A DNA stretch of 64,000 nt, taken from NCBI GenBank assembly GCA_016188865.1, contig JACPGX010000005.1, positions 9,188-73,187 of the forward strand. Direction: 5' to 3'. The notes beneath the pieces were generated by a model. That model had not been told where the DNA came from. It was given only the letters and a program-made list of their open reading frames with translations, and ran no database searches. This DNA comes from Candidatus Nealsonbacteria bacterium. Lineage in GTDB: Bacteria > Patescibacteriota > Minisyncoccia > Minisyncoccales > MHMH01. Positions 1 through 64,000 of this stretch are shown here, one piece after another (within the stretch, counting starts at the first letter, position 1; every line of letters starts with the position of its first letter). Made by a program: the position numbers and the translations under genes.

Positions 1-2
1 AA

Positions 3-1304
3 TTAACAGGGGTTTTATATATTCTTGACGAACCGTCGGTTGGCCTTCATCCTCGCGATCAGGGTAAATTGATTGAAACAATAAAAGAACTTAAAAATTT
101 GGGGAACAGCGTTGTGGTCGTTGAGCATGATCCTCAAACGATTAAGTCAGCCGACTGGATTGTTGATGTAGGTCCCGGCGCAGGGAAGTACGGAGGCAAC
201 ATTACTTTTGAGGGAACGCCGGCGCAGCTGATGAAAAGCCATACTCTTACCGGAGATTATTTGGCCGGTCGGAAGTCCGTTGAAGTCAAAACTACAAACT
301 ACAAACTAAAAACTAAAAACTACTTAACGATCAAGGGCGCCAAAGAGCATAATCTTAAAAATATTAATGTTAAAATTCCATTGCAGAAATTTGTTTGTAT
401 TACCGGAGTCTCGGGGTCTGGCAAGAGTTCTTTAATGAACGATATTTTAGCTAAAGCGCTTTTGAAGAAATTTTACAGAGCCAAGGAAGAGCCGGGAGAG
501 CATCAAGCTATTTTGGGTACAGAAAAAATTAACAAAGTAGTTCTGGTTGATCAGTCGCCCATTGGCAGGACTCCCAGAAGCAATCCAGCCACTTACACCA
601 GCGCTTATACATATATAAGAGATCTTTTTGCTAAAACCAAGGAAGCCAGGGCGAAAGGTTATCAAGCCGGCCGATTTTCTTTCAACGTTAAAGGCGGCAG
701 ATGCGAAACTTGCGAGGGGCAAGGCGTCAGAAAAATTGAAATGTATTTTTTGCCGGATATTTACGTTGAATGCGAAGAGTGCAAGGGCAAAAGATTTAAT
801 AAAGAAACCTTGGCAGTGGAGTATAAGGGAAAGAATATCGCAGATGTTTTAGGAATGACCCTGGAAGAAAGTCTTAAATTTTTTGAACACATTCCCGGAC
901 TTTATGAAAAATTAAAAACTTTAAACGATGTCGGTTTAGGCTATATGCAGCTGGGTCAGTCAGCTCCTTCGCTTTCTGGCGGAGAAGCCCAGCGGGTTAA
1001 GCTTGCTACCGAGCTGTCGCGTAAAGCTACCGGTAAAAGTTTATACATATTAGATGAGCCCACTACCGGCCTTCATTTCGATGATATTAAAAGGCTTGTG
1101 CAGGTTTTGCGCGGTTTGGTTGATAAAGGAAATACCGCGCTGGTCATTGAGCACAATTTAGATTTGGTTAAAAATTCCGATTGGATAATTGATTTGGGTC
1201 CAGAAGGCGGGGAGAAGGGCGGCTATCTCGTCGCCGAAGGCACCCCCAAAGAAATCGCCAAAGTAAAAAAATCCTACACTGGACAATATTTGAAGGGTGT
1301 GTGA
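3..1304 (+). CDS. uvrA: Excinuclease ABC subunit UvrA, C-terminal ~430 aa (5' end outside window)
   Basis: Frame is open from nt 3 ([19 protein letters not shown], Walker B). Second ABC module has GVSGSGKSS, a zinc finger [25 protein letters not shown] and [12 protein letters not shown]. Confidence 0.95.
289..323 (+). repeat. Five tandem heptamers AAACTA(C/A) inside uvrA
   Basis: Read directly: aaactac aaactac aaactaa aaactaa aaactac. Encodes [12 protein letters not shown] in a variable linker of UvrA. Confidence 0.8.
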
Positions 1305-1323
1305 ACCTCCAGGAGGTTCACAC
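1299..1323. repeat. Perfect palindrome GTGTGAACCTCC-A-GGAGGTTCACAC (left copy)
   Basis: 12-nt arms. Contains the uvrA stop codon TGA (1302-1304). Not followed by a T-tract. Confidence 0.9.
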
Positions 1324-1331
1324 TTAGAAAT

Positions 1332-2060
1332 ATGCCGTATAGAAATATTTTTGAAAAAGACATACCAGCTCATATAATTTCCCGATCCATAGAGGAAAGA
1401 AAAATTTTCAGTGATGAAGAAGATTGCTTTAGATTTATTTTTCAAGCTTATGCTGCCAATATTGGCAGCCCGGCTCGTACTCTTTGGCGACAAGATGTGA
1501 TAAAGTTAGCCAAAGCTATTTTAGAAGGAGAAAGAATATCCTCCAGATTTATATTAAAAGAACATGATCCACTTGTTAATTTTCTAGATTTTTCTTTAGT
1601 TGTGACTCATTACCATTTTTATTTAACGCCAAACTCTGAAAATAGCATTCCGGCATTCATAAGGAATTTCAATAATGGGTTTGCTCAATTTTTTAATCAA
1701 AAACATAACCGTAAGGGCGTTTTATTTAATGGCCCCTATCGAGCCATAATAACAAAAACTCAACTTCAGGCAGATACCGTAAGTCGATATGTCAGCGTGA
1801 TTAATACTTTAGATGTTTTTCAACCCAAATGGCGGGAGCAAGGTTTAAAAAATCCCAAAGAAGCTTTCGAATTTCTAAAAAGCTATCAATTTTCCAGTTT
1901 TCCCGACAAAATAGGGGAGCGAAAATCAAAAATTTTAGCCTCTGCGGAAATTTTAGAAAAATATCTCACCATTGGAGCTGACATAAAAACATATCAAGAA
2001 TTCGTTAAAAATTTTTTGAATGAAAGGTCGGATCTTATTCGCGAATTTTTCCTCGAATAA
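1332..2060 (+). CDS. REP-associated tyrosine transposase-like / IS200-family HUH Y1 protein
   Basis: AHIISRSIEERKIFSDEEDCFRFI resembles the COG1943 N-terminus. HUH motif in VVTHYHFYL. NRKGVLFNGPYRAI matches the GHLFQGRYKS-like block. Candidate catalytic Tyr in SRYVSVINT. Confidence 0.7.
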   Translation: MPYRNIFEKDIPAHIISRSIEERKIFSDEEDCFRFIFQAYAANIGSPARTLWRQDVIKLAKAILEGERISSRFILKEHDPLVNFLDFSLVVTHYHFYLTPNSENSIPAFIRNFNNGFAQFFNQKHNRKGVLFNGPYRAIITKTQLQADTVSRYVSVINTLDVFQPKWREQGLKNPKEAFEFLKSYQFSSFPDKIGERKSKILASAEILEKYLTIGADIKTYQEFVKNFLNERSDLIREFFLE

Positions 2061-2062
2061 AA

Positions 2063-2087
2063 GTGTGAACCTCCAGGAGGTTCACAC
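2063..2087. repeat. Perfect palindrome GTGTGAACCTCC-A-GGAGGTTCACAC (right copy)
   Basis: Identical 25 nt to 1299-1323. Confidence 0.9.
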
Positions 2088-2096
2088 ACATCATGA

Positions 2097-2128
2097 AAAT
2101 AGCCTTGCGGATTTCCGCAAGGCTATTT
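2097..2128. terminator. Bidirectional intrinsic terminator-like hairpin
   Basis: AAATAGCCTTGCGG-attt-CCGCAAGGCTATTT, a 14-bp stem with A/T-rich ends. Lies 18 nt beyond the stop of the minus-strand protease gene. Confidence 0.6.
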
Positions 2129-2146
2129 ATGTTTGATTCTGTTCTG

Positions 2147-3070
2147 TTATTTTTCTTTAAGAAAATCAGTAATGTATCTCACGGGAACTGCAAAACCGAA
2201 ACCGGATCCTTCAAACGATCCATTGACCATGCCGATCACTTCCCCTGCCCTGTTTAAAACAGCTCCGCCGGAGTTTCCTCTGTAAATCGAGGCGTCAAAT
2301 TGAGTGAACTTGACCGAGGGGAAAAAACCGTCAAAGCTTCGGTTGAAGCCGCTTATAATTCCGGCGCTGATCGAACTTTCCAATCCGTTGGGAGTTCCTA
2401 CTATTATCACGGGTTCGCCGACGGAAAGGTTTCTGGCATTCGCCGGCTTCAACGGTTCAGCCAGCGGTTCCTCTAGCTCGATTAGGGCTAAATCCCACTC
2501 CGGCTTCACTTTCACGATCTTGCCAGGAAGGCTTCTTGGCCAGAATACTCCGCCTACATTAGGCGGTTTGACCCAGACAATATCGCCAGGTTCTCCGTGC
2601 ACGATATGATATGCGGTAACAACAAGATTGCCGCCTCCAAAGACGAAACCCGCTCCGGTTAAATCAGCATAGACGGTGACCAGAGCTTTGCTGGTTTTAT
2701 TGTAGATTTCGCTAGGGTTAAAGAGGTTGTTTCCCAGTTTGGTCATATTTCCGGCAAGACCATCTTGGTCGGCCTGGAGCATACCGATTTTATTAGAGAG
2801 TTCTCTCAGAGCGCCAGAAAGTTCTGTCACATTGCCGGCCAAAGAGTTATAAGCCTTTTGCCTTAATCTGGTTTCTTCAAGGATGTCTTTTTGAGCCAGC
2901 AAAAGATCCTGCGTGAGCGCAGTTTTTTCTTCCGCTAGCGCAAAAAGCTTTTTCTCCAACAAGGAGTTTTCCCTGCCCAGATATTTTAGGGTCAGATTAG
3001 TATGGATTGATAAACCTGCCAAGGCAATAATCAAGACCATCGTTACTACAATTACCAGATTATTTTTCAA
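2147..3070 (-). CDS. Membrane-anchored trypsin-like serine protease (S1C/HtrA-like, no PDZ)
   Basis: N-terminal TM plus coiled coil. Catalytic triad contexts TAYHIVHG, DLALIELEE and GNSGGAVLN. Confidence 0.8.
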   Translation of the reverse strand: MKNNLVIVVTMVLIIALAGLSIHTNLTLKYLGRENSLLEKKLFALAEEKTALTQDLLLAQKDILEETRLRQKAYNSLAGNVTELSGALRELSNKIGMLQADQDGLAGNMTKLGNNLFNPSEIYNKTSKALVTVYADLTGAGFVFGGGNLVVTAYHIVHGEPGDIVWVKPPNVGGVFWPRSLPGKIVKVKPEWDLALIELEEPLAEPLKPANARNLSVGEPVIIVGTPNGLESSISAGIISGFNRSFDGFFPSVKFTQFDASIYRGNSGGAVLNRAGEVIGMVNGSFEGSGFGFAVPVRYITDFLKEK

Positions 3071-3201
3071 CGTACTCCTCCTTTATTTTTATATTGTAAT
3101 TATACATCGAAATTAAATTTTTGTCAATATGGACAATGTTTGGAAGGCATTTTAAACTAAAAAAGTTCCTTAATATCTAAAAGCGAGAGAGGAGGGGAAG
3201 T

Positions 3202-3888
3202 ATGTATAGTTTTGCTGATTACAAGGCGCATTATGAAGATTGCGAGAAATCCCTGCGCATCATAAAAAGCATCATCAAGCAAAACAAATTAAAAGAAATT
3301 ACGCTCTCCCCGGAAATAAAAAAATCGAGAGAATACTTAATTAGTCTTTTTGCTAAGCCGGAGCTTAATGGAATCTGTAAAAATTGCCGGGGAGATTGTT
3401 GCGTAACCAGCAATTTTTGCTTAAGGCCGTTTGAGCTTTTCTGTTTTTGTATCGAGAATCCAGATTTTGAATTTCCCCAGCCAGACTGGCGATTTCTAGA
3501 TGAGGAGCTAAAGCGCAATAAACTGCTTATCAATAATCACTGTCTTTTTTTGGACAGCCATGGCTGCCTCTTGAATGAGCACAGGCCGGCAATTTGTTTG
3601 CTTTTTTATGATTGCGATCTTAGTTTTAGGCCGGATAATCTAAAGGCTAAATTGAAAGAAGTTCTTTCCGCGCAAGAAATGGAGAGAATATTTTTTCTGC
3701 AAACCAAGAAATATGTAATAGCAAGAGAATCCTTCTGCAACGACCTTCTTCGGTCGGCCGGTATATCAAAAAATTCCTTATTAGCTGTTGAAATAAAAGG
3801 AACCATTACCAGCGGCGTTATTGGCTACAAGACATCTCTTTCAAGTTTGGAAAAATTATCAGATCTTTATAAAAATAAAAGCCCTTGA
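3202..3888 (+). CDS. YkgJ-family cysteine-cluster protein
   Basis: CKNCRGDCCV (CxxCxxCC) plus a second cluster HGCLLNEHRPAICLLFYDC. Strong SD (gaggaggggaagt) before the ATG. Confidence 0.6.
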   Translation: MYSFADYKAHYEDCEKSLRIIKSIIKQNKLKEITLSPEIKKSREYLISLFAKPELNGICKNCRGDCCVTSNFCLRPFELFCFCIENPDFEFPQPDWRFLDEELKRNKLLINNHCLFLDSHGCLLNEHRPAICLLFYDCDLSFRPDNLKAKLKEVLSAQEMERIFFLQTKKYVIARESFCNDLLRSAGISKNSLLAVEIKGTITSGVIGYKTSLSSLEKLSDLYKNKSP

Positions 3889-3912
3889 CAGGGCTTTTGG
3901 GTTGAGTAATAT
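3885..3912 (+). promoter_or_regulatory. Putative sigma-70-type promoter of groES-groEL
   Basis: TTGACA (3885-3890), 16-nt spacer, TAATAT (3907-3912). The -35 box sits in the loop of the upstream terminator hairpin AAAGCCC/GGGCTTT. Confidence 0.5.
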
Positions 3913-3917
3913 AACAA

Positions 3918-3944
3918 TTAGCACTCGGAGGTCGCAATTGCTAA
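3918..3944. promoter_or_regulatory. CIRCE-like HrcA operator
   Basis: TTAGCACTC-N9-AATTGCTAA against the consensus TTAGCACTC-N9-GAGTGCTAA. Left arm is perfect, right arm matches 7/9. Lies 23 nt upstream of groES. Confidence 0.75.
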
Positions 3945-3966
3945 TTATAATTATTAATTTATCAAT

Positions 3967-4257
3967 ATGCATATTAAACCACTATCAGATCATATTTTAA
4001 TAGAACCGATAAAGGAAGAGGAAAAAACAAAATCCGGCATTTTGCTGCCAGAAACCGCGGAAAAAGAAAAGCCGGAACAGGGGAAAGTTATTTCCGTGGG
4101 CCCCGGGAAAAAAGATAAAACCGGCAAATTCATTACTCTGGAAGTAAAAGCGGGAGACAGGGTTTTATTTACCAAATACGGGCCAAACGAAATTAAAGTC
4201 GATGATAAAGAATATTTAATCGCTAAGGAAGAAGATATCTTAGCAATTTTAGAATAA
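3967..4257 (+). CDS. groES: Co-chaperonin GroES
   Basis: 96 aa. IKPLSDHILIEPIKEEEKTKSGILLPE and VLFTKYGPNEIKVDDKEYLI are typical Cpn10. Confidence 0.97.
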   Translation: MHIKPLSDHILIEPIKEEEKTKSGILLPETAEKEKPEQGKVISVGPGKKDKTGKFITLEVKAGDRVLFTKYGPNEIKVDDKEYLIAKEEDILAILE

Positions 4258-4272
4258 AAAATAATTCATTCT

Positions 4273-6063
<1,791 letters not shown>

Positions 6064-6070
6064 ACTGAAA

Positions 6071-6100
6071 ACTCCCTCCTTGTTTTGGAGGGAGTTTTTT
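6071..6100 (+). terminator. Intrinsic terminator after groEL
   Basis: ACTCCCTCC-ttgtttt-GGAGGGAGT followed by TTTTT. Confidence 0.85.
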
Positions 6101-6114
6101 GTTATAATTAAAAT

Positions 6115-6666
6115 ATGAGCATAACTACAATCGTTTTAATAGTTCTTGTGGCAACAGTTCTTTGGTTAATTTTAACCTTTAATCGTTTTGTCGCCTTGCG
6201 CAACAGGGCAAAAGAAGCCTGGTCGGATATCGATGTTCAGTTAAAGAGGCGATATGATTTAATTCCTAATTTAGTGGAAACGGTTAAGGGATATGCCAGT
6301 CACGAGAGAGAACTTTTAGAGAAAGTTACTCGGGCAAGAACCGCGGCGATGGGGGCGCAAACCGTAGCCGAGCACGCTCAAGCTGAAAATATGCTTTCCG
6401 CGACCTTAAAATCGCTTTTCGCTGTTTCGGAAAATTATCCTGATTTAAAGGCTTCGGTTAATTTTCTTGAACTTCAGCGTGAGCTGAGAGATACCGAAGA
6501 TAAAATTCAGGCAGCAAGAAGATTCTATAATATGAATGTCCGGGACTTGAATATTAAAACAGAAAGTTTTCCGGATAGTTTCATCGCTAAATCCTTCGGT
6601 TTTAAACCGATGGAATTTTTTGGAGCAGATAGCGATGCCAGGGAGCCGGTAGCCGTTAAGTTTTAA
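6115..6666 (+). CDS. lemA: LemA family protein
   Basis: N-terminal TM, then FNRFVALRNRAKEAWSDIDVQLKRRYDLIPNLVETVKGYASHE. Confidence 0.9.
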   Translation: MSITTIVLIVLVATVLWLILTFNRFVALRNRAKEAWSDIDVQLKRRYDLIPNLVETVKGYASHERELLEKVTRARTAAMGAQTVAEHAQAENMLSATLKSLFAVSENYPDLKASVNFLELQRELRDTEDKIQAARRFYNMNVRDLNIKTESFPDSFIAKSFGFKPMEFFGADSDAREPVAVKF

Positions 6667-6674
6667 TTTTCCAA

Positions 6675-7580
6675 ATGAATATTTACGCTCAAGCCGATTC
6701 GAATATCCGCAAGACTTGGCTTTATCTGACATTTTTTTTCGTCTTGATAATTGCTCTCGGCTGGCTGGTTTCCTATTACGCAGAAAGTCCGGTTATTCTC
6801 TGGTTTGCCGTGATTTTCAGCTCTTTCACTAGTTTTTTGAGCTATTGGTTTTCCGATAAAGTCGTTTTAGCTTTGAACCATGCCAAGCCAGTTGAGAAAA
6901 AAGACAATCCCGAACTTTACAGGACAGTTGAAAATCTTTGCATTACGGCCGGACTTCCTTTGCCGAAAATTTACATTATCAATGAAGACCAGCCCAATGC
7001 TTTTGCCACCGGAAGAGATCCTAAACATGCGGTTGTGGCCGTTACCCGCGGTCTGCTTGGGAAATTGGAAAAAGTTGAGCTGGAGGGGGTTATTGCTCAC
7101 GAGCTTTCCCACATTGGAAATAGGGACATGCTTTTGCAGGCAATGATAGTTGTTTTGGTGGGGATAGCGACAATTATGGTTGATTTCTTTTTTAGGGTAA
7201 GTTTTCACGGCGGGTTTAGGCGCCGCGATGATCGAGACGATGGGAAAGCGCAAATATTAACGTTGGCTCTGTCTATTGCGGCGGCTGTCTTGGCCCTAAT
7301 ATTTTCTCAGCTAATTAAATTTGCTATTTCCAGAAAACGGGAATTTTTGGCCGATGCTTCCGGCGCTCTTTTGACGAGGTATCCCGAAGGATTAGCTAGG
7401 GCCCTTGAAAAGATTTCAGCAGATCCGTGTGAGCTTAAGTCCGCTTCCGATGCCACCAGCCACCTTTATATTGCCAATCCCTTCCGCGGTAAAGAAAGCA
7501 TTTCGTGGTTGCATAAATTATTTATGACCCACCCGCCGATTGGAGAAAGAGTAAAGGCGCTTAGAGATTTAAAAATTTAA
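6675..7580 (+). CDS. htpX: M48 family zinc metalloprotease (HtpX-like)
   Basis: Multiple TM segments, HELSHIGNRD (HExxH), C-terminal THPPIGERV. Confidence 0.85.
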   Translation: MNIYAQADSNIRKTWLYLTFFFVLIIALGWLVSYYAESPVILWFAVIFSSFTSFLSYWFSDKVVLALNHAKPVEKKDNPELYRTVENLCITAGLPLPKIYIINEDQPNAFATGRDPKHAVVAVTRGLLGKLEKVELEGVIAHELSHIGNRDMLLQAMIVVLVGIATIMVDFFFRVSFHGGFRRRDDRDDGKAQILTLALSIAAAVLALIFSQLIKFAISRKREFLADASGALLTRYPEGLARALEKISADPCELKSASDATSHLYIANPFRGKESISWLHKLFMTHPPIGERVKALRDLKI

Positions 7581-7588
7581 TATAATAT

Positions 7589-8119
7589 ATGCTTTGTCCC
7601 ACTGATAAAATAAAATTAAATAAAGCAGTATTATCTGGCATTGAGGTGGATTACTGCCCAAAGTGCCTCGGGCTTTGGTTTGAAGAAGAAGAATTAAGAT
7701 TAGCCAAAGATTATAAAGATAAAAATTTAAGCTGGCTGGATATTGATTTATGGGAAGACGAAAAAAAGTTTAAAATTTCCCCAAGCCGAAAACTATGTCC
7801 TTCCGATAGAATGCCTCTTTACGAGGTAGAATACGCCGATTCCGGTATTAGGGTTGATGTTTGCGGTCTTGACCATGGCATTTGGCTGGATAGGGGAGAG
7901 TTTAAGAAAATTATCCAGTATTTAAAGGAGAAAGCCGACGGGGAAGTTTTAAATAATTATTTAAAAAATCTTCGAGAAGAATTATGGGAAGTATTTTCCG
8001 GCCCTGAAGATTTGAAAGAAGAAATCGGCGACTTCCTTGCAATTTTAAAGCTTTTCGCTTATAAATTTACTGTCCAGCATCCGGCAATTGCCAAGATAAT
8101 TTCCGGATTACCTCGCTAG
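7589..8119 (+). CDS. Protein with two TFIIB-type zinc-ribbon modules
   Basis: LCPTD..VDYCPKCLGLWFEEEEL and LCPSD..VDVCGLDHGIWLDRGEF resemble the zf-TFIIB (PF13453-like) pattern. Confidence 0.6.
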   Translation: MLCPTDKIKLNKAVLSGIEVDYCPKCLGLWFEEEELRLAKDYKDKNLSWLDIDLWEDEKKFKISPSRKLCPSDRMPLYEVEYADSGIRVDVCGLDHGIWLDRGEFKKIIQYLKEKADGEVLNNYLKNLREELWEVFSGPEDLKEEIGDFLAILKLFAYKFTVQHPAIAKIISGLPR

Positions 8120-8122
8120 GCC

Positions 8123-8174
8123 TTGACGCTAACCTTATATTTTACTAGAATGATTGTAATACAATTTATTACAA
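8123..8174 (+). promoter_or_regulatory. Putative promoter plus inverted-repeat operator of the toxin-antitoxin pair
   Basis: TTGACG (8123-8128), 17 nt, TAGAAT (8146-8151). Followed by the inverted repeat TTGTAATA-caatt-TATTACAA (8154-8174) just before the ATG at 8179. Confidence 0.45.
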
Positions 8175-8178
8175 ATAT

Positions 8179-8397
8179 ATGCGTACAATAATTAATATTT
8201 CTTTACCCGAGATGCTTAATCGGGAAATTGAAAAAGCAATGCGAAGGGGGAGATATTCCACTAAAAGCGAGTTTTTAAGAGAGCTTGTCCGAGAAAAGCT
8301 GGAAGAAGAGGATATCGCCGCGCAAATTAAAAAAAGCGAAGCAGAGTTTCGCGCTGGCAAAGGCAAAATACTTCATTCGCTGAAAGATTTGCGCTAA
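8179..8397 (+). CDS. Ribbon-helix-helix (CopG/ParD-like) antitoxin
   Basis: 72 aa. N-terminal strand IINISLPEML, then STKSEFLRELVRE. Sits 6 nt upstream of a RelE-like gene. Confidence 0.6.
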   Translation: MRTIINISLPEMLNREIEKAMRRGRYSTKSEFLRELVREKLEEEDIAAQIKKSEAEFRAGKGKILHSLKDLR

Positions 8398-8403
8398 TTT
8401 TTT

Positions 8404-8667
8404 ATGCGGATTTTATATTCGCCAGAATTTGCGAGGAGGTATAAAAAGCTTTCCATTGAAGTTCAGAAAAAAACCGAAGACAAAGAGATTGTTTTTCGCA
8501 ATAACCCTTTTGACTCGCGGCTTAACACTCATAAACTGCACGGCAACTTAAGTGATTTTTGGGCATTTTCAGTTGATCAGCGTTATAGGATTATTTTTGC
8601 ATTTGCGGAAAGGGGGGTGGCAAAATTTTACGCCATTGGGGATCATTCTTTATATAACAAAACGTAA
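8404..8667 (+). CDS. RelE/ParE-superfamily toxin
   Basis: 87 aa. NPFDSRLNTHKLHGNLSDFWAFSVDQRYRIIF is typical of the RelE/YafQ-like core. Confidence 0.65.
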   Translation: MRILYSPEFARRYKKLSIEVQKKTEDKEIVFRNNPFDSRLNTHKLHGNLSDFWAFSVDQRYRIIFAFAERGVAKFYAIGDHSLYNKT

Positions 8668-8669
8668 TT

Positions 8670-8754
8670 GGAGGGGTCGCATAGTGGCCTAGTGCGTCCG
8701 CTTGGAGAGCGGATATACCGCAAGGTATCGCGAGTTCAAATCTCGCCCCCTCCG
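8670..8754 (+). tRNA. tRNA-Ser (GGA)
   Basis: Acceptor GGAGGGG/CCCCTCC. Anticodon arm TCCGC-TTGGAGA-GCGGA. 16-nt variable arm TATACCGCAAGGTATC. T arm GCGAG-TTCAAAT-CTCGC. Discriminator G. Starts 2 nt after the toxin stop. Confidence 0.9.
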
Positions 8755-8793
8755 CCTTGACAAGAGAGTGAAACGTTTTAAGATAAAAATATT

Positions 8794-9348
8794 ATGATTA
8801 AAAAAATAGTTTTGGCGGTTGTGGTTTTGGGCCTTTCAGCCGGAGGTTTTTTTTATTGGTGGAATAACCAAGCTGATGTAAGGGGGTTAAATAAGACTTT
8901 GCCCGATGGCGTGAGAGTTGTAAAAAGTTTATATGGCAACGAATATAAAGTCATCAACAAAATCGACGGCTACGAGTTTAAGGTGCCGCGGGAGTGGAGG
9001 GGAATAAATGAAGTTGCGTATATTCCAGAGAGGGGAGAAGAAGGGTACACATTGTCTAGTATTGAATTAGAAGGCAGAGAAGAAAGTAGCAGAATCGTAG
9101 TTATGAATCGTTTTGAAGGAAATGATGAAATTTTAAGGATTTGGGTAGAGAAAAACTTTAAAACTTTCGGTTTAGTCGGAAATTTTAATGAAGATAAGGT
9201 GGGAGAACTTGATATAGTAAAGATACAAGAGAACGTACATTTGGGTGGTATGTATGTATATTTTTTCAAAAAAGATTCGTCAATTTACTCCATAACTAAC
9301 GGTTCAGAAGAATTTATTAAATATATTATTATTAATGGTAAATGGTAA
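8794..9348 (+). CDS. Hypothetical exported or membrane-anchored protein
   Basis: N-terminal hydrophobic segment IVLAVVVLGLSAGGFFYWW. No motif recognised. Confidence 0.5.
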   Translation: MIKKIVLAVVVLGLSAGGFFYWWNNQADVRGLNKTLPDGVRVVKSLYGNEYKVINKIDGYEFKVPREWRGINEVAYIPERGEEGYTLSSIELEGREESSRIVVMNRFEGNDEILRIWVEKNFKTFGLVGNFNEDKVGELDIVKIQENVHLGGMYVYFFKKDSSIYSITNGSEEFIKYIIINGKW

Positions 9349-12300
9349 TTTTTCAACTGAATTTCTAAATAAAAAGTTGGGAACGTTTTTAGCAGTGATT
9401 ACAATATTTGTAATCACTGTTTTGTTTACAGGCAATTCAGTTTTTGCGGCAAAAATGAAAATCAGCGAGCAGGAAGTTGAGAGAATCAAAACAGCCCTAG
9501 GCTTTGTTAGCACTGTTTCAAATATCGGAAGCATTATTCTTGATGGAGGAAATCTTACAACCATTTTAAATACAGCTATCAGCGGCGGGCGAACAGCTAC
9601 TGATGCTACCTACGGCCTGCTTGTTTTGAGCGCGATTAATGAGATGGAATTTATGGATTTGGTGCTTTCGCAGGAATATAAAGATATAGCAATAAATTAT
9701 TTCACAAAAGTTTTAGATGAAAGAACTAATTTACGTTCTTATTGGAAGGGAGTTGGTTTTGATATGCCGAGAGTAGTAGCGGGAACTATTAATAGTCCGA
9801 TAGGAGCTCTAACTTTAAATACTTTTGAAATGACCGATAAGGTTATTTCAATACTTACAGCTTTTAATAATTTGCAAACAGGAATAAGATACGACGGCTT
9901 GTGGTATTATTTTGATTTTAGGAGGGGTGGCGATTCACACGAGGAAGCGTGGGCATTAGTGGAAGAGCAAATGGGCTGGGCGGCAAAGCCAAATCCTTTT
10001 ATGCCTCAAAAATTAACAAAAAATAATTATCCTCAACTCGAGCAGCAATTTGCCGCTCTTTGGTATAAATATGGTCCCCACGTTACATCCCAAGGCCTTA
10101 GCCAAAAGTACAAAGAGCAAGTTAAAAGCGATTTGCGCCAAACTTTAGCCACCGCCATAGAAGAAAATACACGGGTGCAACCCGTGTATGTCAAGGAGGT
10201 GTCGGCTTGGGATAAGCTTTTGGCCCAGCTGGAAAAAATAAAAAATAATTTGATCAAACTAACTTCTCGGATTTGGTATTTTGCAGCCGGCCCCATAGTC
10301 AAGCTCGAAAAGAATATTGTTAACACTGACGCAACCTCCAAGGTTGATGAAGAAACCTCGGATATTGAAGCGCCAGAGATTAATGTGCCAGAGTTTATCC
10401 TTGAATCTACTGAAATCGCGGATAACGGACTCCCGCAAGCTCCGCAAGCTGAAGAGGCGGAGAAAATAATGGATATCGGATATCCATTAACTCATCCATT
10501 AATTGTAGAGGTTGAACCTCCCTCCGTTGTGGTTCAACCTTCTTTGCCTGAACTTCAGTTATGCGAGAGGGGACTAGCGGGTGCGGCTAGGCAATATCGC
10601 GCGCTTATTAACGAAGTAGCTTGGATGGGTGATAAAGAATCCACCAGCAACGAATGGATAGAGTTGAAAAATATCTTTGGCTTGCCATTAAATCTTCAGG
10701 GATGGCAGATGCAGGATAAAGATCAGCAGATTAAAAAAAATTTTAGCGCAGAAGATATTATTCCAGTTAATGGCTATATTCTTTTGCAACGCACTAAAGA
10801 TTATTCGGGCGCTTTAAATAACACCGATGAAGCTCTTTATCTTTTTGACAATAACTGTCAATTAGAAGACGAAGTTTTAGCAAATTTTGATTGGCCAGCT
10901 GGCAACAACGTTGAGAAAAAACCAATGCAAAGATATGATGGTTTGTATTGGTACACCCAAGAAGCAACTCCCGGAGCAGAAAACCTTGCTCCTCTTTCGC
11001 CAATTTACAGCAGCGGCGCAACTCCCGCGTCAACTCCCGCACCCCAGCCCTCTGCACCTTCAAATTTGCCATCATTTACAGTATTAATTAACGAAATTGC
11101 TTGGTCGGGCACTAAAGCCAATTCAGCTGACGAATGGCTTGAGCTTTACAACACCACTAATTCAACCATTGATTTAGTCGGCTGGACATTAAAAGCCGCA
11201 GATGATGCTCCTTCCCTCACTTTTTCAACATCAAGTATTCCAGCCAAGGGATATTTTCTTTTGGAAAGAACCGATGATACAACGGTCAACGATATTTCAG
11301 CCGATTTTATTTATACTGGAGCTTTAGGCAATGATGGCGAGAAATTGGAATTAAGAGATGCTGGCGGAAATTTAATTGATTTTATTGATAATTCGTCCGG
11401 CTGGGCTGCCGGCCAAGCTTCGCCCAACTATATTTCCATGGAAAGAGTGAATTCTTCAACTTGGGCCGGCAATAATCGCATTAGCCGCAATGGCTTAGAT
11501 GCTGACGGCAATCAAATCAATGGCACGCCAAGAGCAGAAAACAGCGTTTCTAAATCTTCCACGCAGATCCCTTCTAATTTTACCATTACCGAAGACTTAA
11601 CCCTGACTTATTTGGGCAGTCCTTATTTAGTGGAAGGGTCTTTTTTTGTTTCGGGCGCTAAGCTGACAATTGAGCCCGGCGTAACAGTCAAATTCAAACA
11701 CGTTGGCTCTAATAATCAAAATGCTTTGCTGAAAGTAGAAGATGGCACCTTAGAAGCTGTAGGAACAGCCAGCCAAAAAATTACTTTTACTTCTTCCATC
11801 ACCCAACCAGCTGCTGGCGACTGGGACGGGCTTTATCTTAAAAATTCCAACTCGACTATAAATAATGCGGTTATCAACTACGGCGGCAAACTGCACCAGC
11901 CATGTTGTTATGAATGGACTCCTTACACTTTCGGAGCCGTTTACATAGACGGAGGCAACGCCCAAATTATCAATTCTTTAATTGAAAAGAGCGGTACTTT
12001 CGGCTTGTGGCTTAAAAATTCCACTACCACGCAAATTGCCAGCAGTGAATTTAAAGATAATCAAGGAGCCGACTATAACGGCAAGGCAGCAGCTGTGCTG
12101 ATTGAAAATAGCAATCCCACCATTAAAGATTCGATCTTTTCAGGCAATACAGTCGGCATTTTGGCGGAGAATTATTCTTCCCCCGCCGTAAGAGACAACC
12201 AATTTATTCAAAATACCACGCCAATTCAAATTACCAGCCTTTTAACCGACATTAGCGGCAACACTTTTCAGAATAATAATATTGACGGAGTTTTGGTGGC

Positions 12301-12886
12301 TAGTTTTGGATTTTCAGGCGATAATCCCCAAGAAATAACTTGGAAAAAAATCAATGTGCCGTATTTTATTGACAGCCACGTAATCATTTCTTCCGGTTAC
12401 AAGCTTATAGTTAATCCGGGAGTGGAAGTCAGATTAAAAAACAATGGCCGAGTAGACGTTGACGGTACACTGGAAGCCATTGGCACAGCTCAGGACAAAA
12501 TAGTCTTTACCGGCGCCAGCCAAATTGCCGGCTCATGGAAGTACATTAAATTTTCTGCTTCCAGCGCCAGTTCTACTTTAGAAAATGTTACAGTCAGCTA
12601 CGGCGGCTATTGGGATGAGTGGGGCGGAGCCAGGTACGGCGCAGTGAAGATTGATGGCTTAAGCCTTTCCATAAAAGATTCCACTTTTGAAAATAATCGC
12701 ACAGGCATTGAATTCATCAACGGTAATTTGGCTAGCCAAAGCCAAAATATATCAGTCAAGAATAATGGGGTTGGCGTTTACGTGTCAGCCGGCAATTGTC
12801 CAAGTTTATCAGCTATTACTTTTGGCAGTGGTAATAACGCCAACACCACCTATAATGTCTTTCCCGAGAATTGCGGACCGCAGTAA
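9335..12886 (+). CDS. Large surface protein with two lamin-tail domains and C-terminal parallel beta-helix repeats
   Basis: 1183 aa with an N-terminal TM. LTD signatures INEVAWMGD..NEWIELKN and INEIAWSGT..DEWLELYN. Pro/Ser linkers. Repeated NN/GxxI beta-helix (PbH1-like) units. Confidence 0.8.
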   Translation: MVNGNFSTEFLNKKLGTFLAVITIFVITVLFTGNSVFAAKMKISEQEVERIKTALGFVSTVSNIGSIILDGGNLTTILNTAISGGRTATDATYGLLVLSAINEMEFMDLVLSQEYKDIAINYFTKVLDERTNLRSYWKGVGFDMPRVVAGTINSPIGALTLNTFEMTDKVISILTAFNNLQTGIRYDGLWYYFDFRRGGDSHEEAWALVEEQMGWAAKPNPFMPQKLTKNNYPQLEQQFAALWYKYGPHVTSQGLSQKYKEQVKSDLRQTLATAIEENTRVQPVYVKEVSAWDKLLAQLEKIKNNLIKLTSRIWYFAAGPIVKLEKNIVNTDATSKVDEETSDIEAPEINVPEFILESTEIADNGLPQAPQAEEAEKIMDIGYPLTHPLIVEVEPPSVVVQPSLPELQLCERGLAGAARQYRALINEVAWMGDKESTSNEWIELKNIFGLPLNLQGWQMQDKDQQIKKNFSAEDIIPVNGYILLQRTKDYSGALNNTDEALYLFDNNCQLEDEVLANFDWPAGNNVEKKPMQRYDGLYWYTQEATPGAENLAPLSPIYSSGATPASTPAPQPSAPSNLPSFTVLINEIAWSGTKANSADEWLELYNTTNSTIDLVGWTLKAADDAPSLTFSTSSIPAKGYFLLERTDDTTVNDISADFIYTGALGNDGEKLELRDAGGNLIDFIDNSSGWAAGQASPNYISMERVNSSTWAGNNRISRNGLDADGNQINGTPRAENSVSKSSTQIPSNFTITEDLTLTYLGSPYLVEGSFFVSGAKLTIEPGVTVKFKHVGSNNQNALLKVEDGTLEAVGTASQKITFTSSITQPAAGDWDGLYLKNSNSTINNAVINYGGKLHQPCCYEWTPYTFGAVYIDGGNAQIINSLIEKSGTFGLWLKNSTTTQIASSEFKDNQGADYNGKAAAVLIENSNPTIKDSIFSGNTVGILAENYSSPAVRDNQFIQNTTPIQITSLLTDISGNTFQNNNIDGVLVASFGFSGDNPQEITWKKINVPYFIDSHVIISSGYKLIVNPGVEVRLKNNGRVDVDGTLEAIGTAQDKIVFTGASQIAGSWKYIKFSASSASSTLENVTVSYGGYWDEWGGARYGAVKIDGLSLSIKDSTFENNRTGIEFINGNLASQSQNISVKNNGVGVYVSAGNCPSLSAITFGSGNNANTTYNVFPENCGPQ

Positions 12887-12905
12887 AATTTGATATTATT
12901 TTAGT

Positions 12906-13292
12906 ATGAACAATAATAAAATAATCAGTTTAGTTTTACGAATAGCGGTTGCCGGTGAATTTTTGGGGCATGGCGTTTTCGCGCTCCAAGGCAAGAAAGC
13001 GTGGGTTGAGTGGTTTTCTATTTTTGGCATTTCAGACCCAGGTGTGGCAACAAAGCTGTTATTCTTGCTCGGCATTCTTGATATAGCACTTGCCGCGCTG
13101 GTTTTGATTAAGCCTATTCGTATAGCGCTCCTTTGGATGGCTTTTTGGGGATTCTGGACAGCTCTGTTGCGTCCGATTGTTGGCGAGCCGATCTGGGACT
13201 TTGTTGAGCGCTGGGCAAATTGGGGCGCTCCCTTGGCTTTATTGCTGATAATTGGCTGGCCCAAGAACTGGAAAGAGTGGCTTTCGGGATAA
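12906..13292 (+). CDS. Small integral membrane protein (DoxX-like, tentative)
   Basis: 128 aa with 4 predicted TM helices. RIAVAGEFLGHGVFAL resembles the DoxX-like family. Confidence 0.45.
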   Translation: MNNNKIISLVLRIAVAGEFLGHGVFALQGKKAWVEWFSIFGISDPGVATKLLFLLGILDIALAALVLIKPIRIALLWMAFWGFWTALLRPIVGEPIWDFVERWANWGAPLALLLIIGWPKNWKEWLSG

Positions 13293-13293
13293 T

Positions 13294-14247
13294 ATGGATT
13301 ATAAAGACAAAAAAATTATAGTCCTTGGCGCAGGATTTGCCGGATTTCAATGCGCTAAATTTTTAAATAGGTTTTTTCCCGGGCAAATTACCTTGATCGA
13401 TAAAAACGATTATCACCTTTATACGCCGCTTCTTTACGAATTAGACGAAGGGAAAGTAAAATTGCCCATTAAAACATCAGCTAAATTTATCCAGAAAGAA
13501 GTCAGTGATTTTCATGAATTGGATTATGATTATTTGGTTTTAGCCACTGGAGCCGAAGTAAACTATTACAATATCCCCGGGTTAAAAGAAAGCGCCATAA
13601 CCTTTAAAAATTTAGAAGATATTAAAAAATTACAGAAAGTTCCAGCTGGTGAAATTTTAATTATCGGTGGAGGATTTACCGGCTGCGAGCTGGCTATGGA
13701 GTTGGCTATAAAATTGACGGGTGAACGATTAAAAATTGTTGATGCCAGTACTTGCATTTTGCCTAATTTGGACGAAGAATTAAGAAAAAAAGCCGAAAGA
13801 CGATTAAGAAAGTGGGGAGTTGAAATTTTCTGCGGCTATAAATTAACGAAAGTAGAAAATCAGCAAGTTTTTTTTGAAAACGGAAAAGTTTTTAAGTTTG
13901 ATAATTTGGTTTGGACGGGCGGGGTAAGGCTGGGGCGGCATAAAGTTGATGAATTTTTAAGGGTGAAAGAAGAAAAAAATGTTTTTGCCATCGGCGATTG
14001 CGCTTCAACTAGCCCGGGGCTTATCAGGCCGGCTCTTAATCAGGCAAAAATTGCGGCAGAAAACATCAAAAGAAGCATTGAAGGAAAAGCGCTGGCAGCT
14101 TATAAGCCGAAAGTTTGGGCCGTAGTTGTTCCTCTTGGCGGATATTATGCTGTAGCTAAAATTGGTAAGATAAAAATAGCTGGATTTATCGCATGGTTTA
14201 TTAAAGAAATAATTAATTTTTGGTATACAAAAAATTATAGTCGTTAG
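13294..14247 (+). CDS. FAD/NAD(P)-dependent oxidoreductase (type II NADH dehydrogenase-like)
   Basis: Start moved to ATG 13294 (MDYKDKKIIVLGAGFAGFQ, GxGxxG). Second dinucleotide fold ILIIGGGFTGCELA. FAIGDCA motif. Confidence 0.7.
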   Translation: MDYKDKKIIVLGAGFAGFQCAKFLNRFFPGQITLIDKNDYHLYTPLLYELDEGKVKLPIKTSAKFIQKEVSDFHELDYDYLVLATGAEVNYYNIPGLKESAITFKNLEDIKKLQKVPAGEILIIGGGFTGCELAMELAIKLTGERLKIVDASTCILPNLDEELRKKAERRLRKWGVEIFCGYKLTKVENQQVFFENGKVFKFDNLVWTGGVRLGRHKVDEFLRVKEEKNVFAIGDCASTSPGLIRPALNQAKIAAENIKRSIEGKALAAYKPKVWAVVVPLGGYYAVAKIGKIKIAGFIAWFIKEIINFWYTKNYSR

Positions 14248-14250
14248 ATT

Positions 14251-15981
14251 ATGTTAGGCTCTTCCATTGAAGAAATAAAAAATCGGCTGGATATCGTCGA
14301 AGTCATAGGTTCTTATATTAAATTAAGCAAGGCCGGAATCAATTTTCGCGCCCCCTGCCCTTTTCATTCAGAAAAAAAGCCTTCTTTTTTCGTTTCTCCT
14401 GTCCGTCAAATCTGGCATTGTTTTGGATGCAATTCCGGCGGAGACATTTTTAAGTTTGTGATGCAAATTGAAGGCGTGGAATTCGGCGATGCCCTGCGTC
14501 TTTTGGCTCAAAAGGCCGGCGTGGAACTAAAAAAACAATCTCCGGAATATGTTCAGTGGAAGAGCAATAGAGAAAGACTTTACGAAATTTGCGAGCTGGC
14601 TTGCCGTTTTTTTGAAAAACAACTGGAAGAAGGAACCACGGGAAAAGAAGCCAAGCAGTATCTTTTGGGTAGGGGCATAACGGAGGAAAGCCTTAAGAAA
14701 TGGCGGGTGGGCTATGCCCCTGATGTTTGGCAGGGCTTGTCTGATTTTCTGAGTTCCAGAGGGTACAAGAAAGAAGAAATTGAGAAAGCAGGGCTTGCCC
14801 TGAGCTCGTCGAAGGGTTCTTTTTACGATAGGTTTCGGAGCAGAATTATTTTCCCGATTTTTGATTTAAACTCTCAAGTGGTCGGCTTTGGCGGCAGAAT
14901 TTTTAAGTCTGACGATCCGGCTAAGTATGTTAATTCTCCCAGCACTTTGCTTTATGATAAAAGCAGAATTCTTTATGGTTTGAATAAAGCCAAGGTAGAA
15001 ATTAGAAAGAAAAATTACTGTATTTTAGTAGAAGGCTACGTGGATTTGATTTTAGTTTCACAGGCAGGTTCAGAAAACGTAGTTGCTACTTCCGGCACAG
15101 CTCTTACTCCTTACCAATTGCAGATTATTAAAAGATATTCCGATAATTTATATACTGCTTTTGATATGGACGTGGGAGGAGATTCAGCTACCAAAAGAGG
15201 CATAGATTTGGCTCAAGCTCAGGGCTTTAACGTTAAAGTAATCACCATGCCCGAAGGCAAAGATCCGGCAGATGTTATTTCTCAAAATCCTCAAGACTGG
15301 GAGGGATTGGTGAAATCAGTTAAATCAATACTGGAATTTTATTTTGAAACAACTTTTTCCAGGTTTTCCAGCGGCACTGCTGATGGCAAGAGAGAGATAT
15401 CAAAAATTCTTTTGCCCGTAATTAAAAGAATACCCAACAAAATTGAGCAATCGCACTGGCTGCAGGAATTGTCCAAAAAAATAAGCATAAGAGAAGATGT
15501 AATTACAGAAGAGCTCAAAAAAATAAACATTACAAATTTGCCAAATAATTTTATAATAGAAGATATGGAAAGCAAAGTTCCGGTTTCAGTAAAAACCAGA
15601 AAAGAATTATTGGAAGAAAGAATTGCTTCTTTAGCCATAAAATCTCCTCAGGACTCCTTATGCCTTATTACCGAAGATTGCACCCCCTTCTTTGGACAGA
15701 AAATTCAAACGGTCTTAGCCGATTTAAAAAATAAAATTTTGCCTCAGGACCAGGAATTTTTTAATTATTTGTCCTTGAAGGCCGAAGTTGAGGAAGAGGG
15801 GATTGACTGCGAAAAAGAGATTAAGACCTGCTTAAGGGAAATAAGTAATTTGGATACGAGAAAGCAGCTAGACGGACTATCTCAAGATATTAAAAAAGCC
15901 GAAGACGAGAAAGACCCTGCCAGAGTTTCCAGTTTAATACAAAAATTTAAAGAGTTAACAAGTAAATTAGTAAATATATGA
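14251..15981 (+). CDS. dnaG: DNA primase DnaG
   Basis: Zinc ribbon [36 protein letters not shown] region [20 protein letters not shown]. Confidence 0.95.
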
Positions 15982-17189
15982 AGAAGAAAAAGACCCGTCG
16001 AAAGCTAAAGCATTCAGGCGGGCGGAGAAAACACGTTAAGGGGCCAAAGAAGCGGATAATCAGGCGAGCAAAGAAACCCGCCAAAAGGCCGCGAATGCGG
16101 CCAATTAGGCGGGCAGGGGAAAAAATTGGAAAAATAGTGACGCCGGAAAAAATTCAGGAATTGATAGATAAAGCCAAAAATAGGGGATTTATCACCTACT
16201 CTGAAATTTTGTATTTATTTCCGGAAATAGAAAAAGACATAAAAGGCCTGGAACTTCTTTACGACGAGCTGGAAAAAAGAGGAATTGAAGTTAAGGAAAC
16301 CAGGGAATTTTTAGAAGTCGGCCCTAAAACTAAAGAACCGTTTGGCGGAGGAGCAGAAACTGTTTTAGATCCTGTTCAAATATACTTAAAAGAAATTGGA
16401 ACCGTTTCCTTTTTAACAGCAGATGAGGAAAAAGAATTGGCAAAGCGCATTGAAAAAGGCGATGACGAGGCGAAAAATAAATTGATGAGAGCCAATTTAA
16501 GATTGGTTGTTTCTATTGCCAAAAAATATATTGGCAGGTCTCCGAATTTAACTTTGCTTGATTTAATTCAGGAGGGGAATATCGGCTTAAGAAGAGCGGT
16601 TGAAAAATTCGATTGGAGAAGGGGTTATAAGTTTTCCACTTACGCCACTTGGTGGATAAGACAGGCAATTACCAGAGCCCTTGCTGATCAAGCCAGAACC
16701 ATAAGGATTCCAGTGCACATGGTTGAAACTATCTCTAAATATACTCAAGTTAGGCGTCGTCTTTTGCAGGATTTGGGCAGAGAACCATTAGCCGAAGAAA
16801 TTGCCGCTGAAATGGGCATTGATGTAGATAAAGTCCATCATATTCAGAAAATTTCCCAAGAGACAGTTTCCTTGGAAACTCCGGTTGGCGAAGGAGAGGA
16901 AGATTCTGTTTTGGCTGAGTTTATTGAAGATGAAAAAATTATCACTCCGTCTCAAGAAGCGGCAAGAACTTTACTGCGCGAAAGATTGTCGGAAATTTTG
17001 GTTGATTTAGCTCCCAGAGAGCAAAAAATTCTGGCAATGCGTTTTGGTTTGGAAGACGGCGTCACTCATACCCTTGAAGAGGTGGGCAAGGAATTTGGCG
17101 TCACTCGTGAAAGAATTCGCCAAATTGAAGCTAAGGCTCTTGATCGCATTCGCGACCACGCCGCTTTAAAAAAGTTGAAAGGATATTAG
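15978..17189 (+). CDS. rpoD: Primary RNA polymerase sigma factor (RpoD/SigA) with a highly basic N-terminal extension
   Basis: Regions 2-4 are present: [48 protein letters not shown] and [24 protein letters not shown] overlap with dnaG. Confidence 0.95.
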
Positions 17190-17304
17190 GGTTATACAGG
17201 GCCTTGAAAATAACCGTAAACAATGTTAATTTACATAGGAAAATAATGGGATGGATTGAAGGAGTCTTTAAGCAAAGTTAAAATAATTATTTTCGCCGTT
17301 GCGC

Positions 17305-17571
17305 TCCGCGGTGGCGCAATGGTAGCGCGGCTCGCTGTAGTAAATGCAGCTCCCTAAGGAAACTTAAGGATGAAATTTCTGGGATAACGGTGGAACCCTT
17401 ATGGGGTAATACCGTGGGAACCCCCTCCTCCAGAGGAGGGGGGCACCGTAGAGACTAGATACCAGAACACCTAAAACAGAAACGTTATGGTGAAGATATA
17501 GTCCACTCCTAAAAGTAATTTTAGGGCATAGTGTAACGAGAAGGTTGCAGGTTCGAATCCTGCCCGCGGAG
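17305..17571 (+). tRNA. tRNA-Asn (GUU) interrupted by a group I intron (exons 17305-17338 and 17534-17571)
   Basis: Spliced product is 72 nt: TCCGCGG TG GCGC AATGGTA GCGC G GCTCG CTGT|TAA CGAGA AGGTT GCAGG TTCGAAT CCTGC CCGCGGA G. U1-A72 and G73 are typical of bacterial tRNA-Asn. No encoded CCA. Confidence 0.85.
17339..17533 (+). ncRNA. Group I intron (195 nt, no ORF) in the anticodon loop
   Basis: P1 is GCUGU|..GCAGC with a U.G at the splice site. P3 UUCUGG/CCAGAA. P4 ACGGUG/CACCGU. P7 ACUAGAU/AUAUAGU within the conserved GUAGAGACUAGA and AGAUAUAGUCC blocks. P8 CACC/GGUG. P9 CCUAAAA-guaa-UUUUAGG. Terminal omega-G at 17533. Confidence 0.85.
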
Positions 17572-17586
17572 CGCAACGGCGAAAGA

Positions 17587-17609
17587 GCCGCCCGAATGGG
17601 CGGCTTTTT
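17587..17609 (+). terminator. Intrinsic terminator after tRNA-Asn
   Basis: GCCGCCC-gaat-GGGCGGC followed by TTTTT. Confidence 0.85.
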
Positions 17610-17691
17610 AGTCCTTGCCCTTGCCCCACCCGCCCGTGCGCGGGCAACAGATTTACTCCCATTGCCTCAAAGTTATCCACAGTTGACGCCC

Positions 17692-17720
17692 TTGTCTGTT
17701 CTATAAATGTTCTATATAAT
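17692..17720 (+). promoter_or_regulatory. Putative promoter with embedded GTTC-N7-GTTC direct repeat (candidate LexA box)
   Basis: TTGTCT (17692-17697), then a 17-nt spacer made of GTTCtataaatGTTC (17698-17712) plus ta, then TATAAT (17715-17720). The ATG lies 8 nt after the -10 box with no SD, so the mRNA looks leaderless. Confidence 0.5.
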
Positions 17721-17728
17721 ATAATAAT

Positions 17729-19180
17729 ATGCTTACCAAAAGACAAAAACAGATTTTTGAATACGTAAAAAAATATATTGAAAAAAAGGATTACGCCCCT
17801 TCTTTTGAAGACATAAGAAAGCATTTTAGATTAGCTTCGAGATCTACCGTTCATCACCACATAGAGGCCTTAGAAGAGAAAGGATATTTAAATAAATTTG
17901 GCAGCCGAGCCCGTGCTATAGAAATTATAAAAAATAAAGGATCTTCATTTTTGGTTAATGTTCCGCTACTTGGAACAATAGCCGCGGGTCAACCGATAGA
18001 GGCGATTGAAAATAAAGAAATAATTGCGGTGCCGAAAGATAAGATTCATTATTCGGAAGAAGTCTATGCTTTAAGGGTGGCCGGCAATAGTATGATTGAC
18101 GAAAATATTAATAATGGAGATATTATTCTGGTGAGACACCAAGAAACTGCCGAAAATGGGCAAAAAATTGTTGCTTTGATAGATAATCACGAGGCGACAC
18201 TTAAAAAATATTATCGAGAGGGAGGGCATATCCGTTTACAGCCGGCCAACAAGAGCATGGAACCGATTATTCTTCGAAATGGTCGTGATATTTCCATACA
18301 AGGAGTAGTTCTCGACGTTATCAGGGGTCTTGGCACGTTTCCTTCCGAAAATGTTTTACCGGATGAGTTAATAAAACAAGTAAAATCTAAAAATAGTGCT
18401 CCATATTTTAAAATGAATAACCTTGAAATATATAAAGAGGATATTCTTAAAATTAGTTCAATCCCCGATAATTCAGTTGATCTGATTGTTACTTCGCCGC
18501 CCTACAACGTAGATATTCATTACAATTCCCATGCAGATAATTTAACTTACGATGATTATCTAGAATTTACCAGAAAGTGGATTAAAAAGTGTTTTGATTT
18601 AGCAAAAAGTGAGGGACGATTTTTGCTGAATATCCCACTTGATAAAAATAAGGGTGGCCAAAAATCAGTTGGGGCAGATATTACTAAAATTGCAAAAGAT
18701 ATTGGCTGGAAATATCACTCAACAATTGTCTGGAATGAAGGAAATATATCTCGCCGCACCGCTTGGGGTTCGTTTATGTCCGCTTCCGCCCCATATGTTA
18801 TTGCTCCGGTGGAATTGATTTTAGTTTTATACAAAGATAGTTGGAAAAAAACAGGCGGCAGTAGGAAAAACGATATCACAAAGCAAGAGTTTATGGACTG
18901 GACTAATGGAGTTTGGACTTTCAATGGCCAAAGCAAAAAGGGGGCAGGTGGCCACCCCGCGCCATTTCCGATTGAGTTGCCAAGGAGATGTATCAAATTA
19001 TTCAGTTTCATTGGCGACACGGTTCTAGACCCATTTTTGGGCAGCGGTTCAACATTAATCGCTTCTTACCTGCACGATAGAAAAGGGATTGGCGTTGACA
19101 TTGATGAAAAGTATTGTAAGATTGCTATAGAGCGGTTGCAACAGGAAGGTAAAATAAATCAAAAAAGTTTATTAAAATAA
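17729..19180 (+). CDS. LexA repressor (wHTH + S24 peptidase) fused to a beta-class N4/N6 DNA methyltransferase
   Basis: aa 1-200 form a full LexA: wHTH STVHHHIEALEEKGYL, cleavage site TIAA|GQP, Ser in VAGNSM, Lys in ATLKKY. aa 229-483 form the MTase: MNNLEIYKEDIL.., motif IV DLIVTSPPYN, HPAPFPIELP, motif I VLDPFLGSGST. The track shows one continuous 483-aa ORF. Confidence 0.8.
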   Translation: MLTKRQKQIFEYVKKYIEKKDYAPSFEDIRKHFRLASRSTVHHHIEALEEKGYLNKFGSRARAIEIIKNKGSSFLVNVPLLGTIAAGQPIEAIENKEIIAVPKDKIHYSEEVYALRVAGNSMIDENINNGDIILVRHQETAENGQKIVALIDNHEATLKKYYREGGHIRLQPANKSMEPIILRNGRDISIQGVVLDVIRGLGTFPSENVLPDELIKQVKSKNSAPYFKMNNLEIYKEDILKISSIPDNSVDLIVTSPPYNVDIHYNSHADNLTYDDYLEFTRKWIKKCFDLAKSEGRFLLNIPLDKNKGGQKSVGADITKIAKDIGWKYHSTIVWNEGNISRRTAWGSFMSASAPYVIAPVELILVLYKDSWKKTGGSRKNDITKQEFMDWTNGVWTFNGQSKKGAGGHPAPFPIELPRRCIKLFSFIGDTVLDPFLGSGSTLIASYLHDRKGIGVDIDEKYCKIAIERLQQEGKINQKSLLK

Positions 19181-19184
19181 CGCC

Positions 19185-19784
19185 ATGAAAAAGGATAAAA
19201 GAAAAAATAATCACGTTCAAAAAGACCTCATTATTGAGTTCTTTAAGAAGAATCCAAGCCGAGACATAAAACATCCCGAAGTCGTTGATTGGGTAGTGGC
19301 GACCTACAAAAAGAGAACGGGAAATGTTTTTCGCGATCCCGACAGGTCAATTCGTCAATTGGCACAAAGTGGATTTTTAATAAAAATCGCTAAAGGAATT
19401 TATAAATATGATCCTCAAAAGGCCCATAAAAGAGAGTTGGAGGATTTTACCGCTGCGCAAAAAGAAGTAATTCTTAAAAGAGACGGCTATAAATGTGTTA
19501 TTTGTGGTAGAGGTAAAAAAGACGGCGTTGATTTACATATTGACCATATAAAGCCAAAAGATTTTGGCGGCGAGGCCACAATTGAAAACGGCCAAACATT
19601 ATGTTCACAGCATAATTTTATCAAAAAGAATTTAAAGCAAACCGAGACCGGGAAAAAGATGTTTATCCGTCTCTACGAATTAGCAAAGAGTGAGGGAAAC
19701 GATGAATTAAAAAAGTTTTGCGCCGATATTCTGGAAACCTATGAGAAATATAATATAAATGGCCATATTATATGGAAAAGGTAG
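19185..19784 (+). CDS. HNH endonuclease (candidate restriction enzyme partner)
   Basis: CVICGRGKKDGVDLHIDHIKPKDFGGEATIENGQTLCSQHN. Begins 4 nt after the MTase stop. The N-terminal ~90 aa are unassigned and may be a recognition domain. Confidence 0.8.
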   Translation: MKKDKRKNNHVQKDLIIEFFKKNPSRDIKHPEVVDWVVATYKKRTGNVFRDPDRSIRQLAQSGFLIKIAKGIYKYDPQKAHKRELEDFTAAQKEVILKRDGYKCVICGRGKKDGVDLHIDHIKPKDFGGEATIENGQTLCSQHNFIKKNLKQTETGKKMFIRLYELAKSEGNDELKKFCADILETYEKYNINGHIIWKR

Positions 19785-19813
19785 GGTAATTATTAAAGGC
19801 TTGATTTATAAAT

Positions 19814-19990
19814 ATGATAACTCAACTTCATCCATATCAAGTAAAGGACCTGGAAAAGGCCTACGAAGATATCGAGAAATTAAGAAAAAATACGCAAGGC
19901 ATAAAAGTTGCTACTTGGGTAACGGCAATTTCCACATTAACTATAGCAATTGCTGGTATTGCAACCCTAATAATCCAAACATTAAAATAG
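19814..19990 (+). CDS. Small hypothetical protein with C-terminal TM helix (58 aa, not in ORF track)
   Basis: My translation: MITQLHPYQVKDLEKAYEDIEKLRKNTQGIKVATWVTAISTLTIAIAGIATLIIQTLK. More protein-like than the overlapping 84-aa track ORF. Confidence 0.35.
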   Translation: MITQLHPYQVKDLEKAYEDIEKLRKNTQGIKVATWVTAISTLTIAIAGIATLIIQTLK

Positions 19991-20055
19991 TCTTAATATC
20001 GTCTATTATTTAAATTGGGAAATGCCTAAAATTTTTCTACACCATTTTATATTCT

Positions 20056-20901
20056 ATGCGTTTGAATCCGATCGAAAAAGTAGAAAAAAATCAGTATATC
20101 CGGCTTATAGCGGTAATTGCCGTTGTTCTGGGAGCATTCATTACTATAGTAACTTTTTTTGGTAATATACAGGAGTATCTATACGATAACGTATTTACAT
20201 CGAAAAACATCAGCGACAAAATGAATAGCTTGTCGGCAGGGCAGAGTATAAATTTTTTTAAGCAAGAACTTGGTGCCGAAAAGCTTCAGAGGACAGTTTC
20301 AGAAAAATATACCGAGTACATTTTTCAATACAAGTCATCTTTTATTCAGGCCCTAGTTAATAAAGAAAATAATGAAGTTATATACTGGGCTATAACATAT
20401 TGTGGAAGCAATCCCGTAGTTATTATAAGAAAGGTTTTTTCGACGGCACAATTGTATACTGGGGAAAAAGATTTCTTTGGACGAGAAAGGTACGACTATG
20501 TTTTTGGTAAAAATATTCGGCTCAATGAATCAAGCTTTATTGATATATTCCAAAACGAGAAGGGTGATTTTAAATATTTTGTGTCTGGTGCAACCGCTAA
20601 TTCATTTGCTTATGAATCATTATACGTGGGCAACCCAGGCGCCTATCAGACACTTATAATAGGAGTAAACGACATATGTTCCTCGATAGAGGATTTATAT
20701 AAATATTTGAGCGTTATGAATAATTCGTCTCAAGAGCAAATACAAGAATTTAGGAGGGTGGGTAGGGTTAACACTTATGGCGAAACTGCACCTTTCGCTG
20801 GAGATGAAGTATTACAACTTCTAAATTCTCAACATAGTATAGGTGATCCTTATATAACTTTTGGCGTTGATAGGATTAAGGTCCGTTATTTTAATGATTA
20901 G
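20056..20901 (+). CDS. Hypothetical membrane-anchored protein
   Basis: 281 aa. N-terminal TM LIAVIAVVLGAFITIVTFF. No catalytic motif recognised. Confidence 0.6.
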   Translation: MRLNPIEKVEKNQYIRLIAVIAVVLGAFITIVTFFGNIQEYLYDNVFTSKNISDKMNSLSAGQSINFFKQELGAEKLQRTVSEKYTEYIFQYKSSFIQALVNKENNEVIYWAITYCGSNPVVIIRKVFSTAQLYTGEKDFFGRERYDYVFGKNIRLNESSFIDIFQNEKGDFKYFVSGATANSFAYESLYVGNPGAYQTLIIGVNDICSSIEDLYKYLSVMNNSSQEQIQEFRRVGRVNTYGETAPFAGDEVLQLLNSQHSIGDPYITFGVDRIKVRYFND

Positions 20902-20980
20902 TTAGTTTCTCGTATATTTAATAGACGAAAATTAAAAAGGTGTGAGCAATATCGTCTTAATTTAGTTTCGGTCTATTTTT

Positions 20981-21164
20981 TCCACGCCCCACGCGGAAAA
21001 TTTTCCCCGGCTCGCCTCAACGCGGGCGGGCAAAAGGCCCGCCTTCGTTAAAACTACGGACGGGTAAAAAAGAGGGTTTTAGGGGAAGGGAATTTTTGCC
21101 CGCCTGGGGTGGCGGGTGGGTCTCGCCGAAGGCGAGATTTTTTTGTCCGCCGTGCGACGGACAA
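20981..21164. repeat. Array of GC-rich stem-loops in a non-coding gap
   Basis: GGCGGGC-aaaag-GCCCGCC (21025-21043). GCCCGCC-tggggt-GGCGGGT (21098-21117). TCTCGCC-gaa-GGCGAGA plus T7 (21121-21144). TTGTCCG-ccgtgcga-CGGACAA (21143-21164). A weaker hairpin at 20981-20997. Confidence 0.7.
21121..21144 (+). terminator. Intrinsic terminator within the hairpin array
   Basis: TCTCGCC-gaa-GGCGAGA followed by TTTTTTT. Confidence 0.6.
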
Positions 21165-21267
21165 GGTCAGGCCAGATTTCGCTTTTTTGACTGGTGGATT
21201 AGATTGGGCAAAACGATGGTAAAAGTTTGAGGCCGAACGGAGGAGGGAGCCAGCATTTTTTCTTAAT

Positions 21268-21285
21268 CTTACCTTAAAAATTCCG
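21268..21285 (+). repeat. 18-nt direct repeat CTTACCTTAAAAATTCCG (copy 1)
   Basis: Identical to 26300-26317. The flanking TAA-N also matches, giving 21 of 22 positions. Confidence 0.8.
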
Positions 21286-21296
21286 TTATTTTGACT

Positions 21297-21318
21297 TACC
21301 CAGGATAGGACTCGAACT
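21297..21318 (-). other. tRNA 3'-end-like fragment (T-loop plus acceptor 3' strand)
   Basis: Minus strand reads AGTTCGAGTCCTATCCTGGGTA: T-loop TTCGAGT, T-stem 3' CCTAT, acceptor CCTGGGT, then A. No matching 5' half nearby. Confidence 0.4.
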
Positions 21319-21393
21319 TTTGCAAGAGGATTGTTTTTTTTGGCTAATTTGATAATGTTGCTTAGGCAGAACATTAACAAGGAGATTGATATC

Positions 21394-21717
21394 GTGATTC
21401 ATGACCATGGCAATGCTACGGGAACGTCTTGTTGTCCGATATGTTGTGCAGCTTTTCTTCGTGAATACCCGAACCCAGAAAATGGTGTTGGTGATATTTG
21501 TAGAGCACATGATTACACGGTGAGACTTGCTATTGAGAATGCCAAAAGAGACAATTTTCAAAAAGCAGTTGAGGAAATGGCAAAATGCAAAAGAGATTGC
21601 CATACTGCTGGACACTATGAATGTTGGAGAGACAATTGTAATTGTATTTGTCATGCCGCTCGGCGAGTTCTTGGAATCGCTCTTCCAGAAAGCTACATCC
21701 CCGTTCCCAAGGAATAA
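21394..21717 (+). CDS. Small Cys/His-rich protein 1 (107 aa from GTG)
   Basis: SD aaggag 8 nt before GTG 21394. SCCPICCAAF, CRAHDY and CKRDCHTAGHYECWRDNCNCICH clusters. No known family recognised. Confidence 0.55.
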   Translation: MIHDHGNATGTSCCPICCAAFLREYPNPENGVGDICRAHDYTVRLAIENAKRDNFQKAVEEMAKCKRDCHTAGHYECWRDNCNCICHAARRVLGIALPESYIPVPKE

Positions 21718-21733
21718 AAGGAGGTAGGAGAAA

Positions 21734-21979
21734 ATGAAAATTTGTAAAACTAAGCTAATTCCTTGTCCCGCCGTTTTAACGGAATGGTCTGAATTACCTT
21801 GCATGTGGTCGCAGGAACAATGCGATATCTGGTGCAAGAGAGTTCCAACGTTGCCGTTTGTAGACAAAGATGGCAATCACTTTAAGCCTGATTTGTGCGA
21901 GATTTCCCGAAAAGCTAAAGAGTTTTTTGATGCTGGTTATAAGGAAGTAAAATTAACTGACATTTTTCCAAGAAAATAA
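21734..21979 (+). CDS. Small Cys-rich protein 2 (81 aa)
   Basis: SD aaaggaggtaggag before the ATG. Seven Cys residues, for example CKTKLIPCP, PCMWSQEQCDIWC and DLCEI. Confidence 0.55.
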   Translation: MKICKTKLIPCPAVLTEWSELPCMWSQEQCDIWCKRVPTLPFVDKDGNHFKPDLCEISRKAKEFFDAGYKEVKLTDIFPRK

Positions 21980-22003
21980 GAATATTGATAAGGGGGTTGT
22001 AAA

Positions 22004-22198
22004 ATGCCATACTATAGTCCGACAGAATGCGTTACATGCGAGAAACTCGGCTGTCCCACCGAGGGATTCACAGCAATGTGTTCAAAGTGCGGAGGAATTT
22101 ATTGTTTTGGGCACCTTGGTCGTCATCGTAAGGAAGAGCATAATCTTTGTTACCTTTGCGATGAGAAGTTGCCCTGCCCAGAGCATGGCGATAGTTAA
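22004..22198 (+). CDS. Small zinc-finger-like Cys/His-rich protein 3 (64 aa)
   Basis: SD aaggggg before the ATG. CVTCEKLGC..CSKCGGIYCFGHLGRHRKEEHNLCYLCDEKLPCPEH has three CxxC pairs plus His residues. Confidence 0.55.
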   Translation: MPYYSPTECVTCEKLGCPTEGFTAMCSKCGGIYCFGHLGRHRKEEHNLCYLCDEKLPCPEHGDS

Positions 22199-22303
22199 TA
22201 CTATAATAAGGCGGTGAGGCAGAAGCCAATACCCGCTTTTTAATTTTTGGATTCATTATCAGAAACTATTTTACATTGTGTCTTGTGATGATAAAATAAA
22301 TAT

Positions 22304-22819
22304 ATGAAAAGAAGAGATCTATTGAAATTAATTATTTCGGTTGCTATTTCAGAATTAGCCGGTATCGTGGGTTCATTTTTTACCGTTTCCGCTATTCCGA
22401 ATTGGTATTCTGCGCTAGTTAAGCCGGCATTGAATCCGCCGGCGTGGGTATTCGGGCCGGTGTGGACCACGCTTTACGCATTGATGGGCATTGCCGCGTT
22501 TTTAATTTGGAGAGAATACTCCAAATTAACCCTGAGCGAAGTCGAAGGGCTGATCCCGCAACGCAAGAGACAAATTAAAATGGCGCTTGGAGTATTCGGC
22601 ATCCAGCTTTTCTTGAATGCCATTTGGTCAATCATATTCTTTGGCCTGCAAAATCCCGGCTGGGCACTGGTTGACATCGTTCTTCTCTGGCTTGCAATTG
22701 CATGGACAATGGTTGTGTTCTACAAAATTTCTAAACCAGCGGCATATCTTCTCGTGCCGTATCTTCTCTGGGTAAGCTTTGCCGCCTATCTTAACTACTC
22801 GATTTGGATGTTCAACTGA
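22304..22819 (+). CDS. tspO: TspO/MBR tryptophan-rich sensory protein
   Basis: IPNWYSALVKPALNPPAWVFGPVWTTLYALMG and LFLNAIWSIIFFG. Five TM helices. Confidence 0.85.
   Translation: MKRRDLLKLIISVAISELAGIVGSFFTVSAIPNWYSALVKPALNPPAWVFGPVWTTLYALMGIAAFLIWREYSKLTLSEVEGLIPQRKRQIKMALGVFGIQLFLNAIWSIIFFGLQNPGWALVDIVLLWLAIAWTMVVFYKISKPAAYLLVPYLLWVSFAAYLNYSIWMFN
22529..22549 (-). repeat. Dispersed GC-rich motif copy (reverse orientation) inside tspO
   Basis: ACCCTGAGCGAAGTCGAAGGG is the reverse complement of CCCTTCGACTTCGCTCAGGGT. Encodes TLSEVEG in the TM2-TM3 loop. Confidence 0.6.
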
Positions 22820-22908
22820 AAATCTACCAGTAATTCACGGATCTTAAACGGAGAAATATTGCCGGGAATCTGTCAAATTGCGGTTCTAAATGCGTGAAGC
22901 GCGCGGAG

Positions 22909-22942
22909 CCCATTCGACTCGTTTTGCTTGCTCAGGGCAAGC
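22909..22942 (+). repeat. Dispersed GC-rich motif copy (intergenic, expanded spacer)
   Basis: CCCATTCGAC-N11-GCTCAGGGCAAGC. Also forms the hairpin TTGCTTGC-tcagg-GCAAGCAA. Confidence 0.5.
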
Positions 22943-23025
22943 AAGACCACATTTTTTATCGAGGACCGACTTGCCCGCCGAATCCGTCTAGGGCGGAGAA
23001 GGAGGGGACGCGCCACCTTAGGGGG

Positions 23026-23063
23026 AAAAAGTTCATGGTTCACAGTCTACTATGAACTTTTTT
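23026..23063. terminator. Bidirectional terminator-like hairpin overlapping the first ATG of the 23052 ORF
   Basis: AAAAAGTTCAT-15 nt-ATGAACTTTTT. A TATAAT box follows at 23073-23078. Confidence 0.6.
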
Positions 23064-23099
23064 AGATTATGCTATAATGATTTTAGTATTGATAAAAAC

Positions 23100-24071
23100 A
23101 TGAAAACGTCCGATAAAATCATTCGATACATCAAGGAGGGGGGAGGGGTCAGCCCCAAGCAACTCTCCGATTATTTAGAAATAACGCCAAGAGCTGTTTT
23201 TAAGCACTTGCGTCGGCTTCTTGCCGACGGAAAAGTCTCCAAAATCGGTACGCCGCCGAAAGTTTTTTATAATTTTGTTGAAAAAGTTAAAGACGAGAAA
23301 GATTATCAAATTTCAAACAGCATTAAGAATTTAATAGAAAAACGATTTATTGAGATTAAACCTATCGGCGAGATCGAAGAAGGATGGAGCGCTTTTGCGA
23401 ATTGGTGTGAAAAAAGAGGATTGGATGTTTTGAAATCAGCAGAAGATTACGCAAATATAATTAAAAAGTACGACGCCATTAGAAAGGATGGTTTACTCGA
23501 TGGAATGGGAAAAATGAAAAAGACATTTTCTGAAGTATATCTGGATTATCTTTTTTACCTCGATTTTTATAGTATTGAAAGATTCGGGAAAACCAAATTG
23601 GGCAAAACCCTGCTTTATGCCAAACAAAGTCAGAATAAAATGATGATTAGGGGATTGGCGAAAGAAATCAAGCCGAATATCAAAAATTTGATTAAGAAAT
23701 ATAAGATAGATGCGGTTGGATTTATTCCTCCTACCGTTAAAAGGGAGGTACAACTCATGAAGGAATTGGAAAACGGTTTAGACCTTCAGATCAGTAAAAT
23801 AAACATTACTAAAATTAAAACATCCGTCGTTGTTCCTCAAAAGACGCTCAGTAAATTGGATGACAGGATTGAAAATGCAAAAGCAACTTTCATTGTTGGT
23901 AAAAAGGCGTTTTATAAAAACGTTCTGCTTATTGATGATGCTGTTGGTTCTGGCGCTACGTTCAACGAAATTGCTTCGCAAATCAAGAAAAAAGGTGTCG
24001 CCAGTGGTAAGGTAATTGGAATAGCAATTACCGGTAGCATGAAAGGTTTTGATGTAATTAGTGAAGTTTAG
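23100..24071 (+). CDS. wHTH domain fused to a ComF-type phosphoribosyltransferase domain
   Basis: Start moved to ATG 23100 (MKTSDKIIRYI). wHTH: SPKQLSDYLEITPRAVFKHLRRLLADGKV. PRTase loop: VLLIDDAVGSGATFNEIA. Confidence 0.6.
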   Translation: MKTSDKIIRYIKEGGGVSPKQLSDYLEITPRAVFKHLRRLLADGKVSKIGTPPKVFYNFVEKVKDEKDYQISNSIKNLIEKRFIEIKPIGEIEEGWSAFANWCEKRGLDVLKSAEDYANIIKKYDAIRKDGLLDGMGKMKKTFSEVYLDYLFYLDFYSIERFGKTKLGKTLLYAKQSQNKMMIRGLAKEIKPNIKNLIKKYKIDAVGFIPPTVKREVQLMKELENGLDLQISKINITKIKTSVVVPQKTLSKLDDRIENAKATFIVGKKAFYKNVLLIDDAVGSGATFNEIASQIKKKGVASGKVIGIAITGSMKGFDVISEV

Positions 24072-24235
24072 CCCAATTCAAATCTTAAGCGGAAAGAGCC
24101 GACAATTGCCTCATCTCTCTTAAAGCCACCTCAATATCAGGGAACGCCTTATCTCAGTCAAATGCTCGAATGGTTCGATACTGCTCACCACAAGTCGGTT
24201 AATTGTTGAACTGGGGAGCCAGACGAGACTCTAAC

Positions 24236-24256
24236 CGCCCAGTAATGGGCGTTTTT
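24236..24256 (+). terminator. Intrinsic terminator
   Basis: CGCCCA-gtaa-TGGGCG followed by TTTTT. Lies 165 nt after the PRTase stop. Confidence 0.65.
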
Positions 24257-24306
24257 AGTAGATTTAGATAAAATATTGGTAGATATCGACAGATTTTGGT
24301 AGATTT
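24255..24306 (+). repeat. Three iteron-like direct repeats T(A/G)GTAGAT(T/A)T spaced 20-21 bp
   Basis: GTAGAT cores at 24258, 24279 and 24299. About 75 nt upstream of the DUF4325 gene. Confidence 0.6.
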
Positions 24307-24379
24307 GATGGTGCGTTTGAGACAAAAGATGATATAAAAGAAATATGCGCGGCACATTAGCAAAAATAATTTACTAACT

Positions 24380-24640
24380 ATGCGAATAGAGCTTAAAAAG
24401 TTTGGGAAAGTGCTCACCTCGCGTCCCATGGGGAAGGAGGCGTTTGCGGCAATTCGTCCGATTCTTGACCCGGATGCCGATACGGTGGAAATTGATTTTA
24501 CAGGTGTTCTTTCTCTTTCGCCGTCTTGGGCAGATGAATTTTTCACCGCGCTCAAAAATATGTATGGAAATCGAATAAAGTATCTGCCCACAGACAATCC
24601 GTCGGTAATAGAAACGCTTAAAATCTTGGAAGATATATGA
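24380..24640 (+). CDS. STAS-like DUF4325 domain protein
   Basis: 86 aa. TVEIDFTGVLSLSPSWADEFF matches the V.LDF.GV..ISSSFaDE pattern of DUF4325. Confidence 0.55.
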   Translation: MRIELKKFGKVLTSRPMGKEAFAAIRPILDPDADTVEIDFTGVLSLSPSWADEFFTALKNMYGNRIKYLPTDNPSVIETLKILEDI

Positions 24641-26139
24641 ATCAAAAAGCCATACCTGCCAGTAAGCAAGGATTTATCCCGCTCGTTATTGTCATTGCGG
24701 TATTGGGCGTAGCCGCCGGAGTCGGCGGGTTTTTGGCATTTCGAGGCGAGAAAGTAACCGCCGCTCCTCAATTTATTCAAGCCGATTTTATTGATTTGGC
24801 AAAAGTTTTTGCGATATCGAAATTTCGTTCAGGAAGCGGCCATGATTTTTCACAGGGATCAGGAGAAACGTGCCGCAGCATGAAACATTATTTTAACGTT
24901 TTAAGGCCGGAAGGAGTAGAGCAGTTAATCAACAAAAACAAAGGGATCCCGCCGGGGCCCGACGGGCAGACGGATATTCCTATTTACAGTCCGGTAGACG
25001 GGAAGATTATTGGCGTTGAATCGGAACGGATGCCGATCGGGGAGCAGATTTATATCAAGCCTGATTTCTATTCTGGTTTCACTGTTCGGCTATTCCATAT
25101 TTATTTGCTTCCAGACATCAAAAAAGGCGCTAAGATTAAGGCCGGGCAGAAAATCGGCGTTATTGGACAATATCAAAATACCGATATTGCGATTATGCAA
25201 GGAAGAAAGTTTATTTCTTATTTTGAGGTTATGCCCGATAATATTTTTGCCAAATACCAAGCGTTGGGAGTCAAGAACCGCAGCGAGCTGATTATTTCAA
25301 AAGCCGAACGCGATGCCAATCCATTGCAGTGCAATGGAGAACAATTTGCGAAGAATTACGATAGCGATCCAAATTCTGGAAATTTCATTTATTTAAAGCA
25401 CTCTGAAACGCCCGTGAGCAGGTCCATTGAAAAGCCAGCCGAAGCGCTACATAGTAAAACTTCTCCGCCGGTTATTATTGAGCCAAAACAGATTACTCCC
25501 CCTCCAATCAGTCAGACAGTCGATCAATCAAACAAATTGCCAGCCTGTAAAAGCAATCCATCCCCATCTTTTACCAATCATATCACTGATATAAGCAAGG
25601 TTAGATATATAGTTCCTCCGCCGACTATGGGCGCCGGCCCCAGCTTAAAACCACACAGCTATATTGGCACGGACGGCCAGAACGTGCCAGTTTATGCGCC
25701 CGCAGCGGCAACATTAAAAAGCGGCAGTCATTCTGTCGGCGGTCCATACCTGATAGAGTTTCTAATAAGCTGCGAAGTAACGGTTCGTTTTGGCCATATT
25801 ACTAATCCTGTAGATGCCATTAAAAATCTTCTTCCCAAGGAACCACAGCAGGGGAGCCAAACGCAGGAATTGGAACCAATTAGTTTTTCCGCAGGAGAAT
25901 TAATCGGATATACTACCGGTACTTCGCAGGCGGGCAATTGGGATTTCGGAGTTTATAATTCAACCATAAGCAACCGTTATGCCGACGATCCGAATTGGAA
26001 CAGCAGCAGTGTTTACACGACTGCCGTTTGTCCGTTTGATTATTTTACTTCAAGCTTAAAATCAGCTTACCAGTCTAAATATAATTCTTATGCCCTAGGC
26101 GGCAATCCGCCTCACGGCGAGTCCTTTTGTCAGAAATAA
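24637..26139 (+). CDS. Membrane-anchored exported protein with two LytM/M23-like barrel regions (tentative)
   Basis: 500 aa with an N-terminal TM. Repeated VY(S/A)P..G.. and G(Q/E)(K/L)IG blocks. Metal ligands are not clearly intact. ATGA overlap with the upstream gene. Confidence 0.5.
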   Translation: MNQKAIPASKQGFIPLVIVIAVLGVAAGVGGFLAFRGEKVTAAPQFIQADFIDLAKVFAISKFRSGSGHDFSQGSGETCRSMKHYFNVLRPEGVEQLINKNKGIPPGPDGQTDIPIYSPVDGKIIGVESERMPIGEQIYIKPDFYSGFTVRLFHIYLLPDIKKGAKIKAGQKIGVIGQYQNTDIAIMQGRKFISYFEVMPDNIFAKYQALGVKNRSELIISKAERDANPLQCNGEQFAKNYDSDPNSGNFIYLKHSETPVSRSIEKPAEALHSKTSPPVIIEPKQITPPPISQTVDQSNKLPACKSNPSPSFTNHITDISKVRYIVPPPTMGAGPSLKPHSYIGTDGQNVPVYAPAAATLKSGSHSVGGPYLIEFLISCEVTVRFGHITNPVDAIKNLLPKEPQQGSQTQELEPISFSAGELIGYTTGTSQAGNWDFGVYNSTISNRYADDPNWNSSSVYTTAVCPFDYFTSSLKSAYQSKYNSYALGGNPPHGESFCQK

Positions 26140-26151
26140 AATAAGAACCCG

Positions 26152-26176
26152 ATGTTAGACGTCCGACGTCTAACAT
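26152..26176. repeat. 25-nt perfect palindrome ATGTTAGACGTC-C-GACGTCTAACAT (G-TCCGA-C apex)
   Basis: Lies 12 nt after the stop at 26139. No T-tract follows. Confidence 0.85.
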
Positions 26177-26299
26177 GTCTAATAAATGGATAAGAAAATT
26201 TACTTTTTAATAATTATTACCCCCATTTTACTTGTTTTTGTTTTACTGGGGACTATGAGAAAAGGGGTCAGGTCCCTTTTATTTTTATTTTAGTCTAAC

Positions 26300-26317
26300 C
26301 TTACCTTAAAAATTCCG
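26300..26317 (+). repeat. 18-nt direct repeat CTTACCTTAAAAATTCCG (copy 2)
   Basis: Identical to 21268-21285. Lies 134 nt upstream of the response-regulator ATG. Confidence 0.8.
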
Positions 26318-26450
26318 GGAATTTTGTTTATTTAAATCACTAAGCAAGGCAAACATCTTGCATTAATATCGGTTTAGTGCATACTATAAACATAGCGCCC
26401 GCAACGATTTCCGAAGCGTTGCGATAAAATTATAATAGGAGGGAGGAGGA

Positions 26451-26837
26451 ATGCCTAAGAAAGTATTGGTGGTAGACGATGAAGACAGAATAACTAATTA
26501 TCTTAGAATTCGATTTAGGTCGGCGGGTTACGATGTTATTACTGCGGCTGACGGCATGGAGGCCCTAGAGCAGATGGCAAAGCATAATCCGGATATTATA
26601 ATTCTCGATCTCATAATGCCCAAGATGGATGGTTGGGAATTTTTAAAGCAACTCCGCCTCAGTGGTTCAGCAGTACCCGTAATAATTTTGTCTGCTAAGG
26701 TAAGTAATTACGATAAAATCAAAGGACTTACTCTTGGCGCTGATGATTACGTGGAAAAGCCCTTTTCTCCCGATGAATTACTGGCCAGAGTCCAGGCTAT
26801 CCTGAGGCGTTTAGAACTAACGCGTCAGGCGCAATAA
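26451..26837 (+). CDS. Stand-alone response-regulator receiver (CheY-like) protein
   Basis: VLVVDDE, DIIILDLIMPKMDG, ILSAK and GADDYVEKPF. No output domain. Strong SD aggagggaggagga. Confidence 0.9.
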   Translation: MPKKVLVVDDEDRITNYLRIRFRSAGYDVITAADGMEALEQMAKHNPDIIILDLIMPKMDGWEFLKQLRLSGSAVPVIILSAKVSNYDKIKGLTLGADDYVEKPFSPDELLARVQAILRRLELTRQAQ

Positions 26838-26861
26838 AGAAAGAGCAAAATAAAATTTCGT

Positions 26862-26896
26862 AAAGCTGCTTAGCTGAGTTAAGCAGCTTTTCTTTT
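26862..26896. terminator. Bidirectional terminator between the response regulator and greA
   Basis: AAAGCTGCTTA-gctgagt-TAAGCAGCTTT followed by a T-rich run. Confidence 0.8.
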
Positions 26897-26897
26897 C

Positions 26898-27359
26898 TTA
26901 TTTGACGTCAGTTATTTTATATTCCTGCGCTCCGTTAGGAGTATTAAAGGTTACGGTATCTCCGATTTTTTTGCCCAAAAGCGCTTGTCCTAAAGATGAC
27001 TTAAGAGAGATTTTTCCTTCTGGTATGTCAGCTTCTTCGGGCTCAACGATTTGGAATTTATTTTTTCCGTTTTTTGATTCAAGCGAAACGGTCGAGCCTA
27101 TTTGAACCTTGCCGTCAGTATTTTTTTCAATTACCTCGGCTTGGTTGATGAGTTCGGTCAAGCTTTTTATCTTCCCCTCGATGAATGATTGGTCTTCTTT
27201 GGCCGCGTGATAGCCGGCGTTTTCTTTCAAATCGCCGTGAGAAGCCGCATGGCTTATTCTTTTTATAACCTCTTTGCGCTCGACGTTTTTTAGATGTTCA
27301 AGTTCTTTTTTTAATTTTTCCAAACCATCTCGGGTCAAGTATTTTACCATATTCTTCAT
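26898..27359 (-). CDS. greA: Transcription elongation factor GreA
   Basis: LTRDGLEKLKKELEHLK..ISHAASHGDLKENAGYHAAKEDQ. Confidence 0.95.
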   Translation of the reverse strand: MKNMVKYLTRDGLEKLKKELEHLKNVERKEVIKRISHAASHGDLKENAGYHAAKEDQSFIEGKIKSLTELINQAEVIEKNTDGKVQIGSTVSLESKNGKNKFQIVEPEEADIPEGKISLKSSLGQALLGKKIGDTVTFNTPNGAQEYKITDVK

Positions 27360-27397
27360 TTTACTGCGGCGACATCAGGAGTGCAAGCTGTTTTGGT

Positions 27398-27426
27398 TTG
27401 ACTGCCCGACCTTTAAATGCTAGTAT
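27398..27426 (+). promoter_or_regulatory. Putative promoter of the cold-shock gene, giving a ~100-nt 5' UTR
   Basis: TTGACT (27398-27403), 17 nt, TAGTAT (27421-27426). Confidence 0.5.
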
Positions 27427-27535
27427 TGTTTACAGAAGATAGCTGCCTGATTAAAATTTCGTCGAGTTTATTCGGGGAACTAAACTTTAGGGTAAAACCT
27501 TAAAATATTAATTAAGTTAATTAGTCTTTAAAATT

Positions 27536-27733
27536 ATGGAGGGAACAATCAAAACTCTTACAGAAAAGGGATTCGGATTCATTAACGTTGAAGGCGAGGA
27601 GAAAGATTTGTTTTTTCACAAGAACGAATTAAAAGGCACAACCTACGAAGAATTGAAAGTAGGCGATAAGGTTTCTTTTGAAAAAGCCGATTCTCCAAAG
27701 GGACCGAATGCGACTAACGTAACCCGTATTTAG
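27536..27733 (+). CDS. Cold-shock protein (CspA family)
   Basis: 65 aa. KGFGFI (RNP1) and LFFHKNEL (RNP2-like). Confidence 0.95.
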   Translation: MEGTIKTLTEKGFGFINVEGEEKDLFFHKNELKGTTYEELKVGDKVSFEKADSPKGPNATNVTRI

Positions 27734-27760
27734 GCATTAATCTGTTGGAATCAGATAAAT

Positions 27761-27795
27761 GAAAATCAAGCCCGTAAAGGCTTGATTTTCATTTT
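27761..27795 (+). terminator. Intrinsic terminator after csp
   Basis: GAAAATCAAGCC-cgtaaa-GGCTTGATTTTC followed by ATTTT. Confidence 0.85.
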
Positions 27796-27838
27796 GAGGT
27801 TAGTTGGAAACTGGGGCTTGAGGTGGTAAAATATATAA

Positions 27839-28678
27839 ATGAAAGAAATAATGATTAAAAAGGCTTCTGGCGAGATGGAGCCATTTTCCGAAGACAAGCT
27901 TAGGGAATCGCTTAAAAAAGCGCAAGCATTGCCTGAAATTATTAACGAAATTGTTGAGCAAATAGTTTCCGGGCTTAAGGATGGCGCTTCGACTTCTGAT
28001 ATTTATCATCGCGCCTTTTCATTGCTGCGCAAAAAGCATCGTTTTGCCGCCGGCCGTTATCGCTTGAAAAATGCCATTATGGAATTGGGGCCGACCGGCT
28101 ATCCTTTTGAAAGATTCGTAGCCGAAATTTTAAAATCGCAGGGATTTTCCGTTGAAGTTGGTAAAATCGTTCAAGGAGCTTGCGTTACCCACGAATTAGA
28201 TATTATTGCCATGAAAAATAACCGGCACATTATGGTGGAGTGCAAATTTCATAACCAGGCAGGAATTAAGTCGGATGTCAAAACTGCTCTTTACGTGCAG
28301 GCGCGGTTTGAAGATTTAAAAAAGAGATGGCAAGTACAGCCCGGCCATGGAGAAAAATTACATCAAGCTTGGCTTGTTACTAATACAAAACTTACCTCTG
28401 ATGCAATTAAATACGCCAATTGCGTTGGCATTAACGTAATTGGCTGGAGTCATCCTCCGGGAGAAAGTTTGCAGGATTTGATAGAAGAATCAGGGCTGCA
28501 CCCCTTAACTTCGCTTACTGCATTAAGCTTATCGCAAAAGCGGCAATTATTAGAACGAGGACTTATACTTTGCAAAGACATTCTTGATAATAAGAATTTG
28601 CTTCCGGCGGTAGGCGTTAATGAAGCGAAAATATCTTTTGTTTTGAAAGAAATCGAAGAATTATGTAAGCTACAATAA
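27839..28678 (+). CDS. ATP-cone domain fused to a restriction-endonuclease-like (Mrr/PD-(D/E)xK) domain
   Basis: N-terminus IKKASGEMEPFSEDKLRESL is an ATP-cone. FERFVAEILKSQGF..HELDIIAM..IMVECKFH is a PD-(D/E)xK core. Confidence 0.7.
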   Translation: MKEIMIKKASGEMEPFSEDKLRESLKKAQALPEIINEIVEQIVSGLKDGASTSDIYHRAFSLLRKKHRFAAGRYRLKNAIMELGPTGYPFERFVAEILKSQGFSVEVGKIVQGACVTHELDIIAMKNNRHIMVECKFHNQAGIKSDVKTALYVQARFEDLKKRWQVQPGHGEKLHQAWLVTNTKLTSDAIKYANCVGINVIGWSHPPGESLQDLIEESGLHPLTSLTALSLSQKRQLLERGLILCKDILDNKNLLPAVGVNEAKISFVLKEIEELCKLQ

Positions 28679-28680
28679 AT

Positions 28681-29364
28681 ATGGGAATTATTTTAAAAGT
28701 TGAAAATTTAAGCGTGGAATTGTACGGGGAAACAATTTTGGAAAATTTGGCTTTTAAGGTTGAAGAGGGGGAGATTTTGACGATTTTAGGGCCCAACGGA
28801 GCGGGAAAAACGGTATTGCTTAAAGCTTTGCTGGGGATATTGCCCCATAAAGGTAAAATTGAATGGCGGCAGGGAGTTAAAATCGGCTATGTGCCCCAGA
28901 GACTGCCCTTTATAAAAGATATTCCAATGAGCGTTGGGGAATTTTTTAAATTAAAGAAAACTTCTGATAAAATAACGAGGGATATTTTAAAATCAATCGG
29001 TTTGGCGGAAGATATATTGAGAAAGAAAATCGGAAGTTTGTCTTCCGGCCAATTTCAGAGGATTTTAGTTGGCTGGGCGCTGGTTTCAAATCCGCAGATT
29101 TTGCTTTTTGATGAGCCGACTACCGGAGTTGATATTTCGGGGCAGGAATCAATTTATGAATTTTTGGAAAAACTGAAAGAAGAAAGAGGTTTGACTATTT
29201 TGCTGATAACCCACGATTTGAGCGTGGTTTACAAATTTGCCACGCGTTGCCTTTGTTTAAATAAAAAATTACTTTGTTATAGTCTTCCTAAGGAATTGAC
29301 CCCCGAAAGCTTAGCCCAACTTTACGGTGGAGAAATTAAATTATATGAGCATAGCCATGGATAA
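28681..29364 (+). CDS. Metal (Zn/Mn-type) ABC transporter ATP-binding protein
   Basis: GPNGAGKT, LSSGQFQR, LLFDEPTTGVD. Confidence 0.85.
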   Translation: MGIILKVENLSVELYGETILENLAFKVEEGEILTILGPNGAGKTVLLKALLGILPHKGKIEWRQGVKIGYVPQRLPFIKDIPMSVGEFFKLKKTSDKITRDILKSIGLAEDILRKKIGSLSSGQFQRILVGWALVSNPQILLFDEPTTGVDISGQESIYEFLEKLKEERGLTILLITHDLSVVYKFATRCLCLNKKLLCYSLPKELTPESLAQLYGGEIKLYEHSHG

Positions 29365-30121
29365 TCAATTTTTATTCATTTTAATAGCAGGAATTTTTAT
29401 CGGAGGAGCGGCAGCTTATCTGGGTTCTTTAATGCTGGCAAAAAGAATGGCCTTAGTCGGCGATGCCTTGGGACACGTGGCTTTGCCCGGCATGGGGCTG
29501 GCTTTGCTTCTGGGCTTGGATGTGTCTTTGGGCGCTTTTTCCTTTTTACTTTTAGGAATTTTTTTAATTTGGCTGTTTGAAATAAAAACTTCTTTGCCTA
29601 CGGAGGCATTAGTCGGAATTGCTTTTGTAGCTTCTTTGGCAGTCGGTTTTCTAATCGTGCCAGAGCCGGAATTATTGGAAGCTCTTTTTGGCGATATTTC
29701 AAAAATTTCTTTTGGAATGGCCGCAACTTCAGCTGTTTTTTCTATTTTAATATTTTTAATAGTAAAAAGTATTTATCCCAAGATGGTTTTAGCTAGTATC
29801 TCAAATGATTTAGCTAAAAGCGAAGGGATAGGCGTTAAAAAACAAAACTTTATTTACTTGCTATCCATTGCCCTAATTGTAGCCTTGGGAATAAAAATTG
29901 TTGGCTCTCTCTTGGTGGGCGCCTTGGTGATAGTCCCTGCGGCTGCGGCCAGAAATTTGAGCAGGAATTTAAAAGAATATTATTCGTTAAGCATAATTTT
30001 AGGAATTTTAAGCTGTTTTTTAGGCATTTTGCTTTTTGAATTCACCGGATTTTCCGCTGCCGCCATGATTATTCTCACTTCAACTTTCTTTTTTTTGGTA
30101 TCATTAATTTTTAAAAGATAA
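29357..30121 (+). CDS. Metal ABC transporter permease (ZnuB/MntC-like)
   Basis: Start chosen at ATG 29357, overlapping the upstream stop. KRMALVGDALGHVALPG is typical of ABC-3 permeases. Earlier in-frame ATGs exist at 29327 and 29345. Confidence 0.8.
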   Translation: MDNQFLFILIAGIFIGGAAAYLGSLMLAKRMALVGDALGHVALPGMGLALLLGLDVSLGAFSFLLLGIFLIWLFEIKTSLPTEALVGIAFVASLAVGFLIVPEPELLEALFGDISKISFGMAATSAVFSILIFLIVKSIYPKMVLASISNDLAKSEGIGVKKQNFIYLLSIALIVALGIKIVGSLLVGALVIVPAAAARNLSRNLKEYYSLSIILGILSCFLGILLFEFTGFSAAAMIILTSTFFFLVSLIFKR

Positions 30122-30131
30122 ATAAAATAAT

Positions 30132-30467
30132 ATGAAAACCACCATTAAAGCAACGAATTTAAAATTGACTCCGGAAATAGAAAAAGCAATTAAAGAAAAA
30201 ATTTCTTCTCTGGATAAATTTATTCCGCACATCAATATGCCCCTTGAAGCTTTTGTTGAAGTAGCCTTAGAAACGCGCCATCATCAAAAGGGTAATATTT
30301 TTTATGCGGAAGCAAATATTAAAGTTCCCGGGAGAGTTATCCGCTCTGAAGCAAAAGACGAAGATATTTATAAAGCAATAAATGCCTTAAAAGACGAACT
30401 TAAATTGCTTTTAAATAAATACAAAGAAAAACAAATCGCATTGAGAAGAAGAGTAAAAAATGAATAA
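30132..30467 (+). CDS. hpf: Ribosome hibernation promoting factor (short HPF/RaiA)
   Basis: IKATNLKLTPEIEKAIKEKISSLDKF..AEANIKVPG..EDIYKAINALKDEL. Confidence 0.85.
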   Translation: MKTTIKATNLKLTPEIEKAIKEKISSLDKFIPHINMPLEAFVEVALETRHHQKGNIFYAEANIKVPGRVIRSEAKDEDIYKAINALKDELKLLLNKYKEKQIALRRRVKNE

Positions 30468-30516
30468 ACAGGTTTGCAGGCTTGATTTTTGAAAGGAATG
30501 GGCGTATCATGAGTAG

Positions 30517-30735
30517 ATGACAAAAAAACAGCAATTTTTATCTGAGCACAATAAGTTATCTCCCATGGCCCTGCAGGCTACAACAGCCTTGCTCTCGCGT
30601 TTTAGAATAGAGAAAACTTTGCTTTTTAAAGACGATAATTGGTCTTTAGACAGACTCCGGAGGCCATTTATTTTATGGCTCACTTCTTTGACTTCTCAAG
30701 AAAAAGATAATATTGAAAATAAAAATAAAACTTAG
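30517..30735 (+). CDS. Hypothetical protein
   Basis: 72-aa ORF. No motif recognised. Confidence 0.35.
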   Translation: MTKKQQFLSEHNKLSPMALQATTALLSRFRIEKTLLFKDDNWSLDRLRRPFILWLTSLTSQEKDNIENKNKT

Positions 30736-30787
30736 GACGTCCGGTGGCTGAAACCAAACTATTTTAGAGTTTGGCGGGAGGGGAGTA

Positions 30788-31291
30788 ATGGATATAAATA
30801 TTGATGAACTTTTACAAAAAAATCAAATGCTTCGACCGCTTGCTGAATTTGGCAAAAAAGAAGGTATTAAGTTTGATTGTTATATAAATAACGATGGAAT
30901 ATGGCTATTTTTTGCAAGGCTTAACAGTGAGCCTGTTATTATGATTCCGGTGAGCCAAAAACTCGACTGCATTCTTCCCATAATAGATTCTGAACCTTAC
31001 GCAAAAAAATTCGTATTGGCGCATGAATTGGGCCATGCTAGAAATTATTGGGAAAGGAAAGGATGCCCGCATAGTGAATGTTTTAGCAAGAGAATAATTG
31101 GAGAGTCATGCTTTTATGAAGAAAGGCGCGCTTGGTTAAATGGCGCCGATATTCTTAAAGAAGTTTGTCAAATTTCGCCGGAAGAGAAAAAGAGATATTT
31201 TATGTTCGCTCTCCGCGTTATTAAAACACAGGCAAGGGTTTGCATCCGCCGCTTAGCAATAAATCCTGCGGAAATTTTTCAAGACGCCTAG
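30788..31291 (+). CDS. Putative HExxH zinc metallopeptidase (ImmA/IrrE-like, tentative)
   Basis: FVLAHELGHARNYW, plus a downstream Glu in FYEERRAW. SD ggcgggagggga. Confidence 0.45.
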   Translation: MDINIDELLQKNQMLRPLAEFGKKEGIKFDCYINNDGIWLFFARLNSEPVIMIPVSQKLDCILPIIDSEPYAKKFVLAHELGHARNYWERKGCPHSECFSKRIIGESCFYEERRAWLNGADILKEVCQISPEEKKRYFMFALRVIKTQARVCIRRLAINPAEIFQDA

Positions 31292-31292
31292 T

Positions 31293-31329
31293 AAAAACAG
31301 GCCAAGTTAGCACTTGGCCGTTTGTTTTT
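31293..31329. terminator. Bidirectional terminator
   Basis: GGCCAAGT-tagc-ACTTGGCC flanked by an A-run and a T-run, between convergent genes. Confidence 0.8.
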
Positions 31330-32502
31330 TTATGCAAGTTTTTTATGGACTTTGGTCGTGGCTTTAAGAAATAGCAGAACACCGATAATCAATATCGAAG
31401 ACGTTAAAACGAATTGGCTTTGTATGCCGAGGGTTGTGAGCAGGATGGCTGCCGCCAAAGGGCCCATAACTCTGCCTAAAGATTCAAAAGAAAAAGCCAT
31501 GCCCATAGTAGCGCCTTGGCCTTCTTTCGCTTCTTTAGATAAAATTGCATTAATGGTCGGCCGGAAAAGAGAGCCTCCCAAGCTTGAGGTTAAAATAAAA
31601 GCAGTTAAAAATATTACGCTGGGAGCGGTTGGTATTAAAAATTGTCCGGCAGCCATGATGAATACGCCTATGGCAGCTGTTTTATGTTCGCCGATAATTT
31701 TTACGGCTTTAGGCAAAAGAACCCACTGGACAATGGCCCCGAGCGTTCCCATAAAAGCGAAAACAAAACCATTTTGAACGCCAGTGAAGGCAAATTTTTC
31801 TTCTGCAAACAAGGGAAAAGCCACTTGCATATTAGATATGGCAAATGCCCAGCCAGATAATAAAAAGAATAAAGTTCCGAATTCTCCCCGCAAGCCGTTT
31901 ACCACCGCCTTTAAATTTATCAGTCCTTCCTTAATAGCGAGTTTTTCTGTTTTTTTGGTTAATGATTCTGAAAGCCAAAAAATAATAAAAAGAGAGTTTA
32001 TCAGGGAAACGGCTGAAGCCGCAAAAAATGGCAAATTGATGCTAACACCCGACAACAATCCTGAAGCGGCTGGCCCCACGATAAATCCTAAAGATTGAGT
32101 AGCGGTAAGCCGCCCCATGTATTTAACGCGATTTTCTTTTGAGGTGACGTCTCCGATGTAGGCTGCGGCGATGGGAAAGGCTCCTGCGGAAAAAATGCCG
32201 TGCATAGTGCGCGCAAGAAATAGCCAAGCAAGAGAGGGGGATAAGCCAAATATTAAAAATGAAACGGCAGAACCGGCCAAAGAAATGGCTAAAATTGGTT
32301 TTCTGCCGAATCTATCAGAAAGCCTTCCAATAATTGGAGCTGAAATGAATTGAGCGATCGAGAAAGAAGCTGCCAAGAGTCCGATTTGAGCATTGGTCGC
32401 TCCGAAAGTTTGGGCGTAAAAAGGCAGCAGGGGGAAAACCATGGAAAAGCCCGCTAAAGTAATGAAAGAGGCCAAGTATAAAAAAAAGAGTTGCGACTTC
32501 AT
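31330..32502 (-). CDS. MFS transporter
   Basis: 390 aa with about 12 TM helices. GRLSDRFGRKP motif between TM2 and TM3. Confidence 0.85.
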   Translation of the reverse strand: MKSQLFFLYLASFITLAGFSMVFPLLPFYAQTFGATNAQIGLLAASFSIAQFISAPIIGRLSDRFGRKPILAISLAGSAVSFLIFGLSPSLAWLFLARTMHGIFSAGAFPIAAAYIGDVTSKENRVKYMGRLTATQSLGFIVGPAASGLLSGVSINLPFFAASAVSLINSLFIIFWLSESLTKKTEKLAIKEGLINLKAVVNGLRGEFGTLFFLLSGWAFAISNMQVAFPLFAEEKFAFTGVQNGFVFAFMGTLGAIVQWVLLPKAVKIIGEHKTAAIGVFIMAAGQFLIPTAPSVIFLTAFILTSSLGGSLFRPTINAILSKEAKEGQGATMGMAFSFESLGRVMGPLAAAILLTTLGIQSQFVLTSSILIIGVLLFLKATTKVHKKLA

Positions 32503-32560
32503 ATTCGTTTATTGTATAATAAAGCAATAAGCATTAATAAATATAATAAACCTAAAACAC

Positions 32561-34294
32561 ATGAAAAACAAGAGAGTTATTGTCGCAAACTTATTAATAG
32601 TTTGTTTTCTAAGTTTTTACGGCTTTGTTTTAGCCGAAGTTGATACCGATGTTCAAGCGGAAGATTTAGGCGTAACTAAGGCAAAAATTCTTCCGGGTAA
32701 TCCATTTTACGGTTTTAAAAATATTTTCAGAGGAGTGCAGGAGGGGCTTGCCCGCAATCCAATGAAAAAAGCCGAATTGCAATGGAAACATGCCAATGAA
32801 AAAGTTATTGAAGCAAAGCAATTAGTTGAAGAAAAAGGCACTCCTCAGGCTCAGGAAGACGCCGTAAGAATTCTTAAAAATGTTAATAATGATTTTGGAA
32901 AAATTGTCAGGCAAAGTGAAAATTTTTCCGGAGATGAAGAATTTCTCAGCAAAATTGCCGATCAGTCTTTAAAGCAGCAAGTTATCCTTCAAAAATTGCA
33001 AGAGCAGGTTCCTGAAGAAGTTTTTACCAAAATTGAGCAAAACCGGCAGGAGCACTTGGAAAAATTCGGCCAGGTGATGACCAGAGCCATAAAAACTCCG
33101 GAGCAAATGCGGAATTTTTTGCCGCAGGTTGTGGAAAATCAAAAAGGCAGTAATTTTAAAGAGCTAAAAGCAGTAGAAATTTTAAGGGATTTGGAAGATA
33201 AGGTGTCGCCAGAACAGAGGGAGGCCCTAAGAATGGCGCAGCAAGTAATGAGCCAGAAATTTGAACAGCGTTTTGCCAATATGCCTCAGGAAGCAAGGCA
33301 GGAGAATTTCCAAAATTATGTTGGATCTATGCCGGGCAATCCCGTTCGGCAATTTGAGGCATTTGAAACAATGAGGCAAAATTTCCAATCCCCTGAAATT
33401 ATGCAGGAAATAGAGTTGGCGAAAGATAGGGCGGTGCAGAAATTTGAAAGCCGATTTAGCCAGTTTCAGGGGGAAGAAGCTCGTCAGGAATTTATGGCTC
33501 CTTGGCGCAATGGCGATCCGGAAGATTTGAGAACGATGACTGAAATGAAAATGCGTCTAGACCAGATTCCTCAAGGTTTTCAGCAATTTCAGCAAGAAAC
33601 GCAGAATAATTTTCAAGAACGCTTTAGCAATAATCCTGAAGCCTTGAGGCAAAATCCGGTATTTCAAAGAATGGCGGAAAATCCCGATGTTGTTGATTTG
33701 AAAATGACGCAGGGATTGGGAGAAATTCCTGCTTTCAAACAATTTCAAAATCAGGCAACTGAAAAATTTATTGAAAATGTTCAACGGCCGGGGCAAGCAG
33801 CGGGCCAGCCAGTAATATTTGGCCCTCCGGTGCCAGGCGGCTTAAGAGTTTTAGAAGAGATCAGGGGACAACTTCCTATCCAAGCTCAGAGAGGAATGGA
33901 CCAAGCTATACAAACTCAAACTAAGACAATGGAAAATTATTTGGGAAAAATCGAAGATTCCAGCACTTTCCAGAGATACAAGCAGCAAATTGAGGGCGAT
34001 CAAATGATCAGGAATCAGGTACAGCAGTTTGCCCCGCGCATATTTCAGCAGCAGCCCAGCTCAGCTGGACAGCAGCCCAGCCCGTCGCCTCGACCTATTG
34101 TTCCCATGACTCCGGAAAGGGTTCAGCTTTTCGAGGAGAAGCAACCGATCCAGCAGCTGCAAGAATTTCAGCAATCTATCCAGCCGCAGCCCGTTCAACC
34201 TCAGCCAGCGCCTGCATTAGAGCCTGCTCCTCCCCCTGTTTTTCCTAACATTTTGAAGAATTTTTTGGGAGCAATATCAGAAATCGCTAAATAA
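32561..34294 (+). CDS. Secreted DUF5667-type protein with a Gln/Pro-rich C-terminus
   Basis: Signal/TM, then ILPGNPFYGFKNIFRGVQ. The rest is helical, Q-rich and low-complexity. Confidence 0.7.
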   Translation: MKNKRVIVANLLIVCFLSFYGFVLAEVDTDVQAEDLGVTKAKILPGNPFYGFKNIFRGVQEGLARNPMKKAELQWKHANEKVIEAKQLVEEKGTPQAQEDAVRILKNVNNDFGKIVRQSENFSGDEEFLSKIADQSLKQQVILQKLQEQVPEEVFTKIEQNRQEHLEKFGQVMTRAIKTPEQMRNFLPQVVENQKGSNFKELKAVEILRDLEDKVSPEQREALRMAQQVMSQKFEQRFANMPQEARQENFQNYVGSMPGNPVRQFEAFETMRQNFQSPEIMQEIELAKDRAVQKFESRFSQFQGEEARQEFMAPWRNGDPEDLRTMTEMKMRLDQIPQGFQQFQQETQNNFQERFSNNPEALRQNPVFQRMAENPDVVDLKMTQGLGEIPAFKQFQNQATEKFIENVQRPGQAAGQPVIFGPPVPGGLRVLEEIRGQLPIQAQRGMDQAIQTQTKTMENYLGKIEDSSTFQRYKQQIEGDQMIRNQVQQFAPRIFQQQPSSAGQQPSPSPRPIVPMTPERVQLFEEKQPIQQLQEFQQSIQPQPVQPQPAPALEPAPPPVFPNILKNFLGAISEIAK

Positions 34295-36609
34295 TGCCAA
34301 CTATTCTCGTTATCTTTGGAGCAACCGGTGATTTAATGCGCAGGAAAATAGCGCCTGCTTTGTTTCATTTATTTGATAGGGGACAGCTTCCCGGTTTTTT
34401 TCATGTAATCGGATTTTCAAAAGATAATATCACTAAAGCCGAATTTGATAACTTAATTAAAACGGCGATTGTTAAGCACCTGAATTTTAAAGATATTGAT
34501 AATGGAAAGATAGATAAATTTTTAAATTTGTTTTCTCACAATAAAGGATTATTTGAGAATCTCGGCGATTACCATGAATTAGAAAAAGCGGCTAAAGAAA
34601 TTGACGATCAGTGGAAAATTTGCACTAATAAGCTTTTTTATCTTGCCGCTTCCCCGCAATTTTATGAGCCAATTTTTGAAAATCTTGCCAAGTCAGGCCT
34701 GACCCGTCCTTGCAGCGATGAAGAGGGTTGGACAAGAGTTATTGTGGAGAAACCTTTTGGCAAAGATTTAAAAACAGCAAACAAGCTGGAAGCTTTGCTT
34801 TGCAGGCTTTTTCGGGAAATTCAAATTTACCGCATTGATCACTACTTAGCCAAAGAAATGCTCCAAAATATTTTAGCGTTTCGTTTTTCCAATAATCTTT
34901 TTGAAAACAGCTGGAATAACAATTTAATTGAAAAAATTGAAATTCGTCTTTGGGAAAAAGCGGGCGCAGAAGACCGCGGAAGTTTTTATGATGGCTTGGG
35001 AGCCTTAAGAGATGTCGGCCAGAATCATCTTCTTCAAATGTTAGCTTTGGTTGCCATGGACAATCCCATTGATTTTTCAGCCGATGCGATTAGAGGAAAA
35101 AGAGAAGAAACTTTAAAAAGCCTTATTCTTCCCTTAAAGAAAGAAATAAAAGATTTCACTTTTAGAGCGCAATATGACGGCTATCGCAACATTGAAGGAG
35201 TGGCCAAAAATTCTGTCACAGAAACTTATTTTAAAATAAGGGCCTTTTTATCTCTTCCGAGGTGGCAGTCGGTTCCGATCATTATGGAGTCCGGCAAAAA
35301 ACTCAAAGAGCAATGCAAAGAAATAGTGGTTACCTTTAAGCATCCAATTCCTTGCCTTTGCCAGACTGGTTTGGAGTACCACGGGAATAAAATAACCATA
35401 CGCCTAGAACCGGAAGAAAAAATTACTTTGCAATTTTGGTCAAAAAAGCCGGGAGTTGGCTTTGAAACGGAAGAGCGCAGTTTCAATTTCTTTTTTAGAG
35501 AGTTAGACGGTCGTTTTCAATATACCGAAGAGTATGAGCGCCTTTTGATTGATTGCATTAATGGCAATCAAACTCTTTTTGTTTCAAGCAAGGAAGTAAC
35601 GGCAATGTGGCGGTATACCGATTCTATTATAAAAGGCTGGAACAATAATATTGTTCCGCTTAAGATTTATAAATCAAACACCGATGAGCCGATTGTTGCT
35701 TCACAGCGTATTGATAAGTCTTCTATTGCCCTGAGCAATTTTAAAAAAGAAATGGGCATTGTTGGCTTGGGGAAGATGGGCAAGAATATGGCCGATCGTT
35801 TGTCGGAGATGGGATGGAAAATATCGGGCTTTGATAAAGATTATAATTTTGGGAAATTGGTCGAAGATTTGACTAAGCCGCGCATTGTTTGGCTGATGGT
35901 GCCCGCAGGCAAGCCCGTCGAGGAAGTAATTTTTGGTAAAAATGGTTTGGTTCATTTTTTAAGCAAGGGAGATATCATTATTGATGGAGGCAATTCTTTT
36001 TATAAAGATTCCATAAACAGATTCAAAAAATTAAAGAAAAAGGGGCTTTATTTTATCGATGTCGGGTTTTCCGGAGGTCCTGAAGGAGCAAGGCATGGAG
36101 CTTCTTTGATGATTGGCGGACAAGGGGATGTTTTTAAAAAATTAGAGCCGCTTTTCAGAGATATTGCTCAAACCAATGGTTATCAATTTTTTGAGAGAGC
36201 TGGCGCAGGCCATTTTGTCAAAATGGTGCACAACGGCATCGAATATGGCATGATGCAGGCAATTGCCGAGGGATTTACTATTTTGAAGAAGGCAAAATAT
36301 AAGTTAAATCTTGCTAAGATAGCCGATGTTTATAACCACGGAAGTGTTATTGAATCTCGCTTAATCGGCTGGCTTCAAAAGTCTTTGGAATTGCACGGAG
36401 AGAATCTGGAGAGAATCACAGGCTCGGTTGCCCACACGGGCGAAGGAAAGTGGACGGTAGATACGGCAAAAGAATTGAGAGTTCAAGCAAAAATAATTGA
36501 ATCTGCCATGCAATTTAGGATTCAATCGAAAAATAATCCAAGCTATGCCGGGAAAATTTTATCCGCCTTGCGCGAGCAATTCGGAGGTCATAAAGAAGTT
36601 GCAAAATGA
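34294..36609 (+). CDS. Glucose-6-phosphate dehydrogenase fused to 6-phosphogluconate dehydrogenase-like (short Gnd/YqeC type) domain
   Basis: Zwf part: VIFGATGDLMRRK, EKPFG, RIDHYLAKE. Gnd part from about aa 487: MGIVGLGKMGKNMA, GGNSFYKDS, DVGFSGGPEGARHGASLMIGG, HFVKMVHNGIEYGMMQAIAEG. One ORF of 771 aa. Confidence 0.85.
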   Translation: MPTILVIFGATGDLMRRKIAPALFHLFDRGQLPGFFHVIGFSKDNITKAEFDNLIKTAIVKHLNFKDIDNGKIDKFLNLFSHNKGLFENLGDYHELEKAAKEIDDQWKICTNKLFYLAASPQFYEPIFENLAKSGLTRPCSDEEGWTRVIVEKPFGKDLKTANKLEALLCRLFREIQIYRIDHYLAKEMLQNILAFRFSNNLFENSWNNNLIEKIEIRLWEKAGAEDRGSFYDGLGALRDVGQNHLLQMLALVAMDNPIDFSADAIRGKREETLKSLILPLKKEIKDFTFRAQYDGYRNIEGVAKNSVTETYFKIRAFLSLPRWQSVPIIMESGKKLKEQCKEIVVTFKHPIPCLCQTGLEYHGNKITIRLEPEEKITLQFWSKKPGVGFETEERSFNFFFRELDGRFQYTEEYERLLIDCINGNQTLFVSSKEVTAMWRYTDSIIKGWNNNIVPLKIYKSNTDEPIVASQRIDKSSIALSNFKKEMGIVGLGKMGKNMADRLSEMGWKISGFDKDYNFGKLVEDLTKPRIVWLMVPAGKPVEEVIFGKNGLVHFLSKGDIIIDGGNSFYKDSINRFKKLKKKGLYFIDVGFSGGPEGARHGASLMIGGQGDVFKKLEPLFRDIAQTNGYQFFERAGAGHFVKMVHNGIEYGMMQAIAEGFTILKKAKYKLNLAKIADVYNHGSVIESRLIGWLQKSLELHGENLERITGSVAHTGEGKWTVDTAKELRVQAKIIESAMQFRIQSKNNPSYAGKILSALREQFGGHKEVAK

Positions 36610-36654
36610 AATAAAATAAAAAGGGAGGGGAAGTTTAAGGCGCGCCCAGTTTTT

Positions 36655-38607
36655 TTATTCCACGATTATTTTTCCGGTGGATTTTTGGACATTAGAGAGC
36701 GGCCACCAAGAAGTGAATTCAAATGATTTTTCTGCGGCGAATTCCACGGTAGCTGATGAGCCCGGTTTAATAGTCCCGGTTTTAAAGACATCGCTTTTTA
36801 TTTCCAGCCCGCCGTAATACACGTTATTTTCCCTGACGAAGAAAGTCAGTCTTACTTTTGAGCCCCTCGCGGCTTTCACCGCGGAGTTAGGATAAAAACC
36901 AAAATCATCAGCCTCTAATTTTGTTTCCATAACTGCCGCGATATTGCTGGTTTCGAGATTTATTTGGATTGTTTCCGCAGGTTTTATAGCTTCTATTTTT
37001 GTTTCTGTCCTCGCTCCCGTCATTGTTTCTGCTTCCATTTTCGATTCTATTTGAGATTCTTTTTTACATTCTCCGCGGTAACTTACCGTCACGCCGGTAA
37101 TCTTAGCAAAACAAGCATTAGAGTAAGTTTTGCCGTTAGCTCCGCAAACTGGATTATATTCCAAAGTGCAGGCTGCGGGTTTTTCCGGCAATTTTCCCTC
37201 TATTATTCGCGCAAGTTTGGTAAGAAAATCTCTTACATGGCCCATATGGAGTTTGGTATTTTCGAGATTTCCATTGGTAAAGGCTTCCTTGGCGTAACCT
37301 AGATGCAAAACTGCATTATCTAAAATTTCGAAGGCATCTTTATTTTGTTCTCTAGTAAAATTACGCTCGTTGAGCAATTTTTCGTAAGTGTTGATTTTTT
37401 CTGCAAGTTCTTTTAAATGCTGTTCAAAATTTCCACTTTGAGGTTTTTCGCGTTCAAAAGATTTAAAAGCATTTCTTGCCAAAACCTCGGCTGACCTTGC
37501 TTGCCCAAACGCCTCGCCGTATTTTTCCTCTTCAAAAGCTGCTTTCGCTTCCTTTAAATGTTCTCTTGCTTCACCGAGAAGTTCTGAAACAATAGCTTTC
37601 TGTTCGGCCTCGTTAATTATTTTTTCAGCTCGTTCAATTTGCTCTTTTGCTTTTTCGTTAATATCCATTTCCTTTTTAAGCAGTTCTTCGAGGGGCTTGC
37701 GCGCTTTTTCTAAAGCTTGCGCTAAACGTTCTTCAGCTCTTTTTTGTATTTCTTCAATGATAACCGATCTTTTAGCGAAGTCTCCGGGGGTATTGCCGAT
37801 TTTTTCTTTAAGAATATCTTCGCCGCCTTTTTCCACTAATTCTTGAATATCTGTTTCCAATTTTTCAGAAAATTCTTCCCGCAATCTTTTGAGAGATTCT
37901 TTTACGGCCTCCGGAGTTTTATTGGAAAATCGGTCGATAATTTCTACCGATCTTGCATGTTTCAATTCCCCGCCCCTTTCTTCAAGAAGAACTTTTTCAA
38001 GTCTTGAGGCGAATTTCGCCGAGTCATCTTTCTTAGCAGCTTCGCCGACGAGGTTTTCACTGCCTTTTTTGACCCGGTTTATCTCTTTAGTAATTTGTTC
38101 TTTTTCACCAAACTTAAAAGAGATTTCATCAAATAATTTTTCATGCTTTACCGTTTTTTCAGTAAGTTTATTTAAAAGTTCGTCTATTTTTGGATTTTGA
38201 GAAGTTTCTTTTATAGCTTCGAATCTTTTTCTAAGATTTTCCTGGCTTTTTTGGTAGTTTTCCAGCGCTTTTTGAATGGCTTGGGTATTTTGCGGTTCAG
38301 TTTCGGTTATTTTTTTTGCTTCAGCTGCTTTTTCGTTGGTGAATTTCAGGTGCAATTCCGCCTTGGCGACGGGATTAAAAACAAAGAAGTCTTGCACGCC
38401 CCTGCCCAGTTCTTTAAAAAAATAAAGGGGACTCGTGGGTAAAACCCCCGGATTGGTAATTCCCAAGTCGCTTATGGTTACCGTCTCTTCTTCTGAGATT
38501 GAGGGAGGCCCTTGGACAATAATGCCGGCTTCTTCTTGGGCATTGGCTCCCGCAGATATTATCAGAAATAAAACGGAGAGAGATATGGACAAGATATATT
38601 TTTTCAT
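36655..38607 (-). CDS. Secreted DUF5667-type coiled-coil protein with a Kazal-like domain and a C-terminal cupredoxin-like domain
   Basis: VLPTSPLYFFKELGRGVQ. Kazal pattern CTLEYNPVCGANGKTYSNACFAKITGVTVSYRGEC. C-terminal beta-sandwich KVRLTFFV..ATVEFAAEKSFEFTSWWP. Confidence 0.75.
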   Translation of the reverse strand: MKKYILSISLSVLFLIISAGANAQEEAGIIVQGPPSISEEETVTISDLGITNPGVLPTSPLYFFKELGRGVQDFFVFNPVAKAELHLKFTNEKAAEAKKITETEPQNTQAIQKALENYQKSQENLRKRFEAIKETSQNPKIDELLNKLTEKTVKHEKLFDEISFKFGEKEQITKEINRVKKGSENLVGEAAKKDDSAKFASRLEKVLLEERGGELKHARSVEIIDRFSNKTPEAVKESLKRLREEFSEKLETDIQELVEKGGEDILKEKIGNTPGDFAKRSVIIEEIQKRAEERLAQALEKARKPLEELLKKEMDINEKAKEQIERAEKIINEAEQKAIVSELLGEAREHLKEAKAAFEEEKYGEAFGQARSAEVLARNAFKSFEREKPQSGNFEQHLKELAEKINTYEKLLNERNFTREQNKDAFEILDNAVLHLGYAKEAFTNGNLENTKLHMGHVRDFLTKLARIIEGKLPEKPAACTLEYNPVCGANGKTYSNACFAKITGVTVSYRGECKKESQIESKMEAETMTGARTETKIEAIKPAETIQINLETSNIAAVMETKLEADDFGFYPNSAVKAARGSKVRLTFFVRENNVYYGGLEIKSDVFKTGTIKPGSSATVEFAAEKSFEFTSWWPLSNVQKSTGKIIVE

Positions 38608-38765
38608 GTATTATAATAAATTAATTATAATTAAATCATACTATTATTATATCAAACCCATATAATTTAGCAAAGTGTTTAGCGGAAGAGCCAAAGTATA
38701 GGCTCAAACAAGCAAAATCAGCTATTTTCCGAGATTTAATTCAAAACTGGGATGAGGCAAAAACT

Positions 38766-39659
38766 TTGCCTTTAGGATTGCGAGAAAAATTAAAAGAGAA
38801 TTGTCCACTTGAAATTACGGCCGAGCTCTTCCCGTCGGCAAAGGGAGGCACCATAAAGGCCCGCCTTGTTTTGCGAGACAGATTGAAGATTGAGTCGGTT
38901 TTGCTCCGCCATAAAGACGATAGAAATACCGTTTGCGTTTCTTCTCAAGTCGGCTGCCCCTTGGGCTGCCAATTTTGCATTACAGGTACTTTGGGATTTA
39001 AGAGAAATCTGGAATCATTGGAAATTGTTGAGCAGGTGTTATTCTTTGCCAGACTTTTAAAAAAGCCCTTCGGCACGGCTCAGGGTAAAGTGACCAACGT
39101 TGTTTTTATGGGAATGGGGGAGCCGTTTTTGAATTACGATAACGTCATTGGGGCGATTAAAATTTTAAATGACAAAGACGGCTTTAATTTAGGCGCAAGG
39201 CATTTTTCCATTTCTACCGTCGGCATTATCGAGGGAATTGAAAAATTGGCAAAAGAAAATCTTCAGATAAATTTGGCAGTTTCTTTGCATGCGCCTGAAG
39301 ACAGATTGCGCGAGAAAATAATGCCGATAAACAAAAAATATCCATTAGCCAAAATACTGGCAGCCGTGCGTAATTATATTAAAGAAACAAACAGAAGAGT
39401 TATGTTTGAATATATTATGATTAAAGATATGAATGATTCTGATGAGCAGGCAAAAGAGCTGGCAGAATTATTAAAAAATATTCCCCTTTCTTTTGTGAAT
39501 TTGATTTCTTACAATCCAACTGGTATTTTCCGTCCGTCTGAACCTGTAACCATTAAAAAATTTAAAGAAATTTTGGAGAAAAACGGTATTTCGGTTACGC
39601 AAAGATATCGTTTTGGCGATGATATCCGCGCTGCCTGCGGCCAGCTCGGCATTTGTTAA
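38766..39659 (+). CDS. rlmN: 23S rRNA/tRNA adenine-C2 methyltransferase RlmN (radical SAM)
   Basis: CPLGCQFCITG, VVFMGMGEPFLNY, ACGQL. Homology continues upstream to about 38680 (EEPKYRLKQAKSAIF) without a canonical start codon. Confidence 0.85.
   Translation: MPLGLREKLKENCPLEITAELFPSAKGGTIKARLVLRDRLKIESVLLRHKDDRNTVCVSSQVGCPLGCQFCITGTLGFKRNLESLEIVEQVLFFARLLKKPFGTAQGKVTNVVFMGMGEPFLNYDNVIGAIKILNDKDGFNLGARHFSISTVGIIEGIEKLAKENLQINLAVSLHAPEDRLREKIMPINKKYPLAKILAAVRNYIKETNRRVMFEYIMIKDMNDSDEQAKELAELLKNIPLSFVNLISYNPTGIFRPSEPVTIKKFKEILEKNGISVTQRYRFGDDIRAACGQLGIC
39066..39089 (+). repeat. Dispersed GC-rich motif copy inside rlmN
   Basis: CCCTTCGGCACGGCTCAGGGTAAA encodes PFGTAQGK. Confidence 0.5.
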
Positions 39660-39728
39660 TTTTTAAAAGACATGATAGATTTATCAGGAGTTCCTTTAAA
39701 AATAAATTCTTCAAAACGGAGGCCTAAA

Positions 39729-40604
39729 ATGAACTTTAAAGAAATAAAGAAGGTTTTGCTGTGGATTCTTGTTCTAAATTGGCTGGTGGCTTTCACTAAA
39801 ATCTTTATCGGTTTTTCCACGGGGACTTTAAGCATTTTAACTGACGGACTGCATTCTCTTTTTGACGGAGTGACAAATATCGTTGGTATTTTTGGAATCA
39901 AGCTTGCCGAAAAACCGGCAGATAAAGACCACCCTTACGGTCACAGAAAATATGAGGCGATAGCTTCTATGGTGATACTATTTTTTCTAGCGATCACGGC
40001 TTACGAGGTTTCTAAAAATATTATCAATAGGCTGCTTCATTCTTCGATAATAGATATTGATTGGTTCGTTTTTGGAGTTTTGGCATTTTGTCTTGTTGCC
40101 GATTATTTTGTGGCAAGATACGAATACAGAAAAGGGCAAGAACTAAAAAGCGTTATTTTGAAAGCAGACTCTTCCCACACTAAATCCCATTACATAACCA
40201 CCGGAGCAGTCATTTTGGGCGCGCTTTTGATGAAGCTAGGAGCTCCTTCGATGATCGATCCGATTATTGCCGTCTTCGTAGTAATGTTTGTTTTCAAGCT
40301 GGGTTACGATATTTTCAAAGAAACAACAGCTGTTTTATCTGACAAAGCTTTTATCGAAGAGGAAAGAATCAAAGAAATCGTTGAAAAAATATGCGGCTCC
40401 GGATCGTGCCATGAAATAAGAACTAGGGGAGATGAAAACCATATTTTTATGGATTTGCGCATTGTTTTTAATGAGCATATGACCCTGTCGGAAGTTCATA
40501 AAATCTGCGATCAATTAGAAGAAAGAATCAGGGCAGAAATCCCCGAAATTAAGGATATCACCGTTCATCCCGAGCCAGGCGAGGAGGCGGCCCATGATTG
40601 CTAA
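39729..40604 (+). CDS. Cation diffusion facilitator (CDF) metal efflux transporter
   Basis: Start moved to ATG 39729. SILTDGLHSLFD, DHPYGHRKYE, and a C-terminal cytoplasmic domain. Confidence 0.85.
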   Translation: MNFKEIKKVLLWILVLNWLVAFTKIFIGFSTGTLSILTDGLHSLFDGVTNIVGIFGIKLAEKPADKDHPYGHRKYEAIASMVILFFLAITAYEVSKNIINRLLHSSIIDIDWFVFGVLAFCLVADYFVARYEYRKGQELKSVILKADSSHTKSHYITTGAVILGALLMKLGAPSMIDPIIAVFVVMFVFKLGYDIFKETTAVLSDKAFIEEERIKEIVEKICGSGSCHEIRTRGDENHIFMDLRIVFNEHMTLSEVHKICDQLEERIRAEIPEIKDITVHPEPGEEAAHDC

Positions 40605-41442
40605 AGATTTTTATTCAAAGCTTTTAAGCTCCTTAAAAAACAGAAAAGATATAGTTATTAAAAAATATAAACTTCATTACAAAAAAGGCAAGTATGATTT
40701 TTTGAGAATTGCTTCAGAGGAAATTATGCCGATGGACAAAATAATTATGATTCGGGCGGGAATTCACGGCGATGAAATTGCCGGCCCCATAACTATTCTG
40801 GATCATGCTAATGAAATAATTGACCTGATTCACGATAATGGCTTGAAAATAATTCTTTACCCGCTGGGTAATCCATCTGGCTTTGAGATTCGCACAAGAT
40901 ACAATGCAGACTACAAAGACGGCGATTCGTGCAACAATGATTTTTTGCGCTATGAACTTGAACACGGCCTGCTAGTCGAAACAATTGGCGATAATGTTAG
41001 GTTTGAAAAATGGCATTGGCTTTCCGATGTCGCAGAAGAATTAAGGATTAAACTACCGGCAGAAACTAAGCTGATGCATAGGCTGCTGAAAAAAGATCCT
41101 TTGTCTCAAATTTCAGGTTTTGTTGATTTGCATCAAGATTTCAAAACTCCGGGTTTAGGGATGGCGGCTGCCTATCACTATTCTTTCGACGGCTTGGAGG
41201 CTTACGAGAATATAGTAAAGTGCATAGAAGAAATTGCGCCGCTTCTTAGCGATGAGATAGGCGCTGACGAGCGAGGATTTATTATTGAGCATGACGGCAG
41301 TTTGGACGATCTGATGCACAGGTTGGGAGTGAAATACTGCGTAACCTGCGAGACAACTGGAGCTACTCCCTTAGATATCGCCTGCCAGGTAAATTTAATT
41401 TGGATTAAAGGAATTGCAGATTTAGTAAAGGAGGTGAAATAA
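40594..41442 (+). CDS. M14-like zinc carboxypeptidase / succinylglutamate desuccinylase-aspartoacylase family protein
   Basis: IMIRAGIHGDEIAGP has the HxxE metal motif. LYPLGNPSGF. Confidence 0.5.
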   Translation: MIAKDFYSKLLSSLKNRKDIVIKKYKLHYKKGKYDFLRIASEEIMPMDKIIMIRAGIHGDEIAGPITILDHANEIIDLIHDNGLKIILYPLGNPSGFEIRTRYNADYKDGDSCNNDFLRYELEHGLLVETIGDNVRFEKWHWLSDVAEELRIKLPAETKLMHRLLKKDPLSQISGFVDLHQDFKTPGLGMAAAYHYSFDGLEAYENIVKCIEEIAPLLSDEIGADERGFIIEHDGSLDDLMHRLGVKYCVTCETTGATPLDIACQVNLIWIKGIADLVKEVK

Positions 41443-42599
41443 TGCCAAAGTTCGCTCTTTCTGGGGCTGTTAGATCAATTGAGCCATCGCCGACTTTTGA
41501 GATAGAAGCCAAAGTGAAAGAAATGCAAAAAAATGGAGCGAAGGTTTTTAATCTTAATCTCGGCGAGCCGGATTTTTTTACATCCGATAATGTGAAGTCA
41601 GCAGCTCTCATAGCTATTGTGGAGAATAAAACAAGATATACCCAGGTTAAAGGAATGCCCAAGCTTCTTGAGGCAGTTTGCGAGAAATTCAAGAGTGATA
41701 ACGGTTTGGTTTATACTCCAAAAGAAGTCATTGTCAGCAATGGGGCGAAACAGATTTTATATCTAGCCATCAGGACAGTTTGCGAGGTAGGCGACGAGGT
41801 TATTGTTTTGGCTCCTTACTGGGTAAGTTATCCTGAAATAACTAAGTTAGCCGGAGGTAAGCCAGTAATCGTCAAAACCGATGATTTCCGTTTTTCCGCA
41901 GAAGCTATTCGAAAGGCCATTACTCGAAAAACAAAAGCTATTGTTATCAATTCGCCGAACAATCCGACAAGCATTGTCTGGACCAAAGATGAACTGGAGG
42001 AGCTGGGAAAACTGGTTATGAAATACAGAATTTTGGTTATTTCCGATGAAATTTATGAAAGATTTCTTTTTGACGGGGCAAAACATTTTAGTTTTGCCGC
42101 AATGGCTCCGAAGCTGAAAAATTACACCATTACCGTTAACGGCGTAAGCAAAACTTACGCTATGACAGGCTTTAGGGTAGGTTATGCCGGCGGACCAGCT
42201 TACATAATTGAGAAAATGGCTGATTTGCAAAGCCATGTTTCTTCAAGCATCTGCTCAATTTCTCAAGAAGCTGCCGTGGAGGCGCTCTCGGGCGGGAAAG
42301 AGTTAGTCAACAAAATGGTGCGGGAGTTCGATGAAAGGCGCAAGCTTGTTTGCGATGATTTAAGAAATTTGGGAGTTGAATTTATTAAGCCAGAAGGCGC
42401 TTACTATGTATTTTTTAAAGTTGAGCCGCACTTTGACTCAATGCACTTTTGCGAAATATTGCTTCAGGATTTTAAAGTAGCTTTAAATCCGGGCGAGAGT
42501 TTCGGAACCCCGGGCTGGGTGAGGTTAAGCTACACCGTTAATCGCGATGATTTGAAAGAAGCAATGTACAGAATCGGGATGATGTTCAGAAGGGGATAG
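41442..42599 (+). CDS. Class I/II PLP-dependent aminotransferase (aspartate aminotransferase-like)
   Basis: [13 protein letters not shown], and [13 protein letters not shown] carrying the PLP Lys. Confidence 0.85.
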
Positions 42600-42601
42600 C
42601 T

Positions 42602-43432
42602 ATGGAAAAGAAAATAATTATTACTGCGGCAGTTTGCGGCTCTAGGTCCATGAAGACGGACAATCCGGCAGTTCCCTATACGCCAAAAGAAATCATAGAA
42701 GCAGCCGTGGAATGCCACAAAGCAGGAGCTGCCATAGCCCATATTCATGTGAGGGATCCAGAAACAGGCAAGCCGTCTTTCAGGATTAGTTATTTTGAGA
42801 AAGTGCTGGAAGGCATCAGGGAAAAATGCGACATGATTGTCAACCTAAGTACCTCCGGCTTATTTCTCAATGAACATGACGCAATTCCGCGACGACTTCA
42901 AGTTATACGTTTAAAACCAGACATTTGTTCTTTAGATGTCGGTTCCATGAATTTTGCCGATGTTGCGTTCGTCAATCCTCCTCAATGGGGGCAAGCTGCA
43001 GCCGAATTGTCGCAATGCCTCGGAGTCAAGCCGGAAATTGAAGTATTCGATATCGGCCACATTGCGCAGGCAAATGACCTAATCGAAAACGAGTTGGTTG
43101 ACAAGCCCTATTATTTCCAGCTTTGCATGGGCGCTGGCTGGGGGATTCCGGCTACCGAAGAAAATCTTTTATTTATGAAAAATAAATTACTGGAAGGCGT
43201 AATTTGGAGCGTTTTGGGAATCGGCAAATACCAGCGTCCCATGATTACTCTTGCCATGGAATTGGGAGGTCACGTCAGGGTCGGCTTCGAAGACAATCTT
43301 CTTATAGAAAAAGGGAAGCTGGCCAAGTCTAACGCAGAATTCGTGGAACTTGCTGTTAATCTTGCTTTAGTCAGGGACCGAGAGCCAGCCACTTCCGCAG
43401 AAGCCAGAGAGATCCTCGGCTTAAATAAATAA
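42602..43432 (+). CDS. BKACE family enzyme (3-keto-5-aminohexanoate cleavage enzyme-like, DUF849)
   Basis: [47 protein letters not shown]. Confidence 0.7.
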
Positions 43433-43437
43433 ATTAA

Positions 43438-43467
43438 ATGCCAGTCCTTAAAGGAACTGGCATTTTA
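43438..43467 (+). terminator. Intrinsic terminator
   Basis: ATGCCAGTCC-ttaaa-GGAACTGGCAT followed by TTT. Confidence 0.7.
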
Positions 43468-43525
43468 TGTTAGAATAGAATTACCATGTGCAAGACTTGC
43501 GCCAGACATAAAAAGAAGAAATAAA

Positions 43526-43987
43526 ATGGGAAAAATAAAAAAAATTTATTTAGGCGCGGACCACGCTGGTTTTAAATTAAAAGAAAGAATTAAAAAGTAC
43601 CTTGGGTTAAAGGGCATTGTTTATGAGGATTTGGGTACGCATTCCTTAGAATCGGTTGACTATCCCGATTATGCAATTGGGGTTGCAAAAAAAGTTGCTA
43701 AAAAAAACAATGCTAGAGGCATTTTAATTTGCGGCACGGGAACCGGCATGGCTATTGCCGCCAATAAAGTCAAAGGCATTAGGGCCGTGGCAGCTTATGA
43801 TAGATATTCGGCTAAGATGTCCCGGCTTCATAATAATGCCAATATTTTAGCATTGCGCGGAAGATTTTTCCCTTTTGAAAAAATAAAAAAGATTGTTTCA
43901 GTTTGGCTGGCAACGCCTTTCAGCCAAAAAGCCAGGCATAAAAGGAGAATAAATAAAATTAAGCAGTTTGAGGAAAATGGAAGTTAA
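43526..43987 (+). CDS. rpiB: Ribose-5-phosphate isomerase B
   Basis: LGADHAGFKLKE, ILICGTGTGMAIAANKVKGIRA. Confidence 0.9.
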   Translation: MGKIKKIYLGADHAGFKLKERIKKYLGLKGIVYEDLGTHSLESVDYPDYAIGVAKKVAKKNNARGILICGTGTGMAIAANKVKGIRAVAAYDRYSAKMSRLHNNANILALRGRFFPFEKIKKIVSVWLATPFSQKARHKRRINKIKQFEENGS

Positions 43988-44606
43988 GATTATCCCAGCT
44001 ATTATTGCCAAGTCGCAGAAAGACTTAGAAGAAAAAATAAATCGGGTTAAAGATTTTGTTGATCGTGTTCAGTTAGATATTATGGATGGAATTTTTGTCC
44101 CCAACGAATCTCTTAATTTTAATTTTAAATTGCCCGAAATAAATTGTCAGCTTGAAGCTCATTTAATGGTGGATAATCCAGACGGCTGGGTTCAGAAAAA
44201 TTGGGAAAAAGTTGATACAATTTTAATACCGATTGAATCATGCGAGAAACCAAAAGAATTCATTAAATTTTTTAAAGGAAAGGAAAAAAAGATAGGATTT
44301 ACCTTGAATCCGGAAACGCCGCTAGAGGCAGTAAAAGATTATTTAGGCGAAATTAATCAAGTTTTAATTATGACGGTTAGTCCCGGTTTTTACGGAGCAA
44401 AGTTTTTACCGGAAACATTGGAAAAAGTAAGGGAATTGAGAAAATTAAAATCTGAAATTGATATAGAAGTCGATGGGGGGATAACCCCTGATACCATAAA
44501 GATGGCGCGTGAAGCCGGAGCCAATTTATTCGTTTCCGGATCATATATTATGAATTCTCAGAACCCCCAAAAAGCAATCGAAACCCTGTCTCATTTCCGT
44601 GCTTAA
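43977..44606 (+). CDS. rpe: Ribulose-phosphate 3-epimerase
   Basis: Start chosen at ATG 43977. QLDIMDGIFVPN, HLMV, VDGGI. Overlaps the rpiB end. Confidence 0.85.
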   Translation: MEVKIIPAIIAKSQKDLEEKINRVKDFVDRVQLDIMDGIFVPNESLNFNFKLPEINCQLEAHLMVDNPDGWVQKNWEKVDTILIPIESCEKPKEFIKFFKGKEKKIGFTLNPETPLEAVKDYLGEINQVLIMTVSPGFYGAKFLPETLEKVRELRKLKSEIDIEVDGGITPDTIKMAREAGANLFVSGSYIMNSQNPQKAIETLSHFRA

Positions 44607-44611
44607 ATACA

Positions 44612-44642
44612 GGGAAGCTCCGCAAGGGCTTCCTTTTTTTTG
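44612..44642 (+). terminator. Intrinsic terminator after rpe
   Basis: GGAAGC-tccgcaagg-GCTTCC followed by T9. Confidence 0.75.
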
Positions 44643-44690
44643 TTTACACTTGGCTTATTGAGGTGGTAGAATGGGGAAAGACGATAATTT

Positions 44691-45179
44691 ATGGAAAAAA
44701 AAGAAAATAACTACGCCTTTATTGACAGCCAAAATTTAAATTTAGGCGTAAAGAGTCGAGGTTGGAATTTAGATTTCGCAAGATTTAGACAATTCCTAAA
44801 AGATAAATACCGCGCTGGAAAAGCGTATCTTTTTATTGGCTTTGTGCCAGAAAATCAGGCACTATATACCGAATTACAGAAAGCAGGTTACATTTGCATT
44901 TTTAAGCCAACCTTAGAGATAAAAGAAGGTAATAAAATCAAGGTTAAGGGTAATGTTGATGCTGAACTGATTTTACATACGATGATTGAATACCCAAATT
45001 ATGAAAAAGCAATTATTGTTTCCGGAGATGGAGATTTTTATTGTTTAATTGAATATTTAGTTAGACAGAATAAATTACGTAAAATAATCGTACCCAATAT
45101 TCATTTTTCATCTTTACTTAGGGGGTTTAGTAATTTTGTCGTCAATATCCAGTTATTTAAAGAAAAACTAAAGAAATAA
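44691..45179 (+). CDS. NYN domain (LabA-like) protein
   Basis: NYAFIDSQNLNLG..GNVDAELILHTM..IIVSGDGDF. Confidence 0.75.
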   Translation: MEKKENNYAFIDSQNLNLGVKSRGWNLDFARFRQFLKDKYRAGKAYLFIGFVPENQALYTELQKAGYICIFKPTLEIKEGNKIKVKGNVDAELILHTMIEYPNYEKAIIVSGDGDFYCLIEYLVRQNKLRKIIVPNIHFSSLLRGFSNFVVNIQLFKEKLKK

Positions 45180-45239
45180 AAAAGAGAGGCATTCCCTCGG
45201 GACGAAACCCTTTGGTAGTCCTCTCATCGTGATATTTTA

Positions 45240-47039
45240 ATGATATCAAACGGAAAATATATTGTCAATAGGCCCACTACAAAACAATTAGAGTTAATGG
45301 CTAATAAATTAAGGATTCACTCTTTGGAATCCACCACTGAGGCGGGCTCTGGTCACGCTACCTCTTGTTTGTCTTGCGCCGAGATAATGAGCTCTTTCTT
45401 TTTTTCGGTTTTAGGGAAAAATGACGAATTTATTCTTTCTAAAGGCCACGCTGCTCCGATTTTTTGGGCGGTTTTGGCTGAAGCCGGATGTTTTGCTAGA
45501 AAAGAATTAAAAAATTTGAGAAAAATCGGCAGCTTTCTAGAGGGCCATCCCACTGCCCGCATGCCTTGGGTGAGAGTGGCTACCGGCTCCTTGGGCCAAG
45601 GATTGTCAGCTGGAGTTGGCATGGCTTTGGCAAAAAAGTTAAAGGGCGGGGAAGGCAGAGTCTACGTTCTCTTGGGAGATGGCGAATGCGCAGAAGGTTC
45701 TGTTTGGGAAGCGGCCAATGCTGCCGCCCATCATTGTCTGAATAATATTTTAGCTATTGTAGATGTTAACAGGCTGGGCCAATCCGGCCAAACTATGCAC
45801 GGTCATGACTTGGAAACGTACAAAAAGAAATTTGAAGCTTTTGGCTGGCAGGCGATTATTGTTGACGGCCATAATGTTCAGGAAATTTTATCGGCTTTTG
45901 AAAAAGCAAAAGAAAGCAAGTTTCCGTTTGTTATTATCGCTAAGACTTTTAAGGGCAAAGGGGTTTCATCTTTACAGGATAAAGATGGCTGGCATGGCAA
46001 GGCTTTAAAAAAAGAAGAATTAGAAAAAGCGCTTCAGGAAATTGGGCCTGCCGATATTGAACTTCCTTCAATGTTTGAGTGCCCCGAAAGATTAAGCCCT
46101 AAATTTATTGATTTTAAATTGAATAATTATAAATTGGGCGATTTGGTTTCTACCAGAGAAGCTTATGGCAGAGCTTTGGTGAATTTAGGTAAAATAAATA
46201 AAGATGTTGTAGTGATTGACGGAGATGTTAAGAATTCCACAATGACTGAATATTTTTTTGAGCAATTCCCCGGAAGAGCTTTCCAATCGTATATTGCCGA
46301 ACAAAATATGGTGGGCATGGCAGTTGGTTTTTCAGCTATGGGGCTTTCTCCCTTCGTTGCCACCTTTTCCGCTTTTTTAAGCAGGGCGCATGATTTTATC
46401 AGAATGGCGCAGTATTCTTTTTCCAACATTAAATTTGCCGGCTCTCATTCCGGCGTGAGCATCGGGCAGGACGGCCCCTCGCAAATGGGCCTTGAAGATA
46501 TACCGATATTTTTAAATATACCGGAAGCGCGGGTATTTTATCCGTCAGACGCTGTTTCTTCCGAGTATTTATTAAAAGAAACTGCCAGATTTAACGGCAT
46601 TTCTTATTTAAGGACAACCCGAGAAAAAACAAAGGTAATTTATAAAAATGGGGAAAAGTTTCCGGTTGGCGGTTTTAAAGTTTGGAAAAGCGGCAAAAAG
46701 GATAAGGCCTTGGTAATCAGCGCGGGCATCACAGTCCACGAGGCCCTTAAAGCGCAAAATACTTTGCTAAAAGAAAAGAATATCCCGATTAGGGTTGTCG
46801 ACCTTTATTCCTTGAAGCCATTGGATTCTAAGGCATTGAGTAAAGAGGCGGAAGAGTGCGATAATAATGTTGTCGTTGTTGAGGACCATTATTGTTCCGG
46901 TTTGGGTTTTGTTGTTTCTATGGCTTTGGGGAAAATTAAGACGCTTTGCGTAAGAGATGTCCCGCGTTCCGGCAAACCGGAAGAATTAATGAGAAAATAT
47001 GGCATCGATTTTTCTGCTATAATAAAAGCAATAATATGA
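45240..47039 (+). CDS. tkt: Transketolase (short, single-chain form)
   Basis: GHATSCLSCAE, SKGHAAP, LLGDGECAEGSVWEA, and a C-terminal Pyr/TKC part. Confidence 0.9.
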   Translation: MISNGKYIVNRPTTKQLELMANKLRIHSLESTTEAGSGHATSCLSCAEIMSSFFFSVLGKNDEFILSKGHAAPIFWAVLAEAGCFARKELKNLRKIGSFLEGHPTARMPWVRVATGSLGQGLSAGVGMALAKKLKGGEGRVYVLLGDGECAEGSVWEAANAAAHHCLNNILAIVDVNRLGQSGQTMHGHDLETYKKKFEAFGWQAIIVDGHNVQEILSAFEKAKESKFPFVIIAKTFKGKGVSSLQDKDGWHGKALKKEELEKALQEIGPADIELPSMFECPERLSPKFIDFKLNNYKLGDLVSTREAYGRALVNLGKINKDVVVIDGDVKNSTMTEYFFEQFPGRAFQSYIAEQNMVGMAVGFSAMGLSPFVATFSAFLSRAHDFIRMAQYSFSNIKFAGSHSGVSIGQDGPSQMGLEDIPIFLNIPEARVFYPSDAVSSEYLLKETARFNGISYLRTTREKTKVIYKNGEKFPVGGFKVWKSGKKDKALVISAGITVHEALKAQNTLLKEKNIPIRVVDLYSLKPLDSKALSKEAEECDNNVVVVEDHYCSGLGFVVSMALGKIKTLCVRDVPRSGKPEELMRKYGIDFSAIIKAII

Positions 47040-47836
47040 AGATTTTTATAGATTCCGCTAACTTAGAAGAAATAGAGAAAGCTTACAGCTCGGGTATTTT
47101 AGATGGAATCACCACCAATCCTTCTTTGATAAAAAAAGCCATGGAAGGCAAAAGCAATATTGATATGGAAAACCATATCAAAAGAATATTGCAAGTGGCT
47201 AAGGGAACGAGAGTTAGTTTGGAAGTGACAGAATTTACTTATGATAAAATGGTGGAACAGGGGAGAAAACTTTTTAAAATGTTTAATCCGGTTGCCAAGA
47301 ATGTTTATATCAAAATTCCGGCAAATCCGTCTTTTGAGGGAGAGAAGAACAGAGAGTTTGAAGGCTTGAGGGCGATAAAAACATTATCCGGCGAGGGCAT
47401 ACCGATTAACTGCACCTTGATTTTTACTCCCGAGCAGGCTTTATTGGCAGCCAAGGCCGGAGCTAAGATAGTCAGCCCGTTTGCCGGCAGAGTTGACGAT
47501 TATATCAGGACTCTAAGCAATATTTCTTTTAATAAATCGGATTATTTTACGGCCGAGGGCAGAGATAGTTTAAATGATAATGGCATTGTTTCCGGGATTG
47601 ACTTGGTACGGCAAATTGTAGATATCTTTAAAAGATATAATATTAAAGCTGAAGTTTTGGCAGCCAGCATTAGAAATGCCCGGCAGGCAAGGGAAGCTGC
47701 TTTAGCCGGAGCCGATATTGTGACCCTGCCATTCGATGTGATAAAAGAATTGATGTCTCATTATAAAACTAAAGAAGGCATGAAAAGTTTCACAGACGAT
47801 GCTATCCCGGAATATATTGAGTTAACCAAAAATTAA
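47036..47836 (+). CDS. tal: Transaldolase (fructose-6-phosphate aldolase-type)
   Basis: Start moved to ATG 47036 (ATGA overlap with the tkt stop). MKIFIDSANLEEI, TTNPSL, IKIPA, SPFAGRVDD. Confidence 0.9.
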   Translation: MKIFIDSANLEEIEKAYSSGILDGITTNPSLIKKAMEGKSNIDMENHIKRILQVAKGTRVSLEVTEFTYDKMVEQGRKLFKMFNPVAKNVYIKIPANPSFEGEKNREFEGLRAIKTLSGEGIPINCTLIFTPEQALLAAKAGAKIVSPFAGRVDDYIRTLSNISFNKSDYFTAEGRDSLNDNGIVSGIDLVRQIVDIFKRYNIKAEVLAASIRNARQAREAALAGADIVTLPFDVIKELMSHYKTKEGMKSFTDDAIPEYIELTKN

Positions 47837-47917
47837 AGGTCGATACTATAAACTAAAAACTAATAAATCCCGATACCATCGAGGATCCTCGAAGAAGTCG
47901 GGACTATAAACTAAACT

Positions 47918-48076
47918 ATGGCAGAAGCTTATTGCGTAAAGTGTAAATCAAAAAGAGAAATGTCTGGCGCCAAAGAGGTGGAAATGAAAGGCAAGGGTGG
48001 GACTACCAGGAAAGCCATGACCGGCTCTTGTCCTAAATGTTCAACCAAGATGTTTAGAATTATGGGCAAGGCATAG
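47918..48076 (+). CDS. Small zinc-ribbon protein (DUF5679-like; 52 aa, not in ORF track)
   Basis: My translation: MAEAYCVKCKSKREMSGAKEVEMKGKGGTTRKAMTGSCPKCSTKMFRIMGKA. Two CxxC pairs. Confidence 0.6.
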   Translation: MAEAYCVKCKSKREMSGAKEVEMKGKGGTTRKAMTGSCPKCSTKMFRIMGKA

Positions 48077-48102
48077 CATTAAAGATTTCCAGAAGTCTTT
48101 AA

Positions 48103-48140
48103 AAAGCCGTCCGACCCGAAAGGGTACGAGGCGGCTTTTG
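48103..48140 (+). terminator. Terminator-like compound hairpin (contains GTCCGAC)
   Basis: AAAGCCG..ACCC-gaaa-GGGT..CGGCTTT followed by TGG. Confidence 0.6.
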
Positions 48141-48147
48141 GATTGAT

Positions 48148-48170
48148 GATAGGATGTCCGACATCCTATC
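48148..48170. repeat. 23-nt perfect palindrome GATAGGATGTC-C-GACATCCTATC (G-TCCGA-C apex)
   Basis: Read directly. Sits between convergent genes. Confidence 0.85.
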
Positions 48171-48185
48171 AAATACATCGCTTTA

Positions 48186-48521
48186 TTATAAGGGGGAAGT
48201 ATAGGTTTTGAGAATAGCTATGGCCAAGATGACAATTCCCGCGAAAAGTCCCGCAAGAGTACTCCACTTGAAGATAGCGTTCTTAATGACAGATTTTAGG
48301 TCTTTGTACCCGAAGAAAACCGTAAGCACCAACAATATCGTTAAGCTTATTGTAGCAATGAACACAAAGACTGCTCCAATGTATGCAATCGTGACGCCGT
48401 ATAAAAGAGGAATTACTGTTAAGAGTAAAGTATTAATCGATAAGAATATTCCAGTCGCAAATCCAACAAACACATAATTAAGTTTGTCTTTTCTGTTCTC
48501 TTTCCACATCGACAATTTCAT
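48186..48521 (-). CDS. Hypothetical membrane protein (3 TM)
   Basis: 111 aa, hydrophobic throughout. SD aggaggtaagg upstream on the minus strand. Confidence 0.6.
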   Translation of the reverse strand: MKLSMWKENRKDKLNYVFVGFATGIFLSINTLLLTVIPLLYGVTIAYIGAVFVFIATISLTILLVLTVFFGYKDLKSVIKNAIFKWSTLAGLFAGIVILAIAILKTYTSPL

Positions 48522-48641
48522 TTTCCTTACCTCCTCGTTATAAATTTACTAAAGATAGTATACCACCCTTATTCATCCTGTCAAGTTTTTTTGCGGAACG
48601 AGTTTTCAAAACCTACAGACTCCCGATGTCTGTATGTTTTA

Positions 48642-48719
48642 TTTTTTGATGTGGGACAGGGCGATGCGGCGTTGATGCAAGGTACGCCGCCAAAGACATC
48701 AGGTTTGAGGTGGCGATAA
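48642..48719 (+). pseudogene. Fragment of a ComEC/MBL-fold gene
   Basis: Translates FFDVGQGDAALMQGTPPKTSGLRWR*. The 31 nt at 48643-48673 match 49311-49341 of the intact gene with one mismatch. Confidence 0.6.
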
Positions 48720-48771
48720 CGCCAAAAATTAAAAGAGCTTCAGTTTTAGCTAAAGCCCTTTTGATTATTCG

Positions 48772-48978
48772 TTAACAGCTGTGTATTTCTTCTTTTGATA
48801 ATTCTTTCAAACATCTTTCGCAGTGCACTACCGCGTAGTATATTGTAAGTACTTCTCTTCCAGCACTACGTTCTTCAACTTTTTTCTTTGCCTTTAATTG
48901 TGGATAGTGACCCAATGCCTCACAAATTTGTTTAGCTGTATGTGGTTGTTGTATTAACGCTTGTCCCATTTCGGACAA
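48772..48978 (-). CDS. Hypothetical small protein, possibly the 3' part of a frameshifted gene
   Basis: 68-aa track ORF starting at TTG. Ends HCERCLKELSKEEIHSC. Overlaps the 27-codon ORF at 48954-49037. Confidence 0.35.
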   Translation of the reverse strand: MSEMGQALIQQPHTAKQICEALGHYPQLKAKKKVEERSAGREVLTIYYAVVHCERCLKELSKEEIHSC

Positions 48979-49037
48979 AATTGTGCTTCTCTCGCATCAG
49001 TAACGATTCCATGTTGACGACATACTCTTACATTCAT
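48954..49037 (-). CDS. 27-codon ORF with strong SD, possibly the 5' part of a frameshifted gene
   Basis: Minus strand reads gcaggagggaaacc-ATG and encodes MNVRVCRQHGIVTDAREAQFCPKWDKR*. A TTTT run lies at the overlap. Confidence 0.3.
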   Translation of the reverse strand: MNVRVCRQHGIVTDAREAQFCPKWDKR

Positions 49038-49161
49038 GGTTTCCCTCCTGCAAAATACAGATTTTAAAGTCCTATCATGAAAATGCCATGGAAAGTTTAA
49101 GGGCGTCAAGTTTTTGCGGGGGCTCTAATTGTGCTAAACTTATTTTACAATATTTTGGATA

Positions 49162-49194
49162 TCCGAAATCCGTCTGAATATTGCGGATTTCGGA
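49162..49194. promoter_or_regulatory. 11-bp inverted repeat in the comEC-like leader
   Basis: TCCGAAATCCG-tctgaatattg-CGGATTTCGGA. Ends 10 nt before ATG 49205. Confidence 0.4.
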
Positions 49195-49204
49195 AATCAT
49201 TACC

Positions 49205-50071
49205 ATGAAAAGAAATTACGTTTTTATTATTTTGGTAATTTTGGTGGGCTTGAATATCCTCGCTTGGATTGCGGTTTATGATTTACGGCCACAGGGGCTG
49301 GAGGTGACTTTTTTTGATGTGGGACAGGGGGATGCGGCGTTTATTGAAACGCCATCGCGTCAGCAGATTTTAATTGACGGAGGCCCGTCTTCCGCCATTC
49401 TTGAGAAACTTGGGCAGGAGATGCCTTTCTGGGACAGGACGATTGATTGGGTGATTTTAAGCCACCCGGAGAAAGATCATTTAGCCGGACTACTTGAGGT
49501 TCTGAAAAGTTATAAAGTGGAAAATATTTTGTGGACCGGCATTGTGCGCGATACGGCCGAATATAAAGAATGGCAAAGATTAATTAAAGAAGAAGGTGCC
49601 AATATTTTTATCGCTAAAACTAACCAGCAAATTATACTCGGAAAATCTTACGAGGCGAAGCCTCGTAAGATTGAGATATTGTATCCGTTTGAGAGTTTGG
49701 AGGGTAAAGAGCTAAAAGATAGCAATGATAGTTCTATTGTGGCCAGATTGGTTTTTGGTTCAACCTCGTTTTTGTTCACCGGCGACGCCACTAAATCCGT
49801 CGAAAAAGAGCTTGTGCTAGGCCCGACCCCGCACAACCTAAAGGCGGAGGTGTTGAAGGTGGGACATCATGGGAGCAAGACTTCCACATCTCGAGAGTTT
49901 GTTGAGGCAGTGTCGCCAGAAATTGCCGTGATTTCCGCAGGTAAAAATAATAAATATGGCCATCCCCATCAGGAAGTTCTGGACAATTTAGCTGGCGTAA
50001 AAATTTTGCGCACCGATATCGACGGCGATATTAAAATAATAAGCGACAGAATTAGTTATCAGTTAAAGTAA
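49205..50071 (+). CDS. ComEC/Rec2-related MBL-fold metallo-hydrolase (C-terminal domain type)
   Basis: N-terminal TM, FFDVGQGDAAFIETP, LSHPEKDHLAGL, VGHHGSKTS. Confidence 0.75.
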   Translation: MKRNYVFIILVILVGLNILAWIAVYDLRPQGLEVTFFDVGQGDAAFIETPSRQQILIDGGPSSAILEKLGQEMPFWDRTIDWVILSHPEKDHLAGLLEVLKSYKVENILWTGIVRDTAEYKEWQRLIKEEGANIFIAKTNQQIILGKSYEAKPRKIEILYPFESLEGKELKDSNDSSIVARLVFGSTSFLFTGDATKSVEKELVLGPTPHNLKAEVLKVGHHGSKTSTSREFVEAVSPEIAVISAGKNNKYGHPHQEVLDNLAGVKILRTDIDGDIKIISDRISYQLK

Positions 50072-50088
50072 AATTAAAAATGTGCAAC

Positions 50089-50481
50089 CTACGATGCCGC
50101 ACATTTTATTTGGTTTTCCACCGCCATTTTTAACAAGATATATCTTTTTTTTACTGCGGAAGGCAAGCGTGAGCGTATTTTTTCGATATTTTTTACGATT
50201 TCTATTTTTGAGATAACGGTGCCATTCGGGAATTGCTCTTTTGTAAAATCTATTTCTCGGCTATCAGGAAGCAGATTCCAATAATGCGGCTCGATAACAT
50301 GCAGAGGTTCTATATTAGCCCTTCCCATTATTATATCTCCGCCTAAAAGATCCTGAGCCACCAAAGCGCTTACTACGCATTGAGTCCAGGCGGGATTTTC
50401 CTGTTTCCACCCCCACGGGTCTCCAGCCGTTTCTTTTGACCAGCATTTTTTAAAAATTTCCAACAATTCTTCAGGCGTCAT
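50089..50481 (-). CDS. Hypothetical protein
   Basis: 130-aa ORF. SD aaggagg upstream. No motif recognised with confidence. Confidence 0.55.
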   Translation of the reverse strand: MTPEELLEIFKKCWSKETAGDPWGWKQENPAWTQCVVSALVAQDLLGGDIIMGRANIEPLHVIEPHYWNLLPDSREIDFTKEQFPNGTVISKIEIVKNIEKIRSRLPSAVKKRYILLKMAVENQIKCAAS

Positions 50482-50555
50482 TTAACCTCCTTCTTGAATT
50501 ATTAACGTGCGTGTGCTAATCTATAATAAATAATTTATAAAAATATTGCAATCAT

Positions 50556-51152
50556 ATGGCAAGCAAAAATCCGCAAGAGGAAAAAACAGTTTTAATTATT
50601 AAACCTGATGGCGTAAAAAGGGGATTGACCGGCGAGATTATTTCTCGCATAGAACAGAGAGGATTAAAAATTATCGCCCTGGAAATGGTGCAAGCCACCA
50701 GAGAACAGGTTGACGGACACTACCCAAAAGATCCGGCTTGGATTAAGAGATTAGGTGAAAAGTCCATCAATACATATAAAGAGCACGGCATGGATCCGAA
50801 AGAAGAGTTAGGCACAGATGATCCGGCTAAAATCGGCGAGTTTGTCAGGAGCTGGCTATTAGACTTTTTAACTTCAGGGCCGGTAGTTAAAATGATAGTT
50901 AAAGGAATTAGGGCTGTAGCCATGATAAGAAAAATAGCCGGCCAGACTATGCCGACTATGGCTGAAATGGGCACTATTCGCGGAGATTTTTCTGTAGACG
51001 ATGCAGCAGCTGCCAACAGAGGCAAGAGGGCTGTCCACAATATTGTTCATGCTTCAGAAACTCCGGAAGAAGCGGAACATGAAATAGACTTTTGGTTCGC
51101 CGCAGATGATATTCATGATTACAAACGAGCGGAAGAAGATATAATGTTCTAA
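50556..51152 (+). CDS. ndk: Nucleoside-diphosphate kinase (long form with an internal insertion)
   Basis: TVLIIKPDGVKRGLTGEIISRIEQRGLKI, NIVHASETPEEAEHEIDFWF. About 50 aa longer than the typical Ndk. Confidence 0.9.
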   Translation: MASKNPQEEKTVLIIKPDGVKRGLTGEIISRIEQRGLKIIALEMVQATREQVDGHYPKDPAWIKRLGEKSINTYKEHGMDPKEELGTDDPAKIGEFVRSWLLDFLTSGPVVKMIVKGIRAVAMIRKIAGQTMPTMAEMGTIRGDFSVDDAAAANRGKRAVHNIVHASETPEEAEHEIDFWFAADDIHDYKRAEEDIMF

Positions 51153-51156
51153 AACA

Positions 51157-51186
51157 AAACCAGCCCCGAGTGGGGCTGGTTTTTGG
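51157..51186. terminator. Bidirectional terminator
   Basis: AAACCAGCCCC-gagt-GGGGCTGGTTT between convergent genes. Confidence 0.85.
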
Positions 51187-51375
51187 TTAACGACCGAATC
51201 TTGAATTTCTCCTCTTTTGCCAACAATCTCGGCAATAGATTGGTCTGTCAGCGGCTGGTTGGAATGGAAGCTCGGTTATTGGAGTTTCGCATTCAGAACA
51301 TTTCCAGTCTCCTTTGACCATTTCTCTCGGAGGAAAATCTCTCCTCGGTTGATCACCGTCAAATTTCTTGAACAT
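51187..51375 (-). CDS. CxxC...CxxC zinc-ribbon protein
   Basis: 62 aa. WKCSECETPITELPFQPAADRPIYCRDCW. Confidence 0.7.
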   Translation of the reverse strand: MFKKFDGDQPRRDFPPREMVKGDWKCSECETPITELPFQPAADRPIYCRDCWQKRRNSRFGR

Positions 51376-51551
51376 AATGATTTTGTTAAAAATAAAACGA
51401 CCTTTTTGCCTAAGTCGCTTTATCTTTTGGGGATACCTCGACTTAAACGTTTCTAAGTAGTATTATACTCCTCTTGATTTTTTTGTCAATAGGCGTATAA
51501 TAAAGCGTACCAAGAGTACTTTGTAAATTTTATTTTTGGGAGGAGAAAAAT

Positions 51552-53177
51552 ATGGAAAACGGAAAACCAGTTGTTGTTTCTTCTGCCTTCGAAGTAATGC
51601 TTGGCCAAAAATTTCACACTTACGCCGGCGGTTTGGGAGCAGTCCATGGCGCTATTTTAAAGTCAGCCGGCAGAAATGATTGGCCAGTTAATATGTATGG
51701 TTTGAGCATGCTTTGGAAAGATGGATACTATGATCAGAAAGTCGGGCCTAGCGGGATGATCACTGACGAGGATAAAATATATAAATCTCGCAGTTACGAT
51801 TTTTTGGAAGACACGGGCGTTAGGGTCCGGGTTATTATTGACGGCCACTCTAATATTATCAAAGTTTGGCGCTTGCCGCCCGAAGTTTTTAAAACAGTGC
51901 CGATATTTTTTCTAGATACCGACATCAGCGGGAACGATCATCTGGCAAGGTCGATAACTCAAAGACTTTATACTGGCAATGAAAGGCAAAGATTAGCCCA
52001 AGAAATTGTTAAAGGCATTGGTGGAGTAAGGGCGCTGGAGGCTTTAGGCATTAAACCTGATTTATACCACGGCCACGAATGCCATTCTTTGCTTATTGCC
52101 GCAGAGATTTTAAGGCAGAATATGGCTTTGGGGATGTCTTTTGAGGAAGCGCAAGAAGCGACCAGGCAAAAATTTGTCTTTGCAACTCATACGCCCGAAC
52201 TTGGCGGCAATGAGGAGCATGATATTGATTTAATGATTAAAATGGGCTGTTTCCCCGATATTCCTAGAGATAAACTCATAGGTTTAGGCGGTAATCCATT
52301 TAGTATGACGGTTGCCGGCTTACGGCTTGCTAAAAGAGCTAACGCTGTTTCAGAGCTTCATTGCCAAACGGCCAATGCCATGTGGCAGCATGTTGATGGC
52401 CGCTGTCAGATTGTTCCCGTAACCAACGGAGTTGATCTAGATTGGCAGTACCCGGAGTTTGCTAAAGCAGATTCGGCTGAGGCAATAATATTAGCTAAAG
52501 AAAAATACCAAACCATTCTCTTCAGGCATATTTTTAAGAGAACCGGTAAACAGCTCGACGAAAATATTTTAACCATAGTTTGGGCAAGAAGATTCGCTGA
52601 GTACAAAAGGCCATGGCTTATTTTTGACATGGATTGGCCTTGGATAGAAAAATTACTTAAAGAAAGAAAAATACAAATTATAATTGCTGGTAAGCCCCAT
52701 CCTAACGATCAGAAGGCGGTCAATACCTTTAATTGGCTCTACCGTAGAAGCCTTGATACGCCCGGTTTGGTTGTTTTGGCAGGGTATGAATACTGGTTGA
52801 GCAAGATTCTTAAGGCAGGAGCTGATCTTTGGTTTCAGTGTCCTCGCCGGCCGCGCGAAGCTTGCGGCACTTCCTGGATATCAGCCAACTTTAACGGGAC
52901 TTTGGTCCTCTTCAGTTTAGATGGCGGAATTTTACAAAGCGCCAACATGAAATACGGTTTTCCATTTGGCGTAGACTATAAATGCAGCTTCAGCGGTGAG
53001 CAGGATAAACTGGATTTTCAGGATTTAGTTAAGGTTCTGCCTAATCCCATAGATATGTTTTACAATGACAAGTCGCAATGGTATCAGTGGGTTTTGGCTG
53101 TTAAAAAAGATGCCGTGCAGAATTTCAATAGCGATAGGATGCTTAGAGATTATATTAATTCAATATATTTATCGTAA
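51552..53177 (+). CDS. glgP: Alpha-glucan phosphorylase family protein (GT35)
   Basis: TYAGGLGAVHGAILKSA, ARRFAEYKRP, EACGTSWISANFNGTLVLFSLDG. Confidence 0.8.
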   Translation: MENGKPVVVSSAFEVMLGQKFHTYAGGLGAVHGAILKSAGRNDWPVNMYGLSMLWKDGYYDQKVGPSGMITDEDKIYKSRSYDFLEDTGVRVRVIIDGHSNIIKVWRLPPEVFKTVPIFFLDTDISGNDHLARSITQRLYTGNERQRLAQEIVKGIGGVRALEALGIKPDLYHGHECHSLLIAAEILRQNMALGMSFEEAQEATRQKFVFATHTPELGGNEEHDIDLMIKMGCFPDIPRDKLIGLGGNPFSMTVAGLRLAKRANAVSELHCQTANAMWQHVDGRCQIVPVTNGVDLDWQYPEFAKADSAEAIILAKEKYQTILFRHIFKRTGKQLDENILTIVWARRFAEYKRPWLIFDMDWPWIEKLLKERKIQIIIAGKPHPNDQKAVNTFNWLYRRSLDTPGLVVLAGYEYWLSKILKAGADLWFQCPRRPREACGTSWISANFNGTLVLFSLDGGILQSANMKYGFPFGVDYKCSFSGEQDKLDFQDLVKVLPNPIDMFYNDKSQWYQWVLAVKKDAVQNFNSDRMLRDYINSIYLS

Positions 53178-53199
53178 AGAGGCGAAAGCCTCTTTTTAT
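53178..53199 (+). terminator. Intrinsic terminator after glgP
   Basis: AGAGGC-gaaa-GCCTCT followed by TTTT. Confidence 0.8.
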
Positions 53200-53208
53200 T
53201 TGACATTG

Positions 53209-53232
53209 CTTGCCCTGAGCCTGTCGAAGGGG
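53209..53232 (-). repeat. Dispersed GC-rich motif copy (reverse orientation, intergenic)
   Basis: CTTGCCCTGAGCCTGTCGAAGGGG is the reverse complement of CCCCTTCGACAGGCTCAGGGCAAG. It sits between TTGACA (53200) and TATAAT (53233), giving a 27-nt spacer. Confidence 0.7.
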
Positions 53233-53381
53233 TATAATATAATAACCTGCTCGTTCTAGTAGATTCTGGGACAAACTTTCTTTCAGGGAGCCTTATATCT
53301 TGTCTCGCTTTGGCGGGGCATTGCGGGCACCCACTTGGATTATCATCCGGAAAGAATTCTCTAGTTGGGGCAGGTTTTTAT

Positions 53382-54311
53382 ATGCTTTCTTCTTTAATCA
53401 TCATTCTCGGGCTAATTGTTTTTGAGGTAGTTAACAGCGTTGATAATGCGATTGTTAACGCCCATGTCCTCAAAACAATGTCGGTGAAGTGGCGCAAAAT
53501 TTTCCTTCTCTGGGGCATTTTTACTGCCGTGTTTGTGGTGAGAGGATTATTGCCATTAACCATTGTTTGGCTTTCAATGCCAGAAATAGGTTTTTGGAGA
53601 GTATTAAAATCGGTTATCCAAAGTCCTCCGGAAATCGCCAGACTTTTTGAGGAAAGGGAAGGAATAATTTTAATTGGAGCCGGAGTATTCTTACTTTTAC
53701 TGTATTTGCACTGGCTTTTTTTAGAGAAAAAAGACCCTTATTTCATTCCCGATAAATTGATAAAGCCTCATTACGGAATCTGGTTTTTCGCTTTAGCGGC
53801 AATAATTTTAGTGACATTGCTTTATTTAGCTCGCTCTTCTTTTCACATAATGCTGGCGGCCGCAATAGGCAACGCGGCTTTTTTCCTGCTTTACGGCTTC
53901 AAAGAGCAAGCGGCAAAACAGGAAGAAACAATAGGCCATGCCAAAACTCATCTTTCCGATTTTTCCAAATTAATGTTTCTGGAATTGCTCGATACTTCCT
54001 TCAGTTTTGACGGAGTAATGGGCGCTTTTGCTTTTACCACAAGCATACCTTTAATTTTTATTGGCAATGGCATTGGAGCTTTGGTGGTTAGGGAGCTGAC
54101 GATTAAGGGAATTGATAGAGTAGCGAAATATCGCTGGCTTAAAAATGGTGCCATGACTTCTATCGGGCTTCTTGGATTATTTTTGATTTTGAAAAGTTTT
54201 GGTTTGCACATCCCCGAATATATCCCAACTTTCTCCACTATTTTTTTGGTCGGCCTAACCTTTTGGAAATCCCACAGAGATTTAAAGAATAATAAAACAG
54301 CATCTTTATAA
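53382..54311 (+). CDS. DUF475/TerC-related integral membrane protein
   Basis: Start moved to ATG 53382. FEVVNSVDNAIVNAHVL and LELLDTSFSFDGVMGAFAFT. Confidence 0.7.
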   Translation: MLSSLIIILGLIVFEVVNSVDNAIVNAHVLKTMSVKWRKIFLLWGIFTAVFVVRGLLPLTIVWLSMPEIGFWRVLKSVIQSPPEIARLFEEREGIILIGAGVFLLLLYLHWLFLEKKDPYFIPDKLIKPHYGIWFFALAAIILVTLLYLARSSFHIMLAAAIGNAAFFLLYGFKEQAAKQEETIGHAKTHLSDFSKLMFLELLDTSFSFDGVMGAFAFTTSIPLIFIGNGIGALVVRELTIKGIDRVAKYRWLKNGAMTSIGLLGLFLILKSFGLHIPEYIPTFSTIFLVGLTFWKSHRDLKNNKTASL

Positions 54312-54327
54312 AAAAGATGCTGTTTTA
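54297..54327 (+). terminator. Intrinsic terminator
   Basis: ACAGCATCTTT-ataaa-AAAGATGCTGT followed by TTT. Overlaps the stop codon. Confidence 0.75.
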
Positions 54328-54330
54328 CAT

Positions 54331-54402
54331 TCGGGGCGCTGGGAGTTGAACCCAGGTCACAGGACCCCCAGCCCTGCATAATGGCCGTTATACTACGCCC
54401 CG
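54331..54402 (-). tRNA. tRNA-Pro (GGG)
   Basis: Minus strand: CGGGGCG..CAGGG-CTGGGGG-TCCTG..CTGGG-TTCAACT-CCCAG-CGCCCCG-A. C1-G72, A73 and G37 fit Pro. The D-arm pairing is unusual. Confidence 0.8.
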
Positions 54403-54422
54403 CCTTCGCTCGCGAATGAGTA

Positions 54423-54620
54423 TTATTTCTTTTTTGCCAGAGTTTTGATGCACTGAGTGCAAGCCTTAACTCTTTTACCGGATGCCAAAGCCATCCACTG
54501 AATGTTTGGGAATTTTCTTTTTTTAACGGTTGGATTGTATTTGCCGCGGAGTTTTTTTAGAGTCCAAGCCATTATTGATTTTTTTCCGCAAATTGCGCAT
54601 TGTTTACTCATGGTATGCAT
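54423..54620 (-). CDS. rpmB: 50S ribosomal protein L28
   Basis: MSKQCAICGKKSIMAWTLKKLRGKYNPTVKKRKFPNIQW. The true start may be the ATG at 54611. Confidence 0.85.
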   Translation of the reverse strand: MHTMSKQCAICGKKSIMAWTLKKLRGKYNPTVKKRKFPNIQWMALASGKRVKACTQCIKTLAKKK

Positions 54621-54637
54621 GATATCATAAAAGAATT

Positions 54638-55240
54638 ATGTTGACAATATTTGTCTTAATTATTTTATTTTTTTCAATTGTTATTCACGAGATAGCCCAT
54701 GGCTCGGTAGCTTTGCATTTGGGCGATCCCACAGCGAAGAATGCAGGCCGCCTTACCCTGAATCCGTTAAAACACATTGATTTGTTCGGAACAATTGTTT
54801 TGCCTTTAATGCTTTTATTTTTCACGCAAGGCCAAGGCCCTATTATCGGGTGGGCTAAGCCGGTGCCGATAAATCCTTTTAATTTCAGAGATCAAAAGTG
54901 GGGCGGACTGAAAGTCGGAGTAGCCGGTTGCGTTATGAACTTTTTGGTAGCTGTAATTTTTGGCTTAGCTGTCAGATTTTTACCATTGCCAAGCACTCTA
55001 GTCATGCTTTTTTCCATAGTCGTCCTTTATAATTTCGCTTGGGGAATTTTTAATTTATTCCCAGTGCCGCCATTTGACGGCTCGCACATTCTTTTTGCCT
55101 TGATTCCTGAAAAGTTCAGCCAATTCAAATTATTCCTGCAAAAATACGGCCTCTTTATCATATTTTTATTTATCTTCTTCGGCTTGCAGTGGGTCTTCAT
55201 CGCCGCCAATTTGCTAACCTCTCTCATTATCGGCCAGTAG
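54638..55240 (+). CDS. Site-2 protease family (M50) membrane metalloprotease
   Basis: VIHEIAHGSVA (HExxH), NPLKHIDLFGT, FNLFPVPPFDGSHI. Confidence 0.8.
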   Translation: MLTIFVLIILFFSIVIHEIAHGSVALHLGDPTAKNAGRLTLNPLKHIDLFGTIVLPLMLLFFTQGQGPIIGWAKPVPINPFNFRDQKWGGLKVGVAGCVMNFLVAVIFGLAVRFLPLPSTLVMLFSIVVLYNFAWGIFNLFPVPPFDGSHILFALIPEKFSQFKLFLQKYGLFIIFLFIFFGLQWVFIAANLLTSLIIGQ

Positions 55241-55248
55241 GCGGTTCA

Positions 55249-55277
55249 TTGACATATTTTTTGTTATTTGCTAAATT
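55249..55277 (+). promoter_or_regulatory. Putative promoter of the str operon (near-leaderless rpsL)
   Basis: TTGACA (55249-55254), 17 nt, TAAATT (55272-55277). The ATG lies 8 nt downstream with no SD. Confidence 0.45.
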
Positions 55278-55285
55278 AAGAATCG

Positions 55286-55696
55286 ATGCCTACAATACAG
55301 CAGTTAATTAAAAGAGGGAGAGTAAAGGGAAAAAAGAAAGACACAACGCCTGCCCTGACTTTTGGTTTTAATGTTTTGAAAAATAGGCCGACAGAATATT
55401 CTTCGCCTTTTAAAAGGGGAGTGTGCTTAAAAGTTTTTACTACCACTCCTAAAAAACCAAATTCTGCTTTGAGAAAAGTAGCGCGGGTTAGATTAACTAA
55501 CGGCATGGAGGTGACAGCTTATATCCCCGGGGAAGGCCATAATTTGCAGGAGCACTCGGTGGTGGTGATCAGGGGAGGAAGAGTTAAGGATTTGCCCGGA
55601 GTCAGATACCATATAGTAAGAGGAATGCTGGATACTGCAGGCATTGAAGGGAGAAAGCAGGAAAGAAGCAAATATGGAACAAAACGCGCTAAATAA
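55286..55696 (+). CDS. rpsL: 30S ribosomal protein S12
   Basis: [55 protein letters not shown]. Confidence 0.98.
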
Positions 55697-55698
55697 TT

Positions 55699-56166
55699 AT
55701 GAGCAGACGCAAAAAAAGAGAAAATAGAAATATTCAGCCCGATACCGTTTATAACAACGTGATGGTTTCCATATTGATGAACCATATCATGGAACGGGGC
55801 AAGAAAAATACAGCCAGGAAAATTGTCTACGGCGCTTTTGACATTATTAAAAAGACCAATCAAGATCCCCTGGATATTTTTAATAAAGCAATCCAAAATA
55901 CTTCGCCTTTATTGGAAATAAAGCCCAAAAGAATCGGCGGAGCCACCTATCAGGTGCCTACGGAGGTTAGGGGGGACAGGAAAACAACCCTATCAATGAG
56001 GTGGATAATTAATGCTGCCAGATCCAAAAAAGGTAAACCGATGAAAAGTAAACTAGCTGAAGAATTGATGCTGGCCGCCAAAAATGAAGGGTCAGCAATT
56101 AAAAAGAGAGACGACGTCCACAGAATGGCCGAAGCAAATAGAGCATTTGCTCATTTTGCCTGGTAG
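55699..56166 (+). CDS. rpsG: 30S ribosomal protein S7
   Basis: [29 protein letters not shown]. Confidence 0.98.
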
Positions 56167-56171
56167 GTGTT

Positions 56172-58277
56172 ATGCCCAGACAGTACCCAATTGAAAAAAT
56201 TCGTAATATTGGAATTATTGCCCATATTGACGCCGGTAAAACTACTACTACCGAGCGAGTTTTATTTTACACCGGCATCACCCACAAGATTGGCGACATT
56301 GATGAGGGAACAACCGTGATGGACTGGATGGAACAGGAGAGAGAAAGAGGAATTACCATTACTTCTGCAGCTATCACTTGTTTTTGGACTCCGTTGGGCC
56401 TTCCTAAAAATAAAGAGAATGAATATCGGTTTAACATAATTGATACTCCCGGCCACATTGATTTTACCGCTGAAGTGCAAAGATCTTTGAGGGTTTTGGA
56501 CGGAGCTGTTGTTGTTTTTGATGGAGTAGCTGGCGTAGAACCCCAATCGGAAACAGTTTGGCGGCAGGCAGATAAATTTAAAGTTCCAAGAATATGTTTT
56601 ATTAATAAATTAGATAGGATGGGGGCTGATTTTGAAAAAAGCTTGGAATCAATTTGGCAAAAACTCACCCAAGGAGCCGTAGCCATGCAAATTCCCATTG
56701 GTCTTGAGGGCGAACATAAAGGAGTAATTGATTTGCTGGCGATGAAAGCTATAAAATTTGAAGGAGATTTTGGCCAAATAGTGAAAGAAGAAGAAATTCC
56801 TCAAGATTTGCTGGCAAAAGCCAAAGAGTGGCGGGAGAAAATGGTGGAAAAAATCGCCGGCGAAGATGAGCAGCTCACCGAAAAATTTTTATCCGGGAAA
56901 GAAATTAACATTGATGATTTAAAGAGAGTTTTGAGAAAAGCAGTTTTGGAATATAGATTGGTGCCGGTGTTTTGCGGCTCTTCTTTGAAAAATAAAGGAG
57001 TTCAGCCTGTTTTGGATGCAGTGGTATATTATTTGCCAAATCCGCTTGATCTTCCGCCGGTAAAAGGCCAAGATCCTAGAACCGGCGAATCTCTTGAAAG
57101 AAAAGCTGATGACAAAGAACCTTTTTCCGCATTAGCTTTTAAAATAGCCACAGACCCCTATGTTGGAGCTTTAACTTTTTTCCGCGTTTATTCCGGAACG
57201 CTGCTAAGAGGTTCTTATGTTTTGAATACTGCCACTGGCGAGAAAGAAAGAATCAGCCGAATTTTAAGGATGCACGCCAATGAAAGAGAAGAGGTGGAAG
57301 AACTTTATGCCGGCGATATTGCAGCTACCGTAGGTTTAAAAAGTACTGGCACTGGCCACACTTTATGCGACGAAGCTCATCCCATTGTTTTAGAAAAGAT
57401 TTCATTTCCAGAGCCTGTCATTTCTATCAAAATTGAACCTAAAACTAAAGCCGACCAGGAAAGAATGGGGCTATCCCTGAAGAGATTGTCAGAAGAAGAC
57501 CCGACTTTTAAAATAAAAAGCGATTTAGAAACAGGAGAAACTCTTATTGCCGGCATGGGCGAACTTCATTTGGAGATTCTCGTTGATAGATTGAAGAGAG
57601 AATTTAAAGTTGAAGCAAATGTAGGCAGGCCTCAAGTCGCCTATAAAGAAACAATTAAGCAAGAAGCTGAAGCTGAAGGCAAATATATCAGGCAGTCGGG
57701 CGGCCGCGGGCAATACGGCCACGTTTGGCTGAGAGTTGTTCCTAAAAACCGCGGGGAAGGTTTTGAGTTTATAGATGAAGTCAAAGGAGGCACTATTCCG
57801 CATGAATTTATTCCAGCCGTAGAAAAAGGCATAAAAGAATCTCTGGACAAGGGAGTAGTTGCGGGCTATCCTATAGTTGATATGTCAGCCACTCTTTATG
57901 ACGGTTCTTATCACGAGGTTGATTCTTCAGAGGTGGCTTTTAAAATCGCCGGCTCCATGGCTTTGCAGGCAGCTGTTAAAAAAGCAAAACCAATTTTATT
58001 GGAACCGATTATGAAAATAGAGGTAGTAATTCCCGAAGAATTTTTTGGAGATACCATTGGCGATTTGTCTGCCAGAAGGGGCAAGATCGAACAGACATCT
58101 GACAGAATCAACATGAAAGTAATTGACGCCAAAGTACCCTTATCAGAAATGTTCGGTTATGCCACCGTTTTGAGATCAATGACTGAAGGCCGAGGCACAT
58201 TTACCATGGAGTTTGATAAATATGAGGAAGTGCCCGGAAATATCGCTCAGGAAATAATAGAAGGGAAACGACGGTAA
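56172..58277 (+). CDS. fusA: Elongation factor G
   Basis: [32 protein letters not shown]. 701 aa. Confidence 0.98.
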
Positions 58278-58282
58278 AACGA

Positions 58283-58339
58283 ATATTTGGGAGGTCCGAC
58301 CTCCCGACAAATATGACGGGAGGTCGGACCTCCTAATAT
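58283..58339. repeat. Two adjacent, mutually reverse-complementary hairpins with G-TCCGA-C / G-TCGGA-C apexes
   Basis: ATATTTGGGAGGTCCGACCTCCCgacAAATAT and ATATgacGGGAGGTCGGACCTCCtaATAT, directly after the fusA stop. No T-tract. Confidence 0.8.
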
Positions 58340-58356
58340 CGAGAAATCACTTGCTT

Positions 58357-58575
58357 ATGGACATAAACGAAATCAAAAATTTAATAGAAATTGATGGGGG
58401 CAAATTTATCATTGTGGAAAACGGCAAGCCGACGATGGTAGTCACCAGCTTTGAAGACTATAAAAAGAAACTGGTTGAGAAAAGAAATAATCCTGTCAGC
58501 GCTAAAAGAGAAGAAAAACCCATTCCCAAGGAATTAGAATCAGAACCATTGAGGCTTGAAGACTTGCCATTGTAG
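58357..58575 (+). CDS. Small Phd/YefM-like protein (tentative) between fusA and tuf
   Basis: MDINEIKNLIEIDGGKFIIVENGKPTMVVTSFEDYKKL resembles the antitoxin N-terminal fold pattern. Acidic tail. No toxin partner. Confidence 0.45.
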   Translation: MDINEIKNLIEIDGGKFIIVENGKPTMVVTSFEDYKKKLVEKRNNPVSAKREEKPIPKELESEPLRLEDLPL

Positions 58576-58664
58576 TTTTTGACTATTGACAAATTTTTCA
58601 ATTTGAATAAAATAGGAATTAGCGTTTATAAACTAAAATAATAATTAATAAATAATAAAAAATT

Positions 58665-59864
58665 ATGGCGGAAAAAGAAAAATTCGAAAGGGGAAAGCCC
58701 CACGTTAATGTAGGCACGATCGGCCACGTCGACCACGGCAAAACTACGCTTACTGCCTCAATTCTTCATGTTTTAAACTTGAAGGGTTTTAGAGCTACCG
58801 AGAGAAGCGTTGACCAAATTGATTCTGCTCCCGAAGAAAAAGCTAGAGGTTTGACTATTTCTATTTCTCACTTGGAGTATGAGTCAGATAAAAGGCACTA
58901 TGCTCATATCGATTGCCCGGGGCACGCTGATTATATTAAAAATATGATTACCGGAGCCGCCCAAATGGATGGAGCCATTTTGGTAGTTTCAGCTCCAGAC
59001 GGCCCTATGCCTCAAACCAGAGAGCATATTCTTCTGGCCAGACAAGTGGGATTGCCTTCTATAGTTGTTTTCTTGAATAAATGCGATGCTGTTGACGATC
59101 CGGAAATTATCGACTTGGTTGAATCAGAAGTGAGAGAACTTTTGAATAAATATAAGTTCCCTGGAGATACCACGCCGATTATCAGGGGTTCGGCTTTGAA
59201 GGCCCTTGATGCAAAATCAGCTGACGATGAAGCGGCAAAGCCGATTCTCGAGTTAGTTAAAACTTTAGATGAATATATTCCAGAGCCAGTTAGAGAAATT
59301 GCCAAGCCGTTTTTAATGGCCATTGAAGACGTTTTTTCAATAGAAGGCCGCGGCACAGTTGCCACGGGCAGAATTGAAAGAGGCGTTATAAAACCGAACG
59401 AAGAAGTTGAGTTAGTCGGCATTAAACCGACCGGCAAAACAGCCGCAGTAAGCATTGAAATGTTCCAAAGGATATTAGATGAGGGAAGGGCAGGCGATAA
59501 TGTTGGCATTCTTTTAAGAGGATTGAAGAAAGAAGATGTTGAGAGAGGGCAGGTTTTAGCAAAGCCGAGCTCTATCACTCCGCACACTGAATTTGATGGT
59601 GAGGTTTATATCCTAGCTAAAGAAGAAGGCGGCCGTCATACTCCATTCTTCCCCGGATACAAACCGCAGTTTTACATTAGAACGACCGATGTGACAGGAG
59701 AAGTAACTTTGCCGGAGGGTACGGAAATGGTTATGCCGGGAGACACCGTTAATCTGAAAATCAAGCTTATTGCCCCGGTAGCTCTGGAAGAGCAGCAAAG
59801 ATTCGCTATCAGGGAAGGCGGCAAAACCGTTGGCGCAGGCGTTGTTACCAAAATATTAAAATAA
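58665..59864 (+). CDS. tuf: Elongation factor Tu
   Basis: [33 protein letters not shown]. 399 aa. Confidence 0.99.
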
Positions 59865-60197
59865 ATGGCCAAACCAGAAGCAGCACCAGAAATAAAGTCC
59901 AAGCTTCGCATTAAGCTTAGGGCTTACGATCACAAAGTTATTGATAAGTCGGCTCGCGAGATTTGCGAGACTGCCTTGCGCTATGGTGCTGAAGTTTCTG
60001 GTCCCGTGCCATTGCCTACAGAAACCAACAAGTACACGGTTAACAGGTCAAGCTTCATTCATAAGGACGCCAGAGAACAATTTGAAATGAGAGTTCACAA
60101 GCGTTTGATTGATATTTTGAATCCCAACCCCAGAGTGATCGATGCTTTAATGAGTCTTACTCTTCCGTCGGGCGTTGACATCGAAATAAAAATGTAA
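59865..60197 (+). CDS. rpsJ: 30S ribosomal protein S10
   Basis: [48 protein letters not shown]. Starts immediately after the tuf stop. Confidence 0.97.
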
Positions 60198-60203
60198 CTC
60201 ATC

Positions 60204-60228
60204 AAAGACTCCCGCAAGGGAGTTTTTG
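60204..60228 (+). terminator. Intrinsic terminator after rpsJ
   Basis: (G)ACTCCC-gcaa-GGGAGT(T) followed by TTTT. Confidence 0.75.
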
Positions 60229-60238
60229 ATTATAGGTG

Positions 60239-60266
60239 TTGACACAAAATTTAGCATGTGTATAAT
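60239..60266 (+). promoter_or_regulatory. Putative promoter for rplC and downstream genes
   Basis: TTGACA (60239-60244), 16 nt, TATAAT (60261-60266). Confidence 0.6.
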
Positions 60267-60342
60267 GGAGACTATGAGTAGTATACTATCTATTTGGTAC
60301 GTCTTATGACGGAAAAATAGAACAAGTACTAACCAATCATTC

Positions 60343-60366
60343 GCGGGGTTAGTGCCCCGTCTTTTT
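60343..60366 (+). promoter_or_regulatory. Terminator/attenuator-like hairpin abutting the rplC start codon
   Basis: (G)CGGGG-ttagtg-CCCCG(T)-CTTTTT ends 1 nt before ATG 60367. No SD is visible. Confidence 0.5.
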
Positions 60367-60906
60367 ATGAAATTTATTTTGGGACAAAAATTAAAAATGT
60401 CGCAGATATTCGATGAAAAGGGGAATGTGGTCCCCGTAACTTTAGTTGAGGCAGGTCCTTGTTCTGTTACGCAAGTAAAGACCAAAGAAAAAGATGGTTA
60501 TGAGGCTATGCAGATTGAGTATAAAAAGAAAAGAAGAGAAAGCCCGGCTTGGGGAGGAAATGTTGGCGACATTATTGACGTTTCTATTTTCCATGAAGGC
60601 GACAAGGTTAAAGTTTCTGGAATTTCTAAGGGTAAGGGTTTTACGGGCGCAGTAAAAAAATGGGGGTTTAAGGGCAGGTTGTCTGCAACCCACGGAACCA
60701 AGCACGAGCTTCGAACGCTTGGTTCAACCGGCAGTTCCCAGCCCGATAGATTAAGAAAAGGCAGAAAAATGGCTGGCCGCATGGGAGCAGAAAGAGTGAC
60801 GGTTAAGAATTTAAAAATCGCTAAAGTTGATAAGGAGAAAAATTTATTGATGTTAAAAGGAGCAGTTCCCGGCCCCAGAGGAACTTTGCTGGAGATACGA
60901 GGGTAA
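60367..60906 (+). CDS. rplC: 50S ribosomal protein L3
   Basis: Start at MKFILGQKLKMSQIFDEKGNVVPVTLVE. GKGFTGAVKKWGF..GRMG. Confidence 0.95.
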   Translation: MKFILGQKLKMSQIFDEKGNVVPVTLVEAGPCSVTQVKTKEKDGYEAMQIEYKKKRRESPAWGGNVGDIIDVSIFHEGDKVKVSGISKGKGFTGAVKKWGFKGRLSATHGTKHELRTLGSTGSSQPDRLRKGRKMAGRMGAERVTVKNLKIAKVDKEKNLLMLKGAVPGPRGTLLEIRG

Positions 60907-60908
60907 TT

Positions 60909-61553
60909 ATGTTAATTAAAACTTACGATCAAACAGGCAAGGAGTTAAGTCAAACGCGTTTGCCCGCAGAAGTTTTTGGAATAGAAATAAATCAGGATTT
61001 AGTATATCAGGTAGTTGTATCGCAGGCTGCTAATCGCAGGCAGGTTTCAGCTCATACCAAGCAAAGAGGAGAGGTTTCTGGGGGAGGTAAAAAACCCTGG
61101 CGCCAGAAAGGCACGGGCAGGGCAAGGCATGGTTCTATTAGGTCTCCTTTGTGGCGAGGCGGCGGAGTGGTTTTTGGCCCGAGAAAAGAAGAAGTTTATA
61201 AAAGGAAAATTAATCAAAAAATGAGAAGAAAAGCCTTATTTATGGTTTTGTCGGAAAAGGCAAAAAATAATTCGTTAATAATTTTAGATGAATTAAAATT
61301 AGAAACAGTCAAGACTAAGTTTTTAGCTAAATTAATTGAAAATTGGAAATTGAAAATTGAAAATTTTAAGGACGGGTCTTTATTGATTGCTTTGCCGGTA
61401 ATTGATAAAAATGTGATTTTAGCTGCCAGAAATTTACCCAGAATTGAAGTTATGCAGGCAAAAGACTTGAATGTTTTAGATTTACTGAATTTTAAATACT
61501 TGTTAATGCCGAAAGATTCTATCAAAGTAATAAAAGAAACTTTCATTAATTAA
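60909..61553 (+). CDS. rplD: 50S ribosomal protein L4
   Basis: VSGGGKKPWRQKGTGRARHGSIRSPLWRGGGVVFGP. Confidence 0.97.
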   Translation: MLIKTYDQTGKELSQTRLPAEVFGIEINQDLVYQVVVSQAANRRQVSAHTKQRGEVSGGGKKPWRQKGTGRARHGSIRSPLWRGGGVVFGPRKEEVYKRKINQKMRRKALFMVLSEKAKNNSLIILDELKLETVKTKFLAKLIENWKLKIENFKDGSLLIALPVIDKNVILAARNLPRIEVMQAKDLNVLDLLNFKYLLMPKDSIKVIKETFIN

Positions 61554-61557
61554 TATT

Positions 61558-61962
61558 ATGGCAATATTGGATATTTTTAAGAAAAAACCCTTCGACGCGG
61601 CTCAGGGCAAGCCCGCTAAAAAGATAGAAAAAGTTCCCAAAAAAGAGGAGCCCATTATTTCTAAGACCAAAAAAGTTTTGGGTCAGGCTTATAGAGTGCT
61701 AAGGAAACCGCACGTTACGGAAAAGGCCACCGATCTTACCAGCGTAAATCAATATGTTTTTGAAATTTTTCCGGGAGTCAATAAGAACCAAGTCAAAAAG
61801 GCAGTGGAAGATGCGTACGGCGTTGATGTGGTTGGCGTCAGAATGATTAATATTCCGCGAAAAAGAAGAAGGCTGGGGAGGATTGAGGGGTGGCAAGGCG
61901 CTTATAAAAAAGCCGTAGTTAGAATAAAAGAAGGTCAAAAGATAGAAGTTTTACCGAGATAA
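61558..61962 (+). CDS. rplW: 50S ribosomal protein L23 with a ~40-aa N-terminal extension
   Basis: Core is RVLRKPHVTEKATDL..YVFEI..NKNQVKKAVEDAYGVDV. The extension is KKKPFDAAQGKPAKKIEKVPKK. Confidence 0.95.
   Translation: MAILDIFKKKPFDAAQGKPAKKIEKVPKKEEPIISKTKKVLGQAYRVLRKPHVTEKATDLTSVNQYVFEIFPGVNKNQVKKAVEDAYGVDVVGVRMINIPRKRRRLGRIEGWQGAYKKAVVRIKEGQKIEVLPR
61588..61614 (+). repeat. Dispersed GC-rich motif copy inside the rplW extension
   Basis: CCCTTCGACGCGGCTCAGGGCAAGCCC encodes PFDAAQGKP. Confidence 0.7.
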
Positions 61963-61963
61963 T

Positions 61964-62764
61964 ATGTTAAAAAATTACGCTACAAAAGAAGACTTCAGTT
62001 TGTTAGCTAAAAAAGAGCCGGAAAAAAGGCTGCTTTTGGCTTTGCCTAAAAAAGCAGGAAGGGGCCAGGGCGGGAGAATCACCGTCAGGCATCAGGGGGG
62101 AGGGGCTAAGCAGCTATATAGAATTATTGATTTTGGCCAGGAAAAAATTAATATAAAAGGCAAGGTTCAAGCCTTAGAATACGATCCGTTCAGGACCGCT
62201 TTTATAGCATTGATTCAATATGCAGATGGCGATAAGAGATATATTCTTGCTCCTAGCGGATTAAAGATTGGAGATGAGATAATCTGTCAGGATTTGGCCG
62301 AACTTAGCTCGGGCAATAGAATGAAATTAAAAAATATACAAGTAGGTTCTCTTGTGTATAATATTGAGATTGATCCGGGCCGCGGGGGAAAGCTGGTGAA
62401 ATCCGCGGGAACTGCCGCTAAGGTTTTGGCTCACGAAGGTAAATACACTCATTTAGAAATGCCGTCCGGTGAAATCAGGAAGTCTCTCCAAGAATGTTTT
62501 GCCAGTCTTGGAACAATTTCCAGGCCCGAGCACAAATACATGAAATTGGGCAAAGCCGGCAAGTCTCGTTATAGGGGAATAAGGCCATCTATCAGAGGAA
62601 CCGCCATGAATGCGGTTGATCATCCGCACGGCGGAGGAGAGGGCAAGACGTCGACTGGTTTAAAGTACCCCAAGACTCCGTGGGGAAAGCCGGCTCGGGG
62701 CGTTTTCACTAGAAAAAGAAGGTGGACGAATAAATTTATTATTCAAAGAAGAAAGAAAAAATAG
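61964..62764 (+). CDS. rplB: 50S ribosomal protein L2
   Basis: [37 protein letters not shown]. Confidence 0.98.
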
Positions 62765-62766
62765 TT

Positions 62767-63120
62767 ATGTCAAGATCAATAAAAAAAGGCCCTTATGTGT
62801 TAGACAATTTGCTGAAGAAGACATCTTTGTTAAAGCAGGGCGCTAAGGCCATAATTAAAACTTGGTGCCGCTCTTGCAGCATTACTCCAGAAATGATTGG
62901 TTTTACTTTTGGGGTTCATAATGGCAGAGAGCATGTGGCGGTTTATGTAACAGAAGACATGGTTGGCCATAAATTAGGAGAATTTTCTCCCACTACTAGA
63001 TTTGGCAAGCACGGTGGAAGGATGCAGCGCGAATTGGAGGCAGCGGTCGTAGAAAAAGAAGCGGCAAAAGTCGAAGCAGCTAAGGCCCCAGCGCCAGAAA
63101 CCAAATCTAAATCTAAATAA
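62767..63120 (+). CDS. rpsS: 30S ribosomal protein S19 with a C-terminal Ala/Lys-rich extension
   Basis: [42 protein letters not shown]. Confidence 0.97.
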
Positions 63121-63123
63121 GAT

Positions 63124-63642
63124 ATGATGCGAGTTGCAGCAAAATTAAGATATTTAAGAATAGCACCCAGAAAGGTTCGCCTTGTTGCGGATTTAATCAG
63201 GGGTAAAACAATTGAGGAAGCTCAAGCTGCTTTAAATTTTACCGTAAAAAAGGCGGCCAAACCATTGTTAAGGCTTTTGAATTCGGCCATAGCCAATGCT
63301 AAAAATAATTTTCAACTGGACCCAGCTAATTTATATATTTTAAGCTTAAGTGTAGATGAGGGCCCAAAGACTAAAAGATGGATGCCCAGAGCCAGGGGTT
63401 CAGCTTATGAAATACAAAAAAAAGTTTCCCATGTGAATTTAGTTTTAGAAGAAATAAAAAAATCTAAAGGAGTAAAAACAAAAATAGTTGAGGAGAAGAA
63501 AGTGTCGCCGACAGTAACGGAGCAAGTTGAAAAACCCCAAAAAACAGAAAAACCCAAATTAAAGCCCCGCCTCCGTCAAGGCAGGCAAGCGGGAAAAGCC
63601 GAAGGGGCCATAAGAAAAATTTTCAGAAGACAAGTATTTTAA
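63124..63642 (+). CDS. rplV: 50S ribosomal protein L22 with a Lys-rich C-terminal extension
   Basis: LRIAPRKVRLVADLIRGKTIEEAQAALNF..RWMPRARGSAYEIQKKVSHV. Confidence 0.96.
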   Translation: MMRVAAKLRYLRIAPRKVRLVADLIRGKTIEEAQAALNFTVKKAAKPLLRLLNSAIANAKNNFQLDPANLYILSLSVDEGPKTKRWMPRARGSAYEIQKKVSHVNLVLEEIKKSKGVKTKIVEEKKVSPTVTEQVEKPQKTEKPKLKPRLRQGRQAGKAEGAIRKIFRRQVF

Positions 63643-63643
63643 T

Positions 63644-64000
63644 ATGAGCCATAAAGTTCATCCAAAATCTTTTAGATTGAGAGGACTAAGCGATTGGGAA
63701 TCAAGATGGTTTAATGCAAAAAGACTTCGAGAATATCTGGAAGAGGATTTTATAATCAGAAAATTTTTGGAGAAGCGCCTTAAAGATTCAAGCATTCAAA
63801 ATATTGAAATCGAACGTTCTCCGGGAAAAGTTGCCGTCATTATCAATTCAGCCAGGCCAGGCTTCATTATCGGCCGCGGCGGCAAGGGAGCAGAAGATTT
63901 GAAGAAAGAAGTAGAAAAGAAACTTCCTGCTCCGAAAGAAGGCAAAAGGGAACTAAAGATTGAGATTAGAGAAGTGAGAAACCCCTGGGCTTCAGCTTCA
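63644..64000 (+). CDS. rpsC: 30S ribosomal protein S3, N-terminal part (3' end outside window)
   Basis: My translation from ATG 63644: MSHKVHPKSFRLRGLSDWESRWFN..IEIERSPGKV..IIGRGG, which includes the KH domain. Confidence 0.95.
   Translation, partial: MSHKVHPKSFRLRGLSDWESRWFNAKRLREYLEEDFIIRKFLEKRLKDSSIQNIEIERSPGKVAVIINSARPGFIIGRGGKGAEDLKKEVEKKLPAPKEGKRELKIEIREVRNPWASAS

Follow-up and report, generated by a model that had tools for sequence, protein, structure and literature searches.

[quoted passage not shown] Two of these Patescibacteria introns self-splice precisely in vitro, their ligated exons having been sequenced, and an omega-G-to-C mutant loses exon ligation (PMC13011429). According to that paper, no intron had been reported at the 35/36 site before the tFind tool, and the tFind study already listed such a tRNA-Asn as 'Asn.4Ug'. 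[quoted passage not shown] Subgroup covariance models assigned the Patescibacteria tRNA introns to subgroup IA, and Table S3 lists a 205-nt intron in a Paceibacteria tRNA-Asn, from genome GCA_030583765.1, matched at 93% to an intron-less tRNA-Asn (PMC13011429).

Here we report a locus with the same organization in the window, the 64-kb stretch of DNA that was analysed as a whole. We regard it as highly probable that this locus is a Patescibacteria-type tRNA-Asn(GUU) gene interrupted at 35/36 by a compact, ORF-less 195-nt intron of the self-splicing group I type (Table 1). The intron belongs to a class that has been published and validated experimentally, and in that sense is already known; its exact sequence is absent from the tables of PMC13011429 that were accessible. 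A preliminary description of this DNA had considered both the tRNA-Asn host and the 35/36 site to be uncommon, which holds across bacteria by the survey counts above but not within Patescibacteria, where the combination dominates (PMC13011429).

The boundaries of the gene were confirmed. Joining the 34-nt 5' exon to the 3' exon in silico produced a canonical tRNA-Asn(GUU), and ARAGORN run on the joined exons drew a normal cloverleaf with the loop CU-GUU-AA, U1-A72 and G73; the uppermost position of the anticodon stem is a G27.A43 mismatch, the only one noted. In intron mode, ARAGORN called tRNA-Asn(gtt) with a 195-nt intron split at gctgt|taacg. Its raw placement of 34/35 equates to canonical 35/36 because the D-loop of this tRNA is short. 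The exon and intron coordinates, the tRNA identity, the insertion site, the absence of an ORF, the terminal G17533 and the restored anticodon loop had all been proposed beforehand, and each was reproduced exactly. The preliminary description had named the Rfam group I model as a check, and a focused cmscan of 17250-17650 returned RF00028 (Intron_gpI) across the complete model (1-253) at 54.0 bits (E=4e-13), which exceeds the curated gathering score of 50 bits by only 4 bits.

Standard annotation would miss this gene. Across the whole 64-kb window, neither ARAGORN in default mode nor Rfam at its gathering threshold detected the tRNA-Asn/intron locus; together they returned only a tRNA-Ser (8670-8756) and a tRNA-Pro (54331-54402), and no second tRNA-Asn in the window. 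The RF00028 match is missing from the whole-window scan because the speed filters dropped the intron, which came up only in the focused scan by E-value and in the intron mode of ARAGORN. As default tools overlook the gene, the genome would seem to be without a tRNA-Asn, and such an apparent absence would lower completeness scores and could suggest a false gene loss, a point also made in PMC13011429. We see the main value of the locus in annotation. It enlarges by one a family of compact ribozymes (180-222 nt, see below) rich in natural sequence variants, and leaves the knowledge of group I introns and tRNA biology unchanged.

Table 1. Features of the tRNA-Asn locus and its upstream neighbours, in window coordinates.
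Feature	Position	Strand	Basis
dnaG, before rpoD	14251-15981
rpoD, stop at 17189, ~115 nt before tRNA-Asn	15978-17189
Promoter-like TTGAAG-17-TAAAAT, upstream of the pre-tRNA leader	17256-17284	+	consensus match alone, 9/12
Leader strand of a 14-bp leader/trailer helix predicted to stack on the acceptor stem	17291-17304	+	duplex energy
5' exon of tRNA-Asn(GUU), positions 1-35, ending ...GCUGU	17305-17338	+	sequence, ARAGORN intron mode
P1: GCUGU (17334-17338) / internal guide GCAGC (17346-17350), with U35.G (U17338.G17346) at the 5' splice site	17334-17350	+	sequence
Group I intron, 195 nt, without ORF, omega-G at 17533	17339-17533	+	RF00028, ARAGORN, 37 homologues
P2 hairpin: 17351-17358 / 17363-17370, GAAA tetraloop 17359-17362, one C.A mismatch	17351-17370	+	covariation
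P3 5' strand UUCUGG, partner 17462-17467	17377-17382	+	paired in 100% of cells, 4/6 pairs compensatory
P4 (17387-17392 / 17410-17415, UACCGU) around P5 (17395-17398 / 17404-17407)	17387-17415	+	covariation
P6 (GG 17416-17417 / CC 17446-17447) and GC-rich P6a hairpin (17423-17430 / 17436-17443)	17416-17447	+	cmscan, alignment, MFE
P7 5' strand, in GUAGAGACUAGAU, partner 17496-17504, pseudoknot with P3	17451-17460	+	alignment
P3 3' strand CCAGAA	17462-17467	+	alignment
P8 hairpin CACC...GGUG, with CCUAAA...UUAUGG motif resembling the 11-nt tetraloop receptor	17468-17492	+	covariation, motif counts
P7 3' strand (AUAUAGUCC)	17496-17504	+	alignment
P9 hairpin CCUAAAA-GUAA-UUUUAGG	17508-17525	+	6/7 pairs compensatory
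3' exon of tRNA-Asn, positions 36-73 (UAACGAG...CCGCGGA-G), CCA not encoded	17534-17571	+	sequence, ARAGORN
Trailer strand of the leader/trailer helix, from discriminator G73 onward	17571-17584	+	duplex energy
Terminator-like GC-rich hairpin AGCCGCCC-GAAU-GGGCGGCU, overlapping five T (17605-17609)	17586-17609	+	read from sequence

To place the intron among its relatives, one genome per GTDB species was scanned with the pattern GCTGT-N5-9-GCAGC-N85-115-GTAGAGACTAGA. The same intron core was found at 43 loci, a set that does not include the window's own genome. Most of these loci carry Patescibacteria labels (Saccharibacteria, Paceibacteria, Doudnabacteria, Wildermuthbacteria and others), and a few come from MAGs labelled otherwise. 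The whole tRNA-Asn gene could be reconstructed at 37 of the 43, in each case with the intron at the same 35/36 site and a length between 180 and 222 nt. These 37 introns are 60-72% identical to the window intron, and the mature tRNAs are 67-89% identical to the window tRNA-Asn, the highest value belonging to locus L038. The G|UAA junction, formed in the window by G17533 and the first bases of the 3' exon, recurs in 37/37 relatives. The preliminary description placed the intron among the smallest of its type, which is roughly so against the published length range and mean but not within its own family, where seven of the 37 introns are shorter than 195 nt.

The window intron and its 37 relatives were aligned (38 sequences) on a manually drawn structure that included the P3/P7 pseudoknot. 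Standard pairs filled 88.8% of cells, compared with 38-43% when the 3' partners were slid by 1-3 columns, although such pair counts are biased upward because the set was picked by a window-derived pattern and the structure was drawn on the same set. Compensatory changes occurred in 33 pairs, and none of 500 column shuffles reached the observed values. P2, P3, P4, P5, P8 and P9 covary in this alignment; covariation is silent on P1, P6 and P7 because all three are fully paired yet invariant. The window intron matches all 76 of 76 invariant columns, including the J6/7-P7 core, the 3' strand of P7 and omega-G. When the intron was folded together with the adjoining 6 nt of either exon, the minimum free energy (MFE) structure recovered P1, P2, P3, P4, P5, P6/P6a, P8 and P9 at -70.1 kcal/mol (z=-3.96). 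The core helices from P3 to P8, the P3/P7 pseudoknot included, also pair in comparative alignment, with compensatory changes in P3, P4, P5 and P8, and with P6 and P7 paired but invariant.

Examined helix by helix, the pairings drawn in the preliminary description for P1, P3, P7, P8 and P9 stand as they were, whereas those for P2, P4 and P6a needed revision. All five P1 pairs are invariant across the 38 sequences, an invariance that is partly selected because both strands sat in the search pattern. P7 is likewise invariant at 8/8 pairs; its 5' strand, like P1, was fixed by the pattern, and its 3' strand, GAUAUAGUCC, lay outside it. In group I introns in general, the guanosine-binding site lies within the P7 helix. 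Three of the four outer pairs of P8 show compensatory changes. The P2 strands, UCCCUAAG and CUUAAGGA, have compensatory changes at 8/8 pairs; a hairpin had been correctly recognized here, but its register had been drawn as a 7-bp stem closing an AAA loop, instead of the longer stem, which has a single C.A mismatch and is capped by a GAAA tetraloop. The P6a hairpin was similarly borne out except that its register had been off by one. P6a is found in every relative and is poorly aligned because its length differs between them; P6 itself does not vary.

The proposed P4 was the one helix that failed. Pairing 17387-17392 with 17444-17449, as first drawn, yields no compensatory changes, and an A-to-U change in seven sequences breaks it. 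In those seven sequences the base at 17449 stays U, whereas that at 17415 becomes A, so that P4 ends in an AU pair in 31 sequences and in a UA pair in the other 7. We therefore assign P4 to 17387-17392 / 17410-17415, because it is 17415, not 17449, that changes along with the first base. Within this P4, one pair of P5 is GC in 20 sequences and CG in 13. The segment 17444-17449 forms the P6 3' strand and J6/7.

The terminal loops and the motifs that could receive them vary together across the family. Of the 38 sequences, 31 have GAAA as L2, and most of these 31 carry in P8 a motif of the CCUAA...UAUGG type; that motif is absent from all six in which L2 is another GNRA loop (Fisher p=6e-4, kinship ignored). 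Where L9 is GAAA, P5 of most such sequences contains a GCUAAG...UAUGC motif. Where L9 is GUAA, eight of nine sequences, including the window intron, have no such receptor-like motif in P5 (p=7e-3, kinship ignored), and by eye the P5 of those eight begins with C-C/G-G pairs. The window intron combines an L2 GAAA with CCUAAA...UUAUGG in P8, and an L9 GUAA with a CCC/GGG P5. These combinations match the family pattern and fit what would be expected of a folded ribozyme. By analogy with general GNRA-receptor rules, the motifs probably act as docking contacts.

Could the window copy nevertheless be a decayed, non-splicing relic, and its tRNA-Asn a pseudogene whose role is served by another copy elsewhere? 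The C.A mismatch in P2 and an RF00028 score that barely exceeds the threshold would be compatible with decay. We consider this very unlikely, given that the intron has kept every invariant alignment column, that all its helices are intact in the alignment and the MFE fold, and that its tetraloop/receptor combinations follow those of its family. Promoter-like and terminator-like signals stand on either side of the gene, the window holds no other tRNA-Asn, and intron-bearing and intron-less copies of the same anticodon rarely coexist in a genome (PMC13011429). The tRNA-Asn gene with an active intron remains our preferred reading, and self-splicing of the window copy would be expected by analogy with its homologues.

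On this reading, transcription would probably start at the gene's own promoter, downstream of dnaG-rpoD, and end at the hairpin and T-run. The intron would adopt the group I core P3-P9, with the exon sequence GCUGU and the guide GCAGC forming P1, while L2 GAAA would probably dock on the receptor-like motif in P8 and L9 GUAA on the C-C/G-G pairs of P5, in the manner of small ribozymes of the Azoarcus type. An external guanosine would attack after U35, in the U.G pair; G17533 would then enter the guanosine-binding site of P7, and the free 3'-OH of U35 would attack the 3' splice site. Joining U35 to U36 would give the loop CU-GUU-AA and bring back the anticodon GUU. Ordinary end-processing and CCA addition would come last, the latter being needed in this pathway because the gene encodes no CCA.

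The position of the splice sites admits one other reading, a tRNA-Thr(UGU) with an intron at 33/34, in which the 5' splice site would fall after U33 (17336), the intron would end at G17531, two bases ahead of the proposed omega-G, and the loop would read CU-UGU-AA. The sequence permits it, PMC13011429 reports the same two-base boundary ambiguity, and tRNA-Thr(tgt) is what ARAGORN chooses at most homologous loci, although it calls Asn at the window locus. We reject this reading, the least probable of those considered, because U33 faces A17348 in P1 and the U.G pair would be missing from the splice site, whereas U35.G17346 is invariant in 38/38 sequences; moreover, U1-A72 and G73 are both present in the tRNA, which shares 89% identity with the L038 tRNA-Asn, whose exons are by our own reading those of the published GCA_030583765.1 tRNA-Asn, and the sequenced ligated exons of a homologue place excision at 35/36 (PMC13011429).

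The flanks of the tRNA-Asn gene contain a further element. The leader (17291-17304) and trailer (17571-17584) can pair perfectly over 14 bp, at -26.5 kcal/mol (z=-5.7 versus shuffles). Helices of different sequence occur at the same position in four relatives, L003, L011, L012 and L021; all five helix-bearing genes, that of the window included, contain the intron, and none of the five encodes CCA. Of the remaining relatives, 31 have flanks long enough for this comparison, and of these only L044 has comparable complementarity (z=-2.5), with a weak duplex of -4.6 kcal/mol. We rejected the helix as a general trait of the tRNAs of these genomes, since none of six intron-less tRNAs in the window and at the relatives' loci has one. 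The accessible part of the 35/36-intron paper makes no mention of such a helix (PMC13011429). It is possible, although we hold the idea only tentatively, that the helix is a dedicated pre-tRNA element, either an exon clamp during ribozyme folding or a processing site for double-strand-specific cleavage; if true, it would have an exon-holding or processing role for intron-bearing tRNA-Asn.

The gene neighbourhood provides information on the host. The order dnaG-rpoD-tRNA-Asn is common to 12 of the fetched loci, mostly labelled Patescibacteria, and the best match, L003, from a Candidatus Wildermuthbacteria MAG, is 76% identical in RpoD and 60% in DnaG. Based on this shared order and these protein identities, we place the host most likely in Patescibacteria, near the Paceibacteria/Parcubacteria type, a phylum assignment made by comparing proteins and gene order with those of labelled MAGs. 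The GC content of the window is 40.5%, and an identical rpoD was found only in a Logan contig from SRR12113424. The signals bordering the tRNA-Asn gene are a putative promoter and a putative terminator, as judged from sequence features; the consensus scan made no terminator call at 17586-17609, where Rfam models containing terminators gave only weak matches.

An HNH endonuclease gene (19185-19784) lies 1.6 kb downstream of the tRNA-Asn. Its derivation from the HNH homing endonucleases that some Patescibacteria tRNA-Asn introns contain was considered and found unsupported, the similarity amounting to 34% identity over 70 residues and being confined to the surroundings of the HNH motif.

Compared directly with the 35/36 class of PMC13011429, the window locus shares the tRNA, the anticodon and the insertion site, as well as the phylum as we infer it. 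It also shares the annotation pitfalls described there: default tools miss the gene, and its boundaries may be mistaken for those of a Thr 33/34 intron. A published relative, the intron of GCA_030583765.1, is 67% identical, with the blocks GGGAUAACGGUG, AAUACCGUGGGAAC, CCGUAGAGACUAGAUACC and GAUAUAGUCCAC present in both (PMC13011429). The same intron core also appears in a tRNA-Asp and a tRNA-Tyr (PMC13011429). As for the introns spliced in vitro, that of tRNA-Asp (196 nt, 57% identity) is laid out as compactly as the window intron, whereas the 234-nt tRNA-Asn intron of GCA_016700035.1, at 56% identity, is a longer form in which an additional hairpin, absent from the window intron, separates P7 from the 3' strand of P3 (PMC13011429).

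Among better-known tRNA introns, the cyanobacterial and plastid tRNA-Leu(UAA) intron resembles that of the window in being a group I intron inserted in the anticodon loop after the U of the P1 U.G pair, and differs in its site (34/35) and in its peripheral helices. The Azoarcus tRNA-Ile(CAU) intron, of subgroup IC3, is similar in architecture: like the window intron, it has a core of about 200 nt, no ORF, GNRA-capped P2 and P9, a motif resembling the 11-nt receptor in P8, and a P3 3' strand that directly follows P7. It interrupts tRNA-Ile at 36/37, compared with tRNA-Asn at 35/36 in the window. By inspection, the P3 3' strand of the window intron (17462) begins one base past P7 (17460), so that it has no P7.1/P7.2-type insertion. 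Its layout looks Azoarcus-like; Patescibacteria tRNA introns carry the subgroup IA label (PMC13011429), and the window intron may belong to either IA or IC3. Relative to the IC3 tRNA introns of Table S5, it has the blocks GUAGAGACUAGA and GAAGAUAUAGUCC in common and differs in the sequence of J3/4-P4 (PMC13011429); the preliminary description had already pointed to GUAGAGACUAGA as shared with the Azoarcus intron. The tRNA-Leu intron of Nostoc PCC 7120, the control in that study, is 249 nt long (PMC13011429). Finally, a 210-nt IC3 intron from Bacillota_A (GCA_022846035.1, Table S5 of PMC13011429) likewise occupies tRNA-Asn(GUU) at 35/36, is of similar length and forms P1 from the same strands, GCUGU and GCAGC; it belongs to another phylum, is 54% identical to the window intron, and is distinguished from it by a long L1 loop and by the P7 sequence GAGACUUUAC.

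The association between tetraloop type and receptor motif held family-wide in our alignment of the window intron with its 37 relatives, drawn from loci L002-L044 of the species-representative genome scan. GAAA tetraloops in L2 tended to occur with the P8 motif CCUAA...UAUGG, and GNRA loops of other sequence at that position with short P8 helices. Likewise, GAAA in L9 tended to occur with GCUAAG...UAUGC in P5, and GUAA in L9 with a P5 that carried no receptor-like motif and, by eye, started with C-C/G-G pairs. In the window intron, a segment comprising the P6 3' strand and J6/7 (CACCGU) is a near-repeat of the P4 3' strand (UACCGU). Across the alignment, 93% of cells would allow this segment to pair with the 5' strand of P4, with no compensatory changes in support of that pairing. 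This P4-like repeat might reflect either an alternative fold or constraints from J6/7 triple contacts.

Features of the tRNA-Asn locus and its surroundings (positions in the window)
Feature	Positions	Description
tRNA-Ser(GGA)	8670-8756	upstream of dnaG-rpoD-tRNA-Asn
dnaG-rpoD-tRNA-Asn	14251-17571	
Leader/trailer helix	17291-17304 with 17571-17584	14 bp, no mismatch; prolongs acceptor stem through discriminator G73
P4 3' strand	17410-17415	
P4-like repeat	17444-17449	
Fused ORF	17729-19180	LexA-like and adenine DNA methyltransferase-like
HNH endonuclease-like ORF	19185-19784	199 aa; directly after fused ORF

The helix flanking the window tRNA-Asn has an energy of -26.5 kcal/mol (z=-5.7), and equivalent helices of differing sequence flank the intron-bearing tRNA-Asn at four other loci (L003, L011, L012 and L021). 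CCA is not encoded in any of these five genes. The helix was absent from the majority of the remaining relatives and from all six intron-less tRNAs checked.

The placement of tRNA-Ser(GGA) upstream of dnaG-rpoD-tRNA-Asn recurs in several fetched loci (L005, L016 and L023), and therefore suggests a conserved neighbourhood. Downstream, the fused ORF is LexA-like in its N-terminal part (residues 2-200; TIGR00498, 1e-58) and adenine DNA methyltransferase-like across residues 225-481. Together with its HNH neighbour, this ORF appears to form a restriction-modification pair that includes a regulatory domain of LexA type. Likeness between the HNH protein and the HNH encoded in a Patescibacteria tRNA-Asn intron was confined to the surroundings of the HNH motif.

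The intron matched the Rfam group I model (RF00028) within 17250-17650 at 54.0 bits, against a gathering threshold of 50, a match recovered solely by searching this short stretch with laxer filters; the gathering-mode scan of the whole 64-kb window did not report it at the tRNA-Asn locus. Routine Rfam annotation of whole genomes would therefore overlook the window intron.

Six relatives of the window intron, those of L003 (5289-5410), L007, L019, L012, L033 and L037, measure only 180-185 nt, and may include the smallest group I introns found in nature. The Azoarcus ribozyme, at 205 nt, is longer. Among bacterial tRNA group I introns, the minimum reported in a published survey is 184 nt (Nakagawa et al., PMC13011429), a size at or below which these six introns fall.

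Follow-up and report, generated by a model that had tools for sequence, protein, structure and literature searches.

A complete LexA fused in frame to a Type II DNA methyltransferase in Patescibacteria: a probable cleavable autorepressor of a restriction–modification operon

Introduction

In restriction–modification (R-M) systems the methylase has to stay ahead of the nuclease, and the known solutions to this problem are C proteins, methylases bearing a helix-turn-helix (HTH) and antisense RNAs. Repressors of the S24 family are familiar from mobile elements (lambda CI, SetR of SXT), and defence systems have damage-responsive regulators of their own, such as CapH/CapP of CBASS. Patescibacteria, to our knowledge, largely lack CRISPR. 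That a DNA methyltransferase (MTase) can repress its own promoter by means of an N-terminal HTH is well established for the SsoII, Ecl18kI, EcoRII, MspI and ScrFI types (PMC3874152). The LexA of Patescibacteria is presented as a direct-repeat case in the passage of PMC7739468 that cites Sanchez-Osuna, Barbe and Erill 2017.

Here we describe a gene in which a complete LexA and an MTase form one protein. It lies in a stretch of 64,000 nucleotides from Candidatus Nealsonbacteria, the whole of which was analysed and is called the window below, and it is one example of a widespread LexA::MTase design in Patescibacteria, which are tiny uncultured bacteria.

Results

The LexA–methyltransferase fusion gene

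The fusion gene occupies positions 17729..19180 on the plus strand, as do all features of this section, and is a single uninterrupted ORF of 483 codons plus stop, just as an earlier note on this DNA had read it. An HMM scan matched LexA_DNA_bind, Peptidase_S24, N6_N4_Mtase and, in the following gene, HNH. The winged-HTH (wHTH) DNA-binding domain of LexA covers aa 2-63 (17732..17917; PF01726, LexA_DNA_bind, 64 bits) and the Peptidase S24 self-cleavage and dimerisation domain aa 79-194 (17963..18310; PF00717, 106 bits); by NCBIfam TIGR00498 the head is a LexA equivalog (198 bits, cut-off 111). The predicted cleavage site Ala86-Gly87 (17984-17989) falls within the S24 domain, and the Ser/Lys dyad consists of Ser121 (18089-18091) and Lys159 (18203-18205). 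The recognition helix of the wHTH reads S-T-V-H42-H43-H44.

A junction at aa 202-224 (18332..18400), a variable leader, connects the LexA C-terminus to the conserved MTase core. The beta-class DNA methyltransferase module that follows (aa 225-483, 18401..19177; PF01555, 151 bits) opens with an invariant PYF motif (aa 225-227). N6_N4_Mtase (PF01555) spans aa 250-467 of the fusion in the Pfam scan, aa 225-472 match the PADLOC Type II MTase model (MTase_II, PDLC03353) with 318 bits, and the closest solved structures are 2zie and the N4C MTases 8s9m and 8s9n. Motif IV SPPY (aa 256-259, 18494-18505) suggests N4-cytosine specificity; motif I, the AdoMet-binding FxGxG, is DPFLGSGS at aa 434-441 (19028-19051). 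Every residue and motif position given in the earlier note proved exact (A86/G87, S121, K159, M229, DLIVTSPPYN at 251-260, FPIELP at 413-418 and DPFLGSGS at 434-441). Structure models of the fusion and of the HNH protein are too poor to help: the AF2 model of the fusion has a pLDDT of 58 overall, with the LexA head alone confident, about 80 in the wHTH region and low confidence at the junction, and the AlphaFold model of the HNH protein has a pLDDT of 64. A Foldseek search against the PDB returned nothing at E ≤0.001, its only matches being winged-helix ones to the HNH N-terminus.

The in-frame fusion is real and not an assembly error. That an indel had joined two separate genes could be entertained because the junction is AT-rich (31% GC) and unfused neighbours are known in other lineages, and the earlier note had raised it as a caveat. 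It is excluded because the identical 483-aa ORF stands in GenBank (MBI2450449.1, from a Candidatus Nealsonbacteria MAG), the same ORF recurs in three independent assemblies from separate runs (SRR12113419/20/22), and >100 homolog clusters (53-96% identity) hold all three domains in one ORF, each in frame across a junction of differing sequence. With 71 further fused loci bearing other MTases, we regard an artefact as effectively refuted, its residual probability being vanishingly small.

Nucleotide homology with the closest lexA relatives stops at 18321-18334, and homology with unfused MTase cassettes begins at about 18381-18404. Two earlier suppositions about this stretch were mistaken. Met229 is not the native start of the MTase, since it is not conserved and standalone homologs start about 20-28 aa upstream; and the linker is no intergenic remnant but the native N-terminal leader of the MTase.

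Promoter and predicted operator

The gene is preceded by a sigma-70-type promoter on the same strand (17692..17720; consensus scan 10/12), with a -35 box TTGTCT at 17692-17697 and, after a 17-nt spacer, a -10 box TATAAT at 17715-17720. The predicted LexA operator, GTTCTAT-N4-GTTCTAT with a period of 11 (GTTCTATAAATGTTCTAT, 17698..17715, plus strand), fills the spacer and overlaps the -10 box. Because the start codon stands 8 nt downstream of the -10 box, the transcript is leaderless or nearly so. This arrangement had been recognised correctly from the outset. Among 71 related promoters, 26 likewise have at most 20 nt between operator end and start codon.

At 0 mismatches, the operator repeat is single-copy in the window. 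Across the clade, 69 of the 83 non-redundant lexA-head promoters contain a period-11 direct repeat, compared with 0.5-0.6% of shuffled or random windows. The two half-sites change together between lineages, and the half-site co-varies with the recognition helix: H-F/H/Y-H goes with TCTAT, H-Q-H with TCGGT and H-E-H with TCGGG. As would be looked for in a LexA, the gene thus has a predicted autoregulatory operator in its own promoter, and both the conservation of the direct repeat and its co-variation with the helix argue for the LexA box that the earlier note had proposed. Its likeness to the alphaproteobacterial GTTC-N7-GTTC is confined to geometry; the DNA, however, does not come from an alphaproteobacterium, and its box consists of 7-nt half-sites at a period of 11.

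We see no support for a wider SOS regulon, since no second operator was found near any other gene in the 64-kb window or in about 1.9 Mb of related loci, and one related locus (L108) contains recA itself with no operator at its promoter. The ribonucleotide reductase gene of another (L166) has none either; its promoter does have a DnaA-box-like motif. Two further ideas were discarded. A perfect second operator past a convergent TaqI-family gene (L135, L136, L157, L143) falls within the gene of an 85-aa C protein, and we rejected it because only that coding sequence keeps it conserved. Operators were also inspected by eye for the R-M site of their own system, such as the TCGA of TTTCGAT, but operator type is not associated with MTase cluster.

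Just upstream of the promoter lies TTATCCACA (17673..17681, plus strand), a consensus DnaA-box-like 9-mer and the only exact copy in the window. Of the 83 non-redundant lexA heads, 55 have the exact 9-mer within 90 nt upstream, or 68 if the pattern is relaxed, and the 1.9 Mb of loci contain 112 exact copies, 71 of them at lexA heads. Further copies precede dnaN, mraZ and a ribonucleotide reductase gene.

The HNH nuclease and its cassette

Four nucleotides past the stop of the fusion begins, as first noted, the gene for a 199-aa HNH nuclease, the presumed restriction enzyme (19185..19784, plus strand; PF01844 and PF14279). The protein has an HNH core at aa 104-142 (the PF01844 match) and, going by its low-confidence model, a winged-helix-like N-terminal domain at aa 8-75. 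It matches PADLOC REase_II weakly (23.6 bits), and some homologs are named ‘predicted restriction endonuclease’ by JGI. The proposal that it is the partner nuclease of the MTase is supported by comparison, since about 70 of 80 loci, drawn from many phyla, have the HNH gene directly downstream of the MTase. The locus therefore has the marks of a Type II R-M system, namely the (D/S)PPY and FxGxG motifs in the MTase and an adjacent, co-inherited endonuclease. The HNH gene could also be transcribed independently, from a promoter-like site within the 3′ end of the MTase (19095-19122).

MTase and HNH together form a mobile two-gene cassette (18381..19784, plus strand), delimited by nucleotide homology to unfused copies elsewhere; blastn against 80 loci found no homology past the HNH stop. 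The cassette has at least 587 genome matches at 67-89% amino-acid identity, its hosts being Patescibacteria, Omnitrophota, Elusimicrobiota, Proteobacteria, Dehalococcoidia and DPANN archaea, and the pair is found unfused to LexA in many phyla. Intermediate states exist as well: in two loci (L009 and L027), lexA, M and HNH are separate genes with gaps of 15-17 nt. A dN/dS comparison of the LexA half with the MTase and HNH halves, meant to compare their ages, found synonymous sites saturated in all parts (pS 0.6-0.9); the 85-90% identity of the MTases hence reflects constraint.

These observations allow for a passive origin, in which the 3′ flank of an ordinary SOS lexA is a landing hotspot for promoter-less R-M cassettes, loss of the stop codon is near-neutral, LexA goes on acting as the usual SOS repressor, and the MTase gains transcription and nothing else. 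Indeed, no promoter, integrase or terminal repeats could be detected in the cassette, whose homology stops precisely at the gene borders, unfused lexA, M and R states are on record, saturation makes the fusions undatable, and the window around it is ordinary chromosome (dnaG, rpoD, a tRNA gene, TspO). The tRNA lies upstream, and its computationally spliced versions gave ambiguous anticodons in ARAGORN. We consider a passenger fusion unlikely in view of the survey that follows.

LexA heads with exchanged methyltransferases

In 71 of the 73 resolvable metagenome loci of the Patescibacteria LexA clade, LexA is fused to an MTase, and these MTases fall into 13 clusters. An exhaustive index-free search found about 34 of 45 close representatives to be at least 390 aa long, and we take the prevalence of the fusion from this search and the contig survey. 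Another homolog search that seemed to return mostly standalone LexAs was set aside, as it omitted even a 96%-identical fusion and was biased against long targets. A Pfam scan of 23 partners identified every one as a DNA MTase and placed them in five unrelated families (N6_N4, MT-A70, N6_Mtase/Eco57I, C5 and Dam-like). Across the heads the MTase part is 230-690 aa long. Most partners adjoin identifiable Type II restriction enzymes, including members of the TaqI, BglII, MunI, AlwI, BsaWI, MutH-like, EndoVII-like and DpnI families.

The LexA of Patescibacteria is reportedly the subject of the 2017 article by Sanchez-Osuna et al. (Environ Microbiol 19:3465). Full-text searches outside that article found no earlier description of LexA-MTase fusions. 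Far from being an isolated case, the fusion of the window stands for an architecture shared across the clade.

Gly87, Ser121 and Lys159 are present in all 91 LexA heads, and Ala86 in 90 of them. This invariance speaks for a self-cleavage site at which the DNA-binding domain would be cut off; substitution of Ser121 or Lys159 among homologs, which the earlier note had named as evidence to the contrary, is found in none of the 91. LexA lineages and MTase types are related many-to-many. There is a sharp break of homology at the LexA C-terminus. We rejected MTase swapping by recombination inside lexA because of this breakpoint and because heads that share an MTase type are just 3-4 points more similar, in every LexA region alike. 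A single contig in the clade has two heads, 61% identical, with different operators and helices, each fronting its own restriction module. A given head may therefore be a dedicated R-M regulator rather than an SOS master.

A passenger fusion is hard to reconcile with this pattern. LexA has repeatedly become joined to MTases of five unrelated families, in at least 13 clusters, and the reading frame has been preserved although partners turn over rapidly. DpnI, placed directly after lexA with a gap of 5-22 nt, is never fused, so that fusion is specific to the MTase. Moreover, a single housekeeping LexA would not account for a genome in which two heads have orthogonal operators.

The position of the nuclease varies. 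In the window and in the AlwI, MutH-like and DpnI modules it points the same way as lexA and apparently shares its transcript; in many sister systems it is convergent, and the TaqI type has its own C protein for R (in L135 at 9214..9471 of that locus, alongside the LexA::M fusion). LexA control of R is therefore not general. Restriction alleviation linked to SOS is known for Type I systems. LexA might similarly make the methylase, more than the nuclease, damage-inducible, so that new unmethylated sites arising from repair, recombination or transformation are methylated before they are cut. This would suit the majority of sister systems, in which the lexA promoter drives M alone and R is convergent with its own promoter or a C protein, but it sits badly with the co-directional modules, that of the window included, and with the lexA-DpnI modules, which have no methylase at all. 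We think it improbable, and more so than a passenger fusion.

Covalent fusion is not obviously needed for autoregulation alone. One account of it is a suicide or abortive-infection switch resembling a toxin–antitoxin system, in which RecA-triggered cleavage would destabilise the methylase while the nuclease persists or is induced, killing the damaged or infected cell. Such a switch would explain why the MTase alone, and never the restriction enzyme, is fused, and why the cleavage residues are invariant. The N-terminal cleavage fragment would end in ...GTIAA, which we take to resemble the C-termini recognised by ClpX; cleavage of E. coli LexA reportedly exposes degradation signals in its fragments, according to work of 2003 by Neher et al. 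There is also a parallel to protease-labile antitoxins that carry a DNA-binding domain (PMC3874152). Derepression after cleavage, however, would also raise new full-length MTase, and with M and R on one transcript in the window both should rise together. We judge the switch to be an outside chance, on a par with passenger fusion.

Discussion

The reading that we favour, with a probability of roughly 0.6, is that LexA serves as the cleavable autorepressor domain of the R-M methylase in a Type II operon that RecA-stimulated cleavage derepresses. The fusion protein would have two jobs, autorepressor and methyltransferase, in an operon with M first and HNH second. Its LexA head would dimerise through the S24 domain, each winged helix reading one GTTCTAT half-site, and would thereby repress its own near-leaderless transcript, the co-transcribed HNH gene included. 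Such autorepression would hold the methylase level steady, as the N-terminal HTH of SsoII/EcoRII-type methylases does. RecA on single-stranded DNA, whether from damage, phage replication or DNA uptake, would stimulate self-cleavage at Ala86-Gly87, which would part the DNA-binding domain from the S24-MTase body and derepress the operon. Across the clade, the head (promoter plus about 200 codons) is kept while MTase and neighbouring restriction enzyme are exchanged at the LexA C-terminus, and several heads could coexist without cross-talk because helix–operator pairs have diversified. The design probably ties R-M defence to DNA-damage signals; the ‘SOS-wired’ control of the earlier note, and likewise SOS induction, cleavage and DNA binding, we infer from sequence comparison.

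A bolder version is tentative, and we would sooner bet against it than for it. Throughout a large clade of Patescibacteria, modular, RecA-cleavable and mutually orthogonal LexA heads would sit on R-M MTases of every class and make the balance of methylation and restriction a direct post-translational output of single-stranded DNA or damage, possibly as a switch, thrown by damage or phage, in which methylase loss unleashes the nuclease. ‘LexA’ would then perhaps no longer be primarily a regulator of SOS repair.

If the favoured reading is true, a self-cleaving LexA head is a further way of keeping methylase ahead of nuclease, one that adds a DNA-damage or ssDNA input and puts R-M, a defence common among prokaryotes, in touch with RecA sensing where regulators are very few. 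The heads also offer a natural recognition code, helix residue 43 against half-site positions 4-7, in dozens of matched repressor–operator pairs that could serve as orthogonal, cleavable repressors, and they are a clear case of one regulatory domain repeatedly fused to five unrelated enzyme folds. For annotation, many Patescibacteria proteins listed in databases as ‘transcriptional repressor LexA’ are really R-M methyltransferases, with consequences for surveys of SOS regulons and defence systems.

The fusion shares features with several known systems. Like lambda CI, SetR and CapH/CapP, it would couple a mobile or defence module to DNA damage through a damage-sensitive repressor; those are separate proteins, whereas here the repressor is covalently part of the module's enzyme, and its head is a LexA equivalog, unlike HTH_3-S24 proteins of the CI type. 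With C-protein R-M systems it has in common a dedicated HTH regulator with its own operator, whose diverged specificity insulates co-resident systems. C proteins, however, stand alone as small HTH_3 proteins, serve mainly to time R and are not cleavable, and here the regulator is fused to M; no free-standing HTH_3 controller ORF lies between 17600 and 19900. By analogy, a type II antitoxin too is one polypeptide that binds an operator, neutralises a toxic partner and carries a conditional proteolytic switch, although here neutralisation would come from DNA methylation instead of toxin binding and proteolysis from self-cleavage instead of Lon/Clp.

The head resembles canonical LexA (TIGR00498) in its wHTH, Ala-Gly site, Ser/Lys dyad and predicted autoregulatory box, and in box geometry and 11-nt period it resembles LexA proteins that bind direct repeats (GTTC-N7-GTTC in Alphaproteobacteria). 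It departs from canonical LexA in its C-terminal DNA MTase, in the possibility of several paralogous heads per genome with different operators, and in the absence of the operator from recA or other repair genes within the approximately 1.9 Mb searched.

The SsoII type offers the nearest parallel, with a DNA-binding domain at the N-terminus of a Type II MTase and, in our case as a prediction, an operator overlapping the MTase's own promoter, so that the antidote MTase senses and limits its own level. Neither the SsoII-type regulatory region nor its C5 body was found in the fusion, the head being LexA and the body a beta-class N6_N4 MTase. Known members of that type are C5 MTases extended by a short HTH, whereas one LexA head is here combined with five MTase families, and R lies downstream or convergent, not divergent. 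Because the head is a complete LexA (wHTH plus S24 domain), its repression is also predicted to be RecA-reversible. The fusion would work like the SsoII-type HTH-MTases but is no member of their family.

A LexA head fused in frame to a DNA methyltransferase

The window encodes, at 17729..19180 (+), one uninterrupted ORF of 483 codons with Pfam matches to LexA_DNA_bind (aa 2–63), Peptidase_S24 (aa 79–194) and N6_N4_Mtase (aa 250–467), and the NCBIfam LexA equivalog model scores it at 198 bits (cut-off, 111). These profile scans bear out the domain reading of the earlier note (LexA, S24 peptidase, methyltransferase (MTase)), whose residue and motif positions were all exact. A 199-aa HNH protein begins 4 nt past the fusion stop. 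An indel as the source of the fusion, about which that note had been cautious, is excluded: the same protein is deposited in GenBank on a 245-kb contig (MBI2450449.1, [quoted passage not shown]), identical proteins were recovered in three independent assemblies from different sequencing runs, and the three domains lie within a single ORF in > 100 homolog clusters (53–96% identity). Met229 had been proposed as the MTase start but is unconserved, and unfused homologs begin ~20–28 residues upstream; the invariant PYF motif (aa 225–227) opens the conserved MTase, and the alignment of the PADLOC Type II MTase model begins at aa 225. The linker, previously taken for an intergenic-like stretch, thus belongs to the MTase as its native N-terminal leader, which is variable. 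Predicted structure models were of too poor quality to contribute.

Judged by its residues, the LexA part (“head”) is a working LexA. Gly87, Ser121 and Lys159 are invariant in all 91 non-redundant heads, so that the substitutions of Ser121 or Lys159 that would have spoken against self-cleavage do not occur among them, and 90 have Ala86, the remaining one a UmuD-like Cys-Gly. A Daviesbacteria MAG (L009, 12254..12955 (+)) carries a second LexA-like gene directly after its lexA–M–HNH module (M, methyltransferase gene); the 233-aa product is 27% identical to the window's head and has a Cys-Gly cleavage site in place of Ala-Gly, as in UmuD.

Breadth of partners and restriction neighbours

In 80 metagenome loci, picked solely by peptides inside LexA, the LexA ORF is extended at its C-terminus by at least 150 aa in 71, is a complete standalone gene in two and is cut by the contig end in seven. 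Including the window type, the tails form 13 clusters with < 45% identity between them, and all 13 representatives are DNA MTases (12 N6_N4_Mtase, one MT-A70). The head alone, searched without an index against 1.84 billion representatives, led to the same result: about 34 of 45 close relatives (≥ 50% identity, full coverage) are proteins of 390–890 aa with LexA at residues 1–196, cluster counts being biased towards fusions because different partners split clusters; below ~48% identity, ordinary 200-aa LexAs predominate. The long proteins added gamma-class N6_Mtase/Eco57I with TaqI_C, C5 DNA_methylase and Dam-like MethyltransfD12 partners, and all 23 Pfam-scanned partners are DNA MTases, from five unrelated families. 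Named members belong to Patescibacteria lineages, plus one MAG labelled Omnitrophota, and are annotated as LexA or methyltransferase only.

Restriction enzymes neighbour the fusions either co-directionally (AlwI, MutH/Sau3AI-like and the window's HNH) or convergently, abutting the MTase 3′ end (TaqI, BglII, MunI, BsaWI-like, EndoVII/His-Me). The survey's two standalone lexA genes, and some further ones, have DpnI 5–22 nt downstream. In L081, a LexA with 87% identity to the window's head stands alone, and a different restriction-modification (R-M) system (a 423-aa MTase, a BsaWI-family enzyme and another MTase) begins 14–15 nt downstream. At L082 825..1910 (+), a standalone lexA (likewise 87% identical) overlaps a gene for a 361-aa protein with a weak winged-helix match, with small ORFs and a RecQ-family helicase beyond; here something other than an R-M system fills the place behind lexA. 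Directly upstream of a convergent TaqI-family restriction gene, L135 encodes an 85-aa HTH protein (9214..9471 (−)), also found at homologous positions in L136, L157 and L143, which looks like a controller (C) protein; these systems would therefore have both a C protein for R (the restriction gene) and a LexA fusion for M.

Predicted operator and recognition code

The window's promoter, TTGTCT-17-TATAAT (17692–17720 (+)), has its spacer filled by GTTCTAT-AAAT-GTTCTAT, and the ATG of the fusion gene lies 8 nt past the −10 box. Of the assignment of this GTTC-N7-GTTC box to the alphaproteobacterial type, only the geometry (an 11-nt period) holds, the host being a patescibacterium. A repeat NNTCNNN-N4-NNTCNNN with at least six of seven positions identical between halves occurs in 69 of 83 non-redundant head promoters, as against 0.5–0.6% of shuffled or random windows, and always adjoins the −10 box. 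Both half-sites shift together from lineage to lineage, and they follow the recognition-helix residue flanked by two histidines (F/H/Y with TCTAT, Q with TCGGT, E with TCGGG); such covariation is the signature of a predicted operator read by two identical monomers and co-evolved with its repressor. Apart from the lexA heads, no gene in the window or in ~1.9 Mb of loci, recA included, was found to carry this operator.

Operator-to-start distance is bimodal across 71 heads (among them L002, L087, L143 and L157): 26 are near-leaderless and 45 have leaders of 20–60 nt, 20 of which contain a conserved AGTCAA 6–20 nt ahead of the start codon. At 17673–17681, just upstream of the window's operator, lies a consensus DnaA-box 9-mer (TGTGGATAA/TTATCCACA, either orientation); 55 of 83 head promoters (68 with a relaxed pattern; L001–L162) have it at this place next to their operator. 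Exact copies number 112 in 1.9 Mb, 71 of them at lexA-head promoters; others lie upstream of dnaN, of a ribonucleotide reductase gene and of one standalone M-HNH cassette, and clustered upstream of mraZ (non-head sites: L103 3483/3495; L031, L034, L037; L166 742). This distribution suggests a DnaA input into lexA-head promoters. About 60 nt before the HNH start, the MTase gene contains near its 3′ end a promoter-like TTGACA-16-TAAGAT (19095–19122 (+)), which could allow some LexA-independent transcription of the nuclease; because it falls in conserved coding sequence, conservation is no evidence for or against it.

Retained heads and exchanged bodies

LexA lineages and MTase clusters are related many-to-many: the nearest LexA neighbour has the same MTase type in 25 of 80 cases, and head pairs 85–97% identical share it 39% of the time. 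The window, L081 and L082 are 83–84% identical in nucleotides over a common block that begins ~60–110 nt ahead of the ATG and extends to LexA codon 198–202, past which homology ends abruptly, with unrelated flanks on both sides. No LexA region tracked MTase type in a region-wise comparison of heads. The head is thus kept, and the body changes right behind the C-terminus of LexA. On one 69-kb contig, two heads with 61% identity lie 7 kb from each other, one with lexA+DpnI (operator TTTCTAT twice, helix H-F-H), the other a window-type lexA::MTase+HNH (operator GTTCGTT/GTTCGGT, helix H-Q-H). A head need not, then, be the sole SOS regulator; the heads resemble a set of orthogonal controllers, each serving its own restriction module.

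By distribution and borders, the MTase and HNH genes (18381..19784 (+)) are a mobile two-gene cassette. Homologs give at least 587 genome matches (67–89% amino-acid identity) in Patescibacteria, Omnitrophota, Elusimicrobiota, Nitrospirae, Proteobacteria, Dehalococcoidia and DPANN archaea, the HNH gene lies directly 3′ of the MTase in ~70 of 80 loci, and nucleotide homology to unfused cassettes runs from ~18381–18404 through the HNH stop and none beyond. A lexA lies immediately 5′ in 13 loci, mostly fused, on Patescibacteria-type contigs (a few labelled otherwise); L009 and L027 have lexA, M and HNH as separate genes with gaps of 15–17 nt, and L008 has a truncated lexA upstream. Synonymous sites are saturated in the fusion comparison, so the high conservation of the MTase reflects constraint and fusion dates are unobtainable.

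An unfused M-HNH cassette lies immediately upstream of dnaG-rpoD on a Patescibacteria contig (L049 5069–9791), and dnaG, rpoD and TspO recur by lexA heads (L083, L118, L121, L135, L166), a hint that this part of the chromosome is loosely conserved in gene content. Between rpoD and lexA, the window has a tRNA gene (~17305–17575) split by a group I intron (17323–17525 (+); Rfam RF00028, 54 bits, E 6e-13), followed by a terminator hairpin (~17587–17609); neither ARAGORN nor the Rfam gathering scan of the window detected the split tRNA, and computational splicing gave ambiguous anticodons. At 27839..28678 (+), a 279-aa protein has an unusual combination of domains: an Mrr_cat restriction endonuclease together with an ATP-cone of the kind seen in NrdR and ribonucleotide reductases.

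Proposed mechanism and relation to known systems

We infer the following mechanism from the architecture and its conservation, and from where the operator lies and how it covaries with the helix. As a dimer bound to the repeat across spacer and −10 box, the fusion would repress its own near-leaderless mRNA; in the window, this mRNA would include the HNH gene. When RecA stimulates cleavage between Ala86 and Gly87, the DNA-binding domain would be lost and the operon freed from repression. In the fusions surveyed, the partner is always a methylase and never a nuclease, which argues against the MTase being a neutral passenger on LexA and at the same time keeps alive a toxin-antitoxin-like model in which LexA cleavage destabilises the methylase. 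Weak points of this mechanism are the missing operator at recA or other genes in the loci searched, the promoter-like site near the MTase 3′ end, and sister systems in many of which R is convergent and, in the TaqI type, has its own putative C protein.

A full-text literature search found no description of LexA–MTase fusions; a 2017 paper on the Patescibacteria SOS network, outside its reach, may mention long lexA genes and is cited elsewhere as a direct-repeat LexA case. What makes the fusions significant is how broad and modular the family is, together with its recognition code and the link between R-M and RecA signalling that it implies. In the standard review of how R-M is regulated, LexA is named for toxin-antitoxin systems only (PMC3874152). 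Control of R-M through a DNA-binding domain on the methylase is a known principle, of which the LexA fusion is a variant: methylases with an N-terminal HTH (EcoRII, SsoII, Ecl18kI, ScrFI; PMC3874152) work in the same way, whereas the LexA fusion would add a proteolytic input. C proteins form incompatibility groups, and the heads resemble them as insulated controllers, one per restriction module.
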